A DNA stretch of 62,063 nucleotides, filler included, from Rhabdomonas costata (Eukaryota): NCBI GenBank assembly GCA_019059605.1. It is 31 parts of 31 records of this genome, joined end to end, with 100 filler letters (N's around TTAATTAATTAA, not from the genome) between each part and the next. Parts side by side here need not be neighbours in the genome. Positions count along the whole stretch, not along the records: positions 46,123 to 48,027 come from JAHMHO010007543.1; 30 more parts are not named here. One strand, given 5' to 3'. The notes under the pieces are model-generated. The model had not been told where the DNA came from. It searched no databases and saw nothing but the letters and a program-made list of their open reading frames with translations. Positions within the stretch are counted from its first letter, which is position 1. Every line of letters begins with the position of its first letter. A program made the translations under genes and the position numbers. Positions 1-62,063 of the stretch are shown one piece after another.

Positions 1-243
1 GTTGGGTTGTCTGGCAAGGGTTGTGTGTGTTTGTGTGAGTGGGTGGCTGCAGCCAAACCGACGTGCGCGATCAGACAATCGGTACGGCCGTACATCAGAA
101 CTCCGACACATACACCTTGTGAAGCAAATTGGAGGTCGATTCCTAAATACACAGGCATCGTTACTGCACACACTCAAGATTCTTTGTAGTGAGGATGGTA
201 GCAGAGTGAGTGGGACTTGGTGGTGTTGGTTGGGTGGTCACAG

Positions 244-351
244 CGAACCCCTCGTGTGCGAGCAGTGGCTATGCGTGCCCCCGGGTGCTTATCTCGACCC
301 CCGCCTCGGTGTGCTCCACGCTGAGCTGCGGGCGTGCCGACTGCTGCACTG
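244..351 (+). CDS. Cys-rich extracellular repeat exon (partial gene)
   Basis: Symmetric 108-nt exon (cacag|...G|gt) encoding NPSCASSGYACPRVLISTPASVCSTLSCGRADCCT, a C-C-C-C-CC module. Confidence 0.5.
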
Positions 352-1720
352 GTTTTTGCCTGCGCTTGCTTGTTGGTGGTGATGGGTGGGGCACAGTTGT
401 CATTGCCTTGATATAAACCAGACACTGAACTTGTCTCTGCTGCCCATATTTTGACCGCGAGGGATTTTCTGCAAAGAGAAGCCCTCTCAGAGCGTGCTGA
501 TAGTCACTCTATGGATGGAGCCCTCTCATCGCTCGCTTCTGGCAAAGCGGGCGTCCTCTTCCGCTTATGCGGTCCAAAAAGGGCCATTCCTTCCGGAATC
601 TACCAACGAACGTGTCACATTCTGCTGCTGGTTGTGCTGCTTGTTGCTCCCCTGCATCTGTGCTTTGCTTTTCCCGCACCGTGGGCCTCGTTTCCTATGC
701 AGGAGTGCTGTCCTTTCAGGCCAGCAGTGTGGTTCGCGCCATCCTTCTCACGGTTCGTGTGAACCCTTTTTTGGAGGAAGGAGGCAGATAGAAGGGATAA
801 GGGGCGAAAACAGGTCGAGGTGTGGGTGCAGTGCGACCTCCTAAATCCTTTTTTGCATTGCTTTGTTGAGAGAGAGGGAGAGAGGAAGAGAAGGCCATTG
901 TGCACTCCTTCATGATGTGCGGGGCAACCGACAAATGTGCCTTGAGCCGCAAGTGTGTTTGGGTGTGCGGTCTGCGGTTTGCGTCTTCGGGGGTTTGCAC
1001 ATCACCGTTTGCAGTGGTGTCATGTTATATGAATGTCCAGGACTGTGTCACGGGGATCACCCAGCTGCAGTTCCGGCAGAAACTTACGAATGCTACGGGG
1101 ATCCCACTGGAGGTGTGTTCTGGTGCTGCTTCCTGCAGAGATACCCGACGCGTAAGAAGGGCTGTCGTGCGTCCGCTGCTAGTGATAAAACAAAGCAGCA
1201 TACCCCGACATTACTGGAGAATACTGCGTGCGAGGCGATTGACTTGTCCCGCACACCTGTACTGCGCTGGAGACTTTGCAGCAAATGCAATGCGATTTTT
1301 GTATTGCGATGGAAGGTTGAATTTTCATAATTCCATCCCTGCAAATCGCACTGTCTGGGTGTTCCCCCATTCAGATGCAAGGTACAGACCGACTCACACA
1401 TGTGGTCCAGAAGAAGCCTTTGGTTCTCGCCCAGGCAAGCGCTGCAACTCTGGATCCGTTGGAGCTAAGATCTGCCCAGGGCCAGGCCCAACATCTACTA
1501 AGAAGAGGACTTGTGCTGAGAAATATGTAAGCGGGAGTGGAGATGTTCTCTGAGTGAGAGAGACAGTGACGCAAATCGCAAGGACGGTGGCCCCAACAGG
1601 CCTTTCTGATTCTTCCATCCTTCCACTTGCACAGGTCACAAGGGACATTTGTACCTATTGGGTGGGGAAAACCGAATCAGCCCGTGCCATACGCTGCATA
1701 GTTACTCGGCCCTCTAACAG

Positions 1721-1907
1721 GCCATTGTGATTCTGCGGTGGGAATGCGCCTCCGTGTCGGTGGTGTTCACCGTGCTCGGGGCCACGGTGTCCTTGGCGGA
1801 CTCCGGGCTTGCGGCAGCGCTTACGGCCGTACAGAATGGGGATGGAGGCGCCTCGGCAGACTCGGTCGTCATGGTCCCCGCAGCGAACCTCACCGCAGGG
1901 GCAACCA
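1721..1907 (+). CDS. Exon of a probable extracellular (REJ/PKD-like) protein, partial
   Basis: ctaacag| acceptor, then a GC-rich frame AIVILRWECASVSVVFTV...VVMVPAANLTAGAT open to the contig end. WxC and LxxPAxxLxAG are reminiscent of REJ modules. Confidence 0.35.
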
Positions 1908-2007
1908 NNNNNNNNNNNNNNNNNNNNNNNNNNNNNNNNNNNNNNNNNNNNTTAATTAATTAANNNNNNNNNNNNNNNNNNNNNNNNNNNNNNNNNNNNN
2001 NNNNNNN
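1908..2007. other. Artificial contig spacer (first of 30): N44-TTAATTAATTAA-N44
   Basis: The same 100-nt spacer, with stops in all six frames, recurs about every 2 kb. Approximate contigs: 1-1907, 2008-3914, 4015-5913, 6014-7919, 8020-9925, 10026-11932, 12033-13938, 14039-15945, 16046-17951, 18052-19956, 20057-21960, 22061-23966, 24067-25971, 26072-27975, 28076-29984, 30085-31990, 32091-33995, 34096-35997, 36098-38002, 38103-40007, 40108-42012, 42113-44017, 44118-46022, 46123-48027, 48128-50032, 50133-52037, 52138-54042, 54143-56047, 56148-58052, 58153-60058, 60159-62063. Confidence 0.98.
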
Positions 2008-2133
2008 GTTGTGGTTGATCTTACCAGACCTGCCATGAGGGCACTTTGGCGTTTGAGTGGTGAGAGAGAAAAAGGAGCTCAGTGTTTGCTGTGTTGTAGG
2101 CGGCAGCAAACGACTCTAAAGCCTACGTGTTAT

Positions 2134-2141
2134 AAGGTGGT
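2134..2141 (+). promoter_or_regulatory. Shine-Dalgarno-like motif
   Basis: AAGGTGGT ends 6 nt upstream of the thioredoxin ATG. Confidence 0.45.
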
Positions 2142-2147
2142 GTAATT

Positions 2148-2501
2148 ATGGTTGGTTTAGTTAGGGAGCTAACGGAAGGCGAATTCGACAGTCTAGTACA
2201 CGCTGGTACGGGACTTGCTCTTGTAGATTTCTGGGCCCCATGGTGTGGTCCATGTACACAGATGCTACCAGTTCTTGAGCGTCTAGCCGAAACCTTTGTC
2301 GATGAGGTAAAATTCTATAAGATCAACGTCGATGAAAATCCTGATATATCAGCCACATACAAAGTGCGAGGTATCCCGACCTTTATCCTGTTTTTCAAAG
2401 GACAAAGAGTAGCTACCAAGACTGGGATGTCTAATGAGGAGGCTATGGCGGATTGGATCCACGCTGAGCTGGAAAAATACCTAGATCAGTCTGTGGCCTA
2501 G
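2148..2501 (+). CDS. trxA: Thioredoxin, bacterial type, intronless
   Basis: Complete 117-aa ORF with the VDFWAPWCGPC active site and INVDENP, VRGIPT and FKG motifs. Confidence 0.95.
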   Translation: MVGLVRELTEGEFDSLVHAGTGLALVDFWAPWCGPCTQMLPVLERLAETFVDEVKFYKINVDENPDISATYKVRGIPTFILFFKGQRVATKTGMSNEEAMADWIHAELEKYLDQSVA

Positions 2502-2726
2502 TTCTTTAGGCAGCATTCCTAGTTTTTCTTGTGCATCTTTAATCCTGCGGTGATGTTGCAGGCAGGACTTGCAGCGTGCGAGGGGCTATCTTGCGGCCTG
2601 ATGAAGGGAAGCCAACTGCGCTGGTGAAAAACCCACTCTGCCCAAGACCTCCTCTTGCCCATACTCGATTAGTCTGTGATTTCTAGTTTTTTTATTATAA
2701 TGAGTGACCTTAATTGCGTCTCACAG

Positions 2727-3708
2727 ATGTACCACCACTGCTCAATGCCTCAAAACCAGCCTACATTGAACCATCCCTTGCTGACAATATTGTGGATATC
2801 GACATCCCCAAAAATGTCCCCCCACACGTACAATATCCGAAGAAAGCTCGAAGAGGTTGGGTCTCTTTGCTTGCGAACCCTGACCATTCCGGACTGGGCA
2901 GTGGTTGCGTTTGAGAAGGACAACAAGGCGAAGCTGGACGAATACCTGAAATCCCAGTTTGCAGCCTACACGCAAGACTTAAACCAGGTCAAGCCCGCCG
3001 TGGAGCCGCTTGCATGGCTGCAAGCAGTGGTTTTTGAGCTCTTGTACGTGGATGAGAAGAATCTCGTGCTCTGGGACTACTGTGTGAAGGCCCTCGTCGC
3101 GCACGTTCTCGAGCATCGCACTCAGGGTGCCCCTTGGCTGAAGTTTGTCACATACGCTGAAGGTTCGGCACTGGGCACACGGGACTTGAAGGAAGACGTT
3201 TCCGATAAGCTCTACCTCTATGATAAGCAGAAGATGGCGCTGCTGCTGAGCACCCAAGTGCGTGTCTACAAGGGGCCGGAATCCAAAGATGGCCAAAACT
3301 CTGCAGAGCTAGAGCCGAAGGAGAAGTTTCCCTTGATGCGTGTTGTTACCGCGGAGAAGGGATGCACCTGCTTCACGGCGAAGGGTGAACCCCTCAAGTC
3401 ATCTGGCACCCCTGCGGCATCGAAGGGAAGCACTAGCGTTGCAGACTCCAAGAAGCCGAGGAAGGATGCCAGTGCTGGAAATTCGTCTGGATGCAAGGCC
3501 ATTGCGGACCTCTCCAAGGAGCTCGAGCTGGCCTGCCTGCACTGGGCTTGGGATGGCTCGGACGGTGATAAGACCCACTTTCCGATTAACCCATACAACG
3601 CAAAGGTCTCTGCTCGAATTGAGAAGATGTACCGTCAGGGCGCCCCCTTCGTTCGCGTCTCGCCCAAGCATGCAATCTACTTCAAGGACATGATGCAACG
3701 GCAAATCG
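2727..3708 (+). CDS. Eukaryotic WWE-domain protein, large exon (partial)
   Basis: tcacag| acceptor at 2726 and G|gtttg donor at 3709. The C-terminal HWAWDG...PYNAKVSARIEKMYRQG...IYFKDMMQRQ fits a WWE domain. Confidence 0.7.
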
Positions 3709-4533
3709 GTTTGCTTGTGTTCCCCCTGTCTCCACTTGTGCGTTTGACGCAAACCGTCTTTTCATTTCCTTTTCGCGGCCGGTGGAAGGCCACACGATGA
3801 TGTTCATGTTTACGAAGGGGGTTCGGTATACTGTTCGGCTGCCCAGAGATGCCGATTTTCAATTTTAGAATTACATTTTACCGTTTAACCGCGGTAATAT
3901 TTAACATCCATTCCNNNNNNNNNNNNNNNNNNNNNNNNNNNNNNNNNNNNNNNNNNNNTTAATTAATTAANNNNNNNNNNNNNNNNNNNNNNNNNNNNNN
4001 NNNNNNNNNNNNNNGTGGTTGGTTATTTAGCAACTTTTGCTGTCCAGTCGGGCTCCGGTCACAATGCGAGAGCCACCTTGAAGACTACTACAAGTACATG
4101 GACAGCAAAAGTTGCTAAATAACTAACCAGAAAGCCGCCCCCTCGAACAAACGAAAATGATGACTCGTAGAGCAGCCTGACTCAGCTGAAGGTGAAGTGA
4201 CACCCGTAAATTCATATGTTTGGTGTGTTTGAGCGCAGGAGTGAACAGATTCAACGGCGATGCTTTTGCGCTCGGATGCTATCTTTTTGGACGCCAATCG
4301 CAAAAAAAAAAAAACCGGACATCTACACACACGCTCCCCCTTCCCCGAAGAAAGACACACTACACACTTCCCTATTCCCTATTCTGCCTCCGGAATTCTT
4401 CTGAACACGAAGAGCTCTCTCTCCTCTCCATCAGCTTCCCTCAGATTTCAGATTTCCTTAGATTTTTACTCTGCTGAGCCTCCCTCTTCGCGTTCGGACG
4501 CTCTATCTCTCTAATCAAGCCACCACTGCAAAC

Positions 4534-5654
4534 CTGAACATCACGGTGACCACCCGCCACCCCATCATGCTGTCCTGGCCCAGAGCCCCGCTCAACATCA
4601 TCCGCACCACGTCCCGCGGCACGTACCGCGAGAACCCCTCCAGCCCCCTGAGAGTGGGATTGTTGTTATTGGTTGTGGGCTTGTGCGGCTCACCAGCTGA
4701 GGGCCCTCAGGTTGCTCTCGCTCACAAGAAGGATGCTAATTGACCCGGCAAAAAAGTATACTGCCCCGTTGTTCAGACAATTCCCCGTTGCAGCGTTCTA
4801 GCGTAAGGAGAGGGAAACTGGGACCAACGAGGACATGACGAAGGGTGAGAAGGGCCACCGCAACAGCCAAGAGGACTTTCTCTTAAAAGGTGGGGCTCTT
4901 CTCTTCAGGGTCGTTGCGCAGCAGGATGGAAAGCGACAAAGACAGCAGTGCAGTATGGGGACCTACCCCCGACTTTGCTCGACACACTAGAAAGAGTAAT
5001 GTGTGGCCCTTCGAATAACTTTTCTCTTACTGATGGCATCCTCCGCTGCGAAAAAGATAGGAAAAAGAAGCTCAACAGTGATTCTGCCCACGTCACCACA
5101 TCACATGCATCACAAGAAGAAGGGACAGCGAACCAAAACGTGTGTATCCATCATCTTTGGCGACCCACTGACGCCCCGTAACCAATCAAAACTTCGAAAA
5201 ACATCAACCGCACCGGTACCGAAATGGACAAGCTTTGCTCTACTTCAGAACGATTTGGAACACAAAGGCACTAAAGTGGAGAGACTCTGCCAGTGGTTGC
5301 CCATTCCAACGAGCACAGAGAGTGAGAGAGGGGGGGGGACCTGTTCAGGGCCAGGAAGGACTTCTGGCACGCCCGGACCTCCGAGAACACCGAGCTCTCG
5401 CTGCGCTGCACATCCGCCAGATCCAGCACGGCCAGCTTGTTCATCCCCGCGGTGAGGTTCTGCAGGGGCCGGCTCAGCGCCACGGAGATCCCCACGGCGG
5501 CCAGGCAGGCCGCCAGCAGGACCACAACGAACAGCACGATCAGAAGCAGGTTGGTGCTGGCGATGCTGTCGTTGGTTTCCTGGGTGTTCTGATCCACAGC
5601 GCCAAGGCGGGTGTCCTGGTCCAGCAGCTGGAAGACAAGAAACTTGAGCCCAGC
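4534..5654 (-). CDS. Receptor-type class III adenylate/guanylate cyclase (TM-HAMP-cyclase start), partial; exons 5654-5341 and 4647-4534
   Basis: Canonical GT-AG splicing joins a TM helix and HAMP-like ISVALSRPLQNLTAGMNKLA...SEV to GLEGFSRYVPRDVVR...VVTVMF, the typical lead-in to a class III cyclase domain. Confidence 0.85.
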
Positions 5655-6024
5655 CTGAGAGCACGTTGGCAGAGCGAGATGTAAAAAGGCAAGATCACGC
5701 GTGTTCGGGAGGGGAGGTTGGTGGTCCTGGACGTCCAACAACGTTGGAAGTCCACCGCCCATTTAACAGAGAGACGTCGAACACCGTTTGAAATCTAACA
5801 CTCGTCTGACGGCCCTTAGATTAGTCTTAGACGGTGAAGATCGTACCCCAGGGCAAGTTACTGACGGCCTCCCCCCTCTCTTTCGGCAGTGTACCCCCCC
5901 CCGCAATACTTCTNNNNNNNNNNNNNNNNNNNNNNNNNNNNNNNNNNNNNNNNNNNNTTAATTAATTAANNNNNNNNNNNNNNNNNNNNNNNNNNNNNNN
6001 NNNNNNNNNNNNNATGGTTCTTGT

Positions 6025-7902
6025 TCAGATGGGTGACGGTAGACCCAGCACAGCGCGGACGAAGGGACGGTATCTCCGCTCCAGGCTCTGCAGCAGCTCT
6101 CGGTGCCGTGCTACGCAGAAGCCCTCCCGGGCAGGTCCCAGCAGCAGCCTCTCCGCCAGGCAAGGAGGGGTGCACTGCGTGGCGGCCACAATGGTGGGCT
6201 GCAGGTGCTTCAGCAGGGCAAGCACCAGGTAAACCACATAGTCCACCCCTGGGTTCGGATTCACCACACAATCACCAAAACAGCAAAGACTGCGGGCCAA
6301 GCTCCTCTCCGATGGGCAATGGGGCAGCCGATCAACTGCGGCGCAAGCAGACGCTGCAGATGTTGCTGATCAGCTCCGCGTCATGTTGAGACAACAAAAT
6401 TCCAGAAACTCTTCAGTGGTTTGGCCAATGAACAGACGCGGGCACTGGTTGCAAAGCGACAATGAAGGAGGCCATGTTTCCAGCGCGCAAGACCGCGCAG
6501 TACCCCAGAGAAACGAAAAAAATTCAGGTCATGGTGTGTAGACTGCATACCTGCCACAGTTGGCACCACAATGAAGTGGAGCACATCCGCCCAGTCCAAG
6601 ACACCGACATAGTTCTGTTGCAGCCAGCTCCCCACGACCTATATACCGCACCAAGCCAGAAAGTGCAGCTGCACTACCGGAATCTGCCCACCTCCTGCCC
6701 TCCCAGCGCAATGAAGCTCAACAATTCGCAGTTTTGTGGTGAAGATGCCCTGAGGCCCAGCGGCACGAGTGCGCAGTCGAGCATATATATGTAAAGGAGA
6801 AAAAACGAGAGGCTGAGCGAGAAACCTGCGTCACAGCCAACCCGCAAATACGGAAGCAGTTAAACAGCTCCTCAAACTCCGCTTGGAGCAGGTATTCAAC
6901 AACTTGACCAAGAACCTTAAGCCGGTCTTCCACAGACTTTGCCGAGGGAAAATCCCTGAGAAAGAAGGAAAACGAGGGCAGCTATATTAGAGATGAACCT
7001 TGTTCGGGGTCATGTAAAACTGAATCCGGGTCATGTAACCCTGTATCACCAAAACGCGCCAGTAATATCTGGCTCATATTTTACGTTTGGTAGATGGTTC
7101 TGGCAAAGGCGGCGTGACCAGCAACAAAAGATGTTACGAAACCAGAAAGAGGAGGGAAGATAGGGCTCAATCTGAAGTGGGCGAGGTGGATGTGGGCCTC
7201 AAGAAGAGGACGAGAGTGAAAGGGGTTTCCGAGAGGAAGGATAGAAGAAGGCAAAGGATAAAATGGGGAAGCACACCCACAAACCCACAAATACTCTGCC
7301 CCAGGCATTCTTTTTAAAGCTCGAAGGAGGGTCAGGCAGAGGTTCTCCATGGCAGCGTTAGTCTCCAAGGGATGTGCAACCTCCTCGCCTCCCGCTCCTC
7401 CACTTCGGCAGCACACCAGGATATACAGGACATATGCAAACCAGTCCGGTGCCGCCGAAAGGCCGGACGTGATGCGGGCGGCTTCGGCGCTCACCGCAAG
7501 CATCCGCGAGATGTGCATCCCGGAAGCACTGGGCTCCACCAGGGCCAGTGTGCAGCCATACTGGACCATCAGCTGCGCTCCCAAGCGCTGAGCATGCGAG
7601 AAGGTTGAGGGATCGGACTCGCTCAAATTCTCCATCATCACGGGGACCTCGCTCCGATAAGCGGCCGTGGCGGAAAGCAAGAGCTGCAGGTAGGCGGGCT
7701 GGCAATGGTGATGCGATATTCTAGCCCGAGAGTACAACACAGGGGCTGCGGGAGCTCCGGCCCTCATCCCCTCCTCCTCCTTTGGCGAAAAGACTTCTTG
7801 TACGCTGGGCACCCTGGGCACGCCGTCAACGGACTCCAGAAAACCCTCAGGAAGCTCAGACCGCTCGGGAAGGGGCTCCTCGTGCGAGAGGAAAAACCAC
7901 AC
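6025..7902 (-). CDS. TBC1D32: BROMI/TBC1D32-like ciliary protein, 3' part, about 4 exons
   Basis: Spliced motifs DWFAYVLYIL, VEYLLQAEFEELFNCFRICGLAVTQ|VVGSWLQQNYVGVLDWADV and G|VDYVVYLVLALLKHLQ...GFCV...LERRYR follow the BROMI C-terminal domain in order. Stop at 6025-6027. Confidence 0.8.
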
Positions 7903-10900
7903 CCAACCACACCCAACACNNNNNNNNNNNNNNNNNNNNNNNNNNNNNNNNNNNNNNNNNNNNTTAATTAATTAANNNNNNNNNNNNNNNNNNNNNNNNN
8001 NNNNNNNNNNNNNNNNNNNGGGGTCATCCCATCGCACCACCCGACCCAAGACACCAACCATGACCCAACGCACCAACCCACCAACAGACCCAACCCAATT
8101 ACTATACCCACACAAGACCCCAACCACCACACCCTACGCTACACTACACACCCAACCACTGCACTACACCATGCGCTACATTATACTACACAACCCTAGA
8201 ACCCTAGACACAATACAATGCAAGAAGAGACACGTACGCGCGTAAGAACGAAGCCCACATACCCCACAGCGCAAGATACCGTTCCCCACATCACCCACAT
8301 CCGAAGCCAAGAACCCGATACAAGAGAGCACCAGGTCCTTCTCTAGCGCTTGGCAAGGTTCCCTGACCCCCAGGTAGCTCTCTGTTGAGATTTTGACAGG
8401 GTTCCCAAAAGAAAACCCACTTGCTTCGCGTTGTGAGGAGCCCTACTGCCAGCCACTTTGAAGACAGCACGGAGCCTCACCCTCGACTGCATCCGGGGCA
8501 GCTGTCTTCCCTATCGCGCGTGGTATCAGAGTTGTCTCCAAGGCTTCGGCGTTCAGAATCCAAAGCTCATTCACGTTGGGGCGTACTTCTGCTCCGCTCT
8601 TGCCGAGCAGTGGTGCCTTCTCTCCCGAGGGTGAATCAGCCCCTGCCATAAAACAGCTTTGGGAAGCCGCCGGAGATCTTTGGCAGCCAATTAGAATCTT
8701 CCGACTTCTGGCTGGTACAGCACATTTCCGTCCAGCTTGCAAGTCATCAAGAACCAACTATACTCGCAGCAGCTTTGGTCGGAATGGGGTTCTTCTTAGC
8801 GAGCGGCTGTTGGGGCGGTGACGAAACGGGGGATTCCTTGTGCGCGAGTACGGGAAGCGCTGGGGGATCTGGTAAGGCAAGGAGAGGCTTCGGCTCCTGT
8901 GGGCGGTGGTGGTGAAGCTGCAACGTCACTCTCACTCTCAGGGTTTACCAGTACGGGATGCCTGGAAGGTCTACCTTGATACATTTATTGATGCCTTATT
9001 AATTATTCTTCAAGAAAAAAAATACCGAGTTATAAGGAAAAGGGGAAGGTGCGGTTTTTTGGACCGTGAGAGAACGCTGTAAAAAGACCAGAAAAGCCTG
9101 CACAGACTGGGGTGTTGGCCTTACGCTGTTCCTGGATAGCTACAGCCTCACAGGCCTTCGCTCCACACACCAGGAATTTCGAGAAATCCCTAAGAGTCCA
9201 GTTGTTTGCGAAGTACGGAGAACCAGCCCACCAAACAAACCACCCACAAATGAGATCACACATGACAACCACCCACAAATGAGATCACACATAACCCCAA
9301 GTGCCGGACGCCCAAGAACTGACATTGCAACCCCAACGATATTTCAGGCTTCTTGAAATGCGTGTTCGCGGTCCGCGCAGATGCCACTCACCACCATTAC
9401 TAAGGAAGGAAGGTCAGCTGGCTACCCACGTTCCTTGCATAGTGGTGCTTGGGTACCATCAGCACTCACATAGCCACGGGGGAGACTCTGGAGTGGTGGT
9501 GTTTTTGGTGCACTCTCTTCCAAGCTGTGGTAAGTCGTCGCTTTCCCCCGAAACTGTTGTTCCGAGCAGCGAGAAAAAGCGTCAACCTCCACCCCGAAGC
9601 GAGACTGAAAGCCCCTTTTTAATATGTATACACAAAAGAGCTCGTCATTGCACACAATCATCCGATCGAAGAAATTTGGCGAACAATGCCGCACAAGCAC
9701 AAACCCCAACCCGATCCACAAAAAAGTGAGTTCAAAATACGGAACAAATTATTCTCGCAGAACACTGACCGTGTGTGTGCTGCAAAAAAAAATACAGCCA
9801 GCATACCATTGTGTTAGGAAAACGGTGATCACGCAACCGACGGTGGTGAAAAATCGAAATCGCAGCGACACCGGAAAGTCAACGAGTCAAACTCTGTTTT
9901 AATTCTTTAATTAACCCACACAACCNNNNNNNNNNNNNNNNNNNNNNNNNNNNNNNNNNNNNNNNNNNNTTAATTAATTAANNNNNNNNNNNNNNNNNNN
10001 NNNNNNNNNNNNNNNNNNNNNNNNNTTGTTGGGGTGGATCGGGACGCAGGGGAGGGAACGTCTTTGAGCAGATTAAGGTGTGGGTTCAGAGTGGGTGGTG
10101 CCGTGGTTGGTGCGTTGTTGGTGCTGGTTGCTTGCTGTGTCTTTAGTGCTGTCTTAGTGCTTGTGAGGTGTTCTTGTTGATTGCTTCAGGAGTGGGTTCG
10201 TGCTGTCACTGTGTTCTTACTGCTGAGGATGTCTTGCTGTATCAAGGTGTGTGGATCGTAATGTTCGAAGGTTGTCAGGGTTCGTTGCTGTGCGTGTTGG
10301 TTTTGGTTCTATGCTGCTTCTGTACTGGTTGTGTTATGGTGTCATGGTGTCAGGGAATCGAGGGTTTGTGTGGAAGTCGAGGGGTTGGAAGTCGAGGGGT
10401 GGATGTTGATGCTGTATATGAGGGTGATGGTGATGCTACGTGTGAGGGTCAGCGAATCGAGGGTTTGAGTGAGAGTTAGAGGGTCCATGTTTCTGATGCC
10501 AAGCTGAGTGTGTAGGAGTGTGATGGGAAGTCTTAGGGTAGGGATGTTGCTGACGTCAAGCTGAGTGTGAGGGTGAGTGAAGATGATGGATGTGTAGATG
10601 TCAAGCTGAGGATATGTAGATGTGTAGATGTCAAGATGAGTCAGAGGGTGAGTGTGGATGCTGAGTTGGATGGTGAGAGATTGAGTGAGGATGGTGGAGT
10701 GACGCGAACCCAACAAGCTGCCATTCCTTCCACTCTAAAAACAGTGCGTAAGAGTGACGCTAACCATTCCACTACCAGCACTCATCCTACACTTAGCTAT
10801 CCTGTTACTCCAATGCTTAAGGTAAAGGGAAGTAGTGGAGTTACGTGATGCATTTACGTGATCCTTTATTATACGAAGAATTCCACCACTACCCTTACGC

Positions 10901-13900
10901 TAACCATTACACCGATTCCTACCGCTATTCCTACGCAAGATGTGATGCTGGTATTCTGGGGGCTAGATGTGATGATGTTGGTTATGTTGGTGATGTTGGT
11001 ATTCTGGGTCCATCTTGAGGTGAAGTGGTGAGTTGAGGGTTGAGGGCGTAAGGTGAAGGATTTTGAGAGGTGAAGCGTATGTTGAAGGGTGTACATTCCT
11101 ACCAGGTTCCAAGAGTGTAGTGGTGTGAGTATATTATATCTGCGATGCCCTTCACCTCTACTACGCTACGCACTCTTGCCTTCGTGACCTTCAACCTCTA
11201 CCTGTATTCTCTTCCTGTGGCTACGCCCGGATGGAAGCATCCAGTAGCCGCCTTATGGAGGTGGAGGATGAGGAGTGACAGGTGTATGGAAGAAGAAGAA
11301 GAGAAACGTACCGACGTGAGTGACGACGAAGGAATAATGTACTACTACTACGCATGATTGGTACCCCGCATGCTACTTTGGAAGATGATGTAGGGATGCC
11401 ATCTCCTTGCGTCGATGCCATCCATCCAACTACTCCCCACTCGCTGATGCTCGTGTGGCCCCTTTCCTTGTTGTAGGTCAGTCGATGCTACGCATCTTAT
11501 TCCCTCATAGATACGTGGTTCGTCACTCCACCGCTACGCGCTTCCGTTCATTACTCCTACTCGCTGCGCTCGTGATGTCTAGGAGGAGCTCGAGGGGCGG
11601 AGAGAACCGACGATGAGGATGCACGTTGAAGAGTCGCATGCTCGCTGCGCTTCGCATGATCCAATCTACGGTCGTCACTCCCCGGCATAAGCCGGTACGT
11701 ACCTCGCATCATTCCTCTGTTGGTGGTTCACTCCACCGCTGCGCTGCTACGTTCACCTGTCGTCACTTCACCACCTTACGATGGCTGCGTTCCTCCATCA
11801 CTCTCAACCACCAACCAACTACATTCACCCAAGAAATCTTCGACACCATCCAAAGCACCACAGGAAACACACATTGACACCATCAAATCCTACCAGCACC
11901 ACCAAAGCACGCAAGTCCAACCCAAACCACAANNNNNNNNNNNNNNNNNNNNNNNNNNNNNNNNNNNNNNNNNNNNTTAATTAATTAANNNNNNNNNNNN
12001 NNNNNNNNNNNNNNNNNNNNNNNNNNNNNNNNTTGTGTTGGTTAATTGTTCCGCGCGCACCACAGCTATTCATAAGCAGACAAGCAGCCAGTATAGAGGT
12101 GTACTGTGTACAGAATTGTTTGAGCAAGTGCAGACGAAAGAATGGAAAATTCCTCGGATGATTGTCTTCATTTTCTTTACGAACTGAAACACATGTTGCA
12201 CAACTTGCGAGCTCTACGCGGTTCTTTGCCCTTTTTCTGGGAGTGTGGTTGTTGGGGACGACTTTTTAGGTGTAGCCTGTATAACACGCCGAGCCTCAGT
12301 GATTGGTGGGAGGGTGCTGGGCAACGTGAGCGTTGCCCTTCAGGAATTTCGGGTGGTGACGGACCTGCAGTGCCCGCAGGTTTGCTCTTACTCAATGGCT
12401 GTTCTCAAGTTGCTAAAGGACGGTCATAACAGTGCGGCTCGGGGTTAGCTTCACAGAAATGCATTCCAATTTCCAGCCAATCGTCCAACAGGACTGCGCC
12501 ACACGCACTTTCATCCGCAGGGATTGTGCTGCGTCAGTCTCACTCTTCATGACGTTCTCCTCGCCTCCTCCGTGCTGGGAAGCGCTTTCTCTCTGCAGTC
12601 ATCAAGAAAGGTGCCGTCGAGTGTTCGAGTCATTTGGGAAAGTATCTCCGCTCGCCGAATTTCTCAGTTCTGTCTTTTTTTCTTTTCACAGATTCAAGCG
12701 CGGAGCATAGAAGTCGGTGTTTCGAGTCCGCTTCAAATGAGTACCGGTAACGAACCAACTCGTGATGATGTGGTGGTTTTGATGGGCGCTCAGGTTGAGC
12801 TGTGTTTTGTTTACCATCTTGATTGAGAGTTTTCGATGCGCGGCTGTTTTCGGATTCCTTCGTATTTCTGGAGTCCTTTTCTGAGGTTGTTGGCCACGCT
12901 CAGGTGGAGGTTCTTCAAACCTATGACAGAGAAGGCCTGGCTTTGACCTTCGTTGATCTCCAGCTTCAGCCTGCCGAGACTTTTCTCCGAAATAGTCAGT
13001 TTGTTCTTCTGATCCAATTATTACAGCACTTTTCGAACATTGAGGTACCGCGCTCGCCTTCATGTGTCATGTGTTCATTGCCATTTTTCGTCATCAGAAC
13101 CCACACCACGTTTTTATTTCTTCAGAGCGCTGCAATTGAGGGGCTCCAAACTTCAGAAACCAACAGGTTTTATATACTCTCCTTTGCTTTGCCCTCGTGA
13201 AGCGTTTTTAGTTCGCGACTGTGTTTTGCATTTCCTCAGGGGACTACCCGGATCCAGCGGCTTCCAGGTAGCTTTGTTTGGCTACTCCAATTATTTGCTG
13301 CTCTTTGAACCAGAGCATGAGCTTCCATTTCTCTTTTCATGTTTTGTTTTAATGATTTGCGTTTCATAGACGTCTCACCGCAGCAGGTTGGTGATCAACG
13401 TGCGGGTCCCGAAGCTAGATCTTGCTGTGGACTCGTCTTTGCGGGTATTCATGGTGTCCTGCTCGTCTTGGCCGATCTGAGAACCAGCCGCTGTGTTTGA
13501 CGGTTTGTACTCATTCACAAATGTTGCACTCAGATGAGCTGCCGTGGAATCTTCTTTGAGCTTGAGCAAAAGAGCGGCACCACTGAGGTGTCTCACTCCC
13601 TTTTTCTGATTGCACCGGAATATCGACCTCTGTGAGCGCGGTGCTGTCTGAAAGCACTAGTTGCCGTTTCCGCTCTGCAGTAAATATGTAGACCTCAGGT
13701 GGGGCTCAGCTGTGGAAGAGAAGGGCTTCGCCTCCGATCACACTATCACTTGATTCCCCATTATCAGGGAAGGGGGAGGGCTGCCATTGGCGCAATGCTT
13801 TGGGGGCCCTGCTCAGCTAAAGGTGAAGGGAACAAAAGAAAGGGTGTTAAGAAAGAACATATTGAGCATCTGGGAAGCCTGCGTATGTGTGAGCCCACTC

Positions 13901-14045
13901 TTTTTCGTGCAGGTCTTGGCGAACCTGGACCACCACCCNNNNNNNNNNNNNNNNNNNNNNNNNNNNNNNNNNNNNNNNNNNNTTAATTAATTAANNNNNN
14001 NNNNNNNNNNNNNNNNNNNNNNNNNNNNNNNNNNNNNNTGTGGTT

Positions 14046-15945
14046 GTTCCATTCCTCCGTGGTGTGGTGTCAGGGCGTACCATGGTTGCCTCATGCTTCC
14101 TCTTGATGCGTAGGAGTGTCATCACCTCTTGTGTCGAGGGAGGTGTTGCAGTGCACTGGGTGTGTTCTGTCATCCTAGTGGTTATGGGCATTGGCGCCAT
14201 CCATGCCATGTCAGCCCAGCAACGCTCCGAAGTCACCATGGCTTTCATGGCCACTGCAAAGGTCGGAGTGAGCGTAACCGTGACAGCGGTGGAGAGAGCG
14301 TAGAGACACGTATCGTTGAAGCCTCGAACCACCCTACCACTCTCCCGGTTGCCTCATGTTGGGGTTGAGTGATGGTATGCATGCATTCCCACTCTATGCC
14401 TTCTGTGGTGATGGAGCGATGTCCGCCAACCCGTAGCGATACGTGGAAGGAGAGACGTTACCACAGCAACAGGAGTGTCAGAGAGAGAGGCCGAAGCACG
14501 CACCCACCACTTCCACCACAACCACCCATCGACACAGAGGGCGTATCGGTGATGCTGGATGACAACCACCACCGAACCCACACGCAGGGGAATTTCCACT
14601 CCTGAGTTGAAATGTTGATGAAGTAGTGGATGTTGATGCATAGTGTAGAAGAGGCACTAGTCAGATGAAAAGATGCTGAGAGTGGAAAGGCGTAAAGGAC
14701 ACGCAGGGAGGATTTCGCGTCTCAGTAGTCACATTCACACTCGGAATTCACAGCGTTCATGCCTCCTGTTCATTTTCCTCCACGTTCTTTTGATCACGTT
14801 ACCGGTTCACATTTAACTCTCTCGCTGCGCTCGAGTTTCATGTTCACAGTGTATGATGAAGAGTATTGTGTCAGCAGTCACTACGTTCCTCCCTCCTGTT
14901 ATTCTTTCTTCTTGTCGGCATTCTGGGTGCTTCGAATGCCCCCTTGTATTCATGACGTCCTCAGTCGCTACGCTCCATCTTCCTCCTTCTTGACGTCGTG
15001 ATTCTCGGTCCCTCGAATCACTTCTCCCTCAACGTTGAATGCTCCCCATCCTAAGGTGGTACGCATGCTCACCCAGTAGAAGAGGAAGACGAAGATGGTA
15101 ATGATGGCATAATGTTCTACAACGCATGACATCGTGGTAGCTTTGGCAACCATAGCAGTAGTAGGGTACAGCAGTGTGGTAGGACACTGTTGTATGGCCA
15201 TTGGCACCACAGTAGATATGCGTGTATGCAAACGTAGGGGCTTAGTTACACTATTACTAGTGTATACGTGTGTGTGCTGACTCATGGTGTCGGTATTGGC
15301 GTTGTTCGTATCATTGAGCGTAAGGGTAACACTTAGCATCTATGTGTGTACTGTACCAAGCCAACATTGGCATAACGCAAACAAATCATCGTGTGGGTGT
15401 GGGTGAGTGTGGTGATGTTGTGTTATGGACCGTGGAATGGTGTCATCTCTTGTTGAGTAGGCACGAGCGTTACAACTCTGTCAGTCCTCCGCTTCAAGGG
15501 GTGATGTCATGTTGCGGTAAAGCCATGAAATCCAACCCTCTGCATTGGGTAGTGGCGTAACAACCACGTCAATCATATGCATGTGGTCAGAATGGTGTGG
15601 TGGACTCTGCCATTTGTGACGGATTCAACAACGGTCATAGCGGCATCATCCCTGGTACACCCAACCTTGGATGCTGTTGTTGTGACCCATGTTGATGTTA
15701 ACTCAACCACTTCTGGTGTGGTGGAGAGCGCAGAAATGGCATGTCCTGTTGTATGTCCGATGCTGTTGTTCCATTCCTCCGTGGTGTGGTGTCAGGGCGT
15801 ACCATGGTTGCCTCATGATTCCTCTTGATGCGTAGGAGTGTCATCACTTCTTGTGTCGAGGGAGGTGTTGCAGTGCACTGGGTGTGTTCTGTCATCCTAG
15901 TGGTTATGGGCATTGGCGCCATCCATGCCATGTCAGCCCAGCAAC
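14046..15945 (+). repeat. Direct repeat of about 180 bp at both contig ends (period 1722 bp)
   Basis: 14046-14223 matches 15768-15945 with 2 substitutions seen (catgCttcc/catgAttcc, atcacCtct/atcacTtct). Confidence 0.9.
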
Positions 15946-18052
15946 NNNNNNNNNNNNNNNNNNNNNNNNNNNNNNNNNNNNNNNNNNNNTTAATTAATTA
16001 ANNNNNNNNNNNNNNNNNNNNNNNNNNNNNNNNNNNNNNNNNNNNAAAGGAAGGAGGATTCATTCCCTATGTGTGGATTCATTGCCATGTGTGCAATGTC
16101 GTCGAAAAGAATTCAGGCTGTACGGAACAGAACGGATTCTGTGGGTGCTTGCTGACCCACTGAGACTCAAGCCAATGCTTCTTCTTCGGATGTGAAAGAA
16201 AACGACCTGCTAGCCACACGATGCTTTTTAGATACGCGTCATCGCCATCCAGAAAAGCTAAAAATCTGGGCGTGCGAGTGGCACATCTGTGTTGCCGTTG
16301 GACAAAGCCACCAGAAGGAACCTCGAGGTTTGCCTTTCAGTAGGCCAGAGAAAGTGCGAGGACGACATCGTCGGTGCATCGCAAACGGGGACCCGCGGCA
16401 CCTGTTCGATTAATTTGCAGTTCTACAGACAGTTTTGGCCGCTGCAAGCGACGCTCCTCTCAGCGAGTCTCTCATTTATGCGTCCTGTCACACAACACAA
16501 GCGCCTTCACCATGTTGGTTGCTTGCTTATCACTCTCCCCACCATCCTCATAGGGCTCCCAATGATGTCTGATGTCCTGTTCAAATACGTTCTGCAGGAT
16601 GCAGTTGATGAAGAGGAATGCGTTACCATGCGGTTTTTAGGCCTATTCCTTCTGACTTGGTCGACCCCGAGGGGTTTTCATTGATCGTTCTTTGTCTTTG
16701 AAAGCCTTAACGCAAGGAAACGCATAACGGAATTGGTGGGCTGTTGGCAATGAAAAAGCACCGAAGATCACATGGAATCGCTCAATATCTTCAATCGTGG
16801 GAATAGTTGAAGCGAATCAGTCCGTCAGCAAGGTCTCTTGTGATTGATGACGGTGAAGATGGGGAGAGGTAGCTTGGGGAGAGAGAAGAAGTAGCTTGGT
16901 TCATTGTCAAGGATATGATCGGTCAATGATGAAGGCATTGCCAAAGAATTCGCCTGGAGTTGGAAGCTTAACGTTGAATTGCAGCTGCACAGTGTGAGGC
17001 TGGGGATGCAGAGTGGCGGCTCATGTTTTCGGAAGTCGCAGGTAATGATAATTCCCCGCAGGCGATAAGAGTCGAAAACCCAAAGAAATAAACGCAGTTG
17101 AACTGTGGTGGCACTTCCAGTGGGAGCTAGTGATGGGCAGGGGTCTGTCGTTCGCCAGCGGAGGATTTTCGCGGCACACAATATACCGGGACCGGCGAGC
17201 CCACCTTAGAATTTTATCTTGAGTTGAGCTGAACTGAGTGCCACCCCTTACATCCGCCGTCCACCCACTATCACAATCCGCTACGATTCGCAAAAAAAAC
17301 ATTTCCGATGAAGATATTCCATCAGACCGTGGGCAAGGCAATGAATCGACGTCCCCAGCATACTACGCCACGCGAGTGACACTGAAAACGCTTCGAGAGA
17401 GGGCCGCACAGAGTCAAGGAGGAGGGTCGGTGCGAAAGACGAGGATGGACTTCCCCATGGGGGGGGGGGTCAAACGAACCCGGCACAAAAATGCGCGCGA
17501 GGACAAGATCGAGAAGAACTTCGCAGGAGGACAAAAAAGCTAACAAGGCTCGGTGGTGAGAGGAGGGAAAGGCACACCTATATTCCCTGAGGTCCGAGAG
17601 TATGGGCAGCGGTCTCAAAACGAGGGAACATCGTCAAGTCCCAAGGCCTCGAAGAGACGAAAGAAGAGAAGGCACGTGGAGCGAAAAGTTCCCCACCCGA
17701 GTGTATTAGGGCGTTCGAGGAAACCGAGAGCATCACAACCAGGATGGGTAAACGGCTACAAGGCTTCCGTTCCCAGTGTCCCGTGGAACGCGGCCCACAT
17801 ACGTATCCACAAAGGGAAGCGGAGCGCAATTCGTGGGGACCCATCTGCTTCGACCTTCCATTCTTTAAAAAAAACAAGTCGACTCGAGCCACCTCTCCTC
17901 AGACAGCAGAAGGGTGTGGGAAGAGCAAGCGAGCGAGCGAGCGAGAGGGAGNNNNNNNNNNNNNNNNNNNNNNNNNNNNNNNNNNNNNNNNNNNNTTAAT
18001 TAATTAANNNNNNNNNNNNNNNNNNNNNNNNNNNNNNNNNNNNNNNNNNNNG

Positions 18053-18376
18053 TGTTTTGTTGCCACTTTAAAGCTTTGTCACTTCATTAATAGCTACGTT
18101 TACCAGGTCTCTACGCTAACTATGTTTGCAGAGCTCCTAAATGATGTTAAGGTCTTGAGCGTTTCTTCTTGTGTAGGTGTTTTTGAGGGTTCATACGGTG
18201 GTGTGCGTGCTTCCTGGGTCAACGGGTATGATAACATGGGTGTGTGTATGTGGTGTTACAATCAAATCTGGTGTTCTTCTGTGGTACGTGGTGCCCCATG
18301 TGAGTCGCAGTGGGTCGAGATCCCTATTGTGGTTATGCTCTTGGTTGGGTTGAAGCCTGTGTTTGGGATTGGCTAG
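18053..18376 (+). CDS. nad7: Highly divergent nad7-like (complex I 49 kDa subunit) C-terminus, putative mitochondrial
   Basis: Frame open from the contig start. TMFAELLNDVKV...VGVFEGSYG...PIVVMLLVGLKPVFGIG* parallels NAD7 SMESLIHHFKL...AIEAPKG...DVVAIIGTxDIVFG with near-identical spacing but low identity. Confidence 0.5.
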   Translation, partial: CFVATLKLCHFINSYVYQVSTLTMFAELLNDVKVLSVSSCVGVFEGSYGGVRASWVNGYDNMGVCMWCYNQIWCSSVVRGAPCESQWVEIPIVVMLLVGLKPVFGIG

Positions 18377-18696
18377 TGGTTGCTTGGTTTGTTGTATGGT
18401 GTCTTGGGTTTTGTTTTTCAGTTTTGTTGGTGTTGTTCTATTGTTTAGCTTTGTTTGCATGCTTTCTGTGGTGCATTGGCCTGGTGATGACTTCTCTGTG
18501 GTTAAGTGCGTTGTGGTTGTGGGGTGTGGTCTCTGCTGCTGTAATTGTAGCCTTGTATGGTGGACTTCTTGAGTGGTGTTTTGTGTCCAGTGGTGCTGTA
18601 GTTGGTTATGTTGCAGATTTATGTGTGTTAGTATTGCTTTTGGTGTGCTGTCGTGCTCAGGTGGGTCTTGTGTTTGTTACGTCTCTGTCTCTCTAG
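18376..18696 (+). CDS. 106-aa hydrophobic ORF, nad4L-like, putative mitochondrial
   Basis: GTG start overlaps the upstream TAG by 1 nt (TAGTG). About 3 TM segments. VVGYVADLCVLVLLLVCCRAQVGL resembles NAD4L GQxFALFVLTVAAAESAIGL. The conserved Glu residues are not evident. Confidence 0.35.
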   Translation: MVAWFVVWCLGFCFSVLLVLFYCLALFACFLWCIGLVMTSLWLSALWLWGVVSAAVIVALYGGLLEWCFVSSGAVVGYVADLCVLVLLLVCCRAQVGLVFVTSLSL

Positions 18697-18808
18697 CCTA
18701 TCTTATGCACGGTGTTGCTGTGTGTTGTTTGTTGTTGTGTCTTTGCGTTTCCTTCCTGTCCTATTTTGAACCCCCAAAATAGCATCATGGTTACGGTTCC
18801 TCGTGCTT

Positions 18809-19276
18809 ATGTTTCTTAGGGTATGAGTATTAGCATTCGTATTGTTGTGTATCATTGGGGTTGGTGCGGTGTTGGTGGGTCCATGGTGGGTTAGGTGTTG
18901 CATGGTGTCAAGTGGTATGGTATACGATTGTGGTTGGTGTGGGTTAGGTTGATGTGGAGTTGGTGATGGTGTTGTGAATAACGTTGTTGTCACTGTCGTG
19001 GTTGTGATTGTAAGGCTGGTGGTGGTGGTCTGTTGGTCTTGCGTTGGGTTAGATGTGGTGGTACTGGTGGTTGTTTGAAAATGGTGGTTTGTGGTCTGGA
19101 CTGTATGGGTTTGGGCTAGTGGCTGGGCTTTGTTTTTTGCAGTTTGGTGGACGGTGGGTATTGTAGTCTTATCTTGGTGTTGGTTGTGTCTTTGTGTCGT
19201 GGGGTGTAAGTGTTGGGTGGTGGCTTGAGGGTTGGGTTGAGTTGGGTGAGTTATTGGTGTCGATGGTTCGGTGTAG
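18809..19276 (+). CDS. nad3: nad3-like ORF read with TGA=Trp (code 4), putative mitochondrial
   Basis: 155 codons from ATG to TAG with six in-frame TGA (18824, 18950, 19076, 19226, 19238, 19247) and no internal TAA/TAG. An N-terminal TM helix is followed by YDCGW at residues 39-43, where NAD3 has YECGF, then further TM segments. Confidence 0.55.
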
Positions 19277-20066
19277 TGACTGTGGCTCGTGTGTTGGAAT
19301 TCTTGTTTTTTTATATTTCCAATGTTCCGCGTATTAGGGGAAAAATTAGAAATTCCGCGGTCCCCCACGTATCGACAATTCGCTTCCGTGTTTGAAATAG
19401 TGCGGAAAGCACCATGGTTTACCGCATTTCCATGTTTTATCATCAGATTAGTGCATCCGGTGTGTGGGTTGAATGGGTGGGTATCAGAATGATGGTAAAA
19501 TTTAATCACGCTTCAAACAGTCCAGCATCGAGGTGGCTACCGTCAATAGTGGCGGCAGAGGACGTGATTAAAGTGACTGTGGATTCCAACCAGGACCATA
19601 AGGAACACAACCGGAGTTTAAAGGCCGACATGCACCACCAGCTATGGTAGTGATTGGGAATGATAAAGCGTCTGACTGACATTTACGCTAAGCGCTCAAA
19701 CAATGTACTACGCCATTCTTTCAACCACCCCTTTGGACTGATATCGCCATGATAATTTAGAGGTTGGACGCATTTGAATGTAAGGGTGATACTCTCAATA
19801 TGGCTGTTTAAAAACAAACCCACCGTCCCCACCAACACTCATGGACGGAATTTTGCCCTGCATGCGGATGTGTTGTCGCGATGGCACCTGAGAAAACATT
19901 ACCAAGGAATAATTTGCACTTCAAATACTTTTAATACGTACCACCGCAACACAAACNNNNNNNNNNNNNNNNNNNNNNNNNNNNNNNNNNNNNNNNNNNN
20001 TTAATTAATTAANNNNNNNNNNNNNNNNNNNNNNNNNNNNNNNNNNNNNNNNNNNNCGTTTTCGCT

Positions 20067-21536
20067 CTACAAGTCCGAAATCGTAAACGAAATCGTAATG
20101 CACAGCGAACAAAATTGCCAGGTTTGATGACGCGGGCAATACCTTCTGCGGGAAAACGTGGGATGTGTTTTGGATCTGTAGTGCCCAGTGCTGCTCCGGA
20201 TCGGGAAACAATTTCTATGATTTCGTTTCATTTTGTGAAAACGACTTGTCTTGTGAGTTATGACAAAGCAGAAAACGGAGCACCCCGAAAAAACCCCGCT
20301 GCACACGCACGGACGCGCGAGTCTCACGAACCAATGGCAGTGCTCCTTCTCCGCGTAGCGCGACCCTGGTCCAGTATGGAATCGCACCTCCTCCCCGGAG
20401 ACATCGGTGCCCAGAAGGGCGTCCCACCACATCACTGCAGCGTGGACCCGGCCGGCCTTGGTGATCGGGATCTCCGTCTGGTGGATGCCCACATATGTAT
20501 ACGCCTCAAAACCCACCAATTGCGACTGACGTATTCTCCCCAAGCATGACACGACGCTGGTCCTCCCCCACCACAAGGAACCCGAAAGGATGGGGATTCC
20601 GCTGCACAGTCAATAAACGGGTGCTGGCCGTACGATGGTGCTCTTGGCCCAAAACCCATTTTGCGGATCCATTACCGTCAGGTTCGCTAAGCCCTGACAC
20701 TCCGATAACATGTGTGTGTACGCACATGGCGCGTCGACGCCTCACTGAGCACTGGGTGAATCCACCCTATCGTTCCAACCCCGCGGCCTAATACTAAGAC
20801 AAACGGGTCATTCCAAGCGAGCGCGCAGAAAAGGATGCTTGCCTCAAAGCCTGCAATGATATGTGCACCCGCAGAAGAAGCCCCCAGGATGCGAAACCCA
20901 AGCTCAGGGATGCAAAATATATTAAGCCTGCGCGGAAACAACACAGCCAAATCTCGTCGAAAGAATGGGTCGGAGAACTGCCGGAAGGGGTGGCTCCAAT
21001 CCCAAGGTAAATCGGGCACTGAAACAAATGGTCGAAGAGGCCTGCCGCGAGCTGACCGCGCTCCTAATCCCAGCCCACGGTTGCCAGGTGAGGGTGAGTT
21101 GCATGCTTCCGCGTTCACATGTCCCTGCCTCAGTTTTTATTAAGTCTCTTTTTTCTCACGTTTCCGTGGGTCAGGTGAAAGAGGGTGCGGGAGCAAATAT
21201 GCGGTTTGCAAGCATGTTTCCTTTTACGGGTGCGTGACCTGACCACCTGGGGACCCGTGGATCTTGACCTGTTGCTTGGTGAGCTCATGCTCCCCAGGGC
21301 TCCCAACAGAGCTATAGGTCACTGCGCGGGCATCCATGCAGTGCGCTTGTATGCGAGGGAAATCTTTTTTGTTTTCAGCTTTTCAGTCCCACCTCCATCC
21401 CTTTCTCATCTTTATCTCCTCAACGACCTCAGCGTAGACCCCCTTCTTCACGCTGTGCACGTAGAAGTTAAAGGACAACACTGGGACGGCTTCACTCAGA
21501 GAGACGTGGTCCAGGGTGCTCAGCTGCGCCACTTCC
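20067..21536 (-). CDS. Protein arginine methyltransferase (PRMT7/PRMT9-like) beta-barrel region, partial multi-exon
   Basis: Exons EVAQLSTLDHVSLSEAVPVLSFNFY and EIPITKAGRVHAAVMWWDALL...FHTGPG...HW match the PRMT C-terminal barrel and THW-loop pattern. Exact junctions partly uncertain. Confidence 0.7.
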
Positions 21537-23806
21537 CTACCCCCACGGCCACCCACCGTATTACCACATCAATACCACGAGAAGGCAACCAAAAAAAAAA
21601 CAGCCACTCAGCTTTCGGGACTCCGTGCTTCGCGCTGCCGTGCTTCAGCTTCAAGAGATGAGGGGAAAGGGACAAAACATCACCCCGGGAGCAGGGCTTC
21701 TCAAAGCCTTCGCGTATGATTGACACTCACCACTTCCACCAAGCGCAGTCACACACGCACTGTGAGCACAAGGCATTCTTTTGGTGGTCTTTTCTACCTC
21801 CAGCGGAATTTCAATTGCTCTACAGCTGCCTGGCCGCTTCTCGGGGTACGGACCACCCCTCTACTGCTGGGCGGTGGTTATAGGGAAACCCCCATTAGGG
21901 AATTTACACACAGTCACACACACACCTTTAAACCCACACGCACAACACATAAACAAACCCNNNNNNNNNNNNNNNNNNNNNNNNNNNNNNNNNNNNNNNN
22001 NNNNTTAATTAATTAANNNNNNNNNNNNNNNNNNNNNNNNNNNNNNNNNNNNNNNNNNNNATCATATAGATTGGGGTTGTTAATTTGGTCATAAATAGCT
22101 CCCGTTGCTGCTGCATCTCCAGAAGTTGGCAGTGTTTGCATTGACAGAACGGAGGCCGTCGGCCATTTGTGTCCCTTGGAAGAGTAAACAACCGGCTCAG
22201 CTCGCCAGCATTTCCGGCGAAGCTTTGGGGAAGCGCATTGGACATTTTTCTTTTTACTGCTGCAGTACTCTTCTACCTGTCCGGTTATATTCACTCCTTC
22301 GTGGAGGTATCGAGCCTGAAGTGAAAGGGAGTGAGTGGGCGTGGCCGTGTGTGCGTGTGGGTGCGGGTGCGCCCTCTGTCTTTGCTTCCCTCGCTACACT
22401 TCCTCGAATGCCTCCGGCCCCGCCCCTCAGCGATGCCGAGCGGCAGCGCCGGTTTGCACAAGTCCTGATCAATCTTGGTGTGGCCTCAGAGGAGACCAGC
22501 AAAGTTCTTCAGACAGAATCAACGAACCGCTTCTGCACATTGTGTTTGTTGCGAACAGGTGCATAAGGTTACTCCTGGAGTCCAGTTGAATCTGAATTGA
22601 AATGTAAGCGGTTGATCCATTCAGCATTCGAGTCCGCTGCGTTTGTTTTGACGGCTTTTTTGTGCAGGGATGGCCCGAAGGCCTGCCCCGCTGCACGCCA
22701 CAGGTCGTTGTTTCTTCTTTGGGAAATAAGAAGGGATCGTGTGTTTTTATTTTTACGTATCGTTGAACAGCGTACCCTGGGAAGCGTGTGGAACACGTGC
22801 CGCGCTTCACTGGCCGATTCCATTTCCCAGGATCTCCCCGTAATGCCTCGATGTGCTCGCTGGGGTTGTGTGTGCACGTGGGTACGAGTATCATGCGTTG
22901 CTGACAAGGACGGCGATGATTGCTATATAGGAGGACGCTACCGACGTTACTTTTGGGTGCTGGCTTTCCACCGCCGCTTCGGTCTGCCTGCCTTCATGTT
23001 GACTTCCGACCCGCACGTGCGAAGCCGATAGCGCCGCGGGCTGCCGGCGGTGACGGGGGAAACGGTTTTATGCTGTAGTAAAGACACAACTGCCGATAAT
23101 ATCGATATCAATGAGCAGCCGCCCACACCATCCATCACATCCTTAAAGCTCTCGCTGGGATACACCGGAGCAGCGATGATACCAACGATTTGCAGGCTTT
23201 GATTAGGTCTTTCTTATCCAAGAATGCACGATGCAAGCTCGTGGAGGGTGTGCTCATCGTGAGTCTACCAATGCTGGCGAACAAAATCAAACGTCAGAGT
23301 CAACGCTGCTTTGTAGAAACGGAACAACAGCGAACCGTTACTGTCTGCGAACAGATCACTGAGGGCCGACTTTGGACAACGTCGAAGCAGTCTGAATGAG
23401 GTGATGACGTCGTCTTTCTTTGTACATGAGTTACTCGTTCCCACAACATCAGGCTCTGGTTGCACTGTCAATGAATGAGAATTCCTCTTCCCGTTTGCAT
23501 AGACCTCTTGCCATTTTTCGTTCTCCATCCTCGCACCACCATTGTTTGCGCAAATTATTTGTGTTTCGCAGTTCCGTCACCAGCGTTTTTTTTTCCTTTT
23601 TTCTCCCTTGGAACGTACCCGATTTTTTTTGTTATTCTGGGTGTGCATTTTCGTGAAAGGAGGCGGAGATGTCTGTTTCAGCCGAAGCCTTCCTTTGTGA
23701 ACGGTGGGCAATCGCCGCGGCAGTGTGTCGCGGGTGACGATTCGACACTCCCGTTGCCCTGTCCCTATTTTCCTGAAGCTTGCCAACCAGTGGCGGCGGG
23801 TTGGGT

Positions 23807-23879
23807 ATGGCGTTTGTGGCTTGTCTGGAGATCGTCGTGAACTTTGACAAGTTCCGGAACGTCGACCTCCTTTCTCAGG
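23807..23879 (+). CDS. FAM135-like protein, first coding exon
   Basis: MAFVACLEIVVNFDKFRNVDLLSQG|gt resembles the FAM135 N-terminus (VEFSVELHKFYNVDLFQRG). Confidence 0.65.
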
Positions 23880-24869
23880 GTTTGCTTGTCTGCTGTCTGC
23901 TGACCACTTTCCTTCCTTCTATCTCGTCTTCCCGACCTCGGCATCCCATTTGCAGGCACCACAACANNNNNNNNNNNNNNNNNNNNNNNNNNNNNNNNNN
24001 NNNNNNNNNNTTAATTAATTAANNNNNNNNNNNNNNNNNNNNNNNNNNNNNNNNNNNNNNNNNNNNGGGGTTGGTGGGGTTGTATTCACCCGCTTCCCTT
24101 TTCCTCCCCCATTTGTAAACATTCCCAGGTTTGCTCCCCTCCCCCAGGAACTCTTAAACCAACTTCAGGTAGCAAAAAAATGAACGTGATAACATCCAGC
24201 CCAGCTAGCTCACAGAGGGTTCATGCTCGTCACTGTCACTGAAAAACGTTAATTCCCGTTTTCTTGCACCAATTTCTCGGCACCCTTGGCACCCTCGGAC
24301 AACACAATGAATATAATGCCGGGGCTTTGCTGTGAGGCATTGTGAGTGAAAGGAGGAGGACCTGCAGCCACCTGGACAGAGATGCGACACCAGCGCAGCA
24401 ATATGAAAAGCTATACAAGCTCTTTTTCAGCCCTGTCACTCTTCGCCTTTGACGCCACCCTTTTTTGTTCCCGTGAGTATAAAAACCATGCGCCGGCATG
24501 TATGTGACAGGATTTTGGAAGTGTCTGAAAAATCCAGGATACGGGTCGCTTTGGGTGGCAGTGGGGAGAACACACCTTGGGCGTGGGGTGCACAGCCGTC
24601 GGCGAGGCTGGCCTCAAGCGTGCAGTCCCACCACTCTGGGGTAACCTCTCCTCACCCAATGCTCTCCTCGCAGCCAACGATGCTAAAGGTTTCCACCAGC
24701 AGCAGACGACAGCACCCAATAAAGCACATTCCCTTCACGGACCATTCCCGCAAGGGGCAACATGTTCAGCTTCGGCGTCCCAGGTGGGACCCCTCCCCTT
24801 CCCATCGCGAAATATTTTTTTCACGAGTGCATTGAACATGTATGAATAGGTGCTCCCCACAGCGCTATC

Positions 24870-25452
24870 TCACCACAGCCTCCCTGCAAGACAGACCTTC
24901 GGCATCGGAGGACCGCTGGCACTCGGCTTTAGGTAGTACGCCGCCAGGGTGCGCTCCACGTCCATCGCCACAGGCACAATCACAATGCCGCGGAGGATGT
25001 ATGGCTCGCGGCTCACTTTGAAGAAGCTCGGACAGGGAACCAGAACCTCCCGTTCCGCCTCCCCCCCTGCCGCGGGATCATCGAAAGCTCGTCGATGCGG
25101 TAGCCCTGCAGGTCGTCACATTGGAACACCAGCAGCTTCTCGCGCGCCCCAACCGATCCCGTGAAGGCCTCCAGGGCCGCCCCGTCCACCCCAAAGCTCG
25201 CAAAGGAGTAGAAATTCACCGGCCGGCCCACCTATATACACCTCCCAAAACTTCTCATGCTTCTGCTCCAGAGACCACCCGAAGCACTCGCAAGCCAAAC
25301 CCGCGGTACTGCAGCCGTGGCGGCAGCGAGTACAGCCAGTGCAGCAGCACTCGGAAAAACGGCCGCAGGGGTTTCATCTGGGCCACCGTGCGGCCACAAT
25401 GGCTGGCCCAGGCGTTAGCCAGAACGAAGAAGCGAGAGTCCATGGTGTACAC
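24870..25452 (-). CDS. NAD:arginine ADP-ribosyltransferase (R-S-ExE clade), partial, apparent frameshift in a G7 run
   Basis: VYTMD...LYSLP...YRG, FYSFASF, GYRIDELS and EAEREVL motifs occur in order. The last needs a frame change at the homopolymer 25061-25067. Confidence 0.75.
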
Positions 25453-26766
25453 CTATTTTTTCGAAGGAGTTGCTGGGGTGAAGCGGGTGGAGTGACCTAT
25501 TTGTCTCCGTTTCTGGACCGCCCACACCAAGTCATTCAAGTAAAGGGAGTTGCAGGGTGGTTGCAAGGAGTTCAAAGAACGCGAACAGAAAAATGAATGA
25601 GACGAACAAAATTCTGAGAGAGTCCGCTGTCATCAAAAACTACCTGATAACGCATGTCTTACGCAACCACAACCACACATTCAAACACAAGGGTTTCTCG
25701 CCCCAGTGTTGGTTGGGCGAGGACACAGAGTTTTTTTTTTGGTACTTTTTCTGTACATAACCCTGGAACACGTGGGGCAGGCGGACGGTTCGGGCCTGTT
25801 GTCTGGTGAGCCGGCACCAGCACCAAGGCAAAGCAAGCGTTAAAAAACGGCCCTTCCACGCCTGTACGCCTGTGTTAAAGCAAAAAGGGCCCAAAAAAAC
25901 ACCCCAAAATGGCCTTACAGGTGACTCTAAACGCAAGCATTCCCGCCCACTCCGGTGCTAGCACACCCACANNNNNNNNNNNNNNNNNNNNNNNNNNNNN
26001 NNNNNNNNNNNNNNNTTAATTAATTAANNNNNNNNNNNNNNNNNNNNNNNNNNNNNNNNNNNNNNNNNNNNGGGGGGGGTGTGCCATGCCATGGGATGGG
26101 AGGGGGCGGCTGAGCATTCTCACAGAGGTGTGCTGAGAACGGCACGCTGACCGCCAGAAGGTAGGGAGAGAGGAAGAGGGAGAGTCCACTTAATGAGAGA
26201 GAAAACCATCAATGGAAACTTGAATGTCAGTTGAACCGTCGCTCAGAACGCTAGGCACATCACAGGGGTACGGGTCCCACACAGACGTATGGATGTTAAT
26301 GGGGGGGGGGGCGAGTGGTTTCATTTTTTCGGCGGTACCCCACCCACCCACCGATCACAAGAGAGAAAGACTGCCAAACCACACTGCCACCTGGAGCAGA
26401 TCGGAACCAGGCGGCATCGACGGCCAACGACGCCTGAATGCAAGACCAAGACCACAGCAAGGCCAGAACATCGGGATTCGGTAGTATAAATAGTGACTGT
26501 ATAAGAGACAAGCTCATACAACAGCAAAGGACCCGTCAGACCTCAAGAAAAAGCTACACGTACTCTCCGCATCGTACACCCCCGGCACAGGTTGTGAAGA
26601 GTGAAGCCCAGGGTGGTTGCTGGGCGTGTTCCGCACAGGGGCCGAAACAGCGCGTTTTCGCACAGGGACCGAAACGAGATAGAGAGGAAGACTGCGGGGT
26701 AGCGGTGGCGAAGGGTTGAATCCATAAGAAAGAGAGGTCCAACGCAGAGGCAGTTCGAGAGGGCTC

Positions 26767-26945
26767 TCAGTTGAAGATCTCGCGATAGATCTTCCACTCC
26801 CGGCCCTCCTTCTTCCACAGCACCAGCATGGCGCCGCAGCCCCCTTTGTGGGTGTACTGCGCCCGCTCCACGAGGAAGGACCCCGCGGGCAGCACCTCCT
26901 CGGAGTTGCGTTCCATCGGCGCCAAGTCGCTGACCATCCCAAGCT
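26767..26945 (-). CDS. NTF2/SnoaL-like (DUF4440-type) domain, terminal exon
   Basis: VERAQY...GAMLVLWKKEGREWKIYREIFN* matches the DUF4440/ketosteroid-isomerase-like C-terminal strands. Confidence 0.65.
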
Positions 26946-28706
26946 GAGCCCGAGGTGATGGTAGTGGTGGTAGTGGTGGTGGGGCGGCCGACACTTATCA
27001 CTCACTACAATGGAGCACTCCGACTGAGTGCACATATTCACAGAGACCTTCATTATTCGCCGGAAACTTGGACTGAACCGTGGTCTCAAGAATGGACTGA
27101 CACGGGAAAATAAACACATCAAACCAGGATGCGGTCCTGGCATCCACCAGCAGACAGAAGGAGCAAGAAAAAACCCAAGAAGAAAAGAGTGCAAGGCTAT
27201 GCCAAGAGAAAAAAACTATGCGATCAAAAAGTAAGTATTACAAGGGCACACCGCCCAGAAATCGCGGATGGCGGCGCGACCTTTGGTAGGTCTTCCTCCC
27301 ATCGACGGGGGATTCAGCTCCGCTACGAGTTCAGAAATTCAAACATGTTGTAAAGAAAATAAATGAGCTGAGATTGCAGAGCATACTCATATATGGGTGT
27401 TATGGGAGAGCACGGGTGTGGGTTCGAGCTTTTGCAGCTTTTCCTTGTGCTGAGAGAGCTCACACTGAAATTCTCACCCCATCCCCGATACCCAGAGAAG
27501 AAGTGAGACCGTAAAACTTGTCAATTGATGAAGCATACACACAGGCTCTGTTCTTGTCTCCAGTATGGCCTGAAGAAGACGAACCGCACAACCGCAGCGA
27601 ACCTCAAGTCATCCATCCGCCACAGTATGCCAAACTCTAACGGGGTGGTTTGGGCATTTCGAAGTGTCAGCAGCTCCCCTTCCATCTCTCCAACAATTTT
27701 CAAGTTCAGGTTCCGCCCCCCTCCCCGAAAGATAAAATAGGGCGAAGTGAATACGATACAGCGTTTTTTCACCGGGACTCTGAACCGCAGGCAATGCTGG
27801 AACTGGTTGTGCAGGCCTGGACAAGGGTACCTCTTTGAACGAATACGATATGACAACCTTCAACAGTACCTGGACTGCCAACAGCTCTGCTGACCTCAGC
27901 CCCAGTCAACAATAGCATCAATAGCATCGCAGCACACCCACCCACCTACCCACACCCCCCCCAAACACACCAACANNNNNNNNNNNNNNNNNNNNNNNNN
28001 NNNNNNNNNNNNNNNNNNNTTAATTAATTAANNNNNNNNNNNNNNNNNNNNNNNNNNNNNNNNNNNNNNNNNNNNCCACCGGAAGAATACGGGTTAAGGG
28101 CTGAAGTTTGGGGATGGGAGTGGGAGTGGAAGGAAGGCTTTTGGGGTGGTTGCGGTTGCGACGGCGCGGCTGTTTGTGCGCAGAGCGACAGACTTTCCGG
28201 CGCGTGATGCGCTACAAGCACAGTGATTGTGTCCCCCCCTTTCCTTGTACAACAGAGGTTGCGTGCACAACAGAAACCGAACCTCAGGTTACCGACCTGT
28301 TGAAGTTGTGCTTTGTTTTTGTTTTCATTTTCGTGAGTTGGCAATCCTTCTTGCCTTCTCGCTGCACAACCCCGAAATATGGCGAGGGGTGGTGCTGCTG
28401 TAAGGGGTTGAGTTTTATGGTAATGATGACGTTTCTTTTCCTTATGTCCTTTTTCTCGTCTTGCGGGCGCGCTTTAGTGAGACGAAAGAGCAGCCGCCAC
28501 AAAAAAGATTAGGGTTGGAGTAGTTATGGGAAAGGGTGCTAGCGTGTGATCTGCGTCTCTCCCTCTCGACTTTCTCAAAACAAGTGTGTTGTTTGATTTT
28601 CAAGCATACAAAATATGACCACATTTCCCCGCCGCCCCCCCCCCCCCCCCCTTATTTTCATGGATCTCAAAATATGGGGACAGCTCAGTATGGACTTGGG
28701 CTGTCA

Positions 28707-29866
28707 CTACAATGCCGCCGAGGACAATCTGCAATCTGTGACCGTCATGGGAGCCACGGAACCGCCCCTCACGGGGCCCCTCCTGAGTTGCTGCTGCTGT
28801 AGTAGCAGAGGTTCGAAGGAAAGCGGGGAGACGGGCAGCGCGGGGTCCGCGGAGCGGGGCGAGGGCCTGCTGCCGGTGCTAGTTGTTGTCGTTGTGGTGG
28901 TGAGACGGCGAACGTCGTCGATGTTGGGGATGCCCGGGCCCTCACAGGCCGCGGTCCAAGTCCGGGGAGTGACCGAGCCTGACACCCCAACAAGAGAGAG
29001 AGAGAGATGCGGACCACATTCCCCCAACCAGCTCCCGCCGACCCAGAAATCTGACCTTTGCACAATCCTAACGGCGGTGAAGGCATAACTGATGTTTCCG
29101 ACCTCTCACTCTCTGATCTCGCATGGATTTGTGGAACAGCTGTGAAGCTCGCGGGGAGAATGTGCGGCATGTGCCAAGGAAGCGGTAAGCATTGACATGG
29201 AAAGGTTGCAACCACCTAAGGAGGGGCCGTGCGCCCCGTGTGCCTCGACGGGTGTGTTCAATAAAGACTCTCCATCATGACCTTTCAACACGTTCTCCAC
29301 GCGAGGGAGCGAGAATTTCGATCCTCGGATAAACTGGAGGGGGGGGTTCGGAACAAAAAGCTGGTGGTGTGCAAAAGGGGTCCGGAGTACTGCCGGGGTG
29401 GTGGGTAAGCGGTACAACGATATACCCTATAACAACGTTATACCGCTCAACACGCTCCGACCCCAGACTGGCGCAAGAGAGAGAGGGGGACATCCTGTTG
29501 GCCATCAGGACCACCTCCACCTGACGATGCGCGTCCCGACCCTCCTACACCCTGTCCCTTACGCACGGATTTGATTAGACCTGCCGTTTCCCTCTTAGCT
29601 CATTTAACCTCTGTTCTGTTCTAGACTGACCATGACCTCACCACCCACCACCCACCACCACCAAACGCACACAGACACGCAATCCCAAAACCCTAACACG
29701 TACGTGCAAAAGGAGGGGTGCGGGGCTTCAACCTGACTTCTTCAGGGACTTAAGCAGGCTCTCGTACTTCAGCACGGCCGAGGCCTGCGCCCGGGCACGC
29801 TCCTCGGTCTCGCTGAGCTTGTCCCGGAGAAGCTTCTCTTTCCCACGGCCGCTTTCCACAAGCTGC
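28707..29866 (-). CDS. Hypothetical coiled-coil protein, 3' exons
   Basis: GC-rich exon near 29733-29866 (KEKLLRDKLSETEERARAQASAVLKYESLLKSLKK) and a low-complexity terminal exon ending at 28707. Confidence 0.4.
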
Positions 29867-30088
29867 GTTTTATTAGAAGGAAGGAGTATCAGGTACCTTA
29901 GCATGGGGGGGTAGGGATGGAGGATTCTGATGTGTAAGATTGCAGAGAATCACTGCACCCGTACTGAAGCACCCCAACCCCCACNNNNNNNNNNNNNNNN
30001 NNNNNNNNNNNNNNNNNNNNNNNNNNNNTTAATTAATTAANNNNNNNNNNNNNNNNNNNNNNNNNNNNNNNNNNNNNNNNNNNNGGGG

Positions 30089-30166
30089 TTGGTGAACGCT
30101 ATTCATGAAGAGCGAACGCTATACAACCGTGAGTAGCGTTCACTTTTCATGAATAGCGTTCGCCAA
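30089..30166. repeat. Imperfect inverted repeat (about 33-bp arms, 12-nt loop)
   Basis: ttggtgaacgctattcatgaagagcgaacgcta pairs with tagcgttcacttttcatgaatagcgttcgccaa. Confidence 0.8.
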
Positions 30167-30462
30167 TCAAACATGCACATGAAAATGTTTATCACCACTT
30201 TTCTCTTCTGGCATAACTCTTCCCTTTTGTGGGTGAAACATCGCTCAAATGTGAGCAACTTGACACAAGTAGATGAGAACTTGTACCCAGCACTTGGCGT
30301 AAAACGCCTAAAATGCGACAGGACATATTATTTTCGCGCGAAAGCCAGCTGGCTGTGACGCCGCGGCGCGGCCTTAGCCACCAGTGCGGGGTTAGGAGGC
30401 GAAACATGCGGGATGTGTGGGGGAGGCGAGTATATTTTCGCGTTTTGTTCAGGAGAAAAGAC

Positions 30463-31944
30463 CATTCTGAAGTTGCTCGTAGTACTCATACTCCTGCGCA
30501 TTGAAGGTGTCGACCTTGTACCCGGAGAGGAGCAAGCACGCTAAGCACTTCTATATCAAAAGAATGTACTTCATCCTCCCCGGGAATGTGACTGCAGCTA
30601 GTTTTGATGTTGGGTTCACGGCAATCTGCTGGGGGAATTTTCCAACCCCATCTTCTAAATTCCTTCGAAATCAAACGGATTCAAACAGCATCCAACGAAT
30701 TCCATCTCCGCGACGTTCAGAGGCGCACAACTTCACCAGGTTTGAAAACCCGTACCTGGCAAGGGGCTCCATCTTTGTGGGTGATTTCTTACTCCTGTCC
30801 TCTCTCTATTGTTCTGTTTTTTTTTAGAGCGGTGGTCATGTACTTTCAGCAGCTCTCCTCTTACCTTGTTCCGACTCGTTGAATTGCCTTCTTTCCAAAA
30901 AGCAAACCATGTCTTTTTCTCTGTTTGGCTGATGGTCAATGTGCTCCTTTCAACGCCATTCGGCCTGCTTTTATTTTGCTTCTGGGTGCGATGCGTTTGC
31001 GTTTGTATCATCGCATCATTAAGAAGATTTCCCCACATTTCCCCCTCCTCCCTTTTACCTTTTTGTGGACTGAGAAATCACAGCAGAGAGCAATGTCACA
31101 GCAATATAGGGGTAAAAGAGGAGCTGCGGAATCCCACAAGTTTATTCCCAAACGGTTCTCCGAGGAAGCCGCAAAAATTGCAAGGTTGGCAGGTCCGTTC
31201 CGAAAAAAGGCAGGGGAAGACCAGGGCACACGAAGGGAAGGCGCACCAGCCCCGCTGGACCGCCTTGTGTAGACCCTCCAGGCAGTCCTTCACGGTCAGG
31301 AGGAAATGGTCGGGGTATGGGCTGGCGTCGTGGAAGGAGACGAACCCCGTAGAGAGAGGCTGCAGGATGGACATAGCCTGGGCTGGGGTCATGGAAAGCC
31401 TAAAAGTGAACAAATCATATCAGTATATGAAGGATGCCATTGATGTATACTGCTTCTACTGCGGTATGAGTTTCGCAGTGGCAAAGGATTCTGGCGCTCA
31501 AACGAAAGGCTGTTGTGAGTCGTGAATGAACCGTGTTATTTAGAGCTGTGTGGACCCAAAGCAAAGCATCTAAAAATGGGGGGATCAGAAACTCCGAAAC
31601 TTTCATCTCCAGGAGTCAGTCTGGTCAATGACCCACTTTTGAGCTGCCTCAGGACGCAAAAGGCGCACAAGCCCGTGCTCCCGCGTCTTTGAACGAGACA
31701 CACAAGATGTACCTCAGAACAGCGTAGCTTGCGATTAGGAGCGCCGCGTTGGTGCGCTTCTTGGTATCCAGACCACAGAAGAAGTACAGCCTCTTCGGGG
31801 AAAGGCTGGGGTCACGCAGTATCTCGTCCAAGTAGTCCACAAATCTCTTCAGGTGGGCCAGGTGCAAAGGTCCGAAATCCAGAAAGAAGGGCTGATAAAC
31901 CAACACGTTATCGATGGAGAAGAAGTGGGCATCACTGCGGTTAC
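30463..31944 (-). CDS. CDC14: CDC14 dual-specificity phosphatase, N-terminal domain; exons 31944-31713, 31399-31247, 30521-30463
   Basis: HFFSIDNVLVYQPFFLDFGPLHL...KKRTNAALLIASYAV, FVSFHDAS...LTVKDCLEGLHKA and GWYKVDTFNAQEYEYYEQLQNG are diagnostic CDC14 motifs. Confidence 0.95.
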
Positions 31945-32349
31945 CTAAAATGTCAAAAGCAAAAAGCAAACGTCGCCTCCACCACAAACCNNNNNNNNNN
32001 NNNNNNNNNNNNNNNNNNNNNNNNNNNNNNNNNNTTAATTAATTAANNNNNNNNNNNNNNNNNNNNNNNNNNNNNNNNNNNNNNNNNNNNGGGCAGCGGC
32101 GAGCTGCTCGCATGGGGGGAGCGCTGGGCTGTGAGAGTCGAGCATCTCCGCAAATGGTGATGTGGGTCCCCCCAGAAGGGCGAAGCTCAGCTGCCCTCCG
32201 ATGCCTTTGTGCAAGGCAACGGATACTCCGCCTGCCTCTGACACGGGAAGCGCTCCAAACCCTCGGTATCAAGGAGCACCGCTTCTCTGCTGCCGAAAGG
32301 TGTCCTAGCACGACCTGTGGTGTTGACCAGTCAGCACGGTTGAGGAGGG

Positions 32350-32790
32350 CTATATCCTCGTGTAAACCACTGGGGCACTGGATTGCCAGCGCAAAGAAAG
32401 CATCGCCCTGCTGGGTGCCTTGCTCCGAGTAAATGATGTTGCCGGGATGGGCTGCCGTGTGTGAACTCGAACCACGACGTCGGGGAATGAGCGAGGGTGC
32501 AGCAGATGCTGGAAGGAATGGAAGGAATAGAAGGAAGCTGGGAGGAATGTTGAGTGACTCACCAGGAAAGTGCTGCCTCTCCACACATAGCAAGAAGCGG
32601 CTGAGAAGCACTGTAGCTGTTGGAACACCCTGGAATGGGACAACCGTGCCGACAGGGCAGCTGAGCATCGCCTCGCTCGTGGCTCTGGGCCGCAGCTCCT
32701 GGTTCCAGAGAAAGCATGTTATGTCCCTGCAGAGGGTGAGGACCAGGTGCAGGACCAGGGAGAGGCCATTGTCGCAAAACAGAAGGAACA
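32350..32790 (-). mobile_element. Possible degenerate non-LTR retrotransposon remnant
   Basis: IIYSEQGTQQGDAFFALAIQ resembles the RT motif GVQQGDPLGPxLFAL with PLGP missing. A CPxxGC zinc-finger-like word occurs upstream in another frame. No YxDD seen. Confidence 0.3.
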
Positions 32791-35643
32791 GCTCCAACTC
32801 ACAACGAACAAACAAAAAGAATAGAGCGGAATCGAAAAAATGATTACACTCAGTAATTAGGACATGACAGAAGATTTCGCAGGGGGGTTAGGAGCGATGC
32901 ACGTGCTTCCTGATGGGGGACCCCCCCCCCGCGCAACAGACCCACTGCACCAGTACCTTAGATAGATAGATAGAAATGCACCCACGCCACTTTTATGTGA
33001 TGGAAGTGTTTCCCTTCACTTTCTAAACCCTAGATCCCATGCGCTGCTTGCCATGGTGGCCAACAGCTTCACAGGTCCCTCCCCAGCTTTTCGATGTGAA
33101 TGGAGCTCAAACATATACACACACATTGCAAATGTGGCATTTGGTCGTGAATCCCATCAGCTCACTTGCATTCCACCAGTGGGTTTTGTTGATGATACAC
33201 ACAGAAAGAAGGTTTCCGGAGATGGCAGTTGGAGCAGCGATTGCGGGGATCCATATAAATGATTTACTCCGGACTACTGGCCTGTCCTGCAGGCCAGTGC
33301 CTCGTCTGGTGCTGCAGTTCCTGAATCCACATCTGTGCGGACTTTGGGCTTGAGAGACATCACACGTGCTGTGCTTCCACAGCTGTGGTCGGGGCTTGGA
33401 TGGGTGGGCACGCTGATGATCCGCCGCCTTCCCTTTTCCTGTACACCCCGGTTGCCCACCATGAAGGGCGCGTGTGCCCACAGATGTTGCCTCCGCCCTT
33501 CGAGTCCTGCAAACAGGTGGGGTCCCCCCTTCAACCTCCGGTTTACTGCTCAAGCCGCTTTGGAGCGGCTGCCAAATAATGTCCCATAGACCAGCAGAAA
33601 TGAGGTACCAACAACAATAATAACCAGCGTGAAAGACAAAAGCAGTTTTCATGATTTATCATTCCATGACTATGTCGTATAACGGCGTTATTCGTTCCGC
33701 TCACCATCAATCCTTCTCTTTGTGCCCCCTTATGCTTCATCATTTTCACCGCTTCGGTGCATACCAGGAGCCACCTGCATGAACACAGAGCCTTAAGACG
33801 AGGTTCATGCCTACACCTAAGAGAGGCCCAGCAGCCCCCCTTGTTGAATTGTTAAGCGAGGGTTGAGAGAACCCACTCTCCGGCCCACTCTGGTGCCAGC
33901 ATCAAGTACTCCTGGGTTCTACCCTTAGGGATGCTAAGCAGGCCCGGCCGAAAGCTTAGGCTCAGGATGCAGGCATGCAAAGGGCAAAAAAAAAANNNNN
34001 NNNNNNNNNNNNNNNNNNNNNNNNNNNNNNNNNNNNNNNTTAATTAATTAANNNNNNNNNNNNNNNNNNNNNNNNNNNNNNNNNNNNNNNNNNNNGCGGA
34101 TAGTTTTTCTCACACTTAGACATTGAGTTCATCGAGCTTAATCCTTATACGAATCCGCCTCACTGGTGGTGTGCGCTATTTGTGTGTGTGTTTCTTCCTT
34201 CCGCGCCGCACACTCTCCCTTTATGCTCTTTGCGCCAGCGTGGAACCAGGTGCATTCCGCGCGGTTCTCGTTCCACCTTTGATCTGATGGGAATGTGTGG
34301 GATGGTTTTTTGTTGGGTGGGTGGATTCTGGCGGAGTGCATCCTCGCGATATTTCAAAATTGCTCTTTGCTTGTTTGCGGCTCGAAAAGCTAGACATCCT
34401 TTTGGAGGTGGGGATCTTCTCCATTCTTTCCCATTTGCCCAGTCTCTGTATGGCCTCGGCAGCTCTTTTTATTCTTTGCCGCCATTTTTTCACCTTTTGT
34501 ACACATGTGTGGGCTCAGCGATTATTTTTGCACTGCGTCGTATTGGATTCTCTTTTTTGCCTTTTGCTTTTTTGTGTGGGTCTGTAAAGTTGAACCATGA
34601 AGCACGGTGCCCGGAATTATTGATCACTTTGTGCTGGGATTCAGAACTTTCTGTTCTCAGACGCGGTGGTCCTGTGGGCGGCTGCTTTGTCCACGAAGTA
34701 ATCGAGGTACCAATGGAAACCAAAGCTCTGGTACTGCCGAAGAATATGGTCGTATAAGAATTCTCAATGGCACCCTTAGTATTCGAAAGGAGTTGGGTTT
34801 CTTGGTTCAATTGAGGGTTGGCTCTCAGGAGTCTTTTTGATTGGCACCAGACGAGCGGCAGAGGCGGATCCCGAAGATACAAGAACAAAGTATTCGTGAT
34901 CAGCACCTTATACCATTCTCTTAAATGACGCTCGCCCTGTCACGTCAGTGTCCGCAGCACTCAACAAGAGTGACGATGTCGCCTGTGCAAAGCAGGTTTT
35001 CCCAGCTCGTCGCAGGCCAGGGCAAGACCCATGGTTTCCGCCGCACAGGAGATCACGGTCGTGACAAGTGACCTACTGCTGCTCCCTGCCAGGGCGGTCA
35101 ATGGTTGTAGAGTCATACAGCATTCTTCCATTGTAATAAAGAATTATTCAAAGACAGCACACATTGAATTTCGGTAGGGCAGAGAAACGTGGAGAAAAAA
35201 AGTACGGGGGCAAACGGTTAATATGTTTCTGCGATGAAATCGATCTCGGCTGAGACAGCTGTCTGGCGAGAAGCTTGTTTTGCTTTTGCATATAATATCC
35301 ATGTGTTTTTCGCGGGTATTGTCGTGTGTCTCCGAATGCAGTAGGTCAACTCTTGGCGTCGCGGTTGCGTACCAGTTTCACGCCTTCTTCGGCTTCGCAG
35401 GGCCTCCGCGGTTCTTGCTTTTTGTTTTGTTTGGCATTACCTTTCCGGACTGGCGTTTGCCCCAAGGGGAAATCCAACCTCCCCCCACCCCCCTTCTTGA
35501 ACTGCACTTCCTTTGTGTGAATTTTTTCTCACTGCCTGTTTGTGTCCGTGTGTGTGTGTGTGTGTTTGCACATTTTCACGAGTCTCTCCTTTTTCCGGAG
35601 CACTTCAGACCTGTTTTTTAACGGTCGCTCTTCGGGGCTTCAT

Positions 35644-35997
35644 ATGTCGACGGAGTTCACCTCAACCAACAGCACAGCCACGGACCGTGGCAGCTGCATC
35701 GTCCTAAACCCAACCCTGATCCTTCCCCACTCGGCAGAGCCCACGGTGCAGTCTCCAACCAGCGAATCGGCCTCCCCACTGCGAGCGTCGTGCTACCAGC
35801 ACCTGGCCTACCCAGCGTTGCCCTCGCAGCGTGGGACGTCTGCTGGGCGTCAGACCACTCACCACACCACCTATTCTGCAGAGTCCATTGAAGGGCCCAT
35901 TTATCCTGTGGTTCGAGGGGGTCGGAGCATTCCGCTGAGGGTAGTGTTTGTGGTGGTGCTGTGCCTGTTTGCGGTGGGCCCGGCGGTGGCGATGTGG
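35644..35997 (+). CDS. N-terminus of a membrane receptor-like protein (first TM helix), partial
   Basis: ATG downstream of a pyrimidine tract, S/T/P-rich N-terminus, then IPLRVVFVVVLCLFAVGPAVAMW, open at the contig end. Confidence 0.55.
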
Positions 35998-36405
35998 NNN
36001 NNNNNNNNNNNNNNNNNNNNNNNNNNNNNNNNNNNNNNNNNTTAATTAATTAANNNNNNNNNNNNNNNNNNNNNNNNNNNNNNNNNNNNNNNNNNNNCTG
36101 GAGTCTGCTCTGTGGGTCCTTGGCTGGTGGTCTGTCATAACGACACTGATTGGTCTGGCCTGCTGTTGTCGACTGCACTATGGGGGTGCTTTCAGTGCCC
36201 TGCAGTCCTGCCCGGTGGGGGAGAGGGGGAAACGCGCCGCATTCTCCAGCTGCATCGGACGGAATCTCCGTCCAATTGCTGCATAGCATCGTGGCGGGTC
36301 TGAGGGCCGTTGAAGCACGCAGCATTCTCCTCAACTGCTGGGATTCTCATGGAGCCAGGTTCGCTGCTGTTGAATTATCATATTTTTCAACCATGCCATT
36401 CACAT

Positions 36406-36994
36406 TCACGGGTCACTGATGGCTCGGGCAGCTCCCGCCCCAACGCTCCCAGCATACTTCTCAATGTACTCCTGGAAGGACGTGGTAAAGGCGTGGCCCT
36501 GGCCAAAGAGCATCTTGGGGATCGGGGCAGTGGGCTTCAGGTGGAAACCGTATTTTGTGCAGATCGCCCGCAGCACGCTGGGGGTGATCGGCTTCTGCAC
36601 CACCTCATCCATGCCCACCGACAGACACGCCTGAACGCCAGCGCGAAAACTAGGGCAATCCAGAAGAAAACGCAAGTCCCAGTCAATGAAACACGTCCTT
36701 CACAATAAATGCTTTGCATCTCCGTTGCACAGCTCAACTCATTTTTACGACCACAAGCTCCGTCTGCATAGTTTGAAGCTCTTTTCCGCTTTACTACTGC
36801 ATCTATCCAGCTCCAAGCTCCCAAAGAAGCCAGGGCAATCGGACTGCAAGGGAAGACCTCATTGATATTCTCGTGGATGTCGGCAGTCTGCCCCACTATT
36901 GCGGCACGGACCCAACCCTGGTCAATCTCCATCTCCCGAATCTGCAGCGTCGCGTCGAACCCAGAGACTTTCGGCATGTGCACATCCATCAGAA
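36406..36994 (-). CDS. Response-regulator receiver domain of a hybrid histidine kinase, last exons 36994-36858 and 36630-36406
   Basis: LMDVHMPKVSGFDATLQIRE...IVGQTAD...E|ACLSVGMDEVVQKP contains the Asp, Thr and KP receiver motifs, with a canonical GT-AG intron. A likely upstream exon near 37860-37965 encodes RHVLLVSADAD. Confidence 0.92.
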
Positions 36995-38342
36995 CTGCAC
37001 ACCACACGTGCAACGAAACAAAAGGCCAGGAGATTAATCAGAATGCACTTAATTGAGCAGGGGGTTGGGGCGACACACGCAGTATGTCCATGAAAGAGGT
37101 GTGTGTGTGTGTGTGTGCTGCGTATGGCGCAGTCATGATATGATGGTTACCACTGAGGCATTTTCTTGTACTCCTACGCCCCCCTCCCCATCCCAGCAGA
37201 TCCAAATGATAGCCCGGGGCAAATATGGCCATGGGGTGAAAAACATTTTTGATTCAGCCGCGGTTCCCGAACAAAGGGCTTGGTAATTCACAAATGAGGC
37301 AGGCACACACAAAATGACATCACAAGTCAATCGCTTTCTCAGCACCGGGATAGGGAGGGGAAGGGAAGGGAAGGCAGACCAAGTGCGTAGCGTTTCTCGC
37401 GGCAAGCCTGCACGGCTTCATCCCCGTCCGCCACGCAGTCGATGCTCAGTCCATGCCTATGAGACACGCGTCCACAAGATACCTACCTATCTAAGTTACA
37501 GTTACCTAAGTTGCCTAACTATCCAAGTTGCGTGCAGTGGGCATACCACACATCCCGACACTCATTCACCATCGCAACATTGCTTCCACGCTCACAATCC
37601 GGAATTCTGGATCGGCAAGCCTGACCTGGCACGCCATTTGCAACTTATTAGGTGCTCAGGATGCTTAGGTGTATCTGCCAAAGGCGGAGCTGCCAACTAA
37701 CTATTAACAGTTCAAACACACAACCACAACAGCTTCCATCTCTTTGGGGAGTTGAGAATGCTCATCCGGGAATTAGTTTTTATAGCGCGGTGGGCATCTA
37801 CAATCGTTCATTGATCCTTCTGTCATGCAGTGCACCTTTTCCTTCACTACGAGCCACGTGACCGCCGGTCCATCCAGCCACAGCTGCAACAATCCCTCTG
37901 TCATATGCTGAATGTCAGCGTCCGCAGAAACCAGGAGCACGTGCCTCACTCCATTCGAACCCTCTGGTGTAATGAAGAAGAAGAAGAAGTAGAACCACAA
38001 CANNNNNNNNNNNNNNNNNNNNNNNNNNNNNNNNNNNNNNNNNNNNTTAATTAATTAANNNNNNNNNNNNNNNNNNNNNNNNNNNNNNNNNNNNNNNNNN
38101 NNGGGGGGGGGGTTGCGCGTACTCACACGAAAAAAAAACTGCAAGGGTCGAATTCACCGCGAACAGGGAAAATCAAAAGAGTTCAGCTCAATTCAAATGC
38201 GAGAAACCCAAAGAGCGGGGGGTCTCTGTATGGCAGTAATGGTGAGTCAGCGAGCAAACGAGTGAGTAAGTGAGAGAGTGATGCCTGTGTTTGTGTTCGT
38301 GTTTGTGTGTGCGTGTGTGCCGGACAGCGGCGCTGACACCGG

Positions 38343-39170
38343 TAGTCTGGCAACAGGTTCCAGTAGGGCGTTCAGGCGGAGCAGTGCAGAGGCCATGGGG
38401 AGGGCCCCCGGGGGGTGCCCCTCGGGCGGGTCCAGGAAGGCCTCCACCGAAAGCGGTGGTGCCGCATCCCTGCCGCCGGGAGGAGGGCCCTCCCCTTCCC
38501 CGGGAGGGCGCGAGAAGGTCCCCAGAAAGCTCCGCAGCAGCTGCCGGCTTGCGGGCTGACTGCCATACGCACGATCGAACTCCTGACCCCCAACCCAACC
38601 CAAAAGATACACATACAAAGGAATTTTTCGGGTGCTTCAGAGAAGGTGACCCATGGCTCGGTTCGTGAGACAGCTACCAGCGTGGCACCTAAACTGTTGT
38701 CTGTTGTCTACTCCATCTGGTGGACGTAAACAGGGTGGGGTCATGCTCATTTTTCACTGCTCCCTCCACTTCGTTTGATCTACTAAAAATGTCACCAGGA
38801 TGATCACAGGCCATGAGGCCACATGCTGTTGATCATCCAAAATAGAAACCCCTCGTCCTTCCGCCCAAAAACAAATTCGCTTGAAAGATACCTCAACTGA
38901 TGCGTAAAAAAAAAGTGGTGGAGCTACATTCGCCTTGATTAACAGTTGAATGATGATTGAAAAGGCACATATTTCGGGTCCTAACGGGTGTTCCAATTAC
39001 AATGGAACCGTTATTTTGAGATGAAAGGAGAAGATGATGGGGGGTGGGGTAAAGCACCTCCACCAGGTCCACGAAGCCAGACTCGCACAGCTTCTGCTCC
39101 GCCGCAGTGAAAGCAACACACATGGACTCCGCCCCCGAGATCATCGCTAAGCACTCTGCCAGCGGGACGC
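38343..39170 (-). CDS. Hypothetical protein exons
   Basis: Two GC-rich frames ending at GT donors (…LCESGFVDLVE|gt and …LLEPVARLP). No family recognised. Confidence 0.35.
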
Positions 39171-40107
39171 TGCCGCTTTTAATGGAAGTGAATGGAAGGG
39201 GTGGAGGAAGGGGAATCGTTCCCTTTTGCCTATGAAGGGAATAGCCTGGGTTGCAGTGAAGTCATTGTGTTTTTATGAACGGATGTGGCGCGTGCTTCCT
39301 GCGACAGCACAGCTGCTGGCGGGGGTGTTGATGCGATTTCTTGGACTCAGAAGGGCAGGAAACAGCTGAAGACGCACGCACGAATATCTACGCTTGCGAC
39401 GAAGGACTCGGTGTGAATTTCTTCGCATTGCGCCGCTGTTTGCAGCCCTCCTTCTGACTGCATGAAAAACAGTGCTTATAGCTCCGCTTGAACCAACTGA
39501 AACTTTTGCTGTTTGCTCTATTTGTGACCTTGGCTGGAAGGGGACGCTTCTGCGTTGTTGAAGGACGAGCCCATCAGTATTCTCTGCTCCCATATGATCT
39601 TTTCTACTGCTACAAAAAAACAGCGTCATTCTCATTGCACCAAAGCAAGCACAGGAATGGCCGCAACAGCTCAACCGTGGATGGAAGGTGTGTATTTTGG
39701 CACATCGGGGCATGAACTTGTTTGGAAAGGAAAGAGAGGGTTCTGTCAAGGAGTCACTGAATCCTCACTCCCCGGTTGGCTTGGAATACGAATGAGACGC
39801 TTGGACTCCATCACACGGCACGTTGTCACTTCTTCCCAACCTCTCATTTCTGTCTCTAGACGAAGTGGTGGGGTACGTGTGCCACACACGCACACCACAC
39901 ACACCTCACTGGAGTGCGGGGCAGACCACGGGCCTGGAACAGCCTCTGCACCGTAGCGGCAATGGTGCCGCACATCGACCGGAACACCGCCGCTCCCCCA
40001 CAACCCCNNNNNNNNNNNNNNNNNNNNNNNNNNNNNNNNNNNNNNNNNNNNTTAATTAATTAANNNNNNNNNNNNNNNNNNNNNNNNNNNNNNNNNNNNN
40101 NNNNNNN

Positions 40108-41414
40108 TGTGTTGGGGTGTCAGTCACAGGCTGCGTTAAGCTGGGGCTTCGGGTGAGGGACATTGTCGCGGTGTGGCTGAGCGAAGCAGTTAGAGTGAGC
40201 GTGCGGGTGGGCACCGGGGTGAGTGAACCGGTACGAGTGTGAGTTAGGGAGGCAGTCGGGGAGAGAGTGAGGGTGGGGATGTTTGTTGGGGTGGCCGTGG
40301 GAGTGGCCACAGGGGTGGCACTAGCGGTGGGCGTCGCCGTGTGAGTCCGCTCACCTATACGACATGAACAAGCTGGAATGGTATCAGCTGCAAAGCCCAT
40401 CAGTTGCCGCAGAAACGGAAGCCAACGTTCCTGGTAATCCCACCACACGCATGCATCAGCGTGTAGATATTTTTGAGTTCGGTGACGGCATCCCCCCCCA
40501 CTCTACCCGACGTATCTTTTGGCCGGGAGGGGCTGATTGGTAACAATTGTACCCTCCACAACAGCATTGCGATCCCATCCTCCCATTTAAAATGAATACC
40601 GGTTACCACAGAATGAATACCGGTTACCCCCTCCCCTCCAACCCGCCCAACCACAGTTCAACCATGCGTCATTGTTTTCCATTACCATTTAGCACCAAAG
40701 CAAGAAGAAAACGTTGTGGCGGTAAGCATACGGCAGGGCGGACCCCCGTATTCGTCGCTCTTGTCCTTGCAATCGCACACCCCGTTGCCCTTCTCGTTCC
40801 ACGGGATGCACTCCCCGTCGTTGCACAGGAACCCCGCACAGGCTGCGAAAAATCCAAAAAGAAAAAAAAACAACCAACACCCACACCCGTGGCCGGGCTA
40901 GCCCCCCCCCCTCTCTCTCTCTCTCTGAAGCAATAGGTGAAGAGCTGGGAAGGGCAAAGAATGGAGAATCCTCTCTACGCGCAGGTGTAGTGTCTCTCTG
41001 ATGACGTTTCCTTTTTTTGCGGTTTGGAGTATGATTGCTGGGGAGAGAAATGGAAGCGCTTTTCACCCACCCAGAAACCCAGTTTAGCTGCAACGCCACG
41101 CAGGGACAGCATACTGGTGCACTGTGCGACTAAGGCAGGGTCCCAGACGTCCCAGAACCCATTCCAGACTGCCCACGTTCCAGTGAGCTTGTCCGGGGTA
41201 GAGGCGTTCTGGGGGTTGAACGCGACGTACAGCGCCGCGCCCAGCACCGCCTCAATGGCCCACCCCTGCACCGCAGGGGCGTAGCACAGGTACAGCTGGG
41301 TGGCGGTGTTGTAGTAGTATGGGCGGCCCAGGTAGAGCCCCGTGTCGTGGTAGACTCCGATAATCGAAGGTGGGCTCTGCGGCCCTCCCGTGACCACCAA
41401 ATCACAATTCGGGC
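40108..41414 (-). CDS. Surface protein with an LDL-receptor class A repeat and a Thr/Ser-rich stalk, partial; exons 41414-41115, 40842-40732 and a distal exon
   Basis: FLCNDGECIPWNEKGNGVCDCKDKSDE is an LDLa motif. TATPTASATP...TLTLTASLSHT is a mucin-like stalk. Canonical junctions. Confidence 0.8.
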
Positions 41415-42112
41415 CTAACATTTTATTTAGCGGAGGAGGAAGTGCGCGGATGACACCGACCTTTGCACTCGGTAGAGACACATCCCTCCACTTCTTCTTC
41501 TGCAACCAACACACCTCTATGCATAGATACCAATGCGGATGGCTATCGCTGCGATGCGTGGGGGGTATGCTGCACAATGGGTACACAAGCGAAAGTAACG
41601 TAGCGTAGGTATACGCTCGACCAGGCAACAATTTAGAACCTATACATCTTTGGGCAGGATGCGAAGGAGTGGGAAACCCTCTTTCTGCAGCATAAGTGAG
41701 GTATGTTAAACATCTGAGATCGATCAATGCTAAGCAGGGGACTGCAGGGACCAGTTCTACCGCACGCACACACACACACATGCGCGCGCACACACAAACG
41801 CTTTGTGCACTTGGCCAAAACGACTTTTTTATTTTCACACACACACACACCGGGGCCAGAAGAATGAACCACAGGAAGGGAGAAGGCCAGCACTCCCCAC
41901 CACACCAGGGCATAATGGCCTCCTCCCAGAGCCTTCCTCATACAATAACGGACCCACCCCGTGGACTGCAACCTGTCACACGAGGTCGGCGGAAGGCGAG
42001 CAAACCAACAAANNNNNNNNNNNNNNNNNNNNNNNNNNNNNNNNNNNNNNNNNNNNTTAATTAATTAANNNNNNNNNNNNNNNNNNNNNNNNNNNNNNNN
42101 NNNNNNNNNNNN

Positions 42113-43835
42113 TGGTGTCGTTCTGAAGGGCGTCGGCGTGGGCCTGGTAGATCAACGCCAGGTCGGGGCTGCTCTCCAGCTCACTAATGGTGCGCAGCTC
42201 GCGCCCTTGTGGTTAATTGTTTTATTCTGCATACACCAAAAACTCTTGCTCTTTGTTTCGTCTCACATTAGCACTTAACTGAGACGAAATAGCAACTAGG
42301 AAAAGCGGCAGTCCAGATTCACTGGTGCACAACATGTTGAGCAGCAGAGGAGAGGGTTAGCCCACCAGACAACATCATTCCCAAGATTCAGGATGGTATG
42401 ATTGAGAGTGGAGTACAGGTTTGAACAGTGGAGGAATTTCTCGCCTTACAACAAGCAACTAGCAATACCTAGCAAAACCTACCTGGCAAAAAAAACTAGG
42501 AAACAAGGAATATACTCCATTCATACACGTCCCCTTACTTGGTCCACTTGCACGTATTTAAAAGAGAAGGCATTCCTCCCCTCCCCTTCCCAAACCGCCT
42601 CCAATATTCCATTGTCATGTTTGTGAGTTTGGAGATGGGGTAAAGGTGGAATGAATTTTCCGCTCGCACCTCTCCTCCCGCTCCCAATAGGCTGCTTCGT
42701 TTTTTTTGACCCACGATGAATCCGGTGACTGTATTGAGAAAGCGCGGAAGTCTCGAGCTGACCAAACTCGGACCCTCCCTTGACAGCGATCACAGAAGGT
42801 CAAGGTCCTGGTACGGTGCACCTATTCTGATGCAAGCCTCGCGGTCCTTCGATGTCTTCGTCCACAAAGAGAGGCGGGTGACATGGCGGCGCAGGCTGAG
42901 AACCACCCCGCAGATCTCATCGCCGTCCGAGAATTGCTCCCCGACGAGGGCCATGCACAAACGCAGCCAGGCGCTGTCCGTCTTTCCTTTTTGAAAAGCA
43001 GAGAGAAAAAAGCTGGCCGCTGAACCGGAAACAGGAGTGAAAAAGGGATCGGCACTTGCACCTGAAAGGGAAGAAAAGAGAAAAAGTGAGGGTTGAAAGG
43101 GAAGAAAAGAGAAAAAGTGAGGGTTGAAAGGGCACTTGGGTTGTGGATTGTGTGGGATACAAGACATTCCCACCAATGTCCACAAAGAGCAGCGGCACGA
43201 AACGAAGCGGGCAGCAAAACGGGCGGTTTGGAGTTGCGCACGTGGCAGGGGTAGCATGAGCACGAGTAGGAAGCTGGAGGGGCGTGGAAGAGGTTTGAAG
43301 GATGTGGTCCTGGAATTAGAGAAATTGGAAAGGAAACGAGAAGTTCTCTCTGCCCCCTGCACAACATAGAGCAGTCTGGCCGCAAGTAAAACACAACGTT
43401 TGGTGACATTGTGGTTTCCGTTACGCCCATCCGGCACCCTCGGCCTGTTCCATTCTTGAACTTTATGTGCCTTCTTCTGTTCCCTCCATTGTCAATATCA
43501 TTCTTCACCTCGCCTCACGGATGACTACCGTATAAACGGCTCCACAGGGGGGTTCTAACCGAAGAATTATTCACGTGCAATTTTCATGGCCACAGCTAAT
43601 GTTGTCAGCTGGTATCCAACGAGATGCTGATGGAGTACTTTTACGATTGATAATGCGACGAGACTGCGGTGCGCAAACCTTTCCATTTGCTGTTCATTGA
43701 AACAATCCACTTTCCCCCCTTGCGATTGCTCTCGTGCTCCCAGGCCGGCTTGATCCCCGCACGGAAAAGGTGCAGGTTGTTGCCCAGAGGAATGGACAAC
43801 GGAGGCAGCATGTTGTTGAACACACCCCAAAAACC
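42113..43835 (-). CDS. eIF4E: Translation initiation factor eIF4E, partial; exons 43835-43679, 42986-42822, 42205-42113
   Basis: Spliced GFWGVFNN...LFRAGIKPAWEHESNRKGGKW...WLRLCMALVGEQF...ICGVVLSLR...LSLWT...IGRELR...YQAHAD. All junctions are GT-AG and in frame. Confidence 0.96.
43063..43132. repeat. Tandem 31-bp duplication in an eIF4E intron
   Basis: tgaaagggaagaaaagagaaaaagtgagggt occurs twice. Confidence 0.85.
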
Positions 43836-46218
43836 CTGAGAGAGCGTGAACGTGAAAGAGTTTGCGATCAGTGGTAAGTGAGCTCAGCCGCAACTGGAGT
43901 GAGAGCAATTTGAACCCAGCGGATCGGTCCGTCAAGAAGGCGCCCGTTCCGCCTCCGTTCCGCGCTCTTCGTCGAATTCACTCTGCAACTGACCCAACCA
44001 ACCAAACACACCACACANNNNNNNNNNNNNNNNNNNNNNNNNNNNNNNNNNNNNNNNNNNNTTAATTAATTAANNNNNNNNNNNNNNNNNNNNNNNNNNN
44101 NNNNNNNNNNNNNNNNNTGTGTGGGTGGGAGAACAGGCACGCCAGCGGGTGGAAGGGCGGGAAGGTCTTCCACAGCCAGCGCGCCATGGTCAGCGGGGTG
44201 AGCAGCAGCCGCACCTCGGTAATGTGGTGGTCGGCCGGGACGCGAGAGAAGCTCGGCGGGAGGCCCATGGGAAAATCGCGGGCCCATCGATGCCACCCCT
44301 CGCCGGGCAAGGAGCGGCCAAATGGGACTCTCGAGGGATGCCAAAAAACCTTTTTCGCGGGAGGAATATTAAAGAAAGGTTTGGGAACAGGTTACAAAAT
44401 GAGAATGCATACCCGTTCGTACTTCTATCACCAACAGAGAGAGCAGAGCGAATGCATATGCCCGAATAAATATTTTACGCGAAAGATCTCCCGAAACAAT
44501 GCGGTACGGCTGGTCCTCTTACCCGCGACAGGTGCGTAAAGAAGAGCTTGACACGGATGAGTTACTTTGTGCCCTCGCACACTGGTCACAGTATCCTATG
44601 TGCACATGCGGGGGCGGCTTTCAAGCTGCCCACACCAAGTCTCGGAACACGTACAGCCACAGCAGCGAGAACATGATGATCCACAACACCAGGAAGGATT
44701 CTCGTTGCATTCAAGCGAAAATAGGGGGGGAGGGGGCAGGAAACGATCCGCTACAAGGACAAGGTGTGAAGACGTGTAGGAAGAACCCACACAGCAAACA
44801 GCAGTGGCAGAAGTATCAGGAGCGGGAAAAAGATGTGTGTGGGGATATCCACTGCTAAGCAAATGGAAGAAACCCATGCTTGCCCATAAATGATCCTCGG
44901 ATCCTAACGCTTTCAACACAGTGCAGAACGAATGACAGGTGTGCAACCGTCTGCTCTGCCCAAAGCAAAGTCATTGTACTCCTCTACTCCTCGAAGCATT
45001 ATCGGCTTGGGTGAGCCGAAGGCGGACAAATTAGCTGACTCCAGTGAAGTGGACCAGTTACGAAGAAAGCTAAAACACGATTATAGAACTCAAGTTCGGA
45101 GGGCCCTGCATAATTTTGTGTGCATGTAAAGATAGGAGGGATTAAAAGTGTATTGGTGTAAAATGTTTTCCACCAAATATTCCAAAATTTCTAACTCCTA
45201 TAACTCAAAAACCTCAAACCCAAGAGCCAAGCCTCTCAGTTGACGGTGCAGCCTTGTTTCGAGTCAAATTAACGCCGTTAAATCATCGAACGTCCCTAGC
45301 TGCAGTACATCCTCGGACGCTAAGCCGCTATGCACATCGTAAAACTCATAAACGTCGAAAGTGTTAAGTAGGGCGAAGATGTTTAATTTCGGGTTCGTCC
45401 CCCAAGGCAACCATCCGTGAGAAGAGCTTAACGGCTTATGGAGTGCTCGGAAAAAGGGTCTCCTCCTCCCTCCGCTGAATCCAACCGGAAAGAGTTGGCA
45501 CGAAGCACAGCACGGATTTTCCCTCTACGGCTCCCACGCGGAACAGCTCACGCGCGGGGCGCCCACACGGAAGTGCTCGCGCGTGGGCAGGTCACATCTT
45601 CCCCACACAATGGAACTGAGAAAAGAAAGACAGAAGCCAAACGGCCACAGCGCCTCCCAAACGGCCGCGGGACGAGAGGTCACAGGAAAAACCCTAAGAA
45701 GCGACAAGCGAGTGTACTCCACAAGAAAATGTAGAAAAAATGCACGGACACATGGCGTGCCCATCAGCCCTGGAACGCACGCACAACCGAAAAATGGCAG
45801 AGAGGTGGTGAAAAAATGTGGAGGCATTGTAAAATGTCGAGTAGGCAGGAGGAGTATTCTGGACGATCTTGCGCAAGCTGCCTTGCTTCCTGCTGAGGTA
45901 CGTTAGGTGTGCACAACCGCACCGAAGGGTGGTCCTCACCAGAAGCCAACACTCATTCTCGAAAGCTGCCCACTAAAAAACAGACAGCAAAAAGTCACCA
46001 CGAGGCACAACCAACTACCACANNNNNNNNNNNNNNNNNNNNNNNNNNNNNNNNNNNNNNNNNNNNTTAATTAATTAANNNNNNNNNNNNNNNNNNNNNN
46101 NNNNNNNNNNNNNNNNNNNNNNATACTACCACAACCAAATATACCAAAATACTCCATCAGTTCAGTGGGAAGGGCCAAGCAAGCGCGGTCTCGAAGCGGG
46201 CGGAAGTGGGGTGCATAC

Positions 46219-47991
46219 CTCGGTAGCTCCCAAGATCACCATGTCCAGCAAGTCACACACGCAACCCTTGCTGGTGGGGTTGGCGTAGGTATCGATACTA
46301 ATTTCCACGTGGCGCGAGGCGTCCTCTCGGAGCGACTTCACTGCCTCCAGATCAAAGGCCTTGGGAGGATAAAGGAAAGCTGTCATTGCAAATGCAGCTT
46401 GGGACTTGCTGGGCCATCCCTGATTTCATTTCAAATTTCTTCATCATAATCCACCCGACAAGCAATCAGCCCAGCCCCTTGCTACATCCTGACATGACCA
46501 CAGGAGAGCCAGAGCGTTTGGTAGACCCTTAGGGCAGCACACTCAAAATTCAGAGCTCAGTGAGCTGCATGGAACTTCGGGTAACCCACCACCATTTTTT
46601 TTTACCACATGCAGTGCAAATTCCGAGTAATCCACATTTTTGCAAACACCATTGTCCTCTCAAGAGCGACAAAATATATCGAAGCGTAACTCAATTGTTC
46701 CTCAGTAATATCAACCAACCCCATCTCTCTCTGGGTCAGTATGATGCCTGGCAGCACGTCAGTTTCACCACCAGATCATCGTGCAGCATCTTTACCAATG
46801 CGGCCGAGGTTCCCCCAAGAACCTTGCCTTATAATTTGTAACCCCCAAATAAACAGTAAGATGTTCGCCCAAATGCAACTCTAGATACCCCGGTGGAGCA
46901 AGTGCACGTATGCATGTGTGCGGCTGCGGGTCTGGACATTGAATCCCTCTCAATACGCAGTACCTAGACCGGATTTTCATTTCTTCTTACGTCAATCCCA
47001 CTCACCGAACAAAATGTTTCTTCCCGAGACCCCGATTTCAACTATTGGCTTTTTCACCATCTGATCAATTTTGTTGACTGACTCTTCATCTGCTTTGCGT
47101 GCACTGGAGACTCCGCTAGTGCTTCAGTGTGGGGTGAAGGTGCCTCCACCCTTTGCATTCATTAACGCAAAACCGGTGATACTTTGTCATCGACACTCTG
47201 AAGATGGAGTGCACAACGGTTCAGGAGAGGTGGGAGTTGTCTGACACATCACACCGGAAACGATCTTCGAGGGGTCCCCGAGGGACTCCACCACCACCAC
47301 AAAGTCAACTTGGGAGCCCGGAATGGAGATGGGCACCACTGGGAAGGGTACAAGGTGGTCGGTAACCACAATCACTGTTTTGGCTAGAAGCGCATCAGCG
47401 TGAGCATAGGAAAGAGGCCCACACGCCGATGGCCCACTGAAAGATTGGTGGGGACAAAAACCCAATGAGGCAGTGGTGAGAAGAAGGGATGCCTTGCCAG
47501 AGTATGAACAAACCACTACTGAATCAATTGCACCACAAAGAAGTCTGTGACTCATGACCACACCAACCCCTGTGATGAACTAAGCCCAGTCCCCGAGGAG
47601 CCATTGGCGAACGCCAACAACATCACGACCACACGAAGAGGAAGATGTCTATCCTCTCCGCATGAGGCATGAGGCATGAGGTGAATCCGTGCATCGGATT
47701 ATTGGAGTTCTCCGATCAAATTAAGAAACCAACTCAAACCCATATTCATCACATTTTTCAACAACGGATAGGTTCCCTGATGTCTGCTGGTGTTTGGCAT
47801 TGTCCATCCTGTCCATATGCATGCCCATTGCAGGTGCAAAAAGATGGCAACCTACCCCACGCCGTTGCAATTGCCAAACTCATCGGCCGTGGGAGCAGCA
47901 ATGACCGCGATATCCACGCAGAGTTCACCCTGGTGCAGGGCGCGCACCCGACCGCCGTGCGAGCGAAGCACTGCAACTCCAGGCATCTTCC
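46219..47991 (-). CDS. citF: Citrate lyase alpha chain / citrate CoA-transferase, intron-containing, partial; exons 47991-47856, 47436-47255, about 46827-46748, 46359-46219
   Basis: LRSHGGRVRALHQGELCVDIAVIAAPTADEFGNCNG, GPSACGPLSYAHADA...VDFVVVVESLGDPSKIVSG, LGGTSAALVKML...Q|AFDLEAVKSL and HVEISIDTYANPTSKG...LDMVILGATE are collinear with bacterial CitF. Confidence 0.92.
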
Positions 47992-49274
47992 CTATAATCA
48001 CACACCACAATGACGGCCACAACAACCNNNNNNNNNNNNNNNNNNNNNNNNNNNNNNNNNNNNNNNNNNNNTTAATTAATTAANNNNNNNNNNNNNNNNN
48101 NNNNNNNNNNNNNNNNNNNNNNNNNNNCCGAAGGGAGGGAAGGGTCGGGGTTGCTCAGTTGCTCAATCCTTCCATTTTCCTTCATAGTCGAGCACCCCAC
48201 CCTTCACCCATGACTAAGCTATCTTCGGTTTTCAATGGAAAAATGGTTTTTGTCGTAGCGTCAGTCCACGGCAGCATCAGTATGAAAATACAGAAGTTAG
48301 TGGGTGCAAAAGAACAGCGAAGACAACTTTGGGAGACCTTGCAAGCCGTAGGAGGCCACCACGGCAAACACACCACCACCAACAACAACTGGGGTCCCAT
48401 TTCTCAGTGGCCCAAACTACATCTGTTGAATTTTTATACTGACACTACAAGGAGAGAATACTCTTGTAGGGATACGGTTACCGGAGGTGTACGCGGGGGC
48501 TGGAAGAGCGCGGAAGTTCGAGCTGACGGCGGGAGAAGAGGAGACGGCGTAGTAGTCTGCCGTGGTGGAGAACATGGACGGAGACCGAGAGGAGGCGGAG
48601 GAACCCGGGAACTGTTGCTGCTGAGGATCAAGGAGAGAATTGAATGCAGAGCATGTTGGAGTCGTCACAGAACACAGAAGAATAACACCCACCCACCAGT
48701 CCATACCAATCCCCAACACCCAACGCGTGATCACAATCTTCTTAAAAGAGGATTTACTCATTCTTAAGGTTTTGGGCCTTTATTGACGTTCTTTTCGTGT
48801 GTCTCAAAACGGCATCCCACCAGGGGGTGAAAATCTGATGGAGCTGCCCCCCTTCCACCGGCTAAAACGACAACTTTTGGGCCACGTCGCCCGTCTCTTC
48901 CAGCATTGTCCAAAACTGGGGGGGGGGGTGCGAGATCATCCATTTTTGCGTCCAAGCCACAGACTGCTCCTTATGAGCGCAAGACAACGTCAAGGGGACA
49001 AATATTCTATTTTATTGCTTCTTTCCTGAATCGCTTTATCGGCCGCACGCTTACTGAACATTCTTTCGCCCTGTACTGCCGTTGTCAGCTCTTGCAGTTT
49101 CGACTCTCTGTCGCGCCGTCTGGTGGTGAGGGAGTGCATGAGCCAACTCAGCATTCCAGATAATTAATGGAACTTATCAACCTGCCCCCCAACCAAAAAA
49201 AAACTCTTGTTAAGGTAAATCGTCTCGGACTTTGCGGCAACTTGCAGTTCAAGCTAAACATTCTGCAGCTATAC

Positions 49275-49920
49275 CAAACGAAGCAGTAGTTTGGCGCCCC
49301 TCTGGATCTTGGAGAGCACTTTGGAGCGCCATCGATATTTCGCCAAAAAAAAATAGCGCTCGATGTCGCCCGAACGAAGGCTCCTGTTCACCAAATTCAA
49401 AAAGATACCGAAACCGTAATTCAACACGATTGTCACGGCGTGACATCGTGGCGTTGACAAACTGCCGGGAACGTGACAAGGTGTGGATAAGAACGAGTAG
49501 AGAGTACCCACCCCCCAAGCCCACCCCCGCTCGCATACGTAGTACTGGTACAGCATGGAGTTGTGGGCCTCCGACGCGTGCTTCTTGCGCAGCGCATAGT
49601 CCTTGAAAACGCCACGACAGAAATAAAATGCAAAAATGGGATGGAGAGGTTTTGCAAACCAGCAATGTACTGTATGTGTGAGAGGAGAGGAGAAGAGAAA
49701 CCTACCAAAGATGGATGGCCACAACCACGTTAGAAAGCAACAGGACGCACACAGAGCGCATGCCGACCCGAACCACATTACACCGACGCCTTGGCCCTTA
49801 GCTAAAAACCAAATCCCATTAACCAAAAACACGAAGCCGTTCTCGGGATGGGGAAGGGCAACTCTCTTCAGAGGAAACCACCCCTCATCAAAATCACCGT
49901 GCAACTCATCTGCATGGAAC
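49275..49920 (-). CDS. Hypothetical protein, short exons
   Basis: Frames DYALRKKHASEAHNSMLYQYY|FVNATMSRRDNRVELRFRYLFEFG joined by a short GT-AG intron. Family not recognised. Confidence 0.4.
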
Positions 49921-51252
49921 ATCGATGACGTTACTTGTCAGAAGGAGAAGAGGAGTAGGAATATATCACTATTTTTTTTTGAGACCTACTGAGGTCTGTA
50001 CCATTGCCGAAATGAGAGAAGAAACACAAAACNNNNNNNNNNNNNNNNNNNNNNNNNNNNNNNNNNNNNNNNNNNNTTAATTAATTAANNNNNNNNNNNN
50101 NNNNNNNNNNNNNNNNNNNNNNNNNNNNNNNNGTTGGTTTGTCACATGGCTATAAAACGGTTGCTGACAGAAAAAATCCATATGGCCCCCAACGACCCCA
50201 AGGGTGCAACGAAGGAAGGGTTCCAGTGATGAGTACTGAAAAAATTGGAGATTCTCCTTGAGAAAGAGTCTGGAGCAAGCTGAGTTGGCTGCACTGTTGG
50301 CTGCCGCGTTTGAGAGCCGTTATCCTCCAAGTTGTCCCTTTTGGTCGATTTGATCCATGCCTAATACCTAATGAGGGACATTCAGGGACAACCGTATGGG
50401 TTCCGCATCCTTTGGTGGGAACTGACAAGCAGAGCGGAATCATATCCGCACCCGATCCCGAATTTCTTTTTTGTGAAAGAGAGGGAGTGAGAGGTCCAGA
50501 CCCAACGCTTGAAAGCCGTGGCAATATCAGTGGCGAGTGGGCACCTGTGGCCTCAAAGAGGGCCCGCAGCCCGGTCATTGCCGCCGGAGGCTGGGCGACA
50601 CTGTACCTCCAGCGCAAGGGCACAGGTGGTGTGGCCTGACCTGAGGCGCCCGCGTGGAGGGCGACCTGCAGAGCTTCCAGAGAGGGGTACTCCGAGGGCA
50701 GGGAAGGCGCCGCAACGCAGCCCAGGAGGGTGCCCAAGTGGGAGTAGGTAGAGGTGGGGTGGGCGGCAGCCAGCGAGAGTGTGGAGGCTGCAACCCCGAG
50801 AGAACGAGTTAGAAGAAGGTGTCAACCATTGGCATGGCGATGAATGGATGCATGGATGAAGAAGACATCTTGCTTTTTCCTAATGAGGATCATGAAGATC
50901 ATGAGGTGCCTGTGGTGGTTCGAGGTAAGGTTGGGTGACTCTGGGGCAGAAAAAAGGGCACAGTAATGTCCCTTGCAGGACGCCGTGCCCCTCGATGACA
51001 GCCTGCTCGAGACGGAGGGCTTGAGGTCAGCATGCTCGAGACGGAGGGCTTGAGGTGGGATACAAAGGAGAAACTACGGAAACCAGGTCGGAAAATCGTT
51101 TCAAATGAAACGCAGCTCCCGGTCCCAAAAATATGTCCAACACTGTGATCAAAGAGACGAGGCAGAGTCCCCAACAGTGGAGAGACTGATAATGAGCAGC
51201 AACAAAAAGGAAACCGTAAGAACGGGATCTTACAGCCAGAAGTGAGATCAAC

Positions 51253-51463
51253 CTGGGAACGTGGCTTCTTGCAGAGCCTGCAGCCCGCCCAGTGTCGGGT
51301 CTTGGGCAAAACGGTGCAGCCACCACATCGAAGGGCTGGCCGCCGGCAGCTGCCACTCGTGGGGACGCACAACAGTGCCACTGCTACTGCTGCTAACGAC
51401 CTCGCGCGTTTGGACGCCTGCCAGCACCGCACCCAACGGAGTGTACCCCTCCGAGTTGGACGC
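51253..51463 (-). CDS. Exon with an ankyrin-like motif (hypothetical)
   Basis: NSEGYTPLGAV at the exon start, flanked by tacag and GT. Confidence 0.3.
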
Positions 51464-52378
51464 TGTAAAAAACGGACTTATGGATGGTGTATGCTTAGCT
51501 TCTTTTTTTTTGTGAGTGAGTGACCACGTGAAAAAAGAGCACAGACAAACGCCGCCTTTTCCCTTCTGCAGTGCCGTCCACATCTGCCATGCTGCACGGG
51601 AGCTCAGTGTACCACGCTACGTGAAGAGTCCAACACTTCACACCGACGCTGCGGCGAGTACATCATATAATAATGCCACCTTGGTACTTCAGAACACTTG
51701 GACACACCTTCTCTCAATTACAAGACCCATTTCGTTCACAACTGGGTGCATTGAGGGGGCATGCGCACAGAGGCGTGGCAGGGGACGGGAGGCGGGAGGT
51801 GCTGACCAGAGGGAGGCACCCAGGCTGGGGCATGGCGACCGGCAGCCATTCCCAGCAGCCTCATCGCAGGAGAAGCCGCAGAGCCCCGGACGGCCATCGC
51901 CAGGCTCAGGCTGGGCAGAGGACCCGTTGCTAGTGCAGATGAGAGAACTGAGCACCACTCCACACCAAAACCCCAAAGACCAGCAGCGGTCAACCTGGGC
52001 CCTTGCAATAAGGGCTTTCTCAGCTCCCCCCCCACCCNNNNNNNNNNNNNNNNNNNNNNNNNNNNNNNNNNNNNNNNNNNNTTAATTAATTAANNNNNNN
52101 NNNNNNNNNNNNNNNNNNNNNNNNNNNNNNNNNNNNNGTTGGGTGGGCCACTGCTAGTGTGTGCGTCTTGCAAGATTACTGCTATTGTGTGTCATTGACG
52201 AACTGCTTTTTTTCTTGTTTGTGAAATCAATTTTATAAAAAGAAAAGACAGTTACTATTTTATATATAAAACATGTACAAAAATAATTTAGGACAATGAA
52301 TTTTCAATATCCAACAAATAAGAATGTTTTTTAGAATAATTTTGATTCTGAACATAATTTAGATTATTTTCATTCTTT

Positions 52379-52411
52379 ATTTAATGACATTTATTTTTAA
52401 TGTCATTAAAT
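52379..52411. terminator. AT-rich perfect 13-bp hairpin
   Basis: ATTTAATGACATT, 7-nt loop, AATGTCATTAAAT. A terminator role is inferred. Confidence 0.5.
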
Positions 52412-52618
52412 TTCAATTTCATTATCAAATAATTCAGTAATTCAGTTTTTGCTTATTGCTAATTGCTTATGGTTAAAGTTAAAGTTAAAGTTAATGCCAA
52501 AACAAAACCAAATATCATAATGACAGAAAATTGTGAAAGTAATAACAGTTTCATTGCTAATAAATATAAGAATTGGATTGAAATTGATTGAAATACATTC
52601 ATGTTTGTAGATATTAAA

Positions 52619-52663
52619 TAAATAGATCACATATTAACTGTATAAGTTAATATGATCTATTTA
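52619..52663. terminator. AT-rich 19-bp hairpin with a 2-nt bulge
   Basis: TAAATAGATCA(CA)TATTAACT pairs with AGTTAATATGATCTATTTA. A terminator role is inferred. Confidence 0.5.
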
Positions 52664-52678
52664 AATGATCTATTTATA

Positions 52679-52686
52679 AAAATTGA
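52679..52686 (+). promoter_or_regulatory. AAAATTGA octamer (mimivirus-type early promoter)
   Basis: Exact motif just after a hairpin and about 110 nt upstream of an ATG that opens a GC-richer segment. Confidence 0.45.
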
Positions 52687-52795
52687 AAATATAATGAATT
52701 GTAAAGTCTATATATAACTTATTTTAATCACTAGAGGACTATCAGTCGTCTAACGCTTTTCTTTACATTTCTTTACATTAACCAAACTAAGAGCC

Positions 52796-53181
52796 ATGAC
52801 GAGCTGTGTGATTGCTCACCACACACCGACGCAAGTCGAATTGACAAAGATCAAGACGAGGATTGCGAAATTCTGTTCTGGTAATCTGCCGTGCCGAAAG
52901 GCAGTGCACGTAACGAGCAATACGGAGTCTTGGATGAGAGCCAGCTTTCCTTTCTGGCAGATTGAAATTTACATGTCCAATCAAGAGAAGGCTTAAAAAT
53001 TGCGCGAATGTCTTATGCCCAAACCAACGATGAGACGTGGGCAGTCGAAATCGAAGACACAGAAGACCCGTTGGCAACTTGGCCGTCGAAGGAAGGTTCG
53101 ACGACGCAACAGTTTTATAAAGGCAAGCGACCGACATCCGTTGTCGTCACGACACAAATCAAGTCGCTGGAAGGCCTCTAA
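52796..53181 (+). pseudogene. Disrupted ORF of unknown function
   Basis: GC-richer island in AT-rich DNA. Protein-like stretches occur in two frames (MTSCVIAHHT... and ...DETWAVEIEDTEDPLATWPSKEG...), each interrupted by stops. Confidence 0.35.
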
Positions 53182-53700
53182 GCAATCTGTGGCAAGGCCG
53201 ACTTAGAGCGCAGACCCATGGTTGCGCCTCTTTCCTTCTCCTTTCCTTCCTCTTCTTCATCGGAAGCTGGTGTACTGCGCAGACAAACTGCTCGTGTGCT
53301 TTGCTAAAATAGAATAGTGTGTGTGTGTGCGCCATTGACAAACTGCTTTTTTCTTGTTTGTGAAATAAGTTTTATTAAAAAGAAAATAGTCAACATTATA
53401 TAAACAAACATGTATAAAAATATTTTAGAACAATATATTGTTGCATACTACTAAAAAAAGATTTTCATTATCGAAAATATTTAAAATTTCTATCTTTTGT
53501 TCTTGAAATTTTGGTAATTCTTTATTACGTATTTATCAAAGTGTTTTTTATCTTCGATGAATTGAAATCCAAAATTTGGAAGTTTATTTTGATTTTCTAT
53601 AAATTTTGTTATTATATAATGTTAATTGATCAACATCACCGAATAATATAAGCGGTGGTTGTATTTGTGGTTGTTGTTGTACAGATGGTTTAACATGTTG

Positions 53701-54037
53701 TTGTGCAACTGCCAACGCAGGTTGAATTATTTCTTGCATTACAATTGCGTGTTCTTGTGTTGGCATAAACTGTGTAATTGCTTGGGGAATTGACTGTAAC
53801 CTTGGCATAGATTATCAAGGTCGCTCGAATTGCCACGTGATGGATGTGGAATATTTTTGACGTGGAAAATGCGGAAAATAAGTTTTGTTGCAGTCTGGAG
53901 GTCGCCTTTCACAAGGCCAAGCCCTGACAGCATTTTCCAAAGACCTTCAAGGTACAAAAAGTACACAGTTTATGCCAACACAAGAACACGCAATTGTAAT
54001 GCAAGAAATAATTCAACCTGCGTTGGCAGTTGCACAA
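53701..54037. repeat. Perfect 76-bp inverted repeat (53701-53776 and 53962-54037)
   Basis: Both strands encode TQFMPTQEHAIVMQEIIQPALAVAQ. Confidence 0.9.
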
Positions 54038-54673
54038 ACACANNNNNNNNNNNNNNNNNNNNNNNNNNNNNNNNNNNNNNNNNNNNTTAATTAATTAANN
54101 NNNNNNNNNNNNNNNNNNNNNNNNNNNNNNNNNNNNNNNNNNTCCAGCCCCGGTCCCTGCTGCTTGAGGTCGTCCCTTTCCCTTCATTGAGCATGTCGAA
54201 TTGCGCGCTGCGTTTTGCCTTCCTTTCTGTATGTACCGCTCTTAAGGATGCATGCGTATGCTGCGTGGAAGCTGCTGGAGCAATGTCATTTAGCCAAGTG
54301 AAGGACCCGTTGCATCACTGGATGCCGTGGGATGCATTAGATAGCTGTATTCCTTTTTTCTTTTGATTTCGTGGGAACAGAGGGCTAAAAGAAAAGCTGG
54401 AATGCGAGGACCCGAAAGGTGGATGAAAAATAAAGATATTCGCAGTATACTTCAGGGTGCTTGCACGGATGTCCACATCATCTGTTGTGAGCTGCAGGGC
54501 ACCATTTCACCACACAACGGGACCAAAATCTCTGCGGAATCTGGACCCTTGGCAGAAATGTGTTGTCTTCAGTACCTTCAGTACCTAATGGGCGTGGTGA
54601 TGGTGGTGGTGGGTTTGACATCTCTCTCTATCTCTCTCTCGATCGACGCTTGCTCATGTCTGATTGGGTTCAG

Positions 54674-56047
54674 GACATTGACGGCGGTGGGGTTTTCCGG
54701 CTAGTTGCGGGTACCCTGCAGGGCTACGTCGCGGTTTTCAGCTGGGGCGAGGCCTCACCAACGTACAGTTTCCGAGAGGGCCGCCTGGGTACCCTCTCTC
54801 ACCTCGCGGCCTCCACCCTGACTACGGGCGAGCGGCATGGACCCTCTCTCCTGCTGCCTTATCGAAGAAAATGGCAATGTTTCTGATGCATGGAATCAGC
54901 CAGCTTCTTTCTGGTTCAAGACTGACTTTGTTCTGATATTCTGCTAATCCTCGTCTCCCTCTTCTCATCCTGTACTTTCTTCTTCCTCACATCTATTTTG
55001 CTGTTGTGTATTACCAGCACAATGCCTTTGTCTGTAAAAGTAATTATCTGCTTATGTTATGACTTTGACTCATTGTGAGGAAAAGAGTAACTCCCAGCTC
55101 CTCAATATGTTTCTTCGCAGCTGTATTATTGCCATCTCCGCTGAGGGGGGCTTTCACGTCCTGACGGCCACGGTGGGATGCCCACAGCTGCATCTCCACC
55201 AGTCTCACCGAATACCGATCAACACGGAGTTCATTCTACCTCTGCAGGTAGTCCCACCCACGATGTCCTTCCTTTGCTTTGCAGGATTTTGTGGTTTGCA
55301 CGCGATTAAGCTTATTGCTAATTGCCTGGCCAGGCCTGGTTGGTTTTTTGTAAATACGTTGTGTTTGAAGTGCTCCGGTACGTGGGGCAACAGAGATACG
55401 GAGTGGAAAAGGGTGAATGGTCGGGAAACTTCTCACCCCAAGGACCGCCACGCAGCGTTTCCGGAGGCCTGCTTTACATACAAAAGACCCAGGCCTGCTT
55501 TGCTTCTCCCCTTTCCCATCTCCTTTGGATTGCTTGGATGGTTTGTTCTGTTGCAAAATTCGTCCAGATGGGTGGACGGTTGGATGCTTTCTCCCACTCG
55601 GGTGGGAAAAGGAGGGGCGTGCGGAGTGGTGGTGGAAACGACATCGACTCGGCGGCTGGCTTCCAGAATTCCCTCCTTCATAAGTTGGATTCGGCCTGTG
55701 GCCTCTCCAGAACTGTTTGCGCTCTTCGTTGTGTTCAGCCTTGTCTTTCCATCGAGCCATCGCGTCTCCTTCGACAAGGTGTTTAGACTAACGGCAAGCT
55801 TTTAGTCGAGGTTTTTCGGAGACTAAATGCCGTATCACCAAAGTCGGGTCGCTCCTGTGAATTGGAACACGACACACATGCCGCACTCAGTTTACTCCGG
55901 CGCCACCCACCCCGATGTACGCTCTGGGCTGCTTGGACCGCTGCGTGTATCTCTACGCCCAGCCCCCGCCTCCGCAGGGGGAGCTGCACCGCGTCAACGT
56001 GTACCACGTCGGCGCGATGGGGAACACCCTGGTGCGCGTGCCCACCC
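54674..56047 (+). CDS. ITFG2: ITFG2-like (KICSTOR subunit), partial; exons 54674-54834, 55121-55247, 55891-56047
   Basis: DIDGGG...LVAGTLQGYVAVF, IIAISAEGGFHVL, HRIPINTE and LGCLDRCVYLY are collinear with ITFG2 (DVDND..LVVGD, VAVSAEGWFHLF, HIPANTK, VGYTDRVV). Confidence 0.75.
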
Positions 56048-56147
56048 NNNNNNNNNNNNNNNNNNNNNNNNNNNNNNNNNNNNNNNNNNNNTTAATTAAT
56101 TAANNNNNNNNNNNNNNNNNNNNNNNNNNNNNNNNNNNNNNNNNNNN

Positions 56148-57915
56148 GTGGTGGGTGTGTTTGGTGTTGGGTGGGGCAGAGAGAGGTGGCCTTGGGCTGG
56201 GCCAGGGTGCTGCCCGGGCACCCCGAGACGCTTGTCAGAACGGGCGTGGGCACGAAGGAGACCAGTACACTGCGAGGCTGCCTCGACAGCCGTCCGGCAA
56301 CCTAAACCCCAATTATCCAGACAAGCGGAAACCACCGGGAAAAGAGAGTGTCGGGAAAATTTAGATTTTGTGTTTTCTTCGAAAAAAACATCTTGTGTCA
56401 ATGCGCAACGTCAGCGAGAAAAAGAATGCCTGGAGAGACCTTTTATATTTTAGCTAACGAATGACGAAGCGACACATTTGCATGTGTGGGGCGGGGGTGG
56501 AGGGAGCACCATTCATCCCACACCAGAACCGTACCACGCATTCTTCTTTTTCCAAAACGGCACTCGATTGGAAAAAGGGGTCATTGCTGTGGGAGAAAGT
56601 GGTCAATGACGCCTGTACTCGCATGCAAAAACTCGCTTGGTCTCGTTCTTCCGCAATGGGCAGTGCGGAGCAAGTCTGCTCCCACTGGCAATGACAGCAC
56701 AACGCTGCTAGATCACATTTTTCCTTAAAGGTTTGCCAGAATTTTTTCCCATTTTAAGGCATTTGAACTAAAAACTCGGCTTCCGTGCTCAGCGAAGTAT
56801 CGACCACACCAACGCACGACACGCGGCCTACCATAATTCCAATCGCGATGTTCTGGCCCGCTCCGGTGAAGCTCGGGCATAGCGCAGTGGTGTCCGAGAG
56901 CACCACTGTGGGGCCGCACTCGAAGTACGCGCTGCGATGCGGGACGCTGGCGTTGAACAGAGCCCGCGTGGTGCCGTTCAGAGAGACAACGGAGACTGAC
57001 CCCTTCGCCACGAAGCCCACCCCGGTCAGCGTGAGCACCTGAAACGGAAGTTAACAAGTAAGCGGCCCTTTGGTGGGCAGCTGGCCAGACGAAAAGATGG
57101 ACCATTTCCAACTTAGCTACGTTACAACTGGAACCTGGAAAACGGTATGTGACGGTTTTTAGTCATTTTGACCGACATAAATGCTGTTTTCTATTTTTTT
57201 TGTGTTGAACCCGGAAGTTTTCTCAGGAGTCAACTATTGCGCCGAAGGCGCGATTTTGGGTGATTCCGCGTTTATGACGATCTTTGAAGCGATTTGTGAA
57301 TTCTGTGTGTGCTGTTTGTGAAGAAGGGTACGTAAAGATTGGGATTAAACCCAGCCATGTGATGTCGTGCAGTTCTGAGTTTAGGGTGTAACGTACTTTA
57401 TATTAGGGATTTCGGGATACGGATGGGGGGTACATATCCAGGGGGTCAGACGGATTTTGCTACAGACGTCATCGCGTTCGTTCATATTGCACTTGTCCAA
57501 GCACAGATGTTCACAGCGACATTTTGGAAGCTCAGCGACGGGAGCGTCGCTGGGATTGAACCCTACCGAGGCAGGGAAAATCACAGTAGTATAGGAAGAT
57601 TACAACCCAAAAACCATGGTTCTCATGCCACAGCGAAGGGTTAAGCACCTTCCCAGCCCATCGGCATTTTTGGAGCGATCTCTTGGACCTAGAAACTCGT
57701 AGAATACTAAATTCCAAGGGAGGGGGAGGAGGAAACGCAGGTCCCCAGAGCGGGACTACCTGGCTCCGGTTGCCGGGCAAGCACAGTGCCGTGTGAGTGG
57801 GCTGCAGGTCGGTGCACCCGGACACTCCCAGCAGAATGGGGTAGGGGTCTACCAGGGTAACCACCACGGTGGGGCTCGGATCGTTGGTCATGTTCCATTT
57901 GTTGGTCACCCAAAC
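56148..57915 (-). CDS. IPT/TIG-repeat surface protein, partial multi-exon
   Basis: Repeated PxLxxVSGC motifs (YPILLGVSGC, PTPVLTSVSGC) and VLTLTGVGF. Exon 57915-57760 is joined by GT-AG to an exon starting at 57038. Confidence 0.75.
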
Positions 57916-58391
57916 CTGGCCCAAAATCGACACCAGATAGCCCCATGTCACTTTCATAAGCAGGTTCTGACGCAGTTTACTCAGTTCCTGTGCTCGGAAA
58001 ATGAACGTCACCAGAGGTGGGAAGACAGAACATTTACCGCAACCAACCCCCCNNNNNNNNNNNNNNNNNNNNNNNNNNNNNNNNNNNNNNNNNNNNTTAA
58101 TTAATTAANNNNNNNNNNNNNNNNNNNNNNNNNNNNNNNNNNNNNNNNNNNNTTGTGGGTGGTGTAGGAACATAAATACTGGAAAAAAAAGTACAAAAAT
58201 GGAGACCCGCTTGGGCCCACAGCTTTTCACAGTTTTTCCCTGCTGGGATGAGGAAGGTCATGCGGGATCCTTCGCCATGCACAGGCACACACTTACGGGT
58301 CTTTCGCACCCTCTACCTGCACACACCACGCTCCACCTTGTGTCTGTCAAGAGTTGCGTGGTCAGAAATGAGGGTCTGTGCTGGGTCATAG

Positions 58392-58690
58392 CGCTGTACT
58401 CCTGGACTACGGTATCCACCAGCGCCACCCCTTCGGGCACGTATCCCCGCGCCGCGCACTGCACGATGACCGTCGGGAATGCGCTGCTGATGATCGCCGG
58501 GTATACCGGGTATCAAAATAAAAATTTTGCCCTGAACGACGTGTTGTGGAGCACGGACGGGGTGTCGTGGACCCAGAGCACCACTGCGGCGTTCTCCTGG
58601 CCGCGGTGGCAAATGGGCTGCGGGGTGCTTGGGTCTCGAGCCTACGTCGTGGGCGGAGTAGACGCCACCTGGTCCCAATACTCAAGCGAG
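58392..58690 (+). CDS. Kelch-repeat protein exon
   Basis: PRAAHC...LLMIAG...LNDVLWSTDGVSW...PRWQMGC...AYVVGG Kelch motifs follow a catag acceptor. Confidence 0.8.
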
Positions 58691-60158
58691 GCATGCTATG
58701 CAGTGTGGGTTGGGTATTGCAGTGCGTGTGGCAGAGTCCCGTACCGCTAACCACAAGTGGCTTGTGGCTTGTCCGATAGCAGACATCAGCATTGACCCAG
58801 AAATGTGCAAGGCAGGCATTCGCATTTGTCAGTGAAGTCATCTTTCGATCGACCCACCATCCTCTGCGCTCTTCTTTGTTCGACCAGTGCCGTTCTCTGC
58901 GGACCTAATGCCTCAAAACTCCGTAAACAGGATGGGGTGGATAAGGTCTCCAGTGTGGAAGTACAAGGTCAAGAGGAACCGTACGTGCGCCTCGATCGCA
59001 GGAAGTCTGATCTGCGTAGGCAAGAGTATTTTTCGCGGGTGAGCCAAACACTATTTTTGCACCCTTCACCATTTTGCATGAGCGAACCCGTAACTTGCGC
59101 AGGTCACAGGTCGGGAGGGCGTATCTCCTGTTATGTTACATGCGCTGATATTGCGCCCCGTATACGAATATGGCGTAACAGAGATAAGAAACAAAAATAG
59201 GGCATCATCGTACTGCAGATGCCACACGCGTGCCGAAGGAGGAGGCAGCGCCTTTGGACAATACGCGTATCAGGATTGCATTGCTGTCCCGAACCGCCGC
59301 AGGCCCGTTGCAGAGGGCATGGTGGGGATACTGATAGTGTTCGCCGGTATCCCCATATTTTCGTAAACGGAAAATGCGAAGAAAAAAACACGGAGTCGGA
59401 CTTTTGGACAGACATACAAAAAAACAATCTCTCGTACCCTGCTGTGGCACCAAAAAAACAAATATCTTCAGTTTTTCCTCGTCTTTCTCCTTGCCAAGAG
59501 GTGTCCTGATACCAAAAACTGCAATTGGACCTATTTTCACCTCGGCGCAACAGATCTGCTGCATTTTAACGGGGTAGCCTCCGCAAACTCTTGGTACCCC
59601 CAGTACTTGAGCCGACCACTTCTAATGGCTCTGTGCATATGCTCGGATGCGGCCGTGGAGTGATGAAAAAAATACGAAATTCCCTGGGCGATGCCGGAAT
59701 TCCGAAGTAAAAGAAGAAAATATGAAAAGAACGAAAATTTATACAAAAATACGATTTTTTTTGAAAAAGTGGGAAACCATGGGATACCTGAATTAGGTCG
59801 CTGATGATCACCCCTGTCTGGGCGCTTGACGATGGGGCGATAGGGCCGTCGATCCCCAACCTTTACCAAAGCGCGAGGGGTTGGTACCAGATTCTCCGCA
59901 CGTGTACAAAAACAAAGTGGTCCCTTAAAATCTGCCATCAGCGGGAGACGGCATCTTATCCCGTCAAGAAATAGATTTGGTGGCAGGGCGGTAATAAAAT
60001 TCTATTCAATGCACGTCTCTAACCCCTCCAAAGATATGCAATAGCCTAACCCAACCCCNNNNNNNNNNNNNNNNNNNNNNNNNNNNNNNNNNNNNNNNNN
60101 NNTTAATTAATTAANNNNNNNNNNNNNNNNNNNNNNNNNNNNNNNNNNNNNNNNNNNN

Positions 60159-62063
60159 GTGTGGTGGTGGACGCCGGGGCAGATGGCCCTGCAACCTCTT
60201 TGCGCAGGACACCGAGCCGCAGTGCGGACAGCCGCGGCTGAGCTTGAAGCGGCTCCCTTTCATTGGCGGCAGAGAGTGGTGAGCGGGCCCCCACAGATGC
60301 ACCCCCGGTGGCGGGGGTTTGCTTTGAAGCTGCACCCGCAACCACGGGCAGAGGCGTCACAAAGTTGAACGCAGCCCCTCCACTAGGAGAGCGACTAACG
60401 GTGAGCTGTGCCCCCATCAGCTCCGCCAGGCCAGCACAGTTGGCCAGGCCCAGACCCAGGCAGACGGCCGCTGTACCCTCCCCCTCCTCGTGCTCCGGGG
60501 AGTTCCCATCCAAAACCTCAAACTTGGGCTTGAACAGGCTGGAGACCTTCTCTTCCGGGATCCCCTCCCCACTGTCCTTCACAGCAAACTCAACCTGGTC
60601 CTCCTCGGGGGACCTGCTGGCACTCAGCGTGATGCAACCCTCAGAGCAGTGCTTCACGGCGTTGCGCAGCAGGCGGTTCAAGACAGCTTCCACAACGGCC
60701 CGGTCCCCACAACGGGTCTCTGCTTCAGGGGGCAGGTCAGCGCTCACCTCCAGCCAACGCCTGGCCCCGCCTCCCTCAGCTTCCCGGTTGACAATCGGCT
60801 CCCATCGGTCCTGCAAGCTTCGCAGCATTCGCCGCACGTTGAAATCTGCCGGAACGAGCGGGATTGCTTTTGCCGCAAGCCGTGCATACCACAGCAGGTC
60901 CTCAGAGCGCAAGCTGAGGGAGCACAAGCAGATACCACGTTAAGATGTACACAAAAACACACACAGGGGGGAGAATGCACCGAAGAAGACCAACGCGGAG
61001 GGATCAAATTTTCGGGGACACTTCCCGAGTGTGCCAACTCGGATTCCCTTGAAGGACACCGGATCACGGATTGACGAAGCTCTACATCGAGGTTGAAAAC
61101 CGCTCCGAAAAGCGTTGTCGTGCAGCTGCACTGAGTTTGCACCGAGGTTTACCTCAAACCAACAACTCGGTACTGCTCAGATGTTTGTTTCTGTATGCAC
61201 TCACACAGCCGTACGGAAAGCTGAATAAATCCTGAGACAAAAAAGTCACGGCAAACACCTAAGGTCCTCACAGGTCTCCAGAATGGTCCCCACCCTGGTG
61301 TCCTGCTCAGGATCAGCGAGCAGCCCTACCGTGGAGCTTATTACACCCACAGCGGAGCCCATGTTGTGAGAAACCGTGGAGATCAACCGCTGGAACGACG
61401 CCCTCTGGCGATCCTGTGAGCAGCGCGGAATCAGTGGCTCTCAATGCGGCCACAGGAAGGACGTACGCCGTCATTGCATCGGGCCGTTGTCAAGCACACA
61501 AATGCAAAATCAATGGAAGCATCGCATGCACGCACCATTTCTTCGTTAAGGTCATCCATCATGCGGAGCAAGGCGTGTATTGTTCTCGTCATGGCCTCCA
61601 CCGTGAGCATCACGGCCAGCTGACACAGGTAGGCAGCTATGACATCAAACCTGGGGACGAAAACAGAAAGAAGGGCTCCTACCACAAAAACCGCACGTGA
61701 ATACACGTCAATCTGTGTCCTGCTGCTATAGATATATACACTTTACCGGAAAGCATCCTATTCTGCGTAATATGGCCCACGGCATATCAAAAGAAAGTGT
61801 TAGGGAAAGACATCTTCTTGCATACAAAAGAATGCAAAAACGCGCAGCTCACCATATAATTTGAAGGGCGGTATCTCGAGCAGCGTCCGTGGTGCGCAGG
61901 ATGGCGACGCCGGCCAGGATGTACCACACCGTGTGCAGCGAAATCAGGATGGACATCCCCACGGCGCCCCCTCCACAAACCCGGAAGATCACTGCGGCGA
62001 ACACCACCAGGGACATCTGCAGAATCCACAGCTTACCCATCCCCGGGGCCCCCTTCCAATAAC
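60159..62063 (-). CDS. Membrane sensor histidine kinase (TM bundle - coiled coil - HisKA - HATPase_c), partial; exons 62063-61853, 61650-61536, 61413-61259, 60913-60159
   Basis: All junctions are GT-AG and in frame. H-box-like STVSHNMG, N box LLRNAVKH, G1 VKDSGEGI, F box LFKP, G2 LGLGLA. Confidence 0.92.

Follow-up and report, generated by a model that had tools for sequence, protein, structure and literature searches.

The contig JAHMHO010007543.1 of the assembly GCA_019059605.1 of Rhabdomonas costata, a flagellated protist from a sparsely sampled group, probably holds about the central third of an intron-split nuclear gene of the CitF family, prokaryote-derived and belonging to the clade of the Anaeramoeba and Barthelona proteins, with one exon either lost or mis-assembled. 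The window, i.e. the whole stretch of 62,063 nucleotides that was analysed, consists of 31 unrelated contigs of 1899–1909 bp chained by 30 linkers, and linkers of the form N44-TTAATTAATTAA-N44 stand on either side of the contig that bears the fragment. Since unrelated contigs were joined, the flanks of the CitF contig give no genomic context.

Identification and exon-intron structure of the CitF fragment

We detected four minus-strand segments homologous to CitF (PF04223) within 46219–47991. In the Pfam hmmscan of 6 stop-to-stop ORFs, CitF exceeded the cutoff of 27 bits in 3, namely 47852–48025 (41.9 bits, profile positions 99–137), 47187–47579 (60.2 bits, 134–205) and 46162–46425 (34.1 bits, 285–334). 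When all 105 ORFs on the contig were searched with a subclade profile of 15 close homologues (A1), it identified the fourth segment at 46739–46828 (E 0.0021, profile positions 314–339) and recovered the other three with E-values of 8e-22 (E1), 1.6e-34 (E2) and 4.3e-17 (E4); no further CitF ORF rose above noise on either strand. The assignment to CitF in an earlier note on this DNA was thus sustained, as three of the four exons passed PF04223 alone and the fourth was recognised by the subclade profile, and the outer limits given there, 46219 and 47991, match exactly the exon limits read from the sequence.

Table 1. Features of the contig with the CitF fragment (positions along the window; P0003, the closest relative, serves as reference; a slash marks a splice boundary)
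Feature	Position	Strand	P0003 residues	Length	GC	Boundaries and remarks
Contig bearing the CitF fragment	46123..48027			1905 bp		Neighbours are unrelated contigs
Upstream intron, 3′ end, cut by contig end	47992..48027	-				Acceptor AG 47993–47992, ...ttatag/GG; CitF homology starts only past the AG
Exon E1	47856..47991	-	~149–192		64%	AG at 47993–2, GT at 47855–4; 53–74% identity to 15 homologues
Intron 1	47437..47855	-		419 nt	48%	GT...AG (gtaggt ... tttcag); no CitF homology
Exon E2, homology-backed part	47220..47436	-	~193–264			AG at 47438–7
Intron-like E2–E3 interval	46828..47219	-		~390 nt	45–50%	
Exon E3	46748..46827	-	~316–340		56%	Start 46827 or 46822; 33–50% identity, aligned by 14 of 15 homologues
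Intron 3	46360..46747	-		388 nt	46%	GC...AG (gcatca ... cccaag)
Exon E4	46219..46359	-	~341–386		57% (GC3 74%)	AG at 46361–0, GT at 46218–7; 51–67% identity to homologues
Next intron, 5′ end, cut by contig end	46123..46218	-				gtatgc...; no homology downstream of 46219

From each exon to the next the genomic frame changes, and the exons are spaced by ~390–420 nt of stop-filled sequence of lower GC (56–64% in the exons against 46–48% in the introns; for intron 1, 48% against 57–64% in the exons beside it). The frame of E1 meets a TAG one codon beyond its donor, and that of E3 a TGA three codons beyond. E1 begins in phase, with GG completing a codon, and its terminal GG together with the T of E2 encodes Gly. 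E3, which matched P0003 with an E-value of 5e-4, ends with TGC TGC CAG followed by a GC donor at 46747–6, and the junction with E4 reads ...CQ/AFD..., identical in the homologues. The E1/E2 (GT–AG) and E3/E4 (GC–AG) junctions restore the residue spacing of the homologues with zero indels, and E4 closes with the invariant ...LGATE, directly followed by a GT donor.

Judged from these sequence features, the CitF fragment is a gene with spliceosomal-type introns, which would be removed by splicing. In the first homologue search the best matches were all prokaryote-like metagenome proteins, as bacterial or archaeal contamination might produce. However, the shifts of frame, the stop-bearing gaps of 388–419 nt and the canonical splice boundaries that restore collinearity argue against contamination, and E-values as low as 1.6e-34 against chance resemblance, so that both are extremely improbable; the earlier note had likewise set bacterial contamination aside. 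By HMM the window exons, including the LGATE end of E4, belong to the same family as prokaryotic CitF (PF04223; structures 2HJ0 and 1XR4), and P0003 matches these solved structures with E-values of 1.7e-138 (2hj0_A) and 1.5e-125 (1xr4_A). Unlike prokaryotic CitF, the window gene lies in a eukaryotic assembly, has at least 3 introns and is ~36% present, without the segment that holds the QAGAGG loop.

Coverage, conservation and the absent middle segment

The gene runs past both contig ends, and ~187 of ~526 residues are present. The contig covers residues 149–264 and 316–386 of P0003 only; the last ~140 residues of the protein are off the contig, which does not encode a complete two-domain CitF (about 510–540 residues). 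We defined as invariant 124 columns of the 15-sequence alignment A1, of which 56 lie off the contig and 12 in the absent middle, while 54 of the 56 covered columns are kept, the changed ones being G331D and T359I. This conservation suggests a CitF gene under selection now or until recently. We judge the fragment to be a piece of a real eukaryotic gene of the CitF clade.

The E2/E3 junction jumps ~51 conserved residues, P0003 265–315. The absent segment forms a helix-strand-helix unit with which the C-terminal domain begins (helix 264–277, strand 286–289 and helix 293–309 in the AF2 model, pLDDT 85) and its 12 invariant positions include the QAGAGG loop. As a core segment is absent, the copy as it stands on the contig cannot yield a complete enzyme. 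Thus, of the four collinear exons with GT–AG and GC–AG junctions proposed in the earlier note, the indel-free E1/E2 and E3/E4 joins hold but the E2/E3 join does not, and the description of the gene as domesticated, in the sense of working, is not borne out by a contig with about a third of the protein and without these 12 residues.

We searched the E2–E3 interval for a counterpart of P0003 265–315 and found none, as 12 of 12 frame-by-query local alignments in three frames scored no higher than shuffles. The A1 profile over the ORFs of the contig gave no match to the absent segment either, and tblastn with 15 homologues returned weak look-alikes alone (GFALMNAKGG against GFSFQ[AT]G[AS]GG). The true 3′ end of E2 lies between 47220 and 47190 and is capped by an in-frame TGA at 47189–47187. 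Candidate in-frame donors for joining E2 to E3 are a GC at 47212–11 (with the AG at 46829–8) and a GT at 47252–1 (with the AG at 46824–3). Read-through of the TGA was rejected, since the composition beyond it is intron-like, the resulting protein would have 23 residues too many and the other genes in the window need no such read-through.

Perhaps the middle is encoded by a strongly diverged exon at about 47115–47006, maybe with more of the frame downstream of E2, giving a CitF-derived enzyme in which the beginning of the C-terminal domain is remodelled and which possibly has a new role as a stand-alone CoA-transferase. The candidate exon is followed by a strong donor (G/gtgagt) at 47005, the phase of which fits the acceptor at 46829–8 and gives the Gly of the homologues (GW[AV]NGG against G-KVLGG), and the tblastn look-alikes point the same way. 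We nevertheless consider such an exon unlikely, as the alignment scores were no better than those of shuffles, its GC of 45% and GC3 of 47% are intron-like (GC3 is 60–74% in the real exons), it is cut off from E2 by two TGA codons in frame, and the 12 invariant residues would have to go. Searched as 47114–47007, it also had no match among 1.84 billion representatives, although a 36-residue query gives such a search low power.

It is possible, but on balance rather doubtful, that the gene is intact and working and that the gap is an assembly artefact, with an exon collapsed or dropped, the full CitF forming a citrate lyase with CitE and CitD. The retention of 54 of the 56 covered invariant positions is what continued purifying selection would leave, the assembly consists of ~1.9 kb pieces, and the related proteins of Anaeramoeba and Barthelona are full length. 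On the other hand, the E2–E3 interval of ~390 nt matches the verified introns in size and GC, contains no repeat that could account for a collapse, and is flanked by sites that allow direct in-frame E2–E3 junctions. We keep to a partial copy from which one exon was either lost, as in a recent pseudogene or a truncated paralogue, or dropped by the fragmentary assembly. An old pseudogene is hard to reconcile with four such highly conserved exons, which also make the clean loss of exactly one structural unit odd; an assembly fault is equally possible.

Phylogenetic position and relatives

The window CitF was placed in a 17-row clade with UFBoot 100 and SH-aLRT 99 in the careful tree (41 rows), SH-aLRT 99 in the quick IQ-TREE run (53 rows) and SH-like support of 98 with FastTree (86 rows), the window row filling 35% of the columns of the tree alignment. 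The clade comprises the window sequence, Barthelona, 4 Anaeramoeba rows and 11 rows without an organism name. Its named members are anaerobic protists only, Anaeramoeba (with many paralogues) and Barthelona; as 11 of the 16 other members are nameless, the clade may mix eukaryotes and prokaryotes. In the 41-row tree the window CitF pairs with P0003 (support 80/85), and the prokaryotic sister of the clade is a protein from a Euryarchaeota MAG, with weak support (67/52).

In the tree the clade lies amid CitF proteins of archaea and bacteria from citD-citE-citF operons, citF being immediately preceded by citD and citE at 5 of the 6 nearest prokaryotic loci, and the connection with bacterial citrate lyase proposed in the earlier note is upheld. 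Such nesting suggests that the gene once came from prokaryotes and that its introns were gained later. The lateral transfer proposed in the note is not a lone one, as the gene falls into a strongly supported clade shared with the CitF of A. ignava, A. flamelloides and Barthelona sp. PAP020.

Among 596 candidate stretches from the JGI metagenomes we recognised 83 relatives, with an identity of 70% at best; all 83 look prokaryote-like, and no intron-bearing close relative was evident among them. In GTDB genomes, the best of the 600 matches listed had 54% identity to P0003, and these listed matches weakly indicate that closer prokaryotic relatives are absent.

The Anaeramoeba proteins of the clade, referred to as citrate lyase alpha chain, include KAJ5079371.1 and KAJ5066461.1 from A. 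ignava, and KAJ3434355.1 from A. flamelloides with 8 more members of one 90% cluster. They are encoded by eukaryotic nuclear genes on contigs of 0.1–8.4 Mb, and the A. ignava protein P0128 shows 50–71% identity to the window exons. Unlike the window copy, Anaeramoeba CitF is full length (518–531 aa) and has the middle segment; the nearest relative of the window copy is P0003 instead. The first branch of the clade is Barthelona sp. PAP020 P006733 (EukProt EP00792, 920 aa), a transcript-derived eukaryotic protein that joins CitF (57–524), an ACP/CitD-like linker (535–606) and CitE (635–902) in one polypeptide. The linker matched its profile with an E-value of 2.7e-4 and 21.6 bits, under the cutoff of 25.1.

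Context of the contig in the assembly

The CitF contig has no sequence similarity to the remaining window, and its trinucleotide make-up, ranking 19th of the 31 contigs, is typical of the assembly. Eukaryotic genes identified on other contigs of the window are eIF4E, CDC14 DSPn, BROMI_C and Kelch, and the CDC14-like gene shows the same exon/intron contrast in GC and a similar GT...ttttag intron. As the contig is 1.9 kb long and linked to nothing, and as its named relatives are all anaerobic protists, it could have come from another eukaryote, such as a co-cultured or contaminating anaerobic protist. The typical trinucleotide make-up and the GC contrast and intron style shared with the CDC14-like gene speak against such a source, which we regard as improbable.

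None of the partner genes of citrate lyase (CitD, CitE, CitC, CitG and CitX) was found in the 250 ORFs scanned on the other 30 contigs of the window. Scans of the window for Rfam families and tRNAs gave no matches. The exon of the CDC14-like gene had one match among 232 candidates, at 46% identity, and a 375-residue ORF of the window had no usable match in the ESM Atlas. The AT-rich contig at 52138–54042 was considered as an organelle fragment, for which no support was found.

Predicted function and significance

From its sequence, CitF would be the alpha subunit of ATP-independent citrate lyase, a citrate CoA-transferase. As known for the family, the intact protein would take a thioester carrier, either free CoA or the CoA-like arm of the acyl carrier CitD, off acetate and pass it to citrate, by which acetate would be freed and a citryl-thioester made; CitE would then cleave the latter into oxaloacetate and an acetyl-thioester. 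With ATP-citrate lyase (ACL/ACLY), too, citrate ends up as oxaloacetate plus an acetyl unit, but this enzyme is unrelated to CitF in family and mechanism and depends on ATP and free CoA. No ACL domains were detected in the window gene by hmmscan.

Citrate lyase of the bacterial type is usually counted among the fermentation enzymes of prokaryotes, and the enzyme ascribed to eukaryotes is ATP-citrate lyase. The latter is also the enzyme treated in the accessible parts of the literature on citrate cleavage in protists. Searches of article texts brought up no paper that deals with eukaryotic CitF or CitDEF, although such genes may be listed in supplementary tables, for instance those of genome and transcriptome papers on Anaeramoeba or Barthelona. 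The earlier note had considered that the gene would be less novel within an already described, widespread eukaryotic clade; the tree does place it among proteins already in NCBI and EukProt, but no paper describing the clade was found. Thus, CitF proteins of this clade have already been deposited for anaerobic protists and apparently have gone undiscussed.

With a little less than even confidence, we propose that a working, laterally acquired, ATP-independent citrate lyase, made up of CitF, CitE and a CitD-like carrier, is common to several anaerobic or microaerophilic protist lineages, being fused in Barthelona, multi-copy in Anaeramoeba and intron-bearing in the organism of the window, and that it has gone unremarked in the literature. 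To this the window alone adds little, as the copy it offers is partial, may be defective or mis-assembled, and lies on a 1.9 kb contig linked to nothing else. The fragment indicates a CitF that has stayed in a eukaryotic genome for the time needed to gain introns, and the clade, including the Barthelona fusion, points to ATP-independent citrate cleavage as another module that the metabolism of anaerobic protists owes to lateral transfer.

Organization of the CitF gene and its contig

Six minus-strand stop-to-stop ORFs of the contig at 46123-48027 were tested against Pfam, and three of them exceeded the 27-bit cutoff for CitF (PF04223, citrate lyase alpha subunit). A profile of 15 close homologues (A1), run over all 105 contig ORFs that reach 8 residues or more on either strand, recovered the same three ORFs, which hold E1, E2 and E4 (E 8e-22, 1.6e-34 and 4.3e-17, respectively), and a fourth segment at 46739-46828 (E 0.0021, profile 314-339), beyond which it gave only noise. 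The outermost exon limits, 47991 and 46219, are exactly those of the earlier note, whose four CitF exons with GT-AG and GC-AG junctions were confirmed by PF04223 in three exons, by the A1 profile in all four, and by collinearity without indels.

At the E1/E2 junction (GT-AG, 419 nt intron) and the E3/E4 junction (GC-AG, 388 nt intron), joining the exons returns the residues to the spacing seen in the homologues, free of indels. The genomic frame changes at each successive exon, and stops lie just past the donors (TAG one codon on in the E1 frame, TGA three codons on in the E3 frame). The GC content is 56–64% in the exons (GC3 60–74%) versus 46–48% in the introns. A bacterial ORF, bacterial contamination and chance are excluded by these frame changes, stops, collinear splice junctions and GC contrast, in agreement with the earlier note on contamination.

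The 62 kb window is divided by 30 linkers (N44-TTAATTAATTAA-N44) into 31 separate contigs of 1899-1909 bp each. The CitF finding lies entirely within one of them, with a linker on either side; the genomic context of the gene thus ends at 46123 and 48027, beyond which are other contigs, and neighbour-gene arguments across any linker are unsound. Ordered by how far their trinucleotide composition departs from the window mean, the CitF contig placed 19th among the 31, and is therefore typical of the assembly.

Coordinates of the CitF exons and of other features identified in the window
Feature	Position	Strand	Evidence	Flanking sequence
CitF ORF (E1)	47852-48025	-	Pfam, 41.9 bits, profile 99-137	
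CitF ORF (E2)	47187-47579	-	Pfam, 60.2 bits, profile 134-205	
CitF ORF (E4)	46162-46425	-	Pfam, 34.1 bits, profile 285-334	
E1	47991-47856	-		preceded by ttatag, then gtaggt
E2	starts 47436	-		preceded by tttcag; frame stops at TGA 47189-47187
E3	46827 or 46822 to 46748	-		then gcatca
E4	46359-46219	-		preceded by cccaag, then gtatgc
eIF4E exon	42793-43491	-	Pfam	
Thioredoxin	2136-2498	+	Pfam	
BROMI_C (ciliary Broad-minded) fragment	6028-6369	-	Pfam	
Kelch repeats	58154-58747	+	Pfam	
HATPase_c (histidine-kinase-like ATPase) domain in 260-residue open frame	60160-60939	-	Pfam	
CDC14-type phosphatase, two exons	31099-31990	-	Pfam, DSPn profile 6-94 and 94-140	

Other genes were sought by a Pfam scan of 250 ORFs of the window (100 and 150). 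The intron of the CDC14-like gene (GT...ttttag, ~314 nt) separates exons of high GC and is itself low in GC, as in the CitF gene. These matches, together with this intron and GC pattern, indicate a flagellated eukaryote as the source of the assembly. The first CDC14-like exon had a single relative, 46% identical (232 candidates, 5.8 billion proteins searched), and the lineage is thus very poorly sampled. Rfam and tRNA scans of the window found no matches and no tRNAs, respectively. The contig at 52138-54042 (GC 34%), with AT-rich low-complexity stretches, was a clear trinucleotide outlier among the 31 (distance 0.089 versus a median of ~0.023); its one scanned ORF had no Pfam match, and there was no sign of organelle genes. 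A 375-residue open frame at 2673-3797 (+ strand) matched no Pfam family and nothing usable in the ESM Atlas; it may encode a protein particular to this lineage, or be a long ORF that arose by chance.

A conserved segment is absent between E2 and E3

In the numbering of the homologue P0003, E1–E4 span residues 149-264 and 316-386 (~187 of 526), while the first 148 and the last 140 residues fall off the contig ends. Residues 265-315 are expected between E2 and E3, where the interval is ~390 nt. The A1 profile search of the contig ORFs gave no match to this segment, its sequences from four homologues were no better than chance against the three frames in all 12 comparisons (local alignment scores 17-26 versus shuffle means 21-25), and tblastn with the 15 homologues returned only weak look-alikes in the interval.

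A diverged exon at 47115-47006 is a candidate to fill this gap, as it has a strong G|gtgagt donor and its phase suits the acceptor at 46829-8, which would give a Gly present in the homologues. However, its composition is intron-like (GC 45%, GC3 47%), and it had no match in 1.84 billion representatives, a search of low power with a 36-residue query. Direct in-frame E2–E3 junctions also exist (GC 47212-11 with AG 46829-8, or alternatively GT 47252-1 with AG 46824-3), so that the four-exon in-frame model of the earlier note is possible, with a product devoid of residues 265-315. In the AlphaFold model of P0003 (mean pLDDT 85.2) these residues form, where the C-terminal domain begins, a helix (264-277), a strand (286-289) and a second helix (293-309), and they carry 12 of the 124 invariant A1 columns, including QAGAGG. 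Judging from this model and alignment, a product without this segment would probably not function as a transferase.

The covered exons retain 54 of 56 invariant columns (the changes being G331D and T359I), which argues against an old pseudogene. The exon may have been lost recently, the copy may be a truncated paralogue, or the very fragmented assembly may have dropped the exon. The contig has no repeat to account for an assembly collapse. As the copy is incomplete and a conserved core segment is missing from it, the domestication claimed by the earlier note is not established.

Relatives and phylogeny

Searching with E2 yielded 946 candidates, of which 896 were relatives; the top 120 of these were 57–75% identical, each had PF04223, and those with a name were bacterial. 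The homologues closest to the window CitF over 190 aligned columns were P0001 (61.1%) and P0003 (60.5%). Named eukaryotes appeared among the relatives when P0003 was the query: Anaeramoeba ignava, with three cluster members (two with the NCBI accessions KAJ5079371.1 and KAJ5066461.1), Anaeramoeba flamelloides, with nine in one 90% identity cluster (P0132 and P0247-P0254), and Barthelona sp. PAP020 (P0137; EukProt EP00792 P006733, 920 residues). For eight of the nine A. flamelloides members the source is NCBI, where they lie on separate contigs (0.46-8.4 Mb), while the ninth is a EukProt entry; these sequences indicate either a multi-copy CitF or copies from its two sequenced strains.

Rows at least 72% identical to a retained row were removed before tree building, and out-groups were thinned further for the two IQ-TREE (LG+G4) trees. 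The window CitF fell inside one 17-row clade in all three trees: FastTree (86 rows, SH-like 98), quick IQ-TREE (53 rows, SH-aLRT 99) and careful IQ-TREE (41 rows, UFBoot 100/SH-aLRT 99). The other rows are Barthelona, four from Anaeramoeba and eleven with no taxon name (P0001, P0003, P0004, P0129-P0131, P0133-P0136 and P0138); all five named rows are eukaryotes. In the 41-row tree the window CitF pairs with P0003 (80/85), and the sister of the clade is a Euryarchaeota MAG protein, at weak support (67/52). Among the matches listed, no GTDB genome came closer to P0003 than 54% identity. Of the lateral transfer proposed earlier, what stands is that a eukaryote has a CitF of lateral origin, but not as a lone case: the gene belongs to a protist CitF clade with Anaeramoeba and Barthelona, whose proteins were already deposited, which lowers its novelty.

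Proposed citrate lyase function, and novelty

CitF swaps acetate for citrate on a thioester carrier, and CitE splits the citryl-thioester into oxaloacetate and acetyl-thioester without ATP. The nearest prokaryotic CitF loci were in Theionarchaea, Thermoplasmata, DHVE2 and WOR-3 MAGs. Directly upstream of citF, five of six loci carry an ACP/CitD (acyl carrier) gene and a CitE gene (HpcH_HpaI plus C-C_Bond_Lyase), the sequence of the sixth being cut at the locus start. The Barthelona protein joins in one 920-residue chain CitF (57-524), a linker (535-606) and CitE (635-902; PF03328 plus PF15617). The linker aligns with positions 11-82 of the 83 of the CitD/ACP family PF06857, below the cutoff (E 2.7e-4, 21.6 versus 25.1 bits), and the chain may be a fusion of all three subunits of citrate lyase. 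The fusion suggests that CitF of the eukaryotic clade still works within citrate lyase, rather than as a free-standing transferase.

Full-text searches, covering the main text of openly accessible papers, found none that discusses a eukaryotic CitF or a eukaryotic lyase of the CitDEF type. The passages on citrate cleavage in PMC11976288, bioRxiv 10.64898/2026.09.23.753574, PMC8887013 and PMC8611851 concern ATP-citrate lyase alone. The Anaeramoeba CitF proteins have existing database entries under the annotation 'citrate lyase alpha chain', and the window CitF thus adds a further lineage to a kind of gene already in the databases. A more interesting lead than this copy is the whole protist CitF clade, with its Barthelona fusion.
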